A stretch of DNA of 64,000 nt from Octopus sinensis (taxonomy: Eukaryota): the NCBI RefSeq assembly GCF_006345805.1, contig NC_043002.1, positions 97,588,001 through 97,652,000 on the forward strand, in the 5' to 3' direction. The translations under genes were made by a program, and so were the position numbers. Shown one piece after another: positions 1-64,000 of this stretch (the stretch's first letter is position 1; every line of letters begins with the position of its first letter). Below the pieces are notes generated by a model that was not told the origin of the DNA, searched no databases, and saw only the letters and a list, made by a program, of their open reading frames with translations.

Positions 1-444
1 CAAGGACAATTAATTTTATGTTTCACTGAAGAGGTCTAATTAAATGCGAGCATGTATTGAGTTGCCTCCCGTACTTACTTAAGAGATTAAAAGTTAAAAT
101 AAGATTAGAGTTTATATTGTCTTTCCTTCACTGCATATGTACTCTTTGAATTTCATTTCATTAAATATATTTACATTATCTTAACTATTGCTTTTATGGA
201 GTCCCTGAAAAATCTACGTCAGTGATATATTTTTTTAATATATTGTCACTGACTCAAAGGCACTAGATTAAAAAGGCTTCTTTTTTGCAGAAGAGTGTTG
301 CCTTCGCTACATTCCAGAGAATGCTTATCTTTTACTCCCCTCTGGATGCAAACATTTACAAGTGACCATTGTCTAGTCTAGCTGATGCATAATGAAGCTA
401 ATGTACCCCTTTTATTTCCAGCACATAACATTTCGTGCTCCCCG

Positions 445-645
445 AATATTGGCACGTGATCAGCAATTCCAAGAGTGGAGTCAAGTCGATTAGATTGACC
501 CCAGTATTCAACTGGTACTTATTTTATCGACCCCGAAAGGATGTAAGGCAAAGCCGACATCGGCAGAATTTGAACTCAGAACATAAAGAGAGACGAAATG
601 CCGCTAAGCATTTGGCCCGACGTTCTTACGATTCTGTCAGCTCAC
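445..645 (-). mobile_element. Degenerate SINE, family B (tRNA-like head + GCCTTTCATCCTTTCGGGGTCGATAAA central domain)
   Basis: Diverged match to copies at 4252-4457 and 62692-62902 (ACTGGTACTT..TATCGACCCCGAAAGGATG..AGGCAAAG..GAATTTGAACTCAGAAC). Confidence 0.75.
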
Positions 646-2530
646 CATCTTATGTTGCGCGAATACTGGTGCTTCATATCAGTTAATAGATCTGAACACT
701 GCTATTTCTGTGATAAATACACCTAGCAGCAAATACACTTCAGCTTTGATCTTGCAAAGATCTAAGTGGATATCTGATGACATTCTCCTAGGTGTATCCT
801 CCACAGCGTCCGCACAGCCAAAAGCTCATAATCCGAAATGTGGCTCGCTCATATCTATGCTACAACAAGCAGTGCAGATAAGGTACACCTACAACCGCAC
901 TCGGAGTTATCATCCTCCACCAACAACTAAACAGTGTTGTATCTCTAATGCATTGTGTTAATGACGACCATAAGAAAATCAAAGACTGTCTCTGTGCATT
1001 GCATACCCTCCTTGCTTTCTCCTCCAAAATCATAGAAGCATCTCAGTTCTTTCCTAGACTCTTCCTACTTACTACTCCTTGATCAAGATCGAGCTGTAGA
1101 TAGCACACCTATTGTTAAAGATATCACATGTGATGGGCCGTTCATTTTTTTTTCCTATCCATGTGTACAACAAAATTCAACACAAACTCTCTTTTTTGCC
1201 TTCACATAGAGCCAGGTGTTAATATCTATTTGGCAACGGGCCAACGAGTTGAGTCTAATGAAATAGCAGCCGATTTTCCCTCATATCACTTCTACCATCT
1301 GAAGAATGAATAGCTCAATGGATAACGATCTAATTCTTCACTTAGAAGCCTGGAAAAGACGGATATTATCCGCAACAAACTTAAACACTTCAAACCAGAC
1401 ATCCACTCAAGTAGAAAACATTCCCCAATTGGAGAAATGCAACGTACTTTTGCCCAAAGCATATTGATACAACCCCGCACATATCAAGGAAATAATTTTC
1501 AAGATACATTCACTCTCTATGTACAAGACACAAAGCTATCAATGTTGCTTAAATTCCAAACCTCGTAAAAGAAAGCAGCAAGAATATAAAGTTTCATCTG
1601 TGGATGAATAAAAGCAATATTTAGGCAGGCATTTGAATAACAAAGGAGATCATAAAAGTGACTCAGACTGGATATAAAAGTTGCGAGTACAATTTCAAAT
1701 CTCAACAAAATAAAGCCACATAGATTTACGCAAACACATACGAATATGCACACATGCACACACCAATGAACGAGCACTCACAAACGTACACACACACACA
1801 CACACGATCTTTCTCTCTTCCCCACTCACATGCATTCTTTCACATCCATACAAGTACATTAATACAGAACTAAAAACAAAAACAGCTGCACCTGAAGCTG
1901 TCTATCTAAGAGTGAAAAGAGGGCATGCCATTGGTGATGTCGCGAATGCCGAAGAAAGGACCTCGACAGACATAACTGATTGATTAATTGCATGATTAAC
2001 CAAACACTCAATTAGATAATTTAGCTCAATAGTTAACCAATTGATGAATAATAAAGAAGGGAAAGAGAACCAATGGGTGTGTTTATTATTGGCATAATGA
2101 CCCTCTCGAGATACAATAAAATATTAATGAGAGTTAAGAGTATACCAAATTAAAATGTCACAGAGCCAGATCTACTTCTGGCTTAAAATCTTTGTGACTA
2201 TGAACTAACACTTACCAAAATATATTGCTAAAGCTTTTAATGAAATTTCAATTTCATAAGAGACAAAAAAAGTTGTTGTTATGGAAACAGAGAAGGCAAA
2301 AGAAAACGGAGTTTTTGCTGCTTCTGTGAAAGTTACTGTCAGGTTGATAGCTTCTTCGATATACTAAGGAACAGAATAAAGAATAGAAGCGATGTTAAAA
2401 CGATCCTCTGTTATAGATTAACAAAATAATATTTCAAATCTGGGTGAATAGGAAATCGAACCGACCAACGGAATTAATGAACAAAAAACCAAGAGCGCTC
2501 AGAGAACGCAAACCTCCGTCAAGACACCAG

Positions 2531-2993
2531 TGGAGGTGCAATGGCCCAGTGGTTAGGGCAGCGCACTCGCGGTCGTAAGAACGCAGTTTCGATTGCCAGA
2601 CCGGGAATTGTGAGTGTTTATTGAGCAAAAACACCTAAGCTCCACGAGTCTCCGGCAGGGGGGCGGTGGGGAACCCCGCTGTACTCTTTCGCCACAACTT
2701 TCTCCCACTCTTACTTCCTACTTCTGCTACAAAGCAGAAGAACTATGGTGTGGTAAACTTTCAGACCCTAGTCTAGATTGCGAATTCTCTGTACCCCAGG
2801 ATGGTTCAGCTCTCCACCCGTTACAAGCCACCGTTTACGGAATGAGGATAACAACGTAGCTTTCGCGCCCGTGCAACCGCCAGTCTATCACGTGTGGCGG
2901 GTAGATCTTCAAGTTGCCACACGCATTCTTAGTAGCTTATAGTAGGATCGAATTAGAGATTACTCTTTATGGCTAATGGCGTGAGTCCTGATT
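2531..2993 (+). mobile_element. SINE family C (tRNA-Arg-like head), tail type 3, followed by (GAA)n
   Basis: Head GGAGGTGCAATGGCCCAGTGGTTAGGGCAGCG..; tail to 2857 shared with 62225-62564. Confidence 0.85.
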
Positions 2994-3139
2994 GGAAGAA
3001 GAAGAAGAAGAAGAAGAAGAAGAAGAAGAGAAGAAGAAGAAGAGAAGAAGAAGAAGAAGAAGAGAAGAAGAAGGAGGAGGAGGAGGCGGAGAAGAAGAAG
3101 AAGAAGAAGAAGAAGAAGAAGAAGAAGAAGAAGAAGAAG
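2994..3139. repeat. (GAA)n/(GGA)n microsatellite
   Basis: Seen directly; explains the poly-E/K ORFs. Confidence 0.98.
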
Positions 3140-3597
3140 ATACTAACGTCCTCTCAACGATTAGCTGGAGAGGATTTTTTAAGATGAGAATATCTGAAAT
3201 AAACTCGATTGCTCTCACAAACGAGAATATTAAAAATGAACCCGACCGCTCTCAAAAGTTAAGTAAAAAAGAACTGAAAAATAATCCAGAATCCTTGTCC
3301 GGTACTGGATCGATACCAAAATCTAATCAGCTCGTGCCAGTCCCGAGTCCAAACATCCCTGAAAGTTTAATCCGAATCCATCCAGCGGTTCTTGAGATAT
3401 CTTATCCACAGACAAACAAACAAACAAACACGACTGAAAATAATACCCCCGCCTTAGCGAAGGCGGTGGTAAAAAAAAAAACGAAAGGCTTATGACGACT
3501 CGTTTTTAGATTCTGTGAGAATACCTGGAAATATTTCGGCACCCATGACGAAATACAAATGTTCCTTTATACGTGGGAACAGTTGTTGACGTACCAC

Positions 3598-3632
<35 letters not shown>

Positions 3633-3659
3633 GGTGGTGGTGGTGGAAGCAGCAGCAGC

Positions 3660-3697
<38 letters not shown>

Positions 3698-3828
3698 CAG
3701 CAGCAGCAGTAGTAGTAGTAGTAGTAATAGTAGTAGCAGTAGTAGTAGCAGCAGCAGCAGTAGTAGTAGTAGTAGTAATAGTAGTAGCAGTAGCAGCAGC
3801 AGCAGCAATGGGGCGGCGGCGGCGGCGG
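3598..3828. repeat. Compound (GTA)n/(GTG)n/(GCA)n/(GGC)n microsatellite
   Basis: Seen directly. Confidence 0.98.
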
Positions 3829-4080
3829 CTACGGTGACCTCTATAGTTAAAAATCAATAGCACCGTAGTATTATTTTAAATTTATTAAAAATAAATGTAG
3901 TTGTATTGTTAGCTCCAAAGTTAATGGGCTCGAAGCAGTGGCCAAAAGCTGTCTTCATTCGACTCCGTAAGTTATTGATTTTTTTTTTCTCCTCTCAAAA
4001 TCATTTAATTTCAAAGCGTAGAAAAATAATGCAATTTTAATGAAGTATTTGTTTTCGTCTGAATTGAAAAACAGTTTGAA

Positions 4081-4174
4081 TAGAAAACCAACAGTTGACT
4101 TCTGAGTCGATAAAGAGTTGACCAACGAGTTTAGGGAGTCAGTCTCCAACACTGGCTCATTATTTTCTCCATAG
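4081..4174 (-). pseudogene. Candidate exon relic resembling protein kinase subdomain XI
   Basis: Acceptor TTTCCTTATTTCAG then MEKIMSQCWRLTP*TRWSTLYRLRSQL; resembles MxxCWxxxPxxR; in-frame TAA at 4131-4133. Confidence 0.3.
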
Positions 4175-4251
4175 CTGAAATAAGGAAATATTGCTCTCTG
4201 CAATACAATATTATGAAGTGAGTTATAAGCAGTGAATTACAATGTATAAAT

Positions 4252-4457
4252 CTTTTCTACTCTAGGCACAAGGCCCGAAATTTCTGGGGAGGATGCCAGT
4301 CGATTAGATCAACCTCAGTATGCAACTGGTACTTAATTTATCGACCCCGAAAGGATGAAAGGCAAAGTCGACCTCGGCGGAATTTGAACTCAGAACGTAA
4401 AGACAGACGAAATACCGCTAAGCATCTCGCCCGGCGTGCTAACGATTCTGCCAGCTC
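4252..4457 (-). mobile_element. SINE family B, tail type 2 (..GGCCTTGTGCCTAGAGTAGAAAAGA)
   Basis: Near-identical to 62692-62902 and 51114-51325. Confidence 0.9.
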
Positions 4458-5552
4458 AAATGACGTGTATCGCATTGGTTTGTAGTTTACTTGGAATATC
4501 AGACCGAAGGGAGAGTTTATTGAAGTGAGGAATATTTATTATCAATTTTTCAAGGAGTTTCTCTTGGAAATAACAAATAATCGACTCGTTTATGGCTTTC
4601 ACTTGTTTTAGTCATTGGATTGCGGCCATGCTGGTGCACCGCGTTAGAGGATTTAGTCGAACAATTCGACACAGTACTTATTCTTTAAAGTTTGGTGCTT
4701 TCTTATCGATCTCTTTCGCCGAAACGCTAGATTCCCGGGACGTAAACAAACCAATACAGGTTGTCAAGCGGTAGCGGGATACAGACACAAATACATACAT
4801 GTGTGTGTGTGTGTGTGTGTGCGTGCGCGTGCGCGCGTGATAGAACAAACAATAGAGAGGGAAACAACAGGTATCTGTTGAGATTATGACACATTTATAC
4901 AGTATATAAGGAGTATAAATACCAGGTCAGTAAAAGTTCCACTTTGGGAAGTTCTTAATAGTTGAATGTAATTAGGTAGACACCAGGAAGCACCAGAAGG
5001 AAAATCTGTGGAGTTGATATGAAATAGTTGTTAGATTAAGTAGATTACAGTTATGATATGTAAGATTATTTAAACTGGAAGAAACTGCGTAGATTCACCC
5101 TAACAGCTGTTTCAAGATTAGTTGCGTAATCGTTTTCTTCTATTATAAATAATTCAGTTTGACCAGTACATCACCTATAGCGTGTCTTCATTTAAGCAAT
5201 TATCACGTCTAGGCATTTAAAGTTAGAGTTTAGGCACAAATCCGACTTGAACACTAATGGCATGTACCTATTAACTTACGTCATTTTCGCGTCGTATTAC
5301 CCACAATACAGTAATTTGTTTCCCTAATGATCCATTGCTGTTAGGCATACAAATACATTTGAAGAATCCAATGTTGAGTTCCAAACAGCTGCAATCGTGA
5401 AAATTACGTAGGAATTGAATATTTGTATTGGAGGTTATCTTAATCTCCTAATATATTATTTTATTATTTTATCTAGTTTCAGCTCACGAGCTGTGGCCAT
5501 GCTGGGACACCGCCATTTTATATATATATACTCTTTTATATATATATATACT

Positions 5553-5956
5553 CTTTTACTCTTTTGCTTGTTTCAGTCATTTGACTGCGGTCATGCTGGA
5601 GCACCGCCTTTAATCGAGCAAATCGACTCCAGGACTTATTCTTTGTAAGCCTAGTACTTATTCTATCGGTCTCTTTTGCCGAACCGCTGAGTTACGGAGA
5701 CGTAAACACACCAGCATCGGTTGTCAAGCGATGTTGGGGGCACAAACACAGACACACAAACATATACATACACATATATACATACATATATACGACGGGC
5801 TTCTTTCTGTTTCCGTCTACCAAATCCACTCACAAGGCTTTAGTCGGCCCGAGGCTATAGAAGAAGACACTTGCTCAAGGTGCCACACAGTGGGACTGGA
5901 CCCTCAGAACCATGTGTTTGGTAAGCAAGCTACTTACCACATAGCCACTCCTGCGC

Positions 5957-5958
<2 letters not shown>
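5553..5958 (-). mobile_element. SINE family A (tRNA-derived, internal TA/TG microsatellite)
   Basis: Reverse complement of full copies at 42114-42540 and 60311-60826; a further tail piece lies at 4590-4790. Confidence 0.9.
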
Positions 5959-6006
<48 letters not shown>

Positions 6007-6949
6007 GCGACGCATTTCCGCACAGTGTCCATCAACCATACTCAATTACAATGCATTGGTCCGTTCGGGCTATAGTAGAAATAGTAGAGGACACTTTCCC
6101 AAAGTGGTGGGTAGTCGAACAGAACTGGAAGCCACATGACAGCTAATCGAGTTTCTATCCTGATGAATGAAATGTTGAAATGTTCACATTCATCCACAGT
6201 GTCCAGGTAGCTTGAATACAGATGAATATTATAATAGGAAGAATTAAGACTTTTGTCATTGTCTTCTACTTTTCAAACGCATGCAGTGTAAGGCAATCCG
6301 TATACTTTGTAATTGTTTTCAATAGCAGTTGTCACTATTTCCGGTTTAGTTTCGAATTGAAAATCTTTATAAAATATTCTTTGGCTTTTCCTAATTTTTC
6401 ATTTGCTCCCTTTATTTTGGAGAAAAGGAATATTTTTTTTTATTTTCTCGTCACACGGATCTCTTCATGGAATATGTACAGACTTGTGTACAAAATGGGT
6501 CGAGAGACGAGATGTAGTCGTAACATATGTAAACAGTTACTTATAAGGAAGTATATAGTAGTAAGTATGAAACTGTTTAAGTCAAAGAAAATTGATTTCA
6601 ACTCAGTGAATATTTGATACACATATCAGATGGTAAAAGATAGTGAGTACATACAGAAAATACCGTTGAAGCCGTAACAGTGGTGAAAGGATCAAAACGA
6701 TGATATGAACAGATAGTACAGGCATCGTAAAAGGATGGGCGAGGAAGAAGGAATGGGTGAGGAGATAAAAGTCAGTATAGATGCGGAAAGCTCATAAAAT
6801 ATCATTCGAAGTGATAATAGAGTCAACACCTCGCGGAATAACCAGCAAAACGAATTATAACACGTAAAGCGATAAACTCTATTAATAAAGTATGCGACTG
6901 GTTATCTTAGTGCTTTATTGAAAGAGTGCTTTATCGAAAGTGGTCTCCT

Positions 6950-7255
<306 letters not shown>

Positions 7256-7301
7256 GCTGTCAGGTTATCCCTTTGTATTCTGTATTTTTATGCTATATAT
7301 A

Positions 7302-8615
7302 TCAGGTCATGCCATAAGTTCTGTCCGAATTTTGAATAAAGAAAACAAGTGATCAAATGTTATATTTAATTGAAATTTAATCATCAATGTACTTTCCCTG
7401 ATTATCTATGACTTCCATCCATCTATTTACAAGCTTTTTAATCCTATCAACGTAAAACTCTTTTGGTTTCAAAGCTAAGAACTTTGAAATTTCAGTTTCG
7501 ACCTCCTCCGGGCTCGCGAAAGTTATGTCCCCCAAATGATTCTGTAAACTACGAAACAAATGGTAGTCTGAAGGAGCAAGGTCGGGAGAATAAGGTGGAT
7601 GAGAAATTTTTTCCCAACCAAGTTCTTCGATCTTCTGTGATGTGATCTTTGCAGTGTGGGGTCGCGCATTGTCGTGATGAAACATCACACCTTTTCGATT
7701 CATTAAAGCGGGTCATCACACCTTTCCGATTCATTAAAGCGGGTCATCTTTCTTCTAAGCTTGGTTCAAATGCTCTAATTGCTGACAGTAGACTTGAGCA
7801 TTGATTGTTGCATTAGGTGGTAACAATTCAAAGTGAATTACTCTAACTAGATAGAGAGAAGAACCTTTTTCCCATAAAGTCCCTTATCGGTTGTGGTTGA
7901 GCTTTTTCCCTTTTACCAAACCACTGATTACGACGTTTAACATCTCGATAGAAGATCCATTTTTCGTCACCAGTCACAAGTCTATCCAAAAAGGGTGAAA
8001 TGAGTTCGAGAGAATGGAGAGAAGAGCAGATGTCAACTCGGGATTTGCGGTTGCTTTCGGACAATTCATGAGGCACCCATTTTCCAAGTTTAGGAATCTT
8101 TCCAAGTTGTTGACGATGACGATGAACAGTTGCATGGTTTGAACTAAGTTTTATTGCCAATTCTTCAACTGATAACGCAGGATTTTCTTCAAGCAATGCC
8201 TCAAGGAGCTTATCATCAAACTCAACTGGATGTCCTGTTCGATCTTCATCTTCAAGGCTGAAATCTTCACTTCTGAATTTTGCAAACTATCTTCTGCAAG
8301 TTCTTTCATCCAAGCATTCTTTCCCATAAACTGAGTGTATGTTTCGAGACGCTTCGGCTGCAGAGTTTCTGTGTTTTTTTTTGTACTCATAAAGCGTTAT
8401 GTGCCTCAAATGCTCTTTGGATACTTCCATGTTAGAAAGGGGTTTTACTCAAAGAAATTTTAATTCTATTATTCTCTAAAATGATATTTAATTAGTTTAA
8501 ATGTACACAAATGCATAAAAATAATTTTTAATTCCATTAGACATTCTGAAATACTATTAAATTTCAATCAATTTCAAAATCGGTAAAATCGGACAGAACT
8601 TATGGGATGACTTGA
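7302..8615 (-). mobile_element. Full-length mariner transposon with frameshifted DD34D transposase
   Basis: TIRs TCAGGTCATGCCATAAGTTCTGTCCGA / TCGGACAGAACTTATGGGATGACTTGA, TA TSD; ATG at 8430 (MEVSKEHLRH), motifs WVPHEL, VTGDEKW, HHDNARPH, YSPDLAPSDY; stop at 7377. Confidence 0.97.
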
Positions 8616-8693
8616 TATACCCTTTAATCCTTTTATTTGTTTCAGACTGCTGCCATGCTGGAGCACCACCTTTATTAAATAAATAAATAAATA

Positions 8694-8748
<55 letters not shown>

Positions 8749-9064
8749 GTATGTATGTATACGTATATGTGTTTGTCTTTTGAATATATGCAAGGCAAGT
8801 ATGTGTGTGTGTGTGTGTGAAATCCAATTGTGTGAAATCTAAGTGTATATCAGCTCCTCTTGAATTTCTCTTACAGCCACTCATGACGCTGAGTGACTTG
8901 TCCTGGATGATCAAATCATTTGAGCACTACTACGTGTTTTCTGTACTGAGCATATCTGGCTCCCACCTACTGTCAGTACGTGTGTGTGTGCGTATGTGTT
9001 CAAGTATGTATGTATGCATGTATGTATGTATGTATGTATGTATGTATGTATGTATGTATGTATA

Positions 9065-9256
9065 GTGGGATCACCCCTTGAAAACTTTCGATAGTGATCG
9101 AATGAATGCGATGTACATTAGTCACTCCTGCCATCATATCGACATTGCCTGTACGGGTACATAAATGTGTCGAAATGATCGCAGAACAGCGTGAAATGAA
9201 GTGTTTTGCTCAAGAATACAATGCAACGCCTGGTCCGAGAATCGAACACACGATCT
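9065..9256 (-). mobile_element. SINE family D (tRNA head + CTTGAGCAAAACACTT domain), degenerate
   Basis: Reverse complement resembles 13240-13497. Confidence 0.65.
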
Positions 9257-9340
9257 AGTAAGCATGAGTGCAAAACCCTAAGTAAGCATGAGTGCAAAAG
9301 AAATGTAAGCATGAGTGCAAAACAAATGTAAGCTTAATGA

Positions 9341-9765
9341 GATATTGTTGTTTGGGACAGAGGGACAAATGTATATACCATCATAGAGGTTAGCTGCCCT
9401 GCAGATATAAATACCTCTTTGAAAATCAAAGAAAAGTGGGATATCTATGGACAACTGCTTCGAAAACTCCAGCTTCTATATCCAGAATATAAATTCATAT
9501 TCATACCAATAATAATTTGAGCACTAGGTTTTGTTAGTAAATGCTTAAAGGAGAATTTGGGTAAACTGAGATTTTCAGAAAGAGGAATTGACCGTCTAAT
9601 TCGTACATTACAAGTTCAATCTGTGAGTGGAACAGTAAAAATATGCAATACTTTCCTCAATTTCCGCATGTGAATTTGTCTGTGTTAATTACATCCCAAA
9701 GATGAAGCCTGGTATCTTTGTTGTAAACCAGCTCCCTCTTCAGTGGAAGATCTATAATAATAAAA
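9341..9765 (+). mobile_element. 3' end of an RLE-type (R4/Dong-like) non-LTR retrotransposon
   Basis: Translates DIVVWDREGQMYTIIEVSCPADINTSLKIKEKWDIYGQLLRKLQLLYPEYKFIFIPIII*ALG (restriction-like endonuclease end); 3' UTR ends in TAA repeats. Confidence 0.8.
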
Positions 9766-9925
9766 AAAATGGAAGAGACATACTTACATACATGATGTTG
9801 AAATTCTAATGAATCTTCGATCAAGGTTAGAAACCGGCTCGTTCTCTATTGGCAAAAAATCTTGAAATAAAACTGAACACTCACATACATACGTATGTGT
9901 GTATGTATGCATGTATATACCTGGT

Positions 9926-10280
9926 GGAGGCGCAATGGCCCAGTGGTTAGGGCAGCGGACTCGCGGTCGTAGGATCGTTGTGAGTGTTTATTGAGCGAAA
10001 ACACCTAAAAGTTCCACAAGGCTCCGGCAGGGGATGGTGGTGATCCCTGCTGTACTCTTTCACCACAACTTTCTCTCACTCTTACTTCCTGTTTCTGTTG
10101 TACCTGTTTTTTCAAAGGGCCGGCCTTGTCTCTCTCTGTGTCACGCTGAATATCCCCGAGAACTACGTTAAGTGTACACGTGTCTGTGGAGTGCTCAGCC
10201 ACTTACACGTTAATTTCACGAGCAGGCTGTTCCGTTGATTCGGATCAACCGGAACCCTCGTCGTCGTAACCGACGGAGTG
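9926..10280 (+). mobile_element. SINE family C, tail type 1 (ends CGTAACCGACGGAGTG)
   Basis: Same head as 2531 and 12707; tail shared with 63593-63886 and 44612-44750. Confidence 0.9.
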
Positions 10281-11027
10281 TTTATATATCCATTATATAC
10301 ATACACCTGGCTGTGCGTGCATCGGTCTTGTAGCCCTTTTGTTTCATTATCTTTCCTTAAGTAATCAGATCTTTTCGCCTTTAATTATTCAACAAAAAAT
10401 ATATTAAGATACACCAAAATATTGATTTATGTCTCTAAGCAATCTCATTAGATCTTTCTTTTGCCATCTCCTTATACCAATTATCTCGCAGGGCAGGATG
10501 ACATATGATGTGTTTGTTTGGGTCGAGGAAACTTAGATTAATATTTATTCATCTCAGTGGGAACACGCTAGTTATTTATAAGGAATGTATTAAGTACGCA
10601 ACTGATAGTATTTATAGCATAGCATTATATAAATTTCTCATGTACACACACGCTCACATACACACACTGATACAGACAACACGCACATAGACATTTATGT
10701 ATACATATTCATGCAAATGTATACGTGTGTGTGTGTGTGCGTACGCATATGTGTAGTCGTGTATAAATGTGTGTGCGCGTTTGTGTCTTGTGTGTATGCG
10801 AAACCATATTGTTAGCAGGGTGTCGGCCGATCAATGTAAGAGCCGACAATTTGTATTCTGTCTCCATAGCAAGTGGTTCTGAACGTCCGCTTCAGAAGCT
10901 ATCATAAACTCCTAACAAAGGACACCTACTGGTGCACTTGGTGCGTCGTTAGTCGTTCGGAAAGTGAAGCTATCGTTGTAATACTTTACTATGGGATATT
11001 TCAAATATATATATAATGTATGTATTT

Positions 11028-11092
<65 letters not shown>

Positions 11093-11187
11093 ATATAATA
11101 TATATATATATATGTATGTATATATATATATATATAGGTTTGATGATGCAAGCAGGAAAGATAGAATTCAAAATATGATTATATATA

Positions 11188-12199
11188 CGCGGTGTAGTCA
11201 AATAGTATCCGACCTCGATTGTTTTGTTTTGTTTTGTTTTTTTGCATAAAATAATAATGCGTGGGCAAAATCCGCATGGCTGTTAGATTGCTGCGTCCTT
11301 CCTGAGCATGCGCAAAAAGTTTCGTGTCTGTAAGTGAAGAATGTGTTTGTGTTGTGTGATTTTTCTTCGTGAGTCAAGACGACCGAGCGCACTACTCAAA
11401 GATACTGTATCAAATTCTGCCAAAAACTTGGTGACACGCAAGCCCAGACTATCGAGAAGAATCAGAAAGCCTTTGGAGACGATGCTATGGGAAAGACACA
11501 AATAAAGGAGTGGTACAACCGGTTCAAAGATGGCCGTACCTCAGTGGACAGTGAGCCGCATTGTGGCAGACCATTGACTAGCAGAAACGACGAAATGATT
11601 GCGAAGACTCGAGGAATAGTCTACGAAGACAGTCGTCAGACTACTTTTATTTCTTTATTGCCCACATGGACTAAACATAGAGGGGACAAACAAGGACAGA
11701 CAAATGGATTAAGTCGATTACATCGACTCCAGTGCGTAACTGGTACTTATTTAATCGACACCGAAAGGATGAAAGGCAAAGTCGACCTCGGTGACTATTG
11801 CGAAGTTGGAATCAGCCATGGATCAGATCAGTTTGTTCATTCCTCCCACGTTGCCCAAACATTCCTCGTCAAGCAAAACACACCACTTGTTCATCAGGCT
11901 TCCTATTCACGAGATTTGGCTCCGTGTGACTTTTGGCTATTCCCAAAGCTAAAACTAGACACACTCAAAGGGAGAAGATTTGAGTCAACAGACGACATTA
12001 AGCTAAATTCGACGCCACAGCTCCACAGAATCCCAAAAATTGATGTCCAAAAATGTTTCCAGAAGTGGTAGGAACACTGGCAGAAGTGTGTAGACTCCCA
12101 AAGCTAGTCTTTTGAAGGAGACTAAATCAAAATAGTGACTTTTTTTTTAATATTACTTGTTTTTTGGCCAATGGTCGGATACTTTTTTACTACACCTCG
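11188..12199 (+). mobile_element. Internally deleted mariner, interrupted by a SINE B fragment (11645-11792, minus)
   Basis: TIRs CGCGGTGTAGTCAAATAGTATCCGACC / GGTCGGATACTTTTTTACTACACCTCG, TA flanks; WYNRFKDGRTSV and YSRDLAPCDFWLFPKLK motifs. Confidence 0.92.
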
Positions 12200-12617
12200 T
12201 ATATATATTTAGCAGAAGCAGCAGAGTGACTCAATGGCCGAGGGGTTTCGTGAATTAGCCCTTATCGAACTAATTATAAATCCTAGTAACTAGTTTGATA
12301 CGAACCAACGCACGAAACTTTAGGCCCTTGAGTCGCTTCATTGCTTCTGATAAATATTTATCAGACTAGTTTCTAGGATTTGAAGCCGGTAGTTTGTCTC
12401 ATGACTCGAGTTTCATACTACAGCGATCTTCAAGCTAGTTTTACGTTAAGATCGCAGTGATGCAAAATACGAGTCGGAAGACACTCTCAGCTTCCGCTTC
12501 ATGACTTTTCTCAAATTCCAAAGGAGATTTGTATCTTTGTTGGGAGCCGGCTTCCTCTTCAGTGGAAGATTTATAATAAGTAAAAAGTTGAACACACACA
12601 CACATATATATACATAT

Positions 12618-12683
<66 letters not shown>

Positions 12684-12706
12684 TGTGTGTGTCTGTGTGT
12701 GTCTGT

Positions 12707-13004
12707 AGAGGCGCAATGGCCTAGTGGTTAGGGCAGCGGACTCGCGGTCGCAGGATCGCGGTTTCGATTCCCAGACCGGGCGTTGTGAGTGTTTATTGAG
12801 CGAAAACACCTAAAAGCTCCACGAGGCTCCGGCAGGGGGGGGTGATCCCTGCTGTACTCTTTCACCACAACTTTCTCTCACTCTTTCTTCTGTTGGCCTG
12901 CTCGTTTAGCCAGCGGGGTGGCGTCATTCGAAGGCCAAAACAATGCGAACGCATTGTGACCAGCGATGTGTAACAACATATGATGGTCTGGTCGGTCACA
13001 GGAT

Positions 13005-13011
<7 letters not shown>
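12707..13011 (+). mobile_element. SINE family C, tail type 2 (ends GATCACGTGA then (TA)n)
   Basis: Head matches 9926 copy up to CTCTCACTCT, then an unrelated tail. Confidence 0.88.
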
Positions 13012-13052
<41 letters not shown>

Positions 13053-13175
13053 TGAACTTTACACCGTTAATCGGTTATATTTACATACCGAATTGGTGGT
13101 TTTTTTAAAAACCATTATAGAAATTATTTACTATTATTATTATTATATTATTATTATTATATATACATATATATA

Positions 13176-13239
<64 letters not shown>

Positions 13240-13241
<2 letters not shown>

Positions 13242-13497
13242 GTTACGGTGTTGCACTCATGATCTACCGATCGTGTGTTCATTTCCTGGACAGGGTAGTG
13301 AGTTGTGTTTTTGAGCAAAACACTTCATCTCACGTTGCTCTGCGATCACTTCGACACCTGACAGGTGGTACACCGAGCACTTGTTTCAGGCAACATCGAT
13401 TTGATTGAGTGAACTATGTGCGACACGAACATTTGGGCACATTTGTGCACGTCGCTGAACGCTCATACGTCGTCTTCGATCTGAGAGTCCATCATGT
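13240..13497 (+). mobile_element. SINE family D
   Basis: Degenerate A/B boxes plus TTGAGCAAAACACTTCATCTCACGTTGCTC domain also seen at 9065-9256, 15256-15400 and 44820-44934. Confidence 0.7.
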
Positions 13498-13509
13498 ATG
13501 TATGTATCA

Positions 13510-13645
13510 TGTATCATTGTGTCTGAAGAGAGTCCTCTTTTAGTGCCTTGTTACTTATCACACTCACCGACTCAATTTCCACTCATTTACTTTTTTCTTT
13601 TTCTAAAATTTTCGTTGCGTCTTGCAACCACTTCAATAGTCGTTT
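13510..13645 (-). mobile_element. Penelope-like pLTR fragment with hammerhead-like motif
   Basis: Homologous to 58057-58173; minus strand TTGAAGTG-GTTGC-AAGAC-GCAAC-GAAA-ATTTT; lies in (TA)n. Confidence 0.55.
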
Positions 13646-13717
<72 letters not shown>

Positions 13718-14088
13718 TGTTTTTTTTCTTACTGTCCTGCTCTTGTTACTACTTTCACCCTCCGCAAAACATCCCAATTTTATTTAATTTGCTTTGCAGG
13801 AAGGACTGTTTTAACGAAGTCGCATCTTGTCCTTGCCTTCGAAAACGTGGAGTAGATGAAACAAGGACAACTGAAGAAGGGGAATATTCTTTATGCTGTA
13901 TGTCTCGTTTCTCTGTTTCTTTTTTCGTTGTTCGAAAAAAGTTCGTTTCTATGTTTTTGTTTTAAGTTTTCGTTTCTCATCGTGTTCAACGTTTTTTTTA
14001 TGTCCTGTGCCTATATATGCATGTATATATACATATATATGTTGGTATGTACATATATGTATGTATATATGCATATATTTATATATTA

Positions 14089-14126
<38 letters not shown>

Positions 14127-14930
14127 TATATTATATATATATATATATATGAAAGTATGTGTATCTGTATGTGTAAGCCTAAAGTGTTCTTAAATGGCAT
14201 TGTATTAAATTAGCACATCACTTAAAACAATTTCAATGTATATAAAAACAAAGTGCACAACATTCTACTCGACCACGCCAATACGGGGGCCCTAAATATT
14301 TGCGTTGTTCAGTACCACGTTTCTTTCAAGAATATTCTCATACTTAAGTTTGCACTGAGAACACAAAACACATTTTTTAAAGAATATATCGCTTTTTTGT
14401 TTGGTTTTTTTTTTTTGTCTCTGTAATAGTCACAAAGTTTACTCGTTCTTTAAATTATAATCTAATGTTTAGATTTTGTTCGTTATAAAAGCTTGTCAGA
14501 TAAACTGATTTAGACCATATGAAGGACTGAGAAAATTACATCGAATGACTTGAAAATGAACAGACAGGAGAAAAAAAATAATGTTTGTGCGATACAACAA
14601 TGTCTTGGTAAATCTCTTTAGAAGGAAATGGCGTGATCTGACAGACATTCTGTGGCCATTCCTAAACAGAACTACAACTAGACTACAACAGAATCAAGCC
14701 GACAATTTTGCTTCCTGAATCTAAGTAAATTGACTTAGTGATGGTTGAATCTATTTCCTTTTTTATTATTCCTAAAAATTTGGACAAAAACCTATTTTTG
14801 TAGCCAAGTAAAAATATTTCTGATATCCTCCCTCTCTCTGCATCTCCTTTCATCTCTCTCTTTCTGTCTCTCTCCCTCTTTTCATCTCTCTTTTTCATTT
14901 CTCTTCTCTTCTACCTCTCTTCTCTCTTCT

Positions 14931-14961
<31 letters not shown>

Positions 14962-15490
14962 TCATTTCTCTCTATTCCTCTCTCTCTCTTCTGCTTCTGT
15001 CTTTTTCTCTCTGTTTCCTTTTCCTCTAGTCACTCTATTTCTTAGACATCTTTATCAATCTTTAAACTTACCTGATTATATTTTCCCTTTCTTCTCTCCT
15101 TCTCACTCACTCTCACTTTCTTTCGTCTTATCTTTCTCCTTTTCTAACCAACTCTCATATTATTTTTCTTTCTTCCCCCACCACTTCATTATCTTTCTTG
15201 TCTGTTTCCCTTTCTCTTACTTCAAAAATTCAGGTTTCTAATAAAATAATTAACGAAGGCGTATGACCTAGTGGTAAGTAGGTTCAGATCATGATCGTAT
15301 GTTCAATTCTCTGACCGGGTGACACGCTGTGACCTTAGACTTTATATCACACTGCCCCAGTCTACTCAGCTGTAAATGAGTACCAGCTGGGTGTTGGCGA
15401 AACCCTCTCAACCTCTAACTGTCATTTTCTGAATGTTTCGCTGGCCGATGCGTAATGGAGCTGAAAGGATATCTATGACTGCTTACTATA

Positions 15491-15883
15491 TCTTTATATA
15501 TAAAACTGTAGTTGTGTGAGTGTCTGTCCCCTTCGATTTAGATTCCTAACTACTCCCACATTTTGCGGTGCAGTTTAACCAAAACCGGGTATTTTATAGT
15601 CGTGATTCATATCGAACCCTTCTGGGTATTAGCGCGCGTCTACGATGACTCAACGATTTTTAAAATAATTTACTATAATTTTTTTCCATTTTCATGCATA
15701 TATTTTTAAAGGGAAGTAACTCTCTAAAAATGTCTACGATGAGTCAACGATTTTAAAAAAATTTACCATCATATTTTTTCCATTTTTAATGCATTTCTTT
15801 GCTATTTTTGGGCTATAACTCTCTAAAAATGCTGTATAGTTATTTCCCTTACAAACCCGAGCAACGCCGGGCGATACTGCTCG
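15491..15883 (+). mobile_element. Non-autonomous Helitron (short form)
   Basis: 5' TC, 3' CCCGAGCAACGCCGGG hairpin then CTCG (CTAG variant), inserted between A and T; homologous to 36097, 36603, 38642. Confidence 0.9.
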
Positions 15884-17049
15884 TTACATATACATTTCAG
15901 ACAATTACCAAAAGCATGATAAAGTTATCCAGTCATACTTGCTCGTGAGTGAAGATGGTTCGTATTAAATAAAGTACGAAGTCAATTAATTACAAAATAT
16001 TCTCCTGCAACAGGTGTGGGAAGGCGAAAGATTTCATGTTTAGAAACTATAAACAATCGAATGCATTTGTCTTGGTTATCTGTCAAATAAATATTTACTA
16101 CTTCTATTGTAAAACTGTACAACTAAAGCTTAATCCAATATTATTCCTATTAAAAATCTTATACATGATTATTCAGAAATACTTATATGACAAGTTAAAG
16201 AACTGCTTTGTTCCATTTGCATTCTTATTAAAACTGAATATGATACCGTGTAATAATGGACCTGTTATTTTTATATAAGCCACTATGTACATGATAAAAC
16301 TTACTATGAACAAACATACAATATAAAGCTAACATAATTCCGCAGAATCTGATCTACCCCTTGCTACAACAAAAGAATTACCATCATTCTTCTTTACTCA
16401 AAGCTCGTTATTGAAAGAAAGCATTGATCTTTTTAGATATATCATTATTTTGCAATAATAATCACGGATTAAGATGCAATTCTTGACACAAAGTAATGCT
16501 TTTTGGAGCAAAAATTTAGTTATCGAAAGATTAAATTCAATGATCAGTTGCTGCTTATGACTAATACAATTGAAACAATTAGTAATAGAGATATTGTTAT
16601 TCCATAATAGTAAATCGGCTACTTGCATACTTCGAAGTATAATGGTGTCTACGTTCTTTTTATTCCTTATATATGTTACTCACTTTTGATTATATTTATC
16701 AACCTACAAGCTAGGTTATTAGTGAAATTCTCTTTTGTGGACCTTAGATGTAATATAAAATCTTTGTAAAGCTAGACGTTCGGTCTCGTCATTTATTTCT
16801 AACACGCTAGTTATTTACTTAGCCTTTATATTAATGGAACTGGGTGCACTAACACATTTTATATTGGTATTATTACTACTAATACTATTCAGCAATAGCT
16901 TATTGTAAGTGCCACTGTAATATTTCAAAATGTCTACCGAGTGAACGTAGGACAGCCTTGTATAATACAGTTACAATCAAAACGATTTCTATTGTTAATA
17001 TACAGAATCAAAGACTTTTATCTTGTATATAATAAATATACGACCATTT

Positions 17050-17760
17050 GAGTAATTTCTTTCATTACTTGAGATTCGATAAAATGTGTTAGGGAAGAAT
17101 GAAAGATCGTGACGTCTGCATTAGTATGGGCTTTGTTGGATGTGATGGCAAATACATCATCGATGTGCAGATGGAAGAAAATGGGAGGCAAAACCGAAGC
17201 CCGGGGTACATTAGAGTTGATTGTGAATGGAGCAGAAACAGCTCCGTCAACACATGCCATGATCTCGCACTCAAACAGAAAGCTTACAGAAAATTGCTGC
17301 TTCAGGTAAGCTGAAAGTGTTGATAGGAGATATGCAGGGTAAATATGGTAGGAGGCTTTGCTGATATCTAGACTAAGAGTATGTTATCGCTCTCATCATA
17401 CTTCTCGGAAGCAAAAGCCTAGTGGTGAGTAACATAAGAGAGTAGATGCACGGATAGAAGAGAGAGAGAGAGAGAGATTCAAGGTTTTGGAAAATTTTTA
17501 ATTGTGGTTGTTCTATTATCTCAGTGATGTTAGATGTGAGGACAAAATAGGGTGATAGTTGGCTGGATCAAAAGTAGGAGATACTGGGGAGCGCTGTCAG
17601 GGTATATCCTTCTAGAAAATAAGAAATTAAAGATTCGGTGGGTATAGAAGCAAATTCTGGAGTGGATTGTTTAAGTGTAATTGAAGGGACATTACCAGGG
17701 CCGGTGGTCTTGTTTATTTGAAACAACTGTATGTAGTTCTGCATTTTTCATGTGTGTATG
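17050..17760 (-). mobile_element. Degenerate CR1/Jockey-group LINE RT fragment
   Basis: VDGAVSAPFTINSNVPRASVLPPIFFHLHIDD..AHTNAD resembles GVPQGSVLxP..YADD. Confidence 0.75.
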
Positions 17761-18051
17761 CGAAGCGGGGGGATCTTAGAGAATATGGAACGGATTGACT
17801 AAGGGTAAATAGTATGGAGTTAGACGCACATCAGACAACGTCGGTGGAGAATTTCTGCATGCGAGTGCTGCATATACAATTATCATTGATCAGAAGAGAA
17901 GACAAAGAAGACTCAAAAAAATTGTGGAGATTCTATTGGCAAAAAAAAAAGATTTTGTTGCAATATGGCAGTCGAAAGAACTTGGCGGCTGTGGGTTGCA
18001 TGAAGGCATCCGTTTCTCATCCAAGTGACTGTTTGTTTTTCATTGTCACAG

Positions 18052-18122
18052 ATGCATGTGATACTTTGAGCGGTGTAAAGACAACGAGTACCCCTGAAGT
18101 CAAAAGTTCCATGACCTACGCT
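18052..18122 (+). other. Candidate isolated 71-nt coding exon of an unknown host gene
   Basis: TGTTTGTTTTTCATTGTCACAG acceptor, GTAAGA donor, open frame (D)ACDTLSGVKTTSTPEVKSSMTYA. Confidence 0.3.
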
Positions 18123-21100
18123 GTAAGAAAAGATAATTGCACAACATATAATAATATATATTAATGTTGTAACTACAGTAGCACAGAGGGTTCGCATTTC
18201 CCTGAATCGTTATATGCGTCATAAAGAAGAAAATCCCAGTTGCGATTTTTAGTCAAAGCAGGTAGAACATCTTACCAATTTCTGAAAGTTACTGGAAATC
18301 TGGTATATCGGAAATAACCTTAAAGATGAGCACCACACCTTGTTTTTTTTTGCGGGGGGGATGGTTTATTTTTCTTTCTTTTTGTCCCGTAACCTCCATC
18401 TTCTTAGACTCATTCATAATGCATATAGGGCGCTTCCACTATAGCAAGAATTCCTAATCTACCCCGCTCTTGGACAGTGGTTCTCACAAAAATTAAGAGA
18501 CCATCATTCCAAAAATAGTCTTACAAGTTCGCTCGTTTTATATCTCCGTAGCCTTATCGCATTTTTAGAATTTGTCTGTCATCATATCTTCCAGTATTAG
18601 CATCGATGATGTGTATTCTTTAGCATCCACACAATAAGTATAATAGATACAACCTCCCAGCAGTTGACTGTCTAGTTGAGGATTGTTTTGCTAACCAACA
18701 CTTCCGTTTCTCAATATATTTCATGAATCTTTGAACAGATGATCACCAAACATACTTTAAGATAGTGGAATATCAAAACAACCTTTTCTTATTTAATTAT
18801 ATGGTTTCGTATTTTTTTACTCTTTATTAGTATTATTAGGTTTCTTTCAACCAGAGGCACTGATTGCTTTCATCGATTTTTTTTTCATCGTACATCTATA
18901 AACGATATTATATCATAAATGGTAATCGCTACAATCAATTTTTCTAAATAGTTCTTTTCCCGTCATGAATATATATAATATTTTTTTAATAGAAAGTCAT
19001 TTTTTTGTTTGTTTGTGTAAATATTAGTGATTTGATTTTCTTTTCTTTTTACCGAAGATAACTTAAAGTAAATAGGACCGGTTTCATTTTACAGACATAA
19101 AGCTTACTTGGCCAATCAGACATATTTCTAAACTGAATATGTGGTTACAATGAATCTTGGCGAACAATTGCAAAGATAACAAGAAAGTAAAACGTAAAGC
19201 TTCTTAAGAAATAAATTATTAATCTTAGTTCTTTATATAAATGATGTTTTATAAATGTAAGCTGTTGATATGTCGAGGGAAATAAAGATAATCTATTGAT
19301 TGGAAGGAGAATAAGAAAAATATTATATTTTATATTCCAATTTAGATTTATTACTCAAATCATACTTTCCTTACTTTTGTTAAAATTATTTGAAAAGCCT
19401 ATTAAATATTTGCAGAATTTCAAATATATATCGAAGAAATTGTAAGGAAGAGAGGATCTAGAATAAATAAATAAATAAATAAAACAACACTTATAAAAAG
19501 AATAGCATTTGTTTGTTGTCGTTTGTTCTTCTTTTGCTTAAGAAGATTTTGAATATTAATGAACACACATTTAACCACACATTGACAACAATAGCTGTAG
19601 AGACTACCTTAAAGTAATATTATATATTTATAAACATACTGAGTCATTCTGCAAGCTCTTTAAGCAATAACACAAATTCATATAGAAAACTGATATGTAG
19701 CCATGAATTTTTGCATTCAACTTTTTCTAGTCTTCGTTTCCTTACGTACGATGTGACCACTATCATCTGTCTTCCCTCACATCAGATATGGCCATATGCT
19801 CCTTCTTCACATGTGCTTTCTCTTCGATATGTTCATTTTATACACGTATGTTTTAGCTAATGTCACATGTTCCCTCTTCAAATCTGCTTCTTTTTATCTG
19901 TACATTCATATCATACAAAATTATATAATACGAAATTGTACTTGATTTGATCTGAGGCAGTGTGTTGAAACGAGAGCAATTACAGTATGGAAGATATGCA
20001 TCAACCTTTCAAAAATACACAAAAACTATTAACTTCAATTAAATATTTACCATTTGGTCTCAATTTTTTTTTTTCGTCGTACTACCTGCCATCTTGGCAT
20101 TGAGTCAGTTCTACCGCAGGGAAACTTTTTCAGCGACCAAGTTGCAAATAGTACAACGAAAATGTTGACAGTAAATAAATTATTAAATGATGTTAACATG
20201 CTTTTGTGTGTGGGACTTTGGCTAGTATACGATTCCTGAGCTTTAGAATCCTTTATAATTTGTATAAAAACCTTATTTATGTACAGACTCTATCGTGAAA
20301 AAAACATCTTCACCTGAAAATTTTTACCAGCAATACAATAATTTATTGATGCAAATGATTGTAGAAAATGATTAACTATCAGCAAACCTTGATATTCTTC
20401 ATTATTCTTCAGGCATTAATAATTTTTTAATAACTTTAATAACACTAGCTGTGCCAACTTCAAATTTATCTCTAGCTGTGCCAACTTCAAATTTATCTCT
20501 AATTGGCTTAATTCCAAAAAATCAAATACTGTATAAAATATTACAGTTGTCAGTGGGCAAATGGAAATGAATTCTTAATTTCTGCTAAATGCAAAACAAT
20601 ATTCCCGGAAAAATTTTTTCAATATTTTTTATATCCTTAACAAAAGTCAACGGGATATTTATGTGGCATTAAGCCAAATAGTTAGAACGTGTGTGAAGGG
20701 TGGAGTGTACTTCAGAAATAATCGATTCTGAGTTTGAGGAAGAGCACAATTTCTGAGATGTACTTGACTGATAAGTGATTTTTATCTGAGGCTGTGCGTT
20801 GAAACTAAAACAATTACAGCGTAGAAAACGCATATTAGTCATTCAAAAACACATAAAGACGGTTAACTTCACATAAACAATTATTTTTGGTGTCCAAATT
20901 TTCGTCCAGATGATCCATGTCAGTGACCGGGTTGCAACTTGTGCGACAAAAAATATTACACTAATTAATAACCAGTTAATAGTTTTGTGTATTTGTCAGT
21001 GACTAGCAACATTTCGTCCGTCTTTACGTTCTGGGTTCAAATTCCCCTAAGATCAACCTTGCCTTTCATCCTTTTGCAGTCGATAAAATAAGTACCAGTT

Positions 21101-21954
21101 GAGCAGTGGTGTCCATTGACATAACCCCCTCCCCACTGCAAAAAGTTGTCGTTTTGTGCCAAAATTTGACACCAATATATGTCTCCCTCGCTATACTTGA
21201 AGAACACAGAGTGAAAACAGTTCTCTCCTAATATCTATTGAGATTAGTTAAGTTATCAAAGCTGAGTTAAGATACGTGTATCCCATTCACTCGGGAGTGT
21301 TTCATATTGATTGTGTTGTTCTAGTATATTGCGAGATCAATGCTTAGTATTGAATTATGGATTGACGAATTCTTGAAGGTTCATCTGGCGTGGCTTACTA
21401 GAAAGTAATTCATTTAAATATTTTTTAATAGATTTGCAATGCGCTTTGTCTAAATTTTTCAACAGGCTATTGCACAGTTGTGAGCTTTTAGATGCCAAAC
21501 TGCAGCAGTATAACGATGTCTTTGAAAAAAATATATTTGAATGATGCTAGTTGCTAGGTAAACTCTCATGAAAATTTGTATTTACTCCCACGGTTTTTTA
21601 TTTATCTAAAATTGAATTTATATAAAAACGGTGGATCTTTTTTTTTTTATTTTTTAAAATATCCTGAAAGATCATGAAGCTGATACAAAACAAAGATGAA
21701 AAAAAAAAGGAAATTTTGCAAATGCAAGCAACAGAAAAATACACATTCATTAAACTTGTATGTATTGCCTCAAAATAACCTTTGTACTCTACAGTAAATG
21801 TCAGATATATTTTTGACAGAGAAGCATTAACTATTCCTCTGTGAATCAATTTTATTCAATTATAATGTAGGGATGGATATTTTATGAAGAGTTCACCTGA
21901 ATATTTTAATTCAATTGTTATTTTAATTTAGCTGTTATTATTCATGATAATATG

Positions 21955-21992
<38 letters not shown>

Positions 21993-22386
21993 CTTTTTGT
22001 TATTTTCATGCTTCTCTATTTCTTGTTAACATTGCTAGTGAATCAATTGGTAGTTTTATGTCTCCAGTCATAATAAGGTTACCAAAGAAATACTGTATCG
22101 TGTGACAAAATCATTAATAAAACAAAATAAAACAAGAGATCGAAAAATAAGACATTAAACAAAAAATTTAAGATATGGAGACATTAAAAAGATATTAAGA
22201 AGAATGGAGTGAATCAATAAATCGATAATTTCGGTATGTGATTATGTTGTGATTATGTGGAAAATTTTGAACAGAAAGGAGGAATAGTGTGAATAACATT
22301 ACAAGCACCGAGCAATTTCCAAAAATCCTTGTCGGACATTATACGTGAATTGGTCAAATTATGTATTAATTTGCTTAAAACGTTTC

Positions 22387-22389
<3 letters not shown>

Positions 22390-22437
<48 letters not shown>

Positions 22438-22453
22438 ATATCTCTCTCTCTCC

Positions 22454-22499
<46 letters not shown>

Positions 22500-22556
22500 T
22501 ACATATACATATATACATATACTTATACATATATACACATACATATACATATACAT

Positions 22557-22641
<85 letters not shown>

Positions 22642-22700
22642 ATATGTATATGTATATATGTATATGTATATATGTATGTGTATATATGTATAAGTATATG

Positions 22701-22769
<69 letters not shown>

Positions 22770-22820
22770 GAAGGAGAGAGAGAGATATATATATATGAAG
22801 GAGAGAGAGAGATATATAAT
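22390..22820. repeat. Fold-back palindrome built from TA/CA microsatellite
   Basis: TCTCTCTCTCCTTCAT..CATATACTTATAC mirrored by GTATAAGTATATG..ATGAAGGAGAGAGAGA. Confidence 0.85.
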
Positions 22821-22863
22821 AAAGCAGCGCAGATAAACACGATTAAGACACATACATACATAT

Positions 22864-23045
22864 ATTTCAGTTCTATATTTAAGAGATGAGGAATTATGTA
22901 CATTATTTACTTTAGTTACATTTGTCCTCATCTTGTTTGTTGTTAATACAACGTTTCAGCTATATACCCTCCGCCCTTCACCAGGAGTCTTGGGGAAATT
23001 TCGAACCTGGGTTCTCATTCCTAAAGTATTTTTCGATGTTGTTGT
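22864..23045 (-). mobile_element. Penelope-like pLTR fragment with degenerate minimal hammerhead
   Basis: Minus strand CTGGTGAAGGGCGGAGGGTATATAGCTGAAACGTTG; homologous to 24004-24100 (+) and 42917-42990. Confidence 0.65.
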
Positions 23046-23056
23046 TGTTAATATTA

Positions 23057-23114
<58 letters not shown>

Positions 23115-23115
<1 letters not shown>

Positions 23116-23633
23116 GAGTGAGAGAGTAGTGCATGCCATCAAAGTGACACTGGGGTAAAATATGCAAAGCACAGTATACCCATCATGACTACCCGTCTGA
23201 TAAGGGTACACCAGGCACATGCATCACAACCATAAGTGCACGACATTGTGATCTCATAGCAAGATAAACAGCGCATGAACTTGCAGGTGGGGCCCAGTTA
23301 GAATTTTCTTCTGGTCGAGTAACCCATCCTGCTCAAAAGGTCCCTGAATAAGGGTTGTTTAAGGATGTTGAACGAACCACCTATGTTTCCAGAGGTGAAT
23401 TATTCAAGCCCCAAAGAATTCCTCTCAGCACATGGTTATGATGCTTCCCCACTACTTCTGCTGGTGGTCAGAGATGCACATATCATCAGCCACTAAGGGG
23501 CATGCTCAACTGGTTAAGGTTAAACAACTGACAAGCAAATCTGTGGTATTGAGCAGAATATTTGCTGTAGCCCATCTTTTATACCAAGACAAAACAATGT
23601 ACATGATAACACTTCCAATAAGTTAAGATCAGA
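23115..23633 (-). mobile_element. Non-coding ~520-bp insertion bounded on both sides by (TAA)n
   Basis: Sharp boundaries with (ATT)n tracts at 23050-23115 and 23633-23770; no ORF. Confidence 0.55.
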
Positions 23634-23697
23634 ATTATTATTATTATTATTATTTTTATTTTTATTATTATTATTATTATTTTTATTATTATTATTA

Positions 23698-23767
<70 letters not shown>

Positions 23768-23936
23768 CATCATCATTATTATTGTATTTAGGAATGGTCA
23801 TTTTGCCAGTTTGGCCAATAAAAACACGTACTATATATTATTGGCTAAACTGGCAAAATGACCATTCCTAAATACAACAACATCTGTTTCAACACACGAT
23901 TTCACATCAAGAATCTTGCAAAACAAATATATAAAC

Positions 23937-23996
<60 letters not shown>

Positions 23997-24003
23997 TCAC
24001 TGC

Positions 24004-24100
24004 CTGATGAAGACTGGAGGGTATATCAGCCGAAACGTTATGTTAACAACAAACAAGATGAGGACAAATATCCGTCAAATGTAAATAATGTAAATAATAT
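24004..24100 (+). ncRNA. Minimal hammerhead-like motif in a Penelope pLTR fragment
   Basis: CTGATGA-A-GACTG-GAGGGTATAT-CAGCC-GAAACGTT (palindromic AACGTT stem III); 5' stem I strand missing. Confidence 0.55.
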
Positions 24101-24384
24101 TCATATATTTGTCAATATATATAAACGTTTAAATGCATTACATAAATGTTTATCTTCTGTATATTTTAACTTTTTGCATATCCCTATATATATATATATA
24201 TACTCACATGTGTATATTCATAAATGTATATTTGTATATATATCAAGCTAAATCATATTTATCTGCTACACTATCTCTGAATCAACTCACCTGGATTCTT
24301 CTTATCGCGGACTACTACATACTTTCTGTATTAGCCATCTCTAGATCTCATTTATTGATTGTGTATATATATATTTTTATTCTA

Positions 24385-24765
24385 TTATTTGTTTCAACCA
24401 TTTGACTGCGGCCATGCTAGAGCACCGCCATTTCGTCGAACGAATCGACTCCAGGACTCATTTTTTGTAAGCCTAGTACTTATTCTATCGCTACCTCTTT
24501 TACCGAAACGCTAAGTTACAGAGACGTAAACACACCAACATCAGTTATCAAGGGACTGTGGGGGAACAAAGACAGGCGCACAAAAATATACATACATACA
24601 TACATATATATATACATACGACGGGCTTCTTTCGGTTTCTGTCTACCAAATCCATTCATAAGCCTTGGGTTGACTCGAGGCTATAGTAGAAGGTGCTAAG
24701 CAGTGGGACTGAATCCGGAACCATATGGTTGGTAAGCAAGCTTCTTACCACACAGCCACACCTAT
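24385..24765 (-). mobile_element. SINE family A
   Basis: Homology to other family A copies. Confidence 0.88.
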
Positions 24766-25196
24766 ATATATATATATATATAAACTGATTTGTTTCTTTA
24801 CAGGAACAGATATCAACAAAATGTCTTTTAATTATTGTTAATCTTTTACTGCGTCTATGATTGCATTTTTATAACCTAGGGCATAAATGCATATGTGTAT
24901 GTGTGTGTATGTTTGTGCGTGTGTGTGTGTGTGTGCTTGTGAGTGTGTGGGTGTGTGGTATGACAGGTGAATATATTTATTTAACTACTTGTCATCCTTA
25001 AGGTTACGGCTGTTTCGCAACCTCCGTTATGTAATAATAACTTCAGTGAATAATAAATTAGGTCTACATGTCTATTAATATGCATGCTACGCATTATACA
25101 GTACGATTGTATATTTAGAAATCAGTGCAGATAAAGAAAGCTGGATCATCAGATAACCAAAACATCATGGTTACACCAATTATTTAACTCTAACTA

Positions 25197-26406
25197 TTAG
25201 CTTGGAAAGAAAGTAATTTTGTTTTACGCAAATAGATAGTTACGATTTTTTTTAAATAACTTTTGTCACCGTTATGATTTTTTTCCTTTTGACATTTGAT
25301 AGCCGTTACTTTTAGTACTTTTGTCTTGCTTTAGAAGCAAATTGCGCGTAATTTTGTTTACAGCTGTTAGCTCAGTGTCAGTTTTAACATGGAGTACAAA
25401 AACGAACATTTTCGCCATATTTTGGTTTTTCATTTCCGTAAAGGCAAGAAAGTTGCTGAGTCTCACAAAGAAATATGTGTAATTTATGGTTTTTGATTGC
25501 TTAACAGAACGCACACATCAGAAATGGTTTTTAAAATTCCGTTCTGAAGATTTTTCATTCAAAGACGACCAACGTTCTGGTCGACCTACTGAAGATGATG
25601 ATCACCGAATCAAAGCCATAATTGAATCTAATTATCATATAATAGTGCGAGAGATTGTAGAGAGGTTAAATATATCACACACAACAATTGAAAATCACTT
25701 AAACAGTCGTGGACTCGTTAAGAAGCTTGATGTTTGGGTTCCACAAATTGAAAGAGATTCACTTAACATAAAGAATCAATATTTGCGATATGCATCTCAA
25801 ACACAATGAAATCAACCTTTTTTGAAACTAATCATCACTGGTGGTGAGAAATGGATTGTCTACAATAGCATCAATGGAAAAGAATTATGGTCTAAGTGTA
25901 ATGAACCAGCACAAACCACATCAAAAGCTGAATTTCATCAAAAAAACGTCATGCTGTCAATTTGGTGGGATTACAAAGATGTGTATTTTGAACTGCTTCC
26001 AATTGACCTAACGATCAATTTAGATGTTTACTGGAGGAGGCAATCAAAGAAAAACAGCCAGAATTAGCAAATCGTAAAGGAATCGTGTTCCTGGGAGGTG
26101 ATGTTACATTCATCATATAGCCCTGACCTTGCATCATCAGATTACAATTTATTTCGAAGTTTTCAAAAGCCTTTGAATGGTAAAACTTTCAATAACGATG
26201 ATAACCTGAAATCGCACTTGCTTCAGTTTGGGGCTGATAAGGACCAGAGGTTCTATGATCGCGGAATCGTGAAGTTGTCAGAAAGATGGCAAAAGGCCAT
26301 CGAACATAATGGAAAATGTATAATTGGGTGAAGTTCATTCTTTGTATGAAAAAAAATTAATTTTATTTCTCACTGAAAAACCGAAATTATATACTTGCCA
26401 ACCCAA
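25197..26406 (+). mobile_element. Decayed mariner (mellifera-like subfamily)
   Basis: ATG at 25389 MEYKNEHFRHIL; DVWVP, ITGGEKW, VMLSIWWD, YSPDLASSDY motifs; right TIR ..CTTGCCAACCCAA, degenerate left TIR. Confidence 0.93.
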
Positions 26407-26409
26407 TTA

Positions 26410-26720
26410 AAAATAGGTTTATATTTTGCGATAAAATATGCTTCTTTGCTAATGCACTGATTATAGGTTGCATTGTCCCTGAATTTGTAGAGGGAAAAAT
26501 TCTGAAGTTAAGTTGTTCGTTAGTAGGGCAAATATCGATGTGCTCGCTTAATCCTGTTTTTCTGTATTCCCGTATTTTAATCTGGCATCTATGTACCATC
26601 ATCCTTTAGCGTAGACCGTTTTTAGTTTGACCAATATATTGTTTTCGACACCCTGAGCAAAGTAATACATATATTAGGTTTTCCGAAGCACATGTGAAGT
26701 AGTTTTTCACTGAGTTTATT
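26410..26720 (-). mobile_element. Penelope-like element GIY-YIG endonuclease fragment
   Basis: FTCASENLIYVLLCSGCRKQYIGQTKNGLR*RMMVHRCQI..LSEHIDIC, the CCHH-type GIY-YIG layout of PLEs. Confidence 0.88.
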
Positions 26721-27367
26721 GTGGCGTGTGCATATGAGCCTGTATGTGTTTTACACACACGCGAACAAACACATACACACACATGCGCACACACAACACC
26801 CTAACAAATATTAATTACACACATACACACACAAACGTGCACACATATACACGCACCATCCTACCAAATATAAAACACACACAGACCCATATACACACGC
26901 CACAATAAACTCTGGGATCAATCAAAAACAGCCCACACACAAACACATGTATATACACACACACATAGAGACGTGAACAGAGACAAACACCTTCACACCA
27001 TTCTGACCTGTAAAACCAGTCCCAAAAACCACTGAAGCATGACAGACTAGCCCAGAAACAAAAAAATCATTTTAATTCCATATTGCTCCTCCTTCCCCCC
27101 ATCCCAACCAACCTCTCACACTGTCCCTTAAAATAGCAAACATTTATAAATTCTTGAATATATCTCCTTCTATTTATATATATACTACCAAACAAACTTG
27201 ATTTTTATTGAACTCCTAATACTTTTTGTTGAATATTTTCTTAAATACTTACTTGTGAACTGTTTTTAACATTTGCTTATTATAATAAAAGAAAGCATAT
27301 ATGCATTTTAATACTTTTGTGATAACCAGTACTTAACACAACAAAACTTATACAAAGCTTACATTTT

Positions 27368-27409
27368 ACTTTTGACAATCTTTTTCTAAAAAAGTGAAAC
27401 CGGTCAAGT
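27368..27409 (+). ncRNA. Variant minimal hammerhead in a putative Penelope pLTR
   Basis: ACTT-TTGACAA-(CTTTTT/AAAAAG stem)-GAAA-CCGG-TC-AAGT: stem I ACTT/AAGT, palindromic CCGG, GUC site; core deviates from CUGANGA. Confidence 0.5.
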
Positions 27410-27844
27410 TGATAAACAGCTTTAAAATTGCATTTTCAAACCTTTTTTCATATATATTTCCACTCGTGCGGTGTCTTACAACTTCACTTTGTTATATATA
27501 TATATATATATGTGTATGTGTGTGTGTGTGTGCGCGTGTATGTATGTATGTATGTATGTATGTATGTATACATGTATGTATGTATGCATTTGTATATTAT
27601 GTAAGTATGTATATGTATATATGCATATGTATATATCTACCGCTTGACAACCGGTGGTGGTGTGTTTACATCCACGTGACATACCGGTTCGACAAAAGAG
27701 ACCGATAGAATATGTACTAGGCTTCAAAATAACTGACTGATTGCACCATAAATAGAAACGTTGGATCCCCCCCCCCATCACCGCCGCTGTTTCTCTTGAC
27801 TGCTGTCTGAGGAATTATTACAAGATTTGCCACACTGAACTTCG

Positions 27845-27879
<35 letters not shown>

Positions 27880-29062
27880 CGCTCACACACACACCCATGT
27901 ACACAACCACACATGATTTCAAAATTAACTGTTCACCAGTAATTCCCATCTCTACCTTCCAGTTCTCCACTGCTGCGTCTCCACCCAAATTCCAATCCCA
28001 ACCCCCACTTTGGAACAATGTTTCTAGGTTATCTCAAACTCATCTTCAGGATGTGGACTGTAAGAGCGTAGGAGTCCTATGTCAGGAAATTTTGATGCGC
28101 ACATTCAGTTAACCTTTCATAAAAATTTAAGATAGAGTTGTGTTTTCAATATGTTGTAAAGTGGGTTCCTCCCACTGGTGTAATGTGTGACTGTTGCTGT
28201 ACTGTAGTTTCAGGTTTTGCTAGTAACCACAATAGTTACTAGTCATCGGATACCGTTGTATTTCTTCAATTCCATAAGACACCGACTAGAACTGTCGACT
28301 CCCAACTCTTCGACTCTGGACCCTCTCTTGACGACCGGCTACTGGTTTATTTATAATGGCTCCCACCAACCACTTTTTACCGGAAGGAGTATACAGTTTC
28401 ACTATATAACACAATATAATATAGTTTTTAAAAGCTACTCCCTATGCAACCACATACACACAAACTCACATACATACATACGTACGTCATTACATACAAA
28501 TAGATACATATATGTATCTGTATGAATGTAGATAATTATATAGGAACATGTTTTGTTGAATGCACAATTATTTTCTAGTTTATTTTTTTATAGTGTGTTT
28601 TTTTTCATATTTTGGTATGAGTTCCTTACAGTTTCTTCAGAACAACGAATCTAGCGATAGCATTTCCTAAATCTATCGATAGCATTTCTAAACAATTAAG
28701 GGAACTCGTACGCAAATCCGCAAATAAACATTAGATTTTTTTTAAAAGCTACAAAACTAGAACACAGTAGAATTATGTATTCAATGCCACACGTCTCAAA
28801 GAAATACATGGAGCTTCCTATATCTATCTGCCTATCTATCTTTTTTCTGATCCTCTCTCTCTCTCCCTCTCTCCCTCTCTCCCTCTCTCTCGCTCTCTTT
28901 CTGTCTCATGCTCTTTCTCTGTGTGCGTGTATGTGTGTGTGTTTGTGTGTATGAACATATACACGTATATACGCATAAATATATACATAGATATAATATT
29001 ATATGTATATATGTATGTATGTATGCATGTGAGTGTGTGTGTGTGTGTGTGCGTGTGTGTGT

Positions 29063-29129
<67 letters not shown>

Positions 29130-29138
29130 GTGTGTGTG

Positions 29139-30172
29139 TAGTGATATCTCGCAGTACGAGTTTAAATCGTTCCATGATTTTACGATTTACTCGCTTTACA
29201 AATCAATTTTCTCCATTGAAATTAACTAAAATATAATTAATCCGTTCCAGCCCCCCACCCCCACCCCCAAATCGCCCAAAATAATTTTTTATGGGGCTTA
29301 AAACAGAAAAGGTGTAGTTACAAGTAAAATGACAATTATAAAGAAGCGAATGCAAAAGAAATATGTAAATTGGTTTATTAACTTAAAGATGGAACGATTT
29401 GTGCGCGAGGAAGGCGATAGAGCAGGAAGGAGGAGGGGTATTGTTCGGATTTCTGGCGTTTTATGTCTCATTTTGATAAATTTAAGCATCTTGGACACAC
29501 GTTCTTCCCTTTTTACTATTGCAGGTCGTTTCATTAGAAATATATCAAGATAAGTCTGTTTTTCCCTGCCTTTCAAAATGTTACGAAAATGCGCCAGAGC
29601 ATTGTCATTAAATAAAGCAGCTGCACGAATTGTAGTTATGTTCTGAGGATGATATTTATCTACAAATTCAGAGATATACCGCCACTTTGCCAACACGGCC
29701 TATGTCACTCGTAGATATAGCATTTTCCGCTACACTGTCCTCCTTCTGGAAAACAGTCTCTTCCACCGCATCCAAATGCTACTGCTCCTGAAGCTGCAGG
29801 AGTTCATCTGTCGTCAGCTTCTCTGAGTGTTCCTCGATGAGATCGTTAATGTCCCCCATCAACCTCGACGCCCATGGACTTCCTATGAGAAACTATCTCA
29901 TCAACTACAGGTATCTCAGACTCAAACCCCTCGAAGACTTTTTCAGATACGCAGTTAGACCACAGTTTCCTCCATGCAGAATCCAGTGTTCTCGCTACAC
30001 CATGCCAGGCTATATTGATGATTTTTCAGGCCGTTTACAACGTTGTAGGGCTCCTTTCAAAACTCACAAAGGGTTAGATTTGTATCTTCGGTGACTTCAA
30101 AGCACCGACGAAACAATTCTTTAGTGCACAATTTCTTAAAATTAGAAGTCACCTGTTGATCCATGGGCTGCA
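29139..30172 (-). mobile_element. Tigger/pogo-family DNA transposon, 3' half
   Basis: LQPMDQQVTSNFKK, DLIEEHSEKLTTDELLQL, FNDNALAHFRNILKGREKQTYLD (TIGD1-like); TIR-like AGTGATATCTCGCAGTACGAG. Confidence 0.88.
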
Positions 30173-30545
30173 AGAATATCACCATTGAGGACAGTGGGTG
30201 TTTTGTCTGGTGGGGCGAAGCCGGCTATGAGGATTTTGGTCTTCGAGGCATTGACTGTCATACCAATCTGCGATGCAACACTCTGGAGCTCATTGATAGC
30301 AAACTAGACGTCAGCAAATGTTTCGCCAAGTATCGCATTGTCATCTGCGTAGTCTAGATCCTTGACGGAAAAGTTGTGACCAACAGTGGAACTACCGGAT
30401 AACTCCCTTACTGCATTTGTGGTGATCCAGTCGATGGCGTAATTGAAAAGAGTTGACGAAAGAACACATCCTTGCCGAACGCTAGACCGTATTTCGAAGG
30501 GTTCCGACACTTCACCGTACACGCGTACGCGGATCTTGTTGAGTA
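30173..30545 (-). mobile_element. Second copy of the RTE RT core segment
   Basis: Highly similar to 31843-32213; VRQGCVLSSTLFNYAID..DLDYADD. Confidence 0.92.
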
Positions 30546-31146
30546 AGCCTTCCACATCGTGCTGTAATGATGTTTCCGCTTCCACTCTACCTTCCATTGT
30601 TGATTCTGCTGGTGTCTCGAACTTGTTCCTTTTCTCCTCCATCTCGATCTCCTTTATCCTTTTCTGGCTCTCTGGTGGAGAGCTCACCCGCTCTTTCCTT
30701 TTCCTCCTATTCATGACAGTGAATGACTCCTCCACTCTATCTTTCTCTCCTTCCGGCACCACCACTTCGGTACTCTGTTCTTCACTCTGTTGTTTCTGCT
30801 CCTCCTCTTTGTTTTCTTTCTATAGACACCTCGCCTTTATGTGCCCCTTTTGACCACATAAGTAACATGTTGGTGGTCTGCCTTCTACCACTACTCTTAG
30901 TCTGACATCTTCTGGGAGAATGATCTCCTCTGTAATCTCGTACAAATCTTTTAGGCTCACTTCTATGGTCATCTTGAGGCCATACCCCCATCAATTAACC
31001 TTTTTGATTCTCGTAATCCTTAAGATTTTTACTTCATCCTCTATTCTGTGCATGACTGCTGCCACCAGCCATGCTTCCTTAATCTCGAGGGATACTCTGC
31101 TAGTTCTTACTCTGGTGACGCGTTTGCCACAGTTAATCGGCATAAA

Positions 31147-32933
31147 TCTTGACTTGACTTGACTTGAGACAGCATTCACCCGGGATAGGTTGAGCTGGCT
31201 TCATTCATCCTCAATGCTGCATCTCTCACAAACGCCGACCAGACCCGGCGATTTGAGGCTAACGACCGCATGATCTCCAACCACTCCTTATTCCAGCGGC
31301 GAACGCCGTAGATATGGGGGCCTAGGTTGGGTTCCAGATCAGCCTTGACTGTCATCAGCCAGGTTTTTCGTTGTCCACCACATCGCTTTCGCCAATCTTG
31401 AAGGGGAGCTGGGGCAATTGCTTCGTAGATGAAATCTCCTGGTTGACGACGGAGGGCATGATCCAGCCAACGCAGACGTCTCGTTAGGATGACTTGTCGG
31501 AGGGAGGTGATTCTGCACTGGTGTCGCACCGAATTATTGGAGACAAAGTGATGCCATCGGACACGAAGGATGCGGCGTAGACAGAGGTGATCGAAGGATT
31601 CTAGTCGCTTAATATCTTCCACCCTCATTGGCCATGACTCGCTGCCGTAAAGGAGAATCGTTCACACTAGTGATTGGTAGATCCGTACTTTGGTGGTGCG
31701 TCGGATCTCAGATCTTGACCAGAGTCGTGCATTGAGTCGGTTGAAGGCTTGGCGAGCGAGGTCGATTCGTGTTTTAATGTCAGCCTCACCTTGACCTGTA
31801 GCTGTAATGATGACGCCAAGGTATTTGAAACCCTCAACCTCTTCAAGAATGTCACCATTGAGGACAATGGGTGTTTTGTCTGGTGGGACGAAGCCGGCTG
31901 TGAGGATTTTGGTCTTCGAGGCATTGACTGTTATACCAATCTGCGATGCAACACTCTGGAGCTCATTGATAGCAAACTAGACGTCAGGAAGTGTTTCGCC
32001 AAGTATCGTAATATCATCTGCGTAGTCTAGATCCTTGACGGAAAAGTTGTGATCAACAGTGATACCGGGGAACTCCCTTAATGCATGTGTGGTGATCTAG
32101 TCGATGGCGTAATTGAAAAGAGTTGGCGAAAGAACACATCCTTGCCGAACGCCAGACGGTATTTCGAAGGGTTCCGACACTTCACCGTACACGCGTACGC
32201 GGATCTTGTTGAGTGGTAATAAGCTTTGATAAGATTGAGAAGTTTAGGTGGGATACCTTTTTATTTATTACCCACAAAGGTCTAAATATAGAGGGGACAA
32301 ACAAGGACAGACAAACGGATTAAGTCGATTACATCGACCCCAGTGCGTAACTGGTACTTAATTTATCGACCCCGAAAGGATGAAAGGCAAAGTCGTCCGC
32401 GGCAGAATTTGAACTCAGAACGTAACGGTAGACGAAATACGGCTACGCATTTCGCCCAGCGTGCAAACGGTTCTGCCAGCTCGCCGCCTTCTTAGGTGGG
32501 ATACCATCTGCCTGCATGACCTTTCAGAGGTTGTCATGATCGACGGAGTCGAATGCAGCAGCAAAATCAACAAAGCAGATGACTGTTTTTTGCTGAAAGC
32601 ACCAACGGTGTTCGAAGATTCGTCTTAGGGTGAAGATTTGATCGGTGCAGCCTCGACTTGGACGGAAACCACACTGGTTTGGTCTTGTTCTAGAGTCACG
32701 TTCTGATTGGAATCGTCTCAGAAGAATAGATGCAAATATTTTGGCAGAAACGTCAATCAGACTGATGCCACGGTAGTTGTTGCAACAGCGTTTATTGCCT
32801 TTCTTAAAGAAAGGTACCAGTGTTGCGTCGCTCCAGTCTTGGGGGAGGGTTTCCGTGTCCCAAACCCGGGTGATAACTTGATGAATCGCGCGCCCCAGTA
32901 TATTAGCACTATGCTTGAGGATCTCAGCAGGAA
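31147..32933 (-). mobile_element. 5'-truncated RTE-clade LINE (RT and C-terminus) with (TCAAG)n tail
   Basis: PFFKKG..NYRGISL, QCGFRPSRGCTDQIF, FVDFAAAFDSV, YADD, RRLRWL; flanked by diverged TSD AATCGGCATAA/AGTCGGCATGA. Confidence 0.95.
32258..32491 (-). mobile_element. SINE family B, tail type 1, inserted in the RTE
   Basis: 14-bp TSD TTAGGTGGGATACC at 32244-32257 and 32492-32505. Confidence 0.95.
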
Positions 32934-33544
32934 AGTCGGCATGAGTACCCATTCCTGTATCCTTATCGGCACAGTGGAGTGGTTTATTGCGTATTCTTCG
33001 TTGCCAAACCTTACTTCCACTGTGCCGTACTTCTTTCCACGTGTATAAAATGTGGGAAGCCTCTTCACGCTCTCGAGGCACTCCTCTATTGCCTCTATTT
33101 GGGCAACCTCTATCTTTTTAGAAGACGTGGATAGCGTTCTGTACACCACTGCCCTCTTCGCTACATTGTTAGTCAATTCTTCCGGGAGAGTCAGCCTCAA
33201 ACTGGCTCCTTGTCTTTCTATTAATTTACTGCCCTCCTTCCACTTTCTGAGCTCTACCTTAATTTCTCGTACTTCCAGGGCGTTGATAGATACTTCTTTA
33301 ATCGTAGCTGCTGCGTAACTTCCAGCTAGTTCATGTTCCATCTTTTGGGGAAGAAAACAAATATCAAAACAGGTAAAAACAGCAACAATAGTTCAAAAAT
33401 CAACAAATTTAACAGATGCTAGGTTCACCCACATGAGGGAGACCTTCAAAAAGTATAAGAAACAAACGTCTTTCTCCAGAATTCCAAGTGATTTACTACC
33501 AATGCTATAAAAATACTACCAAAGCTATAAAAAAATGCCTCGAT

Positions 33545-34113
33545 GACTGACCCTGCTTGCTGTGTCTGTCCACTATTTATCAGTAGTAGAACAGCCCACT
33601 TCTCACGTGGAGGTGTCCGCCACAACACTCCCCCCCCCTTTGAGAATTTTTTATTTCGCACAACATTATTATTTTTCTCTTCAGAATGCCGCATGTAGTA
33701 CCAGTATACATAGTTTACTGGTAGCGCTACTAACATATAACGACCTGACAGAAATACTACTAATAGATTTATATTATTTTCACTGCGTGTAGTCCAGCTT
33801 TGTGTTAGAGTTCCAGTTTTATCAGACAACTTTTTCTTCAGAATCTCTTTTCACTAGAATTTATATATTTTTCACTTTGTCCCTATTAATTTTCACTGTG
33901 TGTAGTTCAGTTCTGTGTTTGTCTTATCTGCCACTGCGTGTAGTTCGAATCCTCGTAGCCAATGATATGTCCCGCATTGTGACGACATACTTCCTCATCT
34001 GCTTGACTAACCCGTACGGCATACCTCACCGACTGACCCTGCTTGCTGCGTGTGTTCATTATTTATCAGTAGGGGTACAGCCCACTTCTCACTTGGGGGT
34101 GTCCGTCACAACA
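33545..34113 (-). mobile_element. TRIM-like miniature LTR retroelement
   Basis: Direct repeats 33545-33627 and 34031-34113 begin TGTTGTG on minus; PBS-like TGGCTACGAGG after CA at 33963; polypurine tract AAAGGGGGGGGGAG abuts the second LTR. Confidence 0.75.
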
Positions 34114-34126
34114 ATGTACATATATA

Positions 34127-34300
34127 GGTGCAGGGGTGGTTGCATGGCAAGAAACTTGCTTCCCAACCACATGGTTCCGGGTTTACTCCCACAGCGTAGC
34201 ACCTTGGGCAAGTATCTTTTATTATAGCCTCAGGTCGACCAAAGTCTTCTCAGTGGCTTTGGTAGACAGAAACTTGAAAGAAGCCCGTGTCGTGTATGTA
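34127..34300 (+). mobile_element. SINE family A 5' half, followed by (GATA)n(GA)n
   Basis: Head homology to family A. Confidence 0.8.
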
Positions 34301-34315
34301 TATAGACAGACAGGC

Positions 34316-34401
<86 letters not shown>

Positions 34402-35038
34402 AGAAATGAAGGACAGTTTACAGCGTTAATAATGAAACCCAACCGGATCGATTGAAATGATAATAATAATCGCTAATAAATATATACACACACAGAGAAA
34501 ATATGCGAGAGATTTAGCTCAGGCAATTATAATGTTTAACACTAGAATTATCTCGATGATGGGTGGTAAATCATAGCCGAAGGCTACAAGATTCATCTTT
34601 ATTCTGAGGCAATTGAGACGGACTTTGAAAACATAAGTTCTTTGATTGTTCTATAAAAACGGCAAAAGTGTTTTCAAGTGATTTGTCTTCCATCATAAGG
34701 TGCTACAGATGTTACCGTTTTGTACAGAAAGTGTAAAATTTCTCTTTAAAATTTCTCATACTGTTCGCACTTACGCATACGTTTGCTTTAATGGAACTCT
34801 CAAGTCCAGAAAAATCGATGCCTTATTGTAAAACTTCTACTACGCCTTAAACTTCCGCCATGTAAGATTTTTCAATAGGTTGCCATCTTAATATACATGC
34901 CTGAACTTATTTTCTTATTATTTTAATATTTTTTTTTACATCAACACACATGATTCTATCTATAAATATATGAGCATACACAACTATGCGTATGTCTATA
35001 TATTATATATAAATGTGTGCGTTTATATAGATAAATAG

Positions 35039-35101
<63 letters not shown>

Positions 35102-35443
35102 TACATAAATGCACAAACACAATTCTATATGTAGAAATGTATGCACACTCGTATATGTAAATATATATATGGAAATGCGTGTGTACATGTGATGTGTGTG
35201 TGTACACAGTTACATGCATACACTCATACATACATTTATATAATTACATGTACAGGCATATATGCATACAATTGCATATATTTGTGTTTGCATCGGTTTT
35301 GATTGGATAGTATGTGTTCTAAATATATTCAAGATTCCATTAAAGCATACGGTAAGATATTTATATATAAACTTCCGTATAAACATACATACATACATAC
35401 ATATATATATATATATAATATATACATATATATATATGTATAT

Positions 35444-35523
<80 letters not shown>

Positions 35524-36096
35524 CATACATGCTGAGACGTACATACAATACCACATACACACACATACATATGTTCATATACACACACACAGACGCGAAT
35601 ACTGATGCACTATAGATAATCCATTTTATTCTTTGAATCGATAATAATTGCTAAAAATTTTTGAAAGTGTAACTACGTTCACACGTTTGGTTACACCCAC
35701 TTTCGTTTATAACCAGCGTACGTGCCGTACATAGAATAACACATCGCGCATCGGATATATATATATATATATGCGCGGCCATGTGCGTGTAAAGAAATTG
35801 TAATAAAATTATTTTCGCAGAGACACGTACATAATACATGTGTGTGTGTGTGTCTTAATTTGTTCTCTTGACAACCGGTGTTGGGTGTTTACGTCCCCGT
35901 AACATAGCGGCTACGCAAAAGAGACCGATAGAGTAAGTACCAGTTCGTCTGGTACTTTAAGGCGGTGCCCCAGCTGACCGCTCATAAGTGACTGCGTGCG
36001 CGCTCGCGTGTGTGTGCTTGCATGTGCAGGCGTACCCGTGTCAGTTGCGAACAGCTGGAATTTTATCGCGGACAACGACGACGAATCTCCAATATA

Positions 36097-36602
36097 TCTA
36101 TATATATAAAACTCTAGTTGTGTGAGTGTCTGTCCCCTTCGATTTAGATTCCTAACTCCTCCCACATTTTGCGGTGCAGTTTAACCAAATTCGGGTATCT
36201 TATAGTCGTGATTCATATCGAGCCCGTCTGACTATTAGCGCGCGTCAACGATGAGTCTACGATTTTAAAAATAATTTAACATCATTTTTTATTCCATTTT
36301 AATGCATAAAATGCATCGTGTGTCGATGGCGGCGGAGTTGGCGTCCACGCTCACAGCTGCACCTGTTTGCTTCTCCCCCTTCCCTCCCTCGTGAAGCTGT
36401 GGGGAAGGGAGTGTAAAGAAATCAACGTCGTAATGCGTTGTGAAGGAAACCAGCGTTCTTTTAGAACAACGACTTCATGGCTTGAAGACACCAAAACAAA
36501 AATGGCTAAGAAAGCCCGAATTTATAAGGGAAGTAACTCTCTAAAAATGCTTATATAGTTATTTCCCTTACAAACCCGAGCAACGCCGGGCGATACTGCT
36601 AG
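36097..36602 (+). mobile_element. Non-autonomous Helitron (long form with GC-rich internal segment)
   Basis: A|TC start, hairpin plus CTAG end; nearly identical to 38642-39154. Confidence 0.93.
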
Positions 36603-36966
36603 TCTTTATATATAAAAGTGAAGTTGTGTGTCTGTCTCCTACGATTTAGATTCCTAACTACACCCACATTTTGCGGTGCAGTTTAACCAAAACCGGGTAT
36701 TTTATAGTCGTGATTCATATCGAGCCCTTCTGGGTATTTTTAATTTACCATCATTTTTTTCCATTTTAATGCATTTTTTCGCTATTATATAAGAAAAGTA
36801 ACTCTCTAAAAATGTCTACGATGAGTCAACGATTTTTAAAAAATTTACCATCTTTATTTTTCCATTTTTAATGCATTATTTTGCTATTTTTTTACTATAA
36901 CTCTCTAAAAATGCTTATATAGTTATTTCCCTTACAAACCAGAGCAACGCCGGGCGATACTGTTAG
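36603..36966 (+). mobile_element. Non-autonomous Helitron (short form) directly abutting the previous copy
   Basis: TC start immediately after CTAG; ends ..CGGGCGATACTGTTAG|T. Confidence 0.9.
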
Positions 36967-38641
36967 TATATTAATATAGTTTTAATGTGTATTAGTAATG
37001 GAAAATATGTGTTTTGTTGGAACAATAAATACGTATAAAGAACTCTATTTCCTTTCAATAATAATTTATGTTTGTGGCTTTTTAAAACGCTGAATAGGGA
37101 ATTGGTTGAAATCTGCATGTGTGTGTGTGTGTGTGTGTGTGTCTATATTACAGGTTGAACGAACGCAGTTTGTCTTTTCAGTTTAATTTCCTGTTTATTT
37201 AATTTAATCTGCTGAAAATGTTTTAATCGTGTGGAATCGTTCATACTGGCGCACACATATTAAAGGAGAAGTTTTAGTCATGTGCAGCTAGGCATATCTC
37301 CTTTATGTATACTGGTAACTAATTTTAGTGAAATGATTTTGCAAGCCCAGGAGCATAAACAGTTATATATATTATTGCTATTATTACAGCACATATTGGT
37401 AAAGGGATATTCAATAGCTTAATGTATTTTTATCACCTTCTATTCTAAGAAAATTGCTATCAGTATAACTCACTTTAAAACGTGCTGTAAAATACATATT
37501 TGAGTAGGAACTGTTATACTGTATGGTTTACCAGCTGATAAATATTGCGTTAAACAAAATTAAACAGCCGAATAAAATATCTTGAACATTTAAATTGAAT
37601 GAGGAACAGTTCCCAGCTGTAAACTTTGAATAAAACAAGAAATAGAAGGCTTTTAATACAATATGTTCTCAAAGAAACTTAGATGATGTACATATTTTAA
37701 TGTGTAGCAGTATTATTCGCAATTTATATGTTCATGACAATTAAAGCCAATTAAAAAGGAAATAAAATAAGAATATAATTAAAATAAAATCACAGAGAAA
37801 AGTAACGATTGCAAGTGTTTAAATAAATCTATAAAATAGCAAAAATACACCAAGAAGGAAGTTTACAAAATATGATTTCCTGTAATTTCTTAAATCTCCA
37901 AAAATGGCAAACCGGAACTTTACCGCAAAGTAATTGTCAGTTCTATATAATCATCTAATAAACGATGGATTCTATGCTTTATAATTAATACAATCCGCCA
38001 ATATTTCTGGTCGATAGCCAAAAGGATCTCTACTAGGTTTACGCTAACATTCTTTTCTCTCCACGACTCAACCATGATGACTTTCAAGGGAGAACATCCG
38101 CACTTACTGCTCTCTCTCTCTCTCTGAATCGTTGCACACACACCCGCACACACACATCATTGCACACACCACACACATTCCATTATTCTGTTGTATATTT
38201 GTGCTTATGATCATATCATGATCACTGCTGTTAACTTGTTTCCATTCGAAGATGTAATATTTTCTGCTTTCAACACAAGGTTCTATGAAGGAGATAATGC
38301 CATAGAGTTTGGAGGCCTTCTTAGATTAGAGACGTCGCTGTAGTTGTTTCGTATGAATGTCTTCAGATCAAACACGGAGTATGAAGGAGATTCAGTTTTA
38401 GAGACAAAAAAGTGTTGACAAAGTGCTCAATGCTAGGTTTAAAGAGAGAAATTAAGGTTGGAGAGAAGAGTAAAGGGGAGAAAGTAAAGGAGAAGCATGT
38501 GTGAAGGAGAAGGAAATTGTGGAAGAGAAGAAGGTGGTAGAGGATTGAATATATAAGAGTAACTTGTGTAGTGGAAATATATACTCGGTACAAGGTGTTG
38601 ATGTGGCTGCATGTATGTTGTTACAATAGTTCATAAAGAAA

Positions 38642-39154
38642 TCTATATATATAAAACTGTAGTTGTGTGAGTGTCTGTCCCCTTCGATTTAGACTCCTAA
38701 CTACTCCCACATTTTGCGGTGCAGTTTAACCAAATTCGGATATCTTATAGTCGTGATTCATATCGAGCCCGTCTGGGTAGTAGCGCGCGTCTACGATGAG
38801 TCTACGATTTTAAAAATAATTTAACATCATTTTTTATTCCATTTTAATGCATAATTTTTCGTGTGTCGATGGCGGCGGAGTTGGCGTCCATGGTCACACC
38901 TGCACCTGTTTGCTTCTCCCCCTTCTTCCCTCCCTCGTGAAGCTGTGGGGAAGGGAGTGTAAGGAAATCAACGTCGTAAAGCGTTGTCAAGGAGACCAGC
39001 GTTCTTTTAGAACAACGACTTCATGGCTTGAAGACACCAAAACAGAAATGGCTAAGAAAGCCCGAATTGACATCTATAAGGGAAGTAACTCTCTAAAAAT
39101 GCTTATATAGTTATTTCCCTTACAAACCCGAGCAACGCCGGGCGATACTGCTAG
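38642..39154 (+). mobile_element. Non-autonomous Helitron (long form)
   Basis: A|TC...CCCGAGCAACGCCGGG..CTAG|T, no TSD. Confidence 0.94.
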
Positions 39155-39799
39155 TGAAGAATAAATTCAAGACCTATATATTTACTACATAAAAATATAT
39201 TTTATTTACTGGTCGATGATGATACAAAGGATCAAAATGTAGAACTAGTTGAATGAAGGAATCTATACAAGAAAGTTCAGTGATAGAAAATGTAGAAATA
39301 ACAGCTAAGAGGTGGTTTTCAGTCATGTGACGTAAAGAAATAGACGGACATAACAATGATGTAAATGGTTCTAAGTCTAATCGACTAAGAAGTGAAAAGC
39401 TGGGTTAGCAAGCAGTTTTTATCAATGGAAAGCTAGACATTCTAGAAACTTCCAAGAGAAACGTTAAGCTTCCTGAATTAAGAATCACGTTTCATGACAC
39501 AGATGCTTCGAGAAACATGGTAAAGGGAGGTTACTCTATAATCTTTCTTGCAAGGGAGATCATTCAACTATTTAGCTACGCAGACCACTACACTTATCAG
39601 CGAGTCTTAAAACGCTGTAGTCCGCAGCCATTTTTTACCTATGAACCCCTGTGATTCCCATTTTACTTGTGTGGACCCATAAAGCTATTCAATGTTTTTA
39701 TAGTTAGATATTATTAGGAAATGCATTTTTAAAAAAAACTGTCAAAATATTTTGCGCATCGTACAAGTATAACCAATTTATTGCAGACAGAATATTAAT

Positions 39800-40392
39800 A
39801 ATCCTTTCTACTATAGGCACAAGGCCTGAAATTTTGGGGGAGGGGCCTAGTCGATTACATCGATCCCAGTGCGTAATTGGCACAGATAAAAGGCAAAGTT
39901 GACCTCTGCGGAATTTGAACTCAGATCGTAAGGGCGGACGAAATGCTGCTAAGCGGTTTGCCCGACGCGCTAACGATTCTGCCAGTTCGCCGCCTTGAAG
40001 ATCGAATTTTAATAATCCATTCTACCGGAAGCACAAGGCCTCAGATTTGGGGGAAGGGATTAAGTCGATTACATCGACCCCAGTGCGTAACTGGTACTTA
40101 CTTAATAAGGCGGCGAGCTGGCAGAAACGTTAGCACGCCGGGCGAAATGCTTAGCGGTATTTCGTCTGCGTTACGTTGTGAGTTCAAATTCCGCCGAGGT
40201 CGACTTTGCCTTTCATCCTTTCGGGGTTGATAAATTAAGTACCAGTTACGCACTGGGGTCGATGTAATCGACTTAATACCTATGTCTGTCCTTGTTTGTC
40301 CCCTCTGTGTTTAGCCCCTTGTGGGTAATAAAGAAATAGGTACTTACTTAACCGACCCCGAAAGGATGAAAGTCAAAGTCGACCTCGGCGGA
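39800..40392. mobile_element. SINE B cluster: two minus tail-2 copies, the second hosting a plus tail-1 copy (40106-40338)
   Basis: 13-bp TSD GGTACTTACTTAA at 40093-40105 and 40339-40351. Confidence 0.92.
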
Positions 40393-41782
40393 AGATAGAA
40401 TTTTGATAATGAAATTATGTACGGATCCCAATTGTGAACCATTGTTGGAGAGTGTTGGTAGTTCAGAGGGACAGGAAGGTTATAGAAACTATGAAAGTGA
40501 AGGCTTAACGGGTAATTAGTAAGTCGCTGAAGTTCCTTGGCAAGTGAAGATTTATTGGTCGGTCAGACTGCCCTTGTTGTAAATGCGATCTAAAAACGTG
40601 TGCGTGTGTAAATTCAACGCCTTCCAGTCTAGTTTTATGCTATTTTTTCCCATCCAACAGAGAGTGACTTCAGTTTTCTTGTCGTTCAACTACTAACGTG
40701 ATTTGATGCAGTCATATCCATTACAGAGAAAAATTTAGAACTGAAAATACAACGTACAGGATGTACATGAACATAAAACACGCTGAAAATAATTTTTAAA
40801 ATACATTGTATTAGAACTAAGATCAGACCAAGAAAACTAAACGAAAAAGGAAGAAAGAAGTAACGCGTATTTGTTTATTTTTGTTTTTTGTTTTTTGTTT
40901 TTTGTTTTTTTTCTTATTGTTTTTTGTTTCTTTTTCTTTTTGTTGTTGCTTTTTTTTTTTTCATGATATTGGAAAAATATTCGAAACATAAAATGGAAAT
41001 AAGGCGAAAAATTTATCTGTTGCACCATGACCTTTTCCGATGAGGAGTTTTTCGGGTGTGGTTGGTATACCTTTTTTTTTTTTTTTTGTTTTTACATCAC
41101 ATGAGCTAAATTACATGTATTGATTTATTTTTTTCGTTTTAAATTTCGTTTTTTGTTTTTTTTTAGCTTCAATTATTCAATAGTTTCGTCGGAATGAAGC
41201 GCAGAGTGAACATGAACCTCTGTGACAGTAAATAAGTCTATTTTTGTCCTAAATACCAAGATCAACGTTGCAATTCTTCACATTTATCAGACTGTTCAAT
41301 CTCAGTCTGGCTTCCATCACTAGAAACACTATTTTTATTCTCTTTAACGTGGTTAACTCATTTTTTTTTCTTTTTCTTTTAGGTTTTTATCTTTATTCGG
41401 ATATTACTAGCCTGCGCTTATCAGACTGTCAGTGTGTGTGTGTTCGTTTATGTTTGTATCTGTAAATACACATTTATATTTGAATGTGTATTTTTGTGAG
41501 TTTATGCCTGAATAACCCTCTCGTTCTTCTCTCTCTCTCCTTCTTTCTCCTCTCCCTGTCTCTCTCTCTCTTTCTCTCTCTCCTCCTTTCTCCTCTCCCT
41601 GTCTCTCTCTCTTTCTCTCTCTCCTCCTTTCTCCTCTCCCTGTCTCTCTCTCTCTTTCTCTCTCTCCTCCTTTCTCCTCTCCCTGTCTCTCTCTCTTTCT
41701 CTCTCTCCTCCTTTCTCTTCTCCCTATCTCCCTGTCTCTCTCTCTCTATCTTTCTCTCTCTCTCTTTCTCTTTTTCACTCTA

Positions 41783-42779
41783 TACGAGATGATATCAAAA
41801 GGTTCCTGGACTGGTTATATTTAATAAAAGATAACTTATTTACCCAAATTTTAACATCATCTCTTTCGAAATAGTCACCTTGCGCAGCACTGCACCGGTT
41901 CGGTTCCAGCGTCCCTGCCATTTTTGGAACCCAGGCCTGGGAGTCATTTACCGTAAGTGAGTCGAAGACCTTCTGCGATTCTCTCTTGATCTCGACAACG
42001 GTAACCCCATTTCATTTTGAGGAAGAGGTGGAAATCCACAGGTGCTAAATCTGGCGAAAAGAGCGAGTATGGAAGCGACACCATGATGTTTTTGACGAAA
42101 AACTCACGAGTTTAGGCGCAGGAGTGGCTGTGTAGTAAGTAGCTTGCTAACCAACCACATGGTTCCGGGTTCAGTCCCACTGCGTGGCATCTTGGGCAAG
42201 TGTCTTCCGCTATAGCCCCTGGCCGACCAATGCCTTGTGAGTGGATTTAGTAGACGGAAGATGAAAGAAGCCTGTCGTATATATGTATATATATATATAT
42301 GTGTGTGTGTGTATATGTTTGTGTGTCTGTGTTTATCCCCCCTAGCATTGCTTGACAACCGATGCTGGTGTGTTTACGTCCCCGTCACTTAGCGGTTCGG
42401 TAAAAGAGACCGATAGAATAAGTACTGGGCTTACAAAAAGAATAAGTCCCGGGGTCGATTTGCTCGACTAAAAGGCGGTGCTCCAGCATAGCCGCAGTCA
42501 AATGACTGAAACAAGTGAAGGAGTAAAAGAGTAAAGAGTGAGGAGAACTCAGTTACAGGGTCCATCGTCGTCGTGAAGAATCCAAATTTTTGCGCTCCAC
42601 AGATCCGGTCGCTCTCGTCGAATCTCCTCCTTCGAATGCTTCAAAACATCGTTGATTATCCCCCGACGATCTTCACGCACAAGCTGATGAATTTTCTCCA
42701 CAGTTCCGGTAGGTGGCGCTCGTGGCAGATCTTCTAGATCGCTCATCGTCTTCCAGGAACGTTCTTCCGCTTTTGAAGT
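41783..42779 (-). mobile_element. Rearranged mariner relic interrupted by SINE A
   Basis: TIR-like TACGAGATGATATCAAAAGGTTCC; AQGDYFE end motif, RERPDLW..WILHDD, FKSGRTFLEDDERS. Confidence 0.75.
42114..42540 (+). mobile_element. SINE family A, full length
   Basis: A-box TGGCTGTGTAG, B-box GGTTCAGTCC, tail GAGTAAAAGAG. Confidence 0.93.
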
Positions 42780-43024
42780 TGTCCCAATCGATATAAACGT
42801 ATCTGTCAAGACCTATCAACAACTGAGCGAGTATAAAGATCTTGAAATAGAAATTAGAAAATGGGAACCATGAAACTAAAACAATACATGTTGTCATAGG
42901 TACTCGACAATTCATCATGTCTTGGGAAAATTTCGAACCTGGGTTCTCATTCCTAAGTTATTTATCGATGTTATTATTATTATTATTATTAATTATTATA
43001 TTATATTGTATTATTATTATTATT

Positions 43025-43750
43025 ATTCTATGTTTGACTTTTGCTTTACATTTGTACAAGTTGGCTCCAAGTCTCACCCAGAGACCTCAAGAAACAACAA
43101 GTTAGAAGTCCATGTTGGTGCTATGCCTAGTGTGCCATATATTTGGTTTTGTACATAGTGTTGTTCTAGAGAATGTTTGAGAAACCATAAGAAAATTATG
43201 TGTTTGTTTTAAAATTTGAGATTACCTAGACTGTATTTTGCGTAGGATATGGGCAATTCCAATGAGCACTATCTTTTGAATTCCTGCCATTTTGGGGTAT
43301 CCTGGAATCAGCCCCTTTTGCTATCATTCCCAGCGTACCTATGACAACAGGTATTGTTTTAGTCTTCAGGTTCCACATTTTGCTAATTTCTATTTCAAGA
43401 TCTTTATACTCGCTCAGTTGTTGATAGGTCTTGACAGATACGTTTATATCGATTGGGACAGTCATATCAATGAGGAGACATGACTTTTGTTTCAAGTCTT
43501 TCAATATGATGTCTGGCCTATTTGCATCTATCTTTCTGTCAGTTTAAATGGTGAAGTTCCAGGGCAGTGAGATGTGAACTTTTTCAATTACTGGAAGTGG
43601 TTTGCGTTCCCACCAGTTTTTATCATGGGGCAAGTCCAGGCTTTTGCAAATTACCCAGTGGATATATTGTGAAGCTCTATCATGACTGATAAGGTACTCT
43701 ATGGGCGCAAGAAGACTGCACATGGAGACAACATGATCAATGGTTTCATA
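43025..43750 (-). mobile_element. 3' end of an R4/Dong-like RLE non-LTR retrotransposon ending in (TAA)n
   Basis: ETIDHVVSMC..HD..IHW..WNFTI*TDRKIDANRPDIILKD..LIDMTVP..YKDLEIEISKMW..IPVVIGTLG. Confidence 0.92.
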
Positions 43751-43875
43751 TTAAAGTATTTAACAGCGAATCCAATACACAATGATAGATGTGCCCTGTA
43801 TTAGTTATTAATTCGACCGCCCTAGTCGACGATGACCAAGAACATCACATGGGAGAAGAGAATGGGGTGCAATAT

Positions 43876-44108
43876 GGCGGCGAGCTGGCAGAAACGTTAG
43901 CACGCCGGGTGAAATGCGTAGCCGTATTTCGTCTGTCGTTACGTTCCGAGTTCAAATTCCGCCGAGGTCGACTTTGCCTTTCATTCTCTCGGGGTTGATA
44001 AATTAAGTACCAGTTACGCACAGGGGTCGATATAATCGGCTTAATCCGTTTGTCTGTCCTTGTTTGTCCCCTCTGTGTTTAGCCCCTTGTAGGTAGTAAA
44101 GAAATAAA
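43876..44108 (+). mobile_element. SINE family B, tail type 1
   Basis: Homology to 49133-49363. Confidence 0.92.
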
Positions 44109-44239
44109 TATGCGCGGCTGTGGCCGATCGGCTCTGCTGTAGGTTGGGCACTGGTGTTCTACTGGGACTGAAGGCAAGGAGTTGGTTCCGAACGGCAAAT
44201 AAGCAATTAAGCATCTGCAGATTGGAATGGCACCATGTG

Positions 44240-44445
44240 AAGCAGAACGTCAGCGAGAATCTGGACAGCAAGTTGAGCCAACTCGATGTTGGTGCAAAAA
44301 GAGCAGAAGAGGATTGTGTGGTGTTCAGAGACGTAATGTACAACACTGCACTCACTCATCTGGGCCAGAACACGCGTAAACACCAAGACTGGTTTGACGA
44401 CAACGATCAGGAAATTGAGAAGCTGCTCCGTAAAAGGCATGAAGC
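44240..44445 (+). mobile_element. RTE LINE internal fragment
   Basis: FRDVMYNTALTHLGQNTRKHQDWFDDNDQEIEKLL, typical RTE region between EN and RT. Confidence 0.8.
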
Positions 44446-44611
44446 TCGGTTTCCCACAATGTGGCCTGTAATGCCTGCATGTATATCTTACTCCATGGTT
44501 ACACGTGTCCACTGTGCTAGAGAACAAACATGAACCGAGGGCTAAGCCGCTGCCAGAGAATACACTGCGATTGAAAAACGCTGTAAGCCAGTATTAAAAT
44601 TCAATACAGTA

Positions 44612-44934
44612 CTGGCATTCCGTCGGCTGCGACGATGAGTGTTCCAGTTGACCCGATCAACGGAACAGCCTGCTGGGGAAATTAACGTGCAAGTGGCGGA
44701 GTACTCCACAGACAAGCGTACCCTTAACGTTGTTCTCGGGGAACTTCAGGTGGCACAGAATGTAACTAGGCTGACCCCTTTGAATTGCAGAAACTACTCA
44801 TTTCTGCTGGCTGAGTGGACCGGAGCAACGTGAGATAAAGTGCTTTGCTCAAAGGCACAATGCACAGCCGGGTGTCGAACACATGACTTGACGATCGTGA
44901 CCCAAGAACCCTAACCACTGAGCCACGCGCCTTC
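44612..44934 (-). mobile_element. SINE with family D head and the family C type 1 tail
   Basis: Head GGCGCGTGGCTCAGTGGTTAGGG; tail matches 10150-10280. Confidence 0.8.
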
Positions 44935-45297
44935 ACAGAATCACGTGCTTCCACCAAGCCACGTGCCTTTCTCCGCTATAGACAAGATCAGTTCTATTGC
45001 CGAACAGTCGTAGGAGAATCAAAAGACACGTTTAACCTTTTAACATTCAGATTACTCTGTGAACTGTGAGGTTTGTTTTTACTCTTTTACTTGTTTCTGT
45101 CATGTGACTGCGGCCCTGCTGGAGCACCGCCTTTAGTCGAACAAATCGACTCCAGGACTTATTCTTTATAAGCCTGGTACTTATTCTGTCGCTCTGTTTT
45201 GCCGAATCACTAAGTTACGAGGGTGTAAACACACCAGCATCAGTTGTCAAGCGATGGTGGGAGGACAAACACAGGCACACAAACATATACATATATA

Positions 45298-46169
45298 CGT
45301 GGTATGATCAATAAGTATCCGGACTCTTGCCATAGTAACGAAGCTAAAGCACACAGAGTGAAGTCGCTTGGCATAGATTGACCTTAAAATCTGCTGTGTA
45401 TGCTCACTAAGTTTTAACGGTCTAGCTCACTTCTATTGTTTACAGAAGTGCTAAGAAGGAACGTGTGTAGCGTGTGATCATCGCATTGAACCATGACAGA
45501 GAAAGTTGAGCAGAGAATCAGCACCAAATTTTGCCAAAAGCTTAGCGATATCTGCTCAGAAGCCTACGCAAATTTTTCAAAAGGTTTTCATCGTTTTCGA
45601 CACAATCAAAGATCTTGTGCTACTGAAACCTGGGGGTCTTTTTGGTCAGCTGAAAGCAGTTTTAGCACAAACTTGGCAGACACACGTCTCATGCCCAAAT
45701 CTTCAGTGATAATCGACGGAAATGAATCTGTACATCCTTTGATAACTCATGGATCGTGATTCGATGATTTCCCCTCACAGCTGCACGCATATCTGCGATG
45801 TTTTTCTCAGTTCTACTGGTTGCGGGTCTCCCAGGACGTTCGCCAATATCGACATTTTTTCAGCCAAATTGGAAATGTCTGAACCACTCGTACACATGTG
45901 TGCGGCTCATACACTCCTCTCCATACACTTTCTGCAACTTTGTGTAGGTACCGCCATGACAACTTTCTCTATCATGGCCAATGCGACGATCACACCCTAC
46001 ACACCTACCTTCCAAGCATTGCTGTAAACAGCGAAAGTGAACTAGATCGTTAAAACTTAGTGCGTATGCACTGCAGAGTTCAAGGTCAATCTCTGCTAAG
46101 CAGCTTTACTCTACGTTCTTTAGCTTCGTTACTATGGCAAAAGTCGGGATACTTATTAATGAGACCATG
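45298..46169. mobile_element. Fold-back mariner derivative with ~210-bp inverted ends
   Basis: Both ends carry TIR, 5' UTR and ATGA(C/T)AGAGAAAGTTG start; TA flanks; MTEKVEQRISTKFCQKL. Confidence 0.88.
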
Positions 46170-46173
46170 TATA

Positions 46174-46698
46174 CCCTCCTAGCGTGCGGCATTTATGTGT
46201 AATAATGCCCTCTATATAATATAAATAAATATATTCAAGTGAAAAAATTTACAGATTTTTTTCTCTTATTAGGTTTTTCACGCTAACTACTTTATAATTT
46301 CTTATGAAGATTTTATCCTATTTTTAAATTATAAATTTCACCGGAATAATTCAATACTGAATTTTTATTCCGAATAAGCACGTTGTTACCGAAATGCAAT
46401 TCGAAAAAGACCGCCATTTACATAGATGTATAAGGGGTGAACAGTTCTATATGCTACGGTGGATACGATGGTTGTTCGTCTGGTATGTTGATTTTGTTCA
46501 TTCATTATAAATCTTGAATCGCTGTACTGATGAGTAAGGGACGCAGCCACTGCTTTGATTACGAAATCACTGGTGATCTGCAACTAAATTCTGTTTTTAA
46601 ATGACTTGCATTCAGTACGATATGTTTATTTTGGTAGTTTTGACTTTAAGAGTCCCTCCTAGCGTGCGGAATTTATGTGTAATAATGCCCTCTATATA

Positions 46699-46703
<5 letters not shown>
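46174..46703 (+). mobile_element. Terminally redundant 480-bp non-coding retroelement (retrozyme or Penelope pLTR unit)
   Basis: 50-bp direct repeat 46174-46223 and 46654-46703; contains a hammerhead; sits in (TA)n. Confidence 0.75.
46521..46584 (+). ncRNA. Type I hammerhead ribozyme
   Basis: GCTGTA-CTGATGA-GTAA..TTAC-GAAA-TCA(CTGG)TGA-TC|TGCAAC; predicted cleavage after C46578. Confidence 0.8.
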
Positions 46704-46729
<26 letters not shown>

Positions 46730-46887
46730 ATATTATATATATATATATACGACGGGCTTCTTTCAGGTTCCGTATACCAAATCCACTCACAAGGCTTTGA
46801 TCGGCCCGTGGCTACAGTAGAAGACATTTGCCCAAGGTGCCACGCAGTGGGACTGTGTCCGAAACCATATGGTTGGGAAGCAAGCTT

Positions 46888-47073
46888 CTTATTTCTTTAT
46901 TGCCCACAAGGGGCTAAGCATAGAGGGGACAAACAAGGACAGACAAGCGAATTAAGTCGATTACATCGACCCCAGTGCGTAGCTGGTACTTAATTTATCG
47001 ACCCCGAAAGGATGAAAGGCAAAGTCGACCTCGGCGGAATTTGAACTCAGAACGTAACGGCAGAAGAAATACG
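46888..47073 (-). mobile_element. SINE family B tail 1, 5'-truncated
   Basis: Homology to family B. Confidence 0.88.
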
Positions 47074-48211
47074 GAACGAGCAGGTTGTACCGCAGGTCGG
47101 ATCAACTTGAACACTCATCGTCATAACAGACGGAGTACCAATAAATATGAGGGCAAAGGAAGCTTTTTGATAAGCGAGAGTTATATTCCTGCTTTATGCC
47201 TCGTTGCAAAAGCAATTTAACAAAAACATATTAACTTTAAAACTTGTTTTTACCCTCTGACACGATGACTGTTCAGCAATGATCTTGAAATAACCCATAG
47301 CAACTTTTTAATTTTGAACATCACCGCTCGATGGCCTGTGGATTCAACAACTTGAACGTGAATTGAATTTTGCAATAACAGTTATTGAAGGCTGAGCAGT
47401 GAATTAACTACTTAATCCAGGTCGTACCTGATGTGAATCATGATTGAGTTAAAATATTTATTGGAAAGTTGATATACAAAATCAGAGTTCATCTGTCTTG
47501 TGATGTAGCGTTAAATTGTGATGTTGAAACTTAACATTGCATTCAACTAATACATTTTATTTATTTATTTACTCCGTTCTTCTTGTTTAATTTATTCATT
47601 GAAATGAAACGTTAAAAGGAAAAGTAACAGAAATTACGTGATCGTCGTTTAAATTGATCGTATTCAGTGAAGTTTTCTTCAAACTCCATTTTTTATCTCT
47701 CCTCATACATTTACCATTCTTTACACAGCTAATTCCGCTATTGTTTTTCATTTTCTATCATATCTTTTAAGTTTTTTTTCTTTTTCCTTCTTCAATCGAC
47801 TGACGATATTTTGATGTTTGAAGCGCTTACTTCTACATGCAACCGAGAGTGTTTTCTGAGTAGTCAATTAAAATATAACAGTTGCCTAATGACTAATAGC
47901 TTTGACTCTAATCAAAACAACGACGCAAACTGTATTTCTACTGTATTGTTGTGTTTCTCGACCCACTTTCTCGGCGTTGTCTTATCAATGATACCTGACC
48001 GCTATGGCTAAGATTGCAACAATCATTAACATGTCACACACTTTCCATTATCAGTAATAACAAGAACATTATAACTACTACCATAGCAACAATGAGAATA
48101 TACCCAGCACCATTACTGACGCTGAGCTATTAGCATTGTATAATGCAAAAAGTCTGAACCAAATCAAAAAAAGGTAATTTCAGTGATAATTACCACTTCA
48201 ATCAACAACAT

Positions 48212-48252
<41 letters not shown>

Positions 48253-48324
48253 CTCTCCCTCTCTCTCCCTCTCTCTCTCTCTCTGTCGCTTCTAAAACTA
48301 AACTAGTAGTTTTGTATTCTTTTA

Positions 48325-48450
48325 TTCAGTTATTTGTTTCAGTCATTTGACTGCGGCCATATTGGAGTACCGCCTTTAGTCGAACAAATCCACCAACATC
48401 GGTTGTCAAACGATGGTGGAGGACAAACACATTCGCACACACACACGCAC

Positions 48451-48481
<31 letters not shown>

Positions 48482-48590
48482 TACATACATACATACATAC
48501 ATACATACATACATACATACACACACACATACATACATACATACATACACACACACATACATACATACATACATACACACATACACACAT

Positions 48591-48621
<31 letters not shown>

Positions 48622-48875
48622 TACATACATACACACATACACACATACATACATACATACATACATACACACACACATACACACATACATACATACATAC
48701 ATACATATACACGACGGGCTTTCTTTCAGTTTCCGTCTACCAAATCTATTCAGAAGGCTTTGGTCAGCCCGAGGCTATAGTAGAAGACACTTGCCTAAGG
48801 TGCCACGCAGTGGGACTGAACCCGGAACCATGTGGTTGGTAAGTAAGCCACTTACAACACGGCCAATCCTACGCC
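48325..48875 (-). mobile_element. SINE family A with expanded internal (CATA)n/(CA)n
   Basis: Both halves flank the 48435-48710 microsatellite. Confidence 0.9.
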
Positions 48876-49132
48876 TATATAACTAACTTTATCTAAACCT
48901 GCAAATTCCTGCTCTACTTTTCTTATTTATTACTCTGTTAGACTCCTTAGTAACTCTTTACACTAAACTTTCTTTCTGTTATACATCTACGGAACACTCT
49001 TTCTGTTATACATTCTATTGAATATCCTCACTTTCCGTGATTTTTATGCCTAAAACATCGACAGAAGACGATATTAGACGCCACTACCATTCTATCGTGT
49101 CAAATTAAGTATTATAATTATTCTCTACGTGA

Positions 49133-49363
49133 AGGCGGCGAGCTGGCAGAAACGTTAGCACGCCGGGCGATATGTTTTGCGGTATTTCGTCCGCCGCTAC
49201 GTTCTGAGTTCAAATTCCGCCGAGGTTGACTTCGCCTTTCATCCTTTTGGGGTCGATAAATTAAGTACCAGCTACGCACGGGGTCGATATAACCGACTTA
49301 ATCCGTTTGTCTGTCCTTGTTTGTCCTCTCTGTGTTTAGCCCCTTGTGGGTAGTAAAGAAATA
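49133..49363 (+). mobile_element. SINE family B tail 1
   Basis: 20-bp TSD GTATTATAATTATTCTCTAC at 49109-49128 and 49365-49384. Confidence 0.95.
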
Positions 49364-50150
49364 GGTATTATAATTATTCTCTACAATTTGAACAATACAA
49401 TTTTAACTCTCCTCGGCAAGTCGTCAGTCATTTAGCGCTAGCAAGATAGGCTATTCTATTAATGTCCAACATAGCAAAGTGTCCAATTTTAAGTCAGTGT
49501 CAGCAACAGAGAAATAACCGCATGCAGTGTCAGTTATGTTAAGGTGTGAAGAGTGGAATACATTTTTAATTACTAAGTCAAAAAAATAAACGTAGAGCCT
49601 TCGACACTTATGAAAAGAGGTTATCCTCAGACCCGGAACGCTGCTAGAATACTTACAATAAAGTGAAACTTGCTGGAAGCCCCAGAATTCAATGTGGTTC
49701 TGTTAAACCGAGTGACAGGTGATGTCTAGTAACCAAGAACAAGAACGCTCTTTCTGCAAAGCTTCCACACAGTTCCCGTTTACTGAATTTTAATTCAAAA
49801 AGTTTTCTTAGACTTAATGGTATGGTAGAAAACTCTTGTTCAAAATGCCGCGGTGGGATTGATTTCGAGGCCATATAGTTACAAAACGAATTTCTTAACC
49901 ACTCGACCATATCTGTGGTGAATGATAACGTGTTAGGCTTTTGCGATGGGGCTACTTGAGATAAATCAACATGTCATCCATAGACATAATGGTATTTTCC
50001 TAATGTTATCTGAAATGTCTTTGATTCATGTTCTCAAAATTGGGGTTGCTACTCATACGCTAGTCTCTGACATTTTATGGTTTTGTGTTTTCACTGCGCT
50101 GTGACTGCCGACCAAACATACATAGATGATACTGTCATGATCATCCCCTG

Positions 50151-50350
50151 AGGCGACGAGCTGGTAGAATCGTTAGCACGCCGGGCAAAATGCTTAGCGG
50201 CATTTCATCCGGCTTCACATTCTGAGTTCAAATTCTACCTAGGTCACTTTGCCTTTTATCCTTTTGAGGTCGATTAGGCGCTGGGGCCAATGTAATCAAT
50301 TTCCCCCACTACCCCAAAATTGGTGGCCTTGTGCCAAAATTTAAAGCCAA
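50151..50350 (+). mobile_element. SINE family B tail 2, degenerate
   Basis: Homology to family B. Confidence 0.8.
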
Positions 50351-51113
50351 TATTTTGATGCCCTTATCACCTGACTTTGCTGTCTGTTCATTTATTCAAC
50401 ATCCGATTCTTTATTCATAACATTTCTTTCCAATTTTCTTGTTTTCCAACGTTATTAAAAATTCAAATCGTTCTTCATTAAGTAAAATTAAGATGAATAA
50501 CCATACTTGAGAAAATGTTATGTATAATAAAACCTCCACAACATATTTTGCTTCGTTGAGAGATTTATTACAGTAAGAATGGGAAACTACAATGGTTACC
50601 GCCACCACCACCCCCTACAACACCATCCAAGCAGCTAACCCCCTGCTACCTGAAGTACTCTATAATATCACATACAGTATAATATTACAAGCTTTTCTTC
50701 TTTTATTCATGATTATTTTGTTACAAATTGTGAGTCTTTATACTTTTTGTAAAGCAAGACATTGTCTTCTCTGCGAGGTAGCAGAATAAACTCTGACCTA
50801 ATAACATTTAACTCAGGATCGATATTCGAAACTATGTTTTTCAGTTAACCAAAAACCAGCAAACATCGACTGCGGAAAAGAAAATATGCTATTGCGTAGC
50901 GACAACAATGTTGATACGAACGGTGGCCTCGTCTGAAAGTATTTTCGCTTTTGTTTTGTTTTTACACGAGCATTGAAATTTAATATAACTGACGTATTTA
51001 AACATTATTTAATTAACAAATTGCAATTTGTTAATTAGATAACATTTTCTATAAATACGTGTTTAAAATATTTAAATGTACGATATATATTTTTTTTCAT
51101 TAATTAATATCGA

Positions 51114-51480
51114 GCGGCGAGTTGGCAGAATCTTTAGTACGCCGGACGAAATGCTTTGCGGCATTTCGTCCGTCTTCAGGTTTTGAGTTCAAATTTCGTC
51201 GAGGTCGACTTTGCTTTGCATCCTTTCAGGATCGATACATTAAGTACCAGTTGCGTACTGGGGTCGATCTAATCGACTGGTCCCCTCCCCAAAAATTACG
51301 GGCCTTGTGCCTAGAGTAGAAAAGAACTTCGAACAGCGAGTTGGCAGAAACATTAGCAGGTTTGAGTTCAAATTTCTCCAAGGTTGACTTTGCCTTTCAT
51401 CCTTTCAGAGTCGATAAATTAAGTACCAGTCAAGTACTGGGGTGGAAATTGCTGGCCTTGTGCCAAAATTTGAAATCATT
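51114..51480 (+). mobile_element. Two adjacent SINE B tail-2 copies
   Basis: Heads at 51114 and 51335. Confidence 0.85.
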
Positions 51481-51519
51481 ATTTATTTTATAAATATATA
51501 TGTGTGAGAGAGAGAGAGT

Positions 51520-53687
51520 GGGTGGAGTTCATAAGCTGACCAAGATGCTCCCATGCAATGTGACCAAATTAGGTTTATTTTTCAACAAAGCCTACACACT
51601 TGTGTTAGTGCAGAAGCTTTCATCCTGTTGGTCGTCAAACAAGATGAATTCATCATCACTGTGACATTGCTTCCCAGCCAAGCGTTTATCAATGTTGGGG
51701 ATGGATGATAAACAGATGGGGACAAGTCATGAGATTAGAGAGGGTGGTCATCCAGTTCAAAGCCACAGTCACGCACAGCAGCCATTGAAACCAAGGACTT
51801 GTGTACTGGAGCATTGTCCTGATGAAACAAGAGCTCTTTCGTCAGTTTTCCTGGGTGTTTGGTCTCGATAGCCTTTCGTAACGGCCTCAGCAAGCTGGCA
51901 TAATACTATCCATTGCTAACGTGGCCCTTTTGAAGATAATCAATAAACATAATGCTTTTTGCATCCCAAAAAACTAGGGCCATCACCTATTCCGCAGATG
52001 AAATGACGTTTCCATTCTTTGGAGCAGGTGAGGAGAGGTGTTTCCAATACATGGATTGTCTTTTTGTCTCTGGTTCAAAGTAACGAAGCCAACACAAATC
52101 CTTGTTTAGGAAACGTTAAAGGAAAATGTCTGGATGTGTCTGAAACAGTATCAGATTTTCCCCATGAGTAGGCGTAGGAGAGGCTGTGTGGTAAGTAGCT
52201 TGCTTTCAAACCATATGGTTCCGGGTTCAGTCCCGCTATGTGGCACCTTGGGCAACTGTCTTCTAATATAGCCTCGAGCCAACTAAATCCTTGTGAGTGG
52301 ATTTGGTAGACGGATACTGAAAGACGCCCGTCGTATATATGTATATATATATCCTCTTCTCCCTCCTCCCTCCTCTTTCCTTCTTCCCCTCTTCCCCTCT
52401 CCCCCTCTCTCTCCCCTCTCCTCTCATCTCCTCCCCCTCTCCTCTCTCCTCCTACACTCTCTCTCTCACTCTCCCTTCTCTACACTACACCATACGACAT
52501 TACACATCACATCATACATACACACGTCCAGACCTTTCATATGCACCACATACTCTCTCATACACACACGCACCCTTATGTTGGGGCGAAGTCATTTGAC
52601 CTTGTTATCTCCCCTATTTTTGCTCTTGCGTCTCACGTTTGATCTCTGACTTCTGGCCAGAATCAGATCGCCATGTTCAATCGCTAGCTTCTGCACGCAT
52701 TTTTTCTCTCCTTGTTTCTCTCCGTGTTTCTTTTCTGTATATCTTTCTATTGAAGAGCGTAGGCTCGAAACGTAAAAGACTTGTTTTATTTATATTCCTG
52801 ATCACCATACTAATACAATTGTTTGTTTGTACTCCACCTGCCTTCGTCTTTTGTTTATTTTCATAAAGCTTCCCGTTATATAAATATATATATATGTATG
52901 TGTGTGTATATGTTTGTGTGTCTGAGTCTGCCCCCCCCCCCCCACCACCACCACCAACATCGCTTGACAACCGATGCTGGTGTGTTTACGTCCTCGTAAC
53001 TTAGCGGTTCGGTCAAAAGAGAACGATAGAATAAGTACTAGGCTTACAAAGAATAAGTCATGGGGTCGATTTGCTCGACTAAAGGCGGTGCTCCAGCATG
53101 GCCGCAGTCAAAATGACTGAAACAAGTAAAAGAGTATGATGTGAAGACGTGGCGCGGACCATGTAGAAAGTTTCGTCATGTCAAATTCATAGTGCAGAAT
53201 ATTCTCAACTCTCTCACAGGATATGCTAATAACATTGGCCGTTTGATTTATAGTCAATCACCTGTCATCCATCACCATATGATGAGCACGTTCAATGTTT
53301 TTCTCGGTGGTGGCAATTGCAGGACATCCAGAGCTTAGGTCAACTTCAAGATTTTCTCTTCTTCTCCTAAATCCAGCTGCCCAATTTTGCACTGTTGATA
53401 AAACTGGAGCATCATCGCTTAATGTAGCAACCATGTCAGTATGAATGTCCTTGAAGGGTAAACCGTTTCTCTATAAGCACTTGATAACACCACGAAACCA
53501 ATTTTTGCCCATTTTCAAGAGATGTCGCGACTAGTTAATTCTGAAGTCTTCTCTGAACTGTCAGATGTCTGTTTACCTTGACAGAAACAATGCGGTTTTT
53601 AATAAGAGAAGTTGAAATTAATGCATAAAAAATTTCACACTCCTTAACATCACTCCTTCATAGTCAGCCCATGAACTTTTCAGATTG

Positions 53688-53693
<6 letters not shown>
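51520..53693 (-). mobile_element. Old mariner relic interrupted by SINE A (52170-53135)
   Basis: TIR-like CGAGGGCAATCTGAAAAGTTCATGGGCTGAC; MGKNWFRGVIK start near 53512; FHQDNAPVHKS near 51800-51830. Confidence 0.75.
52345..52880 (+). mobile_element. Putative Penelope-type pLTR inserted in the (TA)n of SINE A
   Basis: Splits SINE A; contains TTGAA-GAGC-GTAG-GCTC-GAAACGT hammerhead-like motif at 52750-52775. Confidence 0.5.
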
Positions 53694-53761
<68 letters not shown>

Positions 53762-54253
53762 CGTGTGTGGTGTGTGTGTGTGTGTGTGTGGTGTGTGTGT
53801 GTGTGTGTACGACGACCAGCTTTTTTCAGTTTCCGTCTATCAAATCCACTTTGGCCGATCCAAGGCGATAGTAAGAGCGACTTGCACTTGCCTAAGGTGT
53901 CACGTAGCGAGACTGAACCCGGAACCTTGTGCCTAAGAAGCCACGCCTGCGCCTACAAGTGAACGACAATTACACAATGCCTCTTTTTTCAAATTGAAAC
54001 CACAAAGCTCCACAGCCCGGAAAAGTTACTGCAGTCTCTGAATTTCGTTGGGCTTTTCATCCCAATTTAAGTTGGTCAAATCTAATTAACCTTCCCTGTA
54101 TTTTTAATGATGATTTTTTTACGTTGGTATTTTTTATTTATATTTAATTTAAAATAACAGTCTATGTTTAGGTAACAGAGAAGCAATTAGAAAGTTGATA
54201 TTAATAATTTATAATACACAACAGCCTGAAGTAGATAAATTTAATTTATCTAC

Positions 54254-54293
<40 letters not shown>

Positions 54294-55079
54294 GACGCAC
54301 GCAAACAGCAACAAGCAAAATGACTCCCCACGTAATAGTTAGATACGTATTTGTTTAATGTATTTCTCGTCTTAATTTACTGTATGTATGCACATACACG
54401 TATACACATACGAATTTATTTGTTCCTACTCTGCGCCAGCTTGTTAAAATTTGCTTCTCTATGGTAATTTTAGTGTCCGTGTAGATTGTTTATTGCCTTC
54501 ATATAACTAAATTGCTGTTTCATCTCTTCTATTTCTCTTTACCTTTCATTTATTTCGCCAAATGTCAAAGAACGTGAGGTGAACTGCTGACAATAAATAA
54601 AACAGTTGGCACTGGATTATGGCCAGATGGTCAAAGCATGGCATTGATTAAGTATTTGGTAATCGTCCGAATCAGTCATTGCGTCATTAAGAGTTTGTCA
54701 AGTAGACCCAATGGGAAATATTCGTAATGGTCATAAGTAAACACGTCATATTCTGCTTACATTTTACTTGTTAATATTTTGTTAAAAAGCAATGTTTATA
54801 CTCTTGATATTTCTATACATTCTGTCCTCATATATTACGGGTGTTTGGTTCAATGAAAAAAAAAAAACCTGTTAAATTAATCAGAGATAAATGAATAAAA
54901 GCAAGCGTAGGGCGACTAGGACTCATTCCGAGACTCCAGGTTGTCCCTCTGGCATCTAAATAGTAACTCCAAAAATATATTAAACACGCATAATGATATT
55001 GTTTCACAGTTGGAAGAAAAAGTAAGAGTAAAGTTTAATAACATATGATAAGCAAACGATAGTAATAATAATAATAATA

Positions 55080-55447
55080 ATAATCCTTTCTACTCTAGGC
55101 ACAAGGCCTGAAATTTGGTGGGAAGGGTAGGCAGCCGCAACAGGTACTTAATTTATCAACCCCGAAAGGATGAAAGGCAAAGTCGACCTCGGTGGAATTT
55201 GAACTCAGAACGTAAAGACAAACGAAAACCTGTTTCTTTATTACCCACAAGGGGCTAAACACAGAGGGGACAAACAAGGACAGACATAGGTATTAAGTCG
55301 ATTACATCGACCCCAGTGCGTAACTGATACTTAATTTATCGACCCCGAAAGGATTAAAGGCAAAGTCGACTCGGTGAAATTTGAACTCAGAACGTAACGA
55401 CGGGCGAAATACCGCTAAGCCTGCTAACGATTCTGCAAGCTCGCCAC
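55080..55447 (-). mobile_element. Composite SINE B (tail-2 and tail-1 pieces) within (TAA)n
   Basis: Two central domains; more SINE B pieces at 55997-56310. Confidence 0.85.
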
Positions 55448-55869
55448 CTAATAATAATAATAATAATAATAGTAATAATAATAACAATAATAATAATCTA
55501 TTTTCTCTGCTCTGGTGGTAGGTTGATGGGACAATTGCGTAAATCCGCTTTTAAAATACATACACAACACGGTGATGTAAATACAAGTCATAGTCCGTGA
55601 TACCTGGGTAGCTAAGCATTGTGGGTGATCGCTGTAGCACAGTTTTGCGGTCCAAGCAGAATCGTTGACTGATTGCCGGAACGTGTTATCACAGATCAGT
55701 CCGTGATAAGTGTGACATGGTTCGCAACTGAGCGTACCGTGTTCTCCCAGATCAGTGATGAATGAATCAGTGATAAACAAAGAAAGATATATTGTATATT
55801 TTCTCTGCTCCTGCCTTTCACTTCCCTCTTGTTTTTTCCTCTTATTCTTACTCTACCTCCCTCCCTCCT

Positions 55870-55903
<34 letters not shown>

Positions 55904-56678
55904 CTGCCTCCTTTTCCGCTCTTACTCTTTCTTTCATCACGCTCTTTTCTGACTTTTTTCTCTTTTTAATTTTTTGTTGTAATGTATTTTTAATTTAAGG
56001 CGGCGAGCTGGTAGCCGAGCTCAAATTCCGTCGAGGTCGACTTTGCCTTTCATCCTTTCGGGATTGATAAATTAAGTAGCAGTTGCATACTGGGTTCGAT
56101 CTAATCGACTGACACCCGCCCCAAAAATTGCAGGCCTTGTGCCTAGAGTACAAAAGAATATATTGTGTCTTGTAAGGTGGCGACCTGGCAGAAACGTTAG
56201 CACGCCGGGCGAAATGCTTAGCCCCTTGTTGGTAGTAAAGAAATTGGTATTTCGTCTGTCTTTACGTTCTGAGTTCAAATTCCGCCGTGGTCGACTTTAC
56301 CTTTCATCGGGATTTGACCATAAGCAAGAAAATAATGAATTACAAAATTTGTTTCAGAAACGATTTCGCTAAACGCAAGGCGGCATTAAAATAAAAGATG
56401 TATAATCACACGCATACATACAAATACACACACATACACAAACACGCATGCATACACACACGCGCGCACACATACTAACACAACATAATGCAAGCATACA
56501 TGCGCATACACTCAATACGCATATATATACAGATAAATGATACACTCCAGCTGCAAAGTTTCTTTTAGCCATTGTACTTGTCTTCCCCTGGTTCAAATTT
56601 TGAATTTATATATGTAATATAATGTAATGTGTGTGTGTGCTTGCATGTGTGTGTGTACATATACACAATAAAAATATC

Positions 56679-57103
56679 GGATCTTTTCGGTTTGAACGGC
56701 AGTTTTTAACATAATTTCAAGGTAACTAAAAAATTTTAAACTTCGTATACTGGTAGAATTTGTTTATAAAACATCTTTTTCTCTTTGCTTTATTGAGAAA
56801 ATTCTATAGTTTGTAAGATATTTGTTGTTGTTTTTTCTTCAATTTCTGCAATTTCAACCAATCACTGACGTCTATTGAGGTATAAAACATATTCTGTGCC
56901 GTATGAATATGCCCCCCGTTAAAGAAACAGATTGGGTTTATTTACATTTGTGAAGAAAAAAAGATACCCTCCCCCCACCCCTAACCATAACCCTAACCCT
57001 AAAACAGATTGAAATGCAATAGATCGATACTAAGGTCATTACTATGGTTGACAATTTCATATGACACCGCTAGAAAAAACTGCCGTTCAAACCGAAAAGA
57101 TCC
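56679..57103. mobile_element. MITE with 29-bp TIRs and 8-bp TSD (Merlin- or Mutator-like)
   Basis: TIR GGATCTTTTCGGTTTGAACGGCAGTTTTT; TSD AAAATATC at 56671-56678 and 57104-57111; internal (CCCTAA)n. Confidence 0.93.
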
Positions 57104-57469
57104 AAAATATCTTATCAAGAACAATGTTATCTTCATCAAATTCCATGTTTCAAACATGCCTCATACGTTGTTATATCTTCTGCTTAAAGTTATCAGCCAG
57201 CCGTTACCCAAAAGGCTCCGACGTAAAGTGAACATAATAAGCGTCTTCCACTGTCGTGTGTGTATATGTCTACTTTAATTACTCCCTGTCTGTATCCTTA
57301 ATTTTGCAACGGAATCTGGTCCTCGCCAACCGAGACCGACGTCTTGAACTTACGTTCACTAACAATATGCTGTATTAAATCCGAACGGAATAGAATACAT
57401 TTAACGAGATACCTCTTATTACATCACCTGACCAAACACTTTTGAACCGAGGGATGCACCACAACTAGC

Positions 57470-57504
<35 letters not shown>

Positions 57505-57955
57505 TATTCCTCCAGGTAATCGGCTTGAAATGTTAAGATATTAAGATAATTTTCTATTCATGAAACCGATGGTAGCCTTAATGCACAAATAAAAAATTTT
57601 ACCTACCAATGCTGTATTGAACACTCATTCTGATTGTTCCACATTTACGGTGACTGACCTTGTTTGACAAGACAGTCAGTCACCGGCTGACACGCGCTGA
57701 CGATACATCGAAGAGGCCAGGGAACAGAAGAAAGAAGAGGAAAGAAGACATGCACCCAACACCAGAGCTGAAGACTCCTCCGAAAGGGGGGCCCGCCACG
57801 TCAAAACGGTAGAGGAGTAGGGGCCGAAACCGGACGTGGTTCCTCCTGATGATGTCTTGAGCTAACTGAATCCTATAAAGGAGCTGTTGTGGTAGCAGAC
57901 CACGAAACACGGTTGTAATTCCTTCCTATACATACACTCGTATATATACGCAAAC

Positions 57956-58010
<55 letters not shown>

Positions 58011-58056
58011 CACACACATATATATATATATATATACACATATATATGTATGTATG

Positions 58057-58252
58057 TCTATTGTGTCTGGGGAGAGTCATTTTCTTTTTGTGCCTTATTA
58101 TGTAATACACTCACCGGTAAAATTTCCACGTTTTTCTTATTTTTATTGTTCTAAAATTTTCGTTGCGTCTTGCGACTCTCCCCAGACACAATAGAATATG
58201 CTTCAATGCACGAACTCATATAAAGAATCTTGCAAACCAAATCCTAAAACGA
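58057..58252. mobile_element. Inverted Penelope-like micro-insertion
   Basis: 22-bp inverted repeat 58057-58078 / 58174-58195; homologous to 13510-13645 and 23838-23940. Confidence 0.6.
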
Positions 58253-58261
58253 AATGTATGT

Positions 58262-58780
58262 ATGTCATTATTTAGTTTATTTCAAGATTTCTTGCCAATA
58301 GACAAAGAACCGGTTTCTAACCGAGATACAGGACTCCTTCAATAACAGGGTATTTTTCTATGTATGTATTTTTTAATGTATGTATGTATGTATGTATGTA
58401 TGTATGTATGTATGTATGTATGTATGTATGTATGTATGTATGTATGTATGTATGTATGTATGTATGTATGTATCTATCTATGTATGTATGCGTAGATTTG
58501 TATGTTTTATGTATGTATTTTCATGCATATTGTTGCTCATATATATTTAAATGACAAACTGGAAAGTTTTACAGATTTTTTACTGTTCCAGTGATAGATT
58601 GTATCTGTAGTCTTCAAATTAGCTTTCTCCTTTCTGGCTTTGAGAAACCTAATTTTGTTACATATACCAGGGTTCCACTAATTACAGGTATAAACCTGAT
58701 CTTGTAATCTGGATAGAGTAACTTCAGATTTTTCAATAGTTCAGTATAGGTGTTCTCTTTTTCACTGATCTTCAGCTTTG
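58262..58780 (-). mobile_element. 3' end of an RLE (R4/Dong-like) LINE in (CATA)n
   Basis: KISEKENTYTELLKNLKLLYPDYKIRFIPVISGTL..RLQIQSITGTVK, homologous to 9420-9670; tail also at 9790-9880. Confidence 0.8.
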
Positions 58781-59402
58781 TGTATGTATGTATGTATGTA
58801 TTTGAGACAGTGATAGATAGCTATGGAAATATATATATAAAAGAGCATTCTTATTGAAGAATAATCACGGTTGATATGTATGACGTATGTACGCATGTAT
58901 GAACATATGTATATATGTATATATGCTTGTATGAATGTGTGTATGTTTGTGTGTATGTGTATGCGTGTCTGTGTATAAAGGGTGACAATCCAGAAGTTTG
59001 TAGGTCAATGATTCTGTGGTTGCGATACTGAAGAAATGCTAAAAATTACTGTATCCATGTCTGTGTGGTCGTAATAGCAGGAAAAGGAGAAAAGTATATG
59101 ACTTCCACCACAACTGGTCTGAGTTACCTGATTTTTATCGAAATTTTCTTGAAAACAAAGCAAAACCTCCGCGGACTTCGAAAAGCATTTGAAAGAGGAA
59201 GAAAAAAAAACCTACGATGGGGAAAAGTTTCACATAATGTTTGTCTGCCACCGCCGCTTGACAATTGGTGCTGTTGTGTAAGCGTCTGCGTAAACTAGCG
59301 GTCAGACAAAAGATATCGCTAGCACGAGACTAAAACATTAGATACTAGGGTCTTATTGCTTGACTAAAATCCTTCAGGGTGGTGCCCAGCATGGCTGTTA
59401 TC

Positions 59403-59625
59403 CTATTTCTTTACTACCCACAAGGGACTAAACACAGAGAGGACAAACAAGGACAGACAAACGGATTAAGTCGATTATGTCGACCCCAGTGCGTAACTGG
59501 TACTTATTTAATCGACCCCGAAAGGGTGAAAGGCAAAGTCGACCTCGGCAGAATTTGAACTCAGAACGTAGCGGCAGACGAAATACCGCTAGGCATTTCG
59601 CCCGGCGCGCTGACGTTTCTGCCAC
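59403..59625 (-). mobile_element. SINE family B tail 1
   Basis: Homology to family B. Confidence 0.9.
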
Positions 59626-59884
59626 ACGTTGCAGTGTATAAAGAGCTTACGGCTGTGGTTTTGTTTCATTCTAAAAGATTGAGTTCTTCTGAGCAATATT
59701 GATCTTAATCGTTTGAACTGAATAATAAAACACTAAAATCACAAGTAAAGATACTTTATTGTGACATTTCTTTTATGGGGTGATTGGAAAGGCCAATCCA
59801 TGGTATTTCGATACAACATCGAAGTAGATCACCAAATTCACCTAAAATGTTAGAAAGTCAGTTGATCATATGAAACAGACAAAC

Positions 59885-61690
<1,806 letters not shown>

Positions 61691-62224
61691 ATCATAAAGT
61701 TTAAAAAATGGTGAACGGATTTGGCTTTGAGTTACAACTGTTAAATTTAGAGGTTTATGTTTTATAATTATATTTATGTTTAAACGGATGTTAGAAGTGA
61801 ACAAGGTTTGAACACAGATAACTAGAAATTCAGCATTTGTGAAGAGCAAACTTGAATATTCTTTGAAAATGAGATCTTTTTAGGATTTATATAGAATGAT
61901 ATTTTTGTGAGGCATCGGCCATAATATACCGAAATAATAATTTGGCGGTTGTCGTTTTTGAAATGACATTTAAATGCTACGGCTACTCTGATGGCAGTGG
62001 TCAGTTTGGCAAATGTTGAATGTCAGAGTTAATATTGTTCGCTTTTACTTGTCCTCACTGCAACATTCAATGACAAAACACAAGGCAATGCTTTCAAGGT
62101 ACTATCACAGTTTGTATTGAAGCATTTCTCGAATGCTACGCCTGTTGCAGTTGTGAACTACAATGACGCCGTTAATAATAGCAAACATAAACAGAAATAA
62201 CATCAACAGCAGCAGCAGCAGCAG

Positions 62225-62564
62225 TGGAGGCGCAATGGCCCAGTGGTTAGGGCAGTGAACTCGCGGTCGTAAGAATGCGGTTTCGAGTCCCAGACCGGGC
62301 ATTGTGAGTGTTTATTGAGCAAAAACACCTAAGCTCCACGAGGCTCCGGCGGGTGTGGTGGTGAACCCCGCTGTACTCTTTCGCCACAACTTTCTCTCGC
62401 TCTTTCTTCCTACCTTTGCCACAAATTAAAGGAACCATGGTGTATCCCACTATGGTGTGGTAAACTTTCAGACCCTAGTCTAGATTGCGAATCCTCTGTA
62501 CCCCAGGATGGTTCAGCTCTCCACCCGTTAAAAGCCACCGTTTACGGAATGAGGATAACAACGT
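62225..62564 (+). mobile_element. SINE family C tail 3
   Basis: Matches 2531-2857. Confidence 0.9.
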
Positions 62565-62691
62565 CACTTCATACTTGCAGAATGATCGCAGTTTACTTTC
62601 TCAGATTTTCGAGTAATCTTGAGTCAGTGTTCTGACCTTTAAACAAGATACATTAAAACTGATGCTCAACGTAAATTTTTCTGCTTTTAAC

Positions 62692-62902
62692 TTTTCTACT
62701 CTAGGCACAAGGTCCGAAATTTGGTGGGAGGGAGCCAGTCGATTATATCGACCCGAGTGCGTAACTGGTACTTATTTAATCGACCCCGAAAGGATGAAAG
62801 GCAAAGTCGACCTCGGCGGAGTTTGAACTCAGAACGTAGCGGCAGACGAAATACCGCTAGGCATTTCGCTCGGCGTGCTAACGCTTCTGCCAGCTCGCCG
62901 CC
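62692..62902 (-). mobile_element. SINE family B tail 2
   Basis: Homology to family B. Confidence 0.92.
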
Positions 62903-63022
62903 TTTTTTTCTGGTTTTAACACTTCTAAAACAATTGTGAGTATTGCTTGGATACCGTAAATTTTTTCATGATGAAACTATAACAATTAATAAACGCTGCT
63001 GTTTATAGTATATTTGATATAA

Positions 63023-63187
63023 TGCAGGTGTGGCTGTGTAAGTTAAGAAGCTTGCTTCCAACCATGTGGTCCTGTGTTCAGTCCTAGTGCGTGGCATCTT
63101 GGGCAAATGTAAGTGGATTTGGTAGACGGAACCTGAAAGTGGCCCATCGTATATTTGTGTGTGTGTGAGTGTGTGTGTGTGTATGTG

Positions 63188-63230
<43 letters not shown>

Positions 63231-63425
63231 TGTGTTCCCCACCATCGCTTGACTGTAAGCCGTAGTTTGTTTATGTTCCATAACTTAGTGGTTCGGCAAA
63301 AGTAAAAGATAAAATACGTAAAAGGCTTTAAGAAAATATGCCCTAAGGTCAATTTCTTCAGCTAAGCCCTTCAAGGCGGTGCTCCAGTATGACCGCGGCC
63401 TAATGACAGAAGCAAATAAAAGGAG
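63023..63425 (+). mobile_element. SINE family A, degenerate
   Basis: Homology to family A. Confidence 0.8.
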
Positions 63426-63557
63426 ATAAAAGCAGATGCAACTTCCGAATCAATAGCATTACGTTTCATCGATGGAGATCAATGAAAATAAAGATAATAG
63501 CGAAGATGATTTTATGCTCAAACAGTTTTAAACTGGGTTTGATGTGAATGTTGGATT

Positions 63558-63886
63558 GGAAGCACTCCGTCGGTTACGACGACGAGGGTTCCGGACTCGC
63601 GGTCGTAGGATCGTGGTTTCGATTCCCAGACCGGGCGTTGTGAGTGTTTATTGAGCGAAAACACCTAAAGCTCCGCGAGGCTCCGGCAGGGGATGGTGGT
63701 GATCCCTGCTGTACTCTTTCACCACAACTTTCTCTCACTCTTACTTCCTGTTTCTGTTGTACCTGTATTTCAAAGGGCCGGCCTTGTCACTCTCTGTGTC
63801 ACGCTGAATATCCCCGAGAACTGTGTTAAGGGTGCACGTGTCTGTGGAGTGCTCAGCCAGTTACACGTAACCGACGGAGTGCTTCC
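63558..63886 (+). mobile_element. SINE family C tail 1 with an inverted copy of its own 3' end at the 5' junction
   Basis: 21-bp perfect terminal inverted repeat GGAAGCACTCCGTCGGTTACG. Confidence 0.88.
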
Positions 63887-64000
63887 CTATTAGCCAATCG
63901 TAGCCAATAGATGTTCTATTCCCTTCTATTCCCGTGGTAGCCCACGTCTCACTTGCGTATAACAGCGCTGGTAGGACGGTGCTATTTGAAGATATAGGGG

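Follow-up and report, generated by a model that had tools for sequence, protein, structure and literature searches.

What kind of element is the non-coding, hammerhead-bearing unit that lies in a (TA)n microsatellite of Octopus sinensis, and how was it copied there? The unit occupies positions 46174-46703 (+ strand) of the window, i.e., the whole 64,000-nt stretch analyzed here (contig NC_043002.1, positions 97,588,001 to 97,652,000). A first-pass annotation, made from the sequence alone, had described it as a terminally redundant retrozyme candidate inside the (TA)n of a SINE. The 50-nt direct repeat on which this description relied is present at a spacing of 480 nt (copy 1, 46174-46223, + strand; copy 2, 46654-46703; one mismatch) and is followed by (TA)n. 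The absence of a recognizable ORF was also borne out, with no stop-to-stop frame inside the unit exceeding 65 aa. The monomer (32% G+C) is 480 nt long in this copy and approximately 490-495 nt family-wide. The (TA)n setting held on the 3' side, where the target microsatellite spans 46693-46749 (no strand assigned), but not on the 5' side, where an unrelated, TA-flanked, MITE-like element of 880 bp (45294-46173, no strand assigned) with inverted arms of 195 nt abuts the insertion, nested in the same TA tract. The insertion and the MITE-like element are together flanked by the two halves of a host interspersed repeat that was split at its own microsatellite (left half, 45077-45298, + strand; right half, 46750-46891) and that matches, over 45077-45298 and 46722-46891, an intact sister copy at approximately 48320-48854. 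Contigs of four runs, which are only presumed to be RNA, cover the unit, with the flanking MITE end covered equally deeply and with ends, strand and circles not resolvable.

The predicted ribozyme is a type I hammerhead at 46516-46590 (+ strand), with core and stems in place and predicted cleavage after C46578. Every core element previously listed was found again, namely CUGAUGA at 46527-46533, stem II GUAA/UUAC, GAAA, stem III AUCA/UGAU, and the AUC triplet with C46578. In its overall build, stem I is open and contains an internal loop, stem II consists of 4 bp, a 2x2 loop and a hairpin of 5-6 bp, and stem III has 4 bp. The hairpin capping stem II, given earlier as GCAG/CUGC, does exist, but its family form is ACGCA/UGCGU or GUGCA/UGCAC, from which the window copy departs by one G>U. 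When the 111-nt region of the window was folded alone, the minimum-energy structure was not a hammerhead (z 0.07). The Rfam hammerhead models that had been suggested as a check gave no match either, at E<=5 in window positions 44000-49000 or at E<=10 in eight loci.

The window unit belongs to a non-coding repeat family whose copies, hundreds in number, are dispersed in the genome. In the same genome (2.72 Gb), an exact 21-mer from downstream of the hammerhead has 665 matches and an exact 19-mer from upstream of it has 103, while the reversed controls have 0 each, which settles the multicopy question that the annotation had left to a genome search. A DNA search of this genome returned 2545 first-look candidates, and the other long matches among the 40 scored had 83-95% identity. 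Approximately 165 of the several hundred family loci were read in total. Sample 1 comprised 125 loci (best DNA matches, 19-mer sites and further DNA matches) and is biased toward long copies, and sample 2 comprised 46 loci from the first 52 of the 665 21-mer sites, with four overlapping loci removed. The set used for end pairing contained 163 de-duplicated loci, 124 of them from sample 1 (one duplicate out) and 39 from sample 2 (two loci common to sample 1 and five segmental duplicates out). Near-identical insertions with matching flanks occur at several places on contig C1 (L246-L249 and L220/L242/L243) and are apparently segmental duplications.

Conservation of the hammerhead was evaluated in 131 aligned copies, selected from 144 hammerhead regions, of which two did not pass a length filter and 11 were set aside as additional copies in a locus already represented. 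The core (C3-U4-G5-A6-N7-G8-A9, G12-A13-A14-A15.1, and U16.1-H17) is fully intact in 101/131. Position N7 is free (U74/C25/G20/A12), H17 is C in 77, A in 40 and U in 14 copies and never G, U4 is replaced mostly by C, and conservation elsewhere in the core ranges from 116 to 130 of the 131 copies. Such substitutions are what a working hammerhead tolerates, and the pattern in this alignment indicates selection on the predicted catalysis. Furthermore, when the structure was specified, 92% of cells in the 131 rows were paired, and 102 double-change cells were counted against 34 +/- 5 in shuffles. The stem covariation that the annotation had proposed to look for is thus present, mainly at three pairs of stem II (GC80/AU38, UA82/CG36, and UA120/CG8), and the 102 double changes represent few subfamily-level events among related copies rather than 102 independent ones. 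RNAalifold with default settings predicted no pairs for the 131 rows, and with RIBOSUM scoring and relaxed penalties it recovered the three-way junction. A set of 21 near-full monomers showed no covariation outside the hammerhead. Folded as a circle, the monomer reaches -103.5 kcal/mol, compared with -86.8 +/- 5.4 kcal/mol in 60 shuffles (z -3.1).

We then turned to the ends of the insertions. Among the loci read, 5' ends are scattered along the monomer. The 3' ends fall mainly into two classes, A (profile position 40-72, where TA microhomology adds padding) and B (150-165), separated by a tail of approximately 110 nt. Sample 1 (n=125) has 59 A, 49 B and 17 other ends, and sample 2 (n=39) has 8, 29 and 2, respectively. 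In sample 1, 100 of the 108 A or B ends are followed by TA-type or other short repeats. The window copy ends at site A (46688-46703, + strand), a putative start of reverse transcription that lies approximately 120 nt downstream of the cleavage site and merges into (TA)n; the same motif also occurs internally at 46208-46223. The motif of site B, the second putative start, is internal in this copy (46311-46333, + strand; approximately 110 nt downstream of site A) and terminal in 49/125 other loci.

A head-to-head inverted 5' arm was observed in 60/125 loci of sample 1 and in 25 loci of sample 2, giving 85 of the 163 de-duplicated loci. Both outer ends could be classed in 56 of these 85 insertions, and all 56 pair an A end with a B end: 24 combine an inverted B arm with a sense A arm, 32 combine an inverted A arm with a sense B arm, and neither A+A nor B+B occurs. 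The remaining 29 have at least one end outside A and B. Within the inverted arm of one locus (L161), a 44-nt piece of the monomer forms four tandem copies, as might result from RT slippage or a local duplication.

The sense arms in sample 1 have a median length of 444 nt; 47/125 exceed 510 nt, and the longest reaches 873 nt (1.75 monomers). Among the loci read, long arms continue through the hammerhead into the previous monomer, and no other shared sequence and no ORF is reached upstream. The redundancy in the window is therefore the 50-nt wrap-around of an A-ended copy, a 5'-truncated insertion of 1.1 monomers, and its interpretation as a fixed feature of the unit had to be abandoned, as the 5' end is an arbitrary truncation and the 3' end one of two sites. 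While head-to-tail wrap-around is common (the 47 arms above), true dimers are rare. Two same-strand hammerheads were found in four loci of sample 1, one of these hammerheads being partly deleted, and an exact spaced-pattern search of the genome yielded a single match and no tandem arrays. Of the two arrangements foreseen for the copies, circular permutation is hence present, at the 5' end only, but tandem arrays were not found. More-than-unit copies are present in every subfamily seen.

The positions of 5' ends relative to the scissile bond were assessed for 46 arms from 41 loci, two of which repeat loci of sample 1. Among these arms, 29 stop short of the bond, five lie within -10/+6 nt (one exactly at it), and 12 cross it, with no pile-up of 5' ends. 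Given that only one arm in 46 ends exactly there, cleavage has left no clear mark on the insertions, and since insertions cross the cleavage site intact, the copied RNA would have been largely uncleaved or re-ligated. Rare variants common to duplicated segments of one insertion were seen at 25/4585 sites, compared with 0.04% in random pairs; this signal is confounded by subfamily, draws 6 of its 25 sites from one local tandem repeat, and does not separate a circle from a dimeric source locus.

The family is, with high probability, a dispersed hammerhead mini-element that is non-autonomous and was likely copied into (TA)n in trans by the enzyme of an autonomous Penelope-like element (PLE). The features scored as a PLE footprint were 5' truncation, a head-to-head inverted arm, an AT-rich or microsatellite target, and a tail at one end. 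The earlier suggestion of a non-autonomous family mobilized by Penelope is supported by this footprint (56/56 A+B, 5' truncation, and TA targets) and by the lack of an ORF, but no partner match was obtained in the sampled PLE loci. In the mechanism that we propose, the GIY-YIG nuclease of the PLE would nick both strands of (TA)n, and its RT would initiate at A or B, within the RNA, with TA microhomology assisting. Where both nicks prime, one would use A and the other B, which would give head-to-head arms with the 110-nt tail at one end. The hammerhead would cut read-through or dimeric transcripts to unit length, the units would be ligated into circles, and an RNA template in the form of a circle or multimer would restore more-than-unit copies. 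A simple fold-back of a single cDNA was considered as well, and it fails to explain insertions in which the tail lies on the other arm although the A arm extends further in the 5' direction; as either arm may be the longer one, two primings fit better than fold-back of one cDNA. Because an internal RT start needs no RNA 3' end, a circle could be used as template, and we regard a circular RNA template as plausible, with the chances about evenly balanced. More tentative, and a little short of an even chance, is the complete proposal that circular ribozyme RNA is copied by a two-headed PLE enzyme from two internal starts, one per nicked strand. If it is true, internal initiation would explain how an RNA without a 3' end can undergo target-primed insertion, and the strict A+B pairing (56/56) would be an insertion-level record of animal retrozyme circles moving by Penelope machinery, in at least two families of this genome that are unrelated in sequence and have only short motifs at A and B in common.

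Several of these steps have precedents in autonomous PLEs. A lizard PLE cuts and extends both DNA strands; its genomic tail is delimited by two internal RT starts, its protein is a predicted dimer, hammerhead cleavage is dispensable in vitro, targets are AT-rich, and uncleaved RNA is the main template (PMC11167929). Inverted 5' arms, a tail at one end and a bias toward microsatellites have been described for PLEs more generally (PMC8557442, PMC3846280), and circles were proposed earlier as templates of PLEs or retrozymes (PMC4209133, PMC7229834).

A candidate source of the enzyme exists in the octopus genome itself, which contains many GIY-YIG matches, some of them sharing an open frame of 775-883 aa with an RT domain. 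The linker of these frames has the CxxC pairs of Neptune-type PLEs. The partner search covered few PLE families and at most approximately 2 kb downstream of most ORFs. Within this scope, BLAST and HMM comparisons of the monomer with 42 GIY-YIG or ORF loci detected no DNA similarity, 29 loci of a second PLE family (one member of which is fused to the monomer in L067) gave no match, and the PLEs adjacent to L139, L157, L201 and L026 showed no similarity to the monomer. A covariance model of the family, run over 75 sequence sources, retrieved only family copies and two sister-family hammerheads. PLE protein matches occur in 7/125 and 2/46 family loci (the two repeat earlier loci) at no consistent position or orientation, and the two family-locus PLEs examined are separate insertions. 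No RT + GIY-YIG ORF is joined 5' of the repeat among the family loci read, in line with the expectation that copies would not be tied to a Penelope ORF with fixed ends.

Some PLE-related sequences deserve separate mention. At L067:1835-2176 (+), monomer position 145 is fused directly to a PLE GIY-YIG fragment without a TA spacer, a single case for which template switch or deletion is possible, both fitting. A young RT + GIY-YIG PLE family (L091-L098, e.g., G000:C6:12730000-12735500) has many copies and several open frames of 781 aa; it ends in (TA)n, and motif scans of its 3' region detected no canonical hammerhead. The GC-rich PLE family of L209 and L104-L132 has a (CA)-rich 3' region, approximately 3 kb long in L209, with a minimal hammerhead-like core at its end. 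The window itself contains a fragment of a PLE GIY-YIG region at 26394-26746 (- strand), 54% to the 781-aa protein.

Could the repeat instead be the ordinary pseudo-LTR (pLTR) of an autonomous PLE, with the sampled copies all being 5'-truncated remains? Its end anatomy is as in PLEs, the first 3' site being preceded by a hammerhead at a distance of approximately 120 nt; the reads cover only approximately 165 of several hundred loci, and L067 does join monomer position 145 to a GIY-YIG fragment. We nevertheless consider this unlikely, given that long copies extend upstream into the previous monomer and not into an ORF, that PLE protein matches are few (7/125 and 2/46) and inconsistently placed, the two examined being separate insertions, and that the PLE of L067 lies downstream, while 29 other loci of its family have no monomer match. 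Mobilization by a non-PLE LINE, or DNA-level recombination between microsatellites, with the hammerhead as a passenger, appears very unlikely. Inversions with 5' truncation are also seen in L1 insertions, and the sampled PLE loci provided no partner match; against this, the 3' ends lie within a permuted unit and lack poly(A), the invariable pairing of A with B corresponds to the tail of PLEs, and the hammerhead substitutions indicate selection on the predicted catalysis.

A more serious competitor accepts the PLE and dispenses with the circle. Linear read-through from a few dimeric masters, or RT jumps between monomers, might generate the wrap-around, and the hammerhead would then serve another purpose, e.g., trimming host sequence off the 5' end; we view this combination as a real possibility, though one clearly below an even chance. 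The longest arm of 1.75 monomers, the failure to find arrays and the existence of two-hammerhead loci all agree with it, as does the finding that hammerhead mutants of the lizard PLE insert normally in vitro (PMC11167929). On the other hand, more-than-unit copies are found in all subfamilies seen, and 5' truncation should erode them unless length is restored. The monomer is also predicted to fold as a self-paired circle (z -3.1), and a sister family, described below, has the same period of approximately 480 nt and wrap-around as well.

Returning to the PLE-copied mini-element, the family resembles non-LTR retrozymes in how it works and PLEs in how it inserts. It shares with metazoan non-LTR retrozymes (Cervera & de la Pena 2020, PMC7229834; Li, Clavereau & Pollet 2026) the non-coding, low-G+C composition, a full type I hammerhead with stem III, head-to-tail continuity, a predicted self-paired circle, and PLEs in the same genome. 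Its monomer of 480-495 nt compares with 170-400 nt (PMC7229834) and 51-972 bp (10.64898/2026.07.22.740005). Metazoan retrozymes are dimers to multimers, whereas the insertions here are dispersed and range from less than a unit to 1.75 units, and circRNA and cleavage have been demonstrated for the former and are predictions for the present family. As the RNA circle is putative and tandem organization is seen as wrap-around in many arms but as two hammerheads in only four loci of sample 1, we have not filed the family as a plain retrozyme.

The endonuclease-bearing (EN+) PLEs, i.e., Poseidon PAc (PMC11167929), Neptune/Naiad (PMC8557442) and the Adineta Penelopes (PMC3846280), likewise have two 3' ends that define a tail, a tail at one end of inverted structures, a head-to-head inverted 5' arm, 5' truncation, microsatellite targets, and a hammerhead upstream of the start sites. 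They differ in possessing an ORF and a tail of 30-40 nt, compared with no ORF and approximately 110 nt here; further, many PLE pLTRs carry a minimal hammerhead (PMC4209133) and this family a full one, and none of the PLEs sampled in the genome matches the family in sequence. Non-autonomous Chlamys PLEs such as MRC1 (PMC8557442) form pLTR-like head-to-tail insertions, as here. As a rule, their 3' end is similar to that of an autonomous family, whereas no partner similarity was seen for our family, and most Chlamys elements are without a canonical hammerhead (PMC8557442), which is conserved here. The element class is already known, and the best reading is that this is a non-autonomous, retrozyme-like mini-PLE, dispersed rather than arrayed. 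At the level of search results, the literature gave no account of the family or of strict A+B pairing in a retrozyme, and Repbase, Dfam or supplements of the retrozyme papers may include it or related families. The giant squid genome has 235 Rfam hammerhead-1 matches (PMC6962438), and the part of a review (PMC7761336) that was consulted makes no mention of cephalopods.

As a route for the movement of animal retrozymes, PLEs have been proposed in the literature from co-occurrence and sequence likeness. A recent preprint, for example, argues from co-occurrence and pLTR similarity in vertebrates that retrozymes are non-autonomous PLE derivatives, and states that the mechanism of movement remains to be worked out (10.64898/2026.07.22.740005). 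The link drawn here comes instead from insertion junctions. Dispersed and numbering in the hundreds, the junctions of this family are a record of the integration step, and the 110-nt tail is long enough for unambiguous scoring, with classed arms never sharing a start site. With its 490-nt unit and mapped start sites, and with intact PLE ORFs in the same genome, the family provides a substrate for asking if priming by a PLE takes place on a circle and if both starts belong to one enzyme dimer.

The two further hammerheads matched by the family covariance model have the same stem II build. One belongs to an abundant sister family (L093:5040-5501 (+); L263-L274) with 3905 first-look candidates and a period of 478-479 nt, which repeats the anatomy of wrap-around, (TA)n ends and two 3' sites. 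Its inverted arms use different sites in four clear cases among 12 loci (L268, L270, L271, and L272; judged by eye). The two families have no significant similarity to each other (best E 0.8, around site B), and short motifs are common to both at A and B. The other hammerhead (L112:3312-3386 (-), with a related stretch in L159) has a (TA)n end approximately 170 nt beyond it and probably represents another mini-family.
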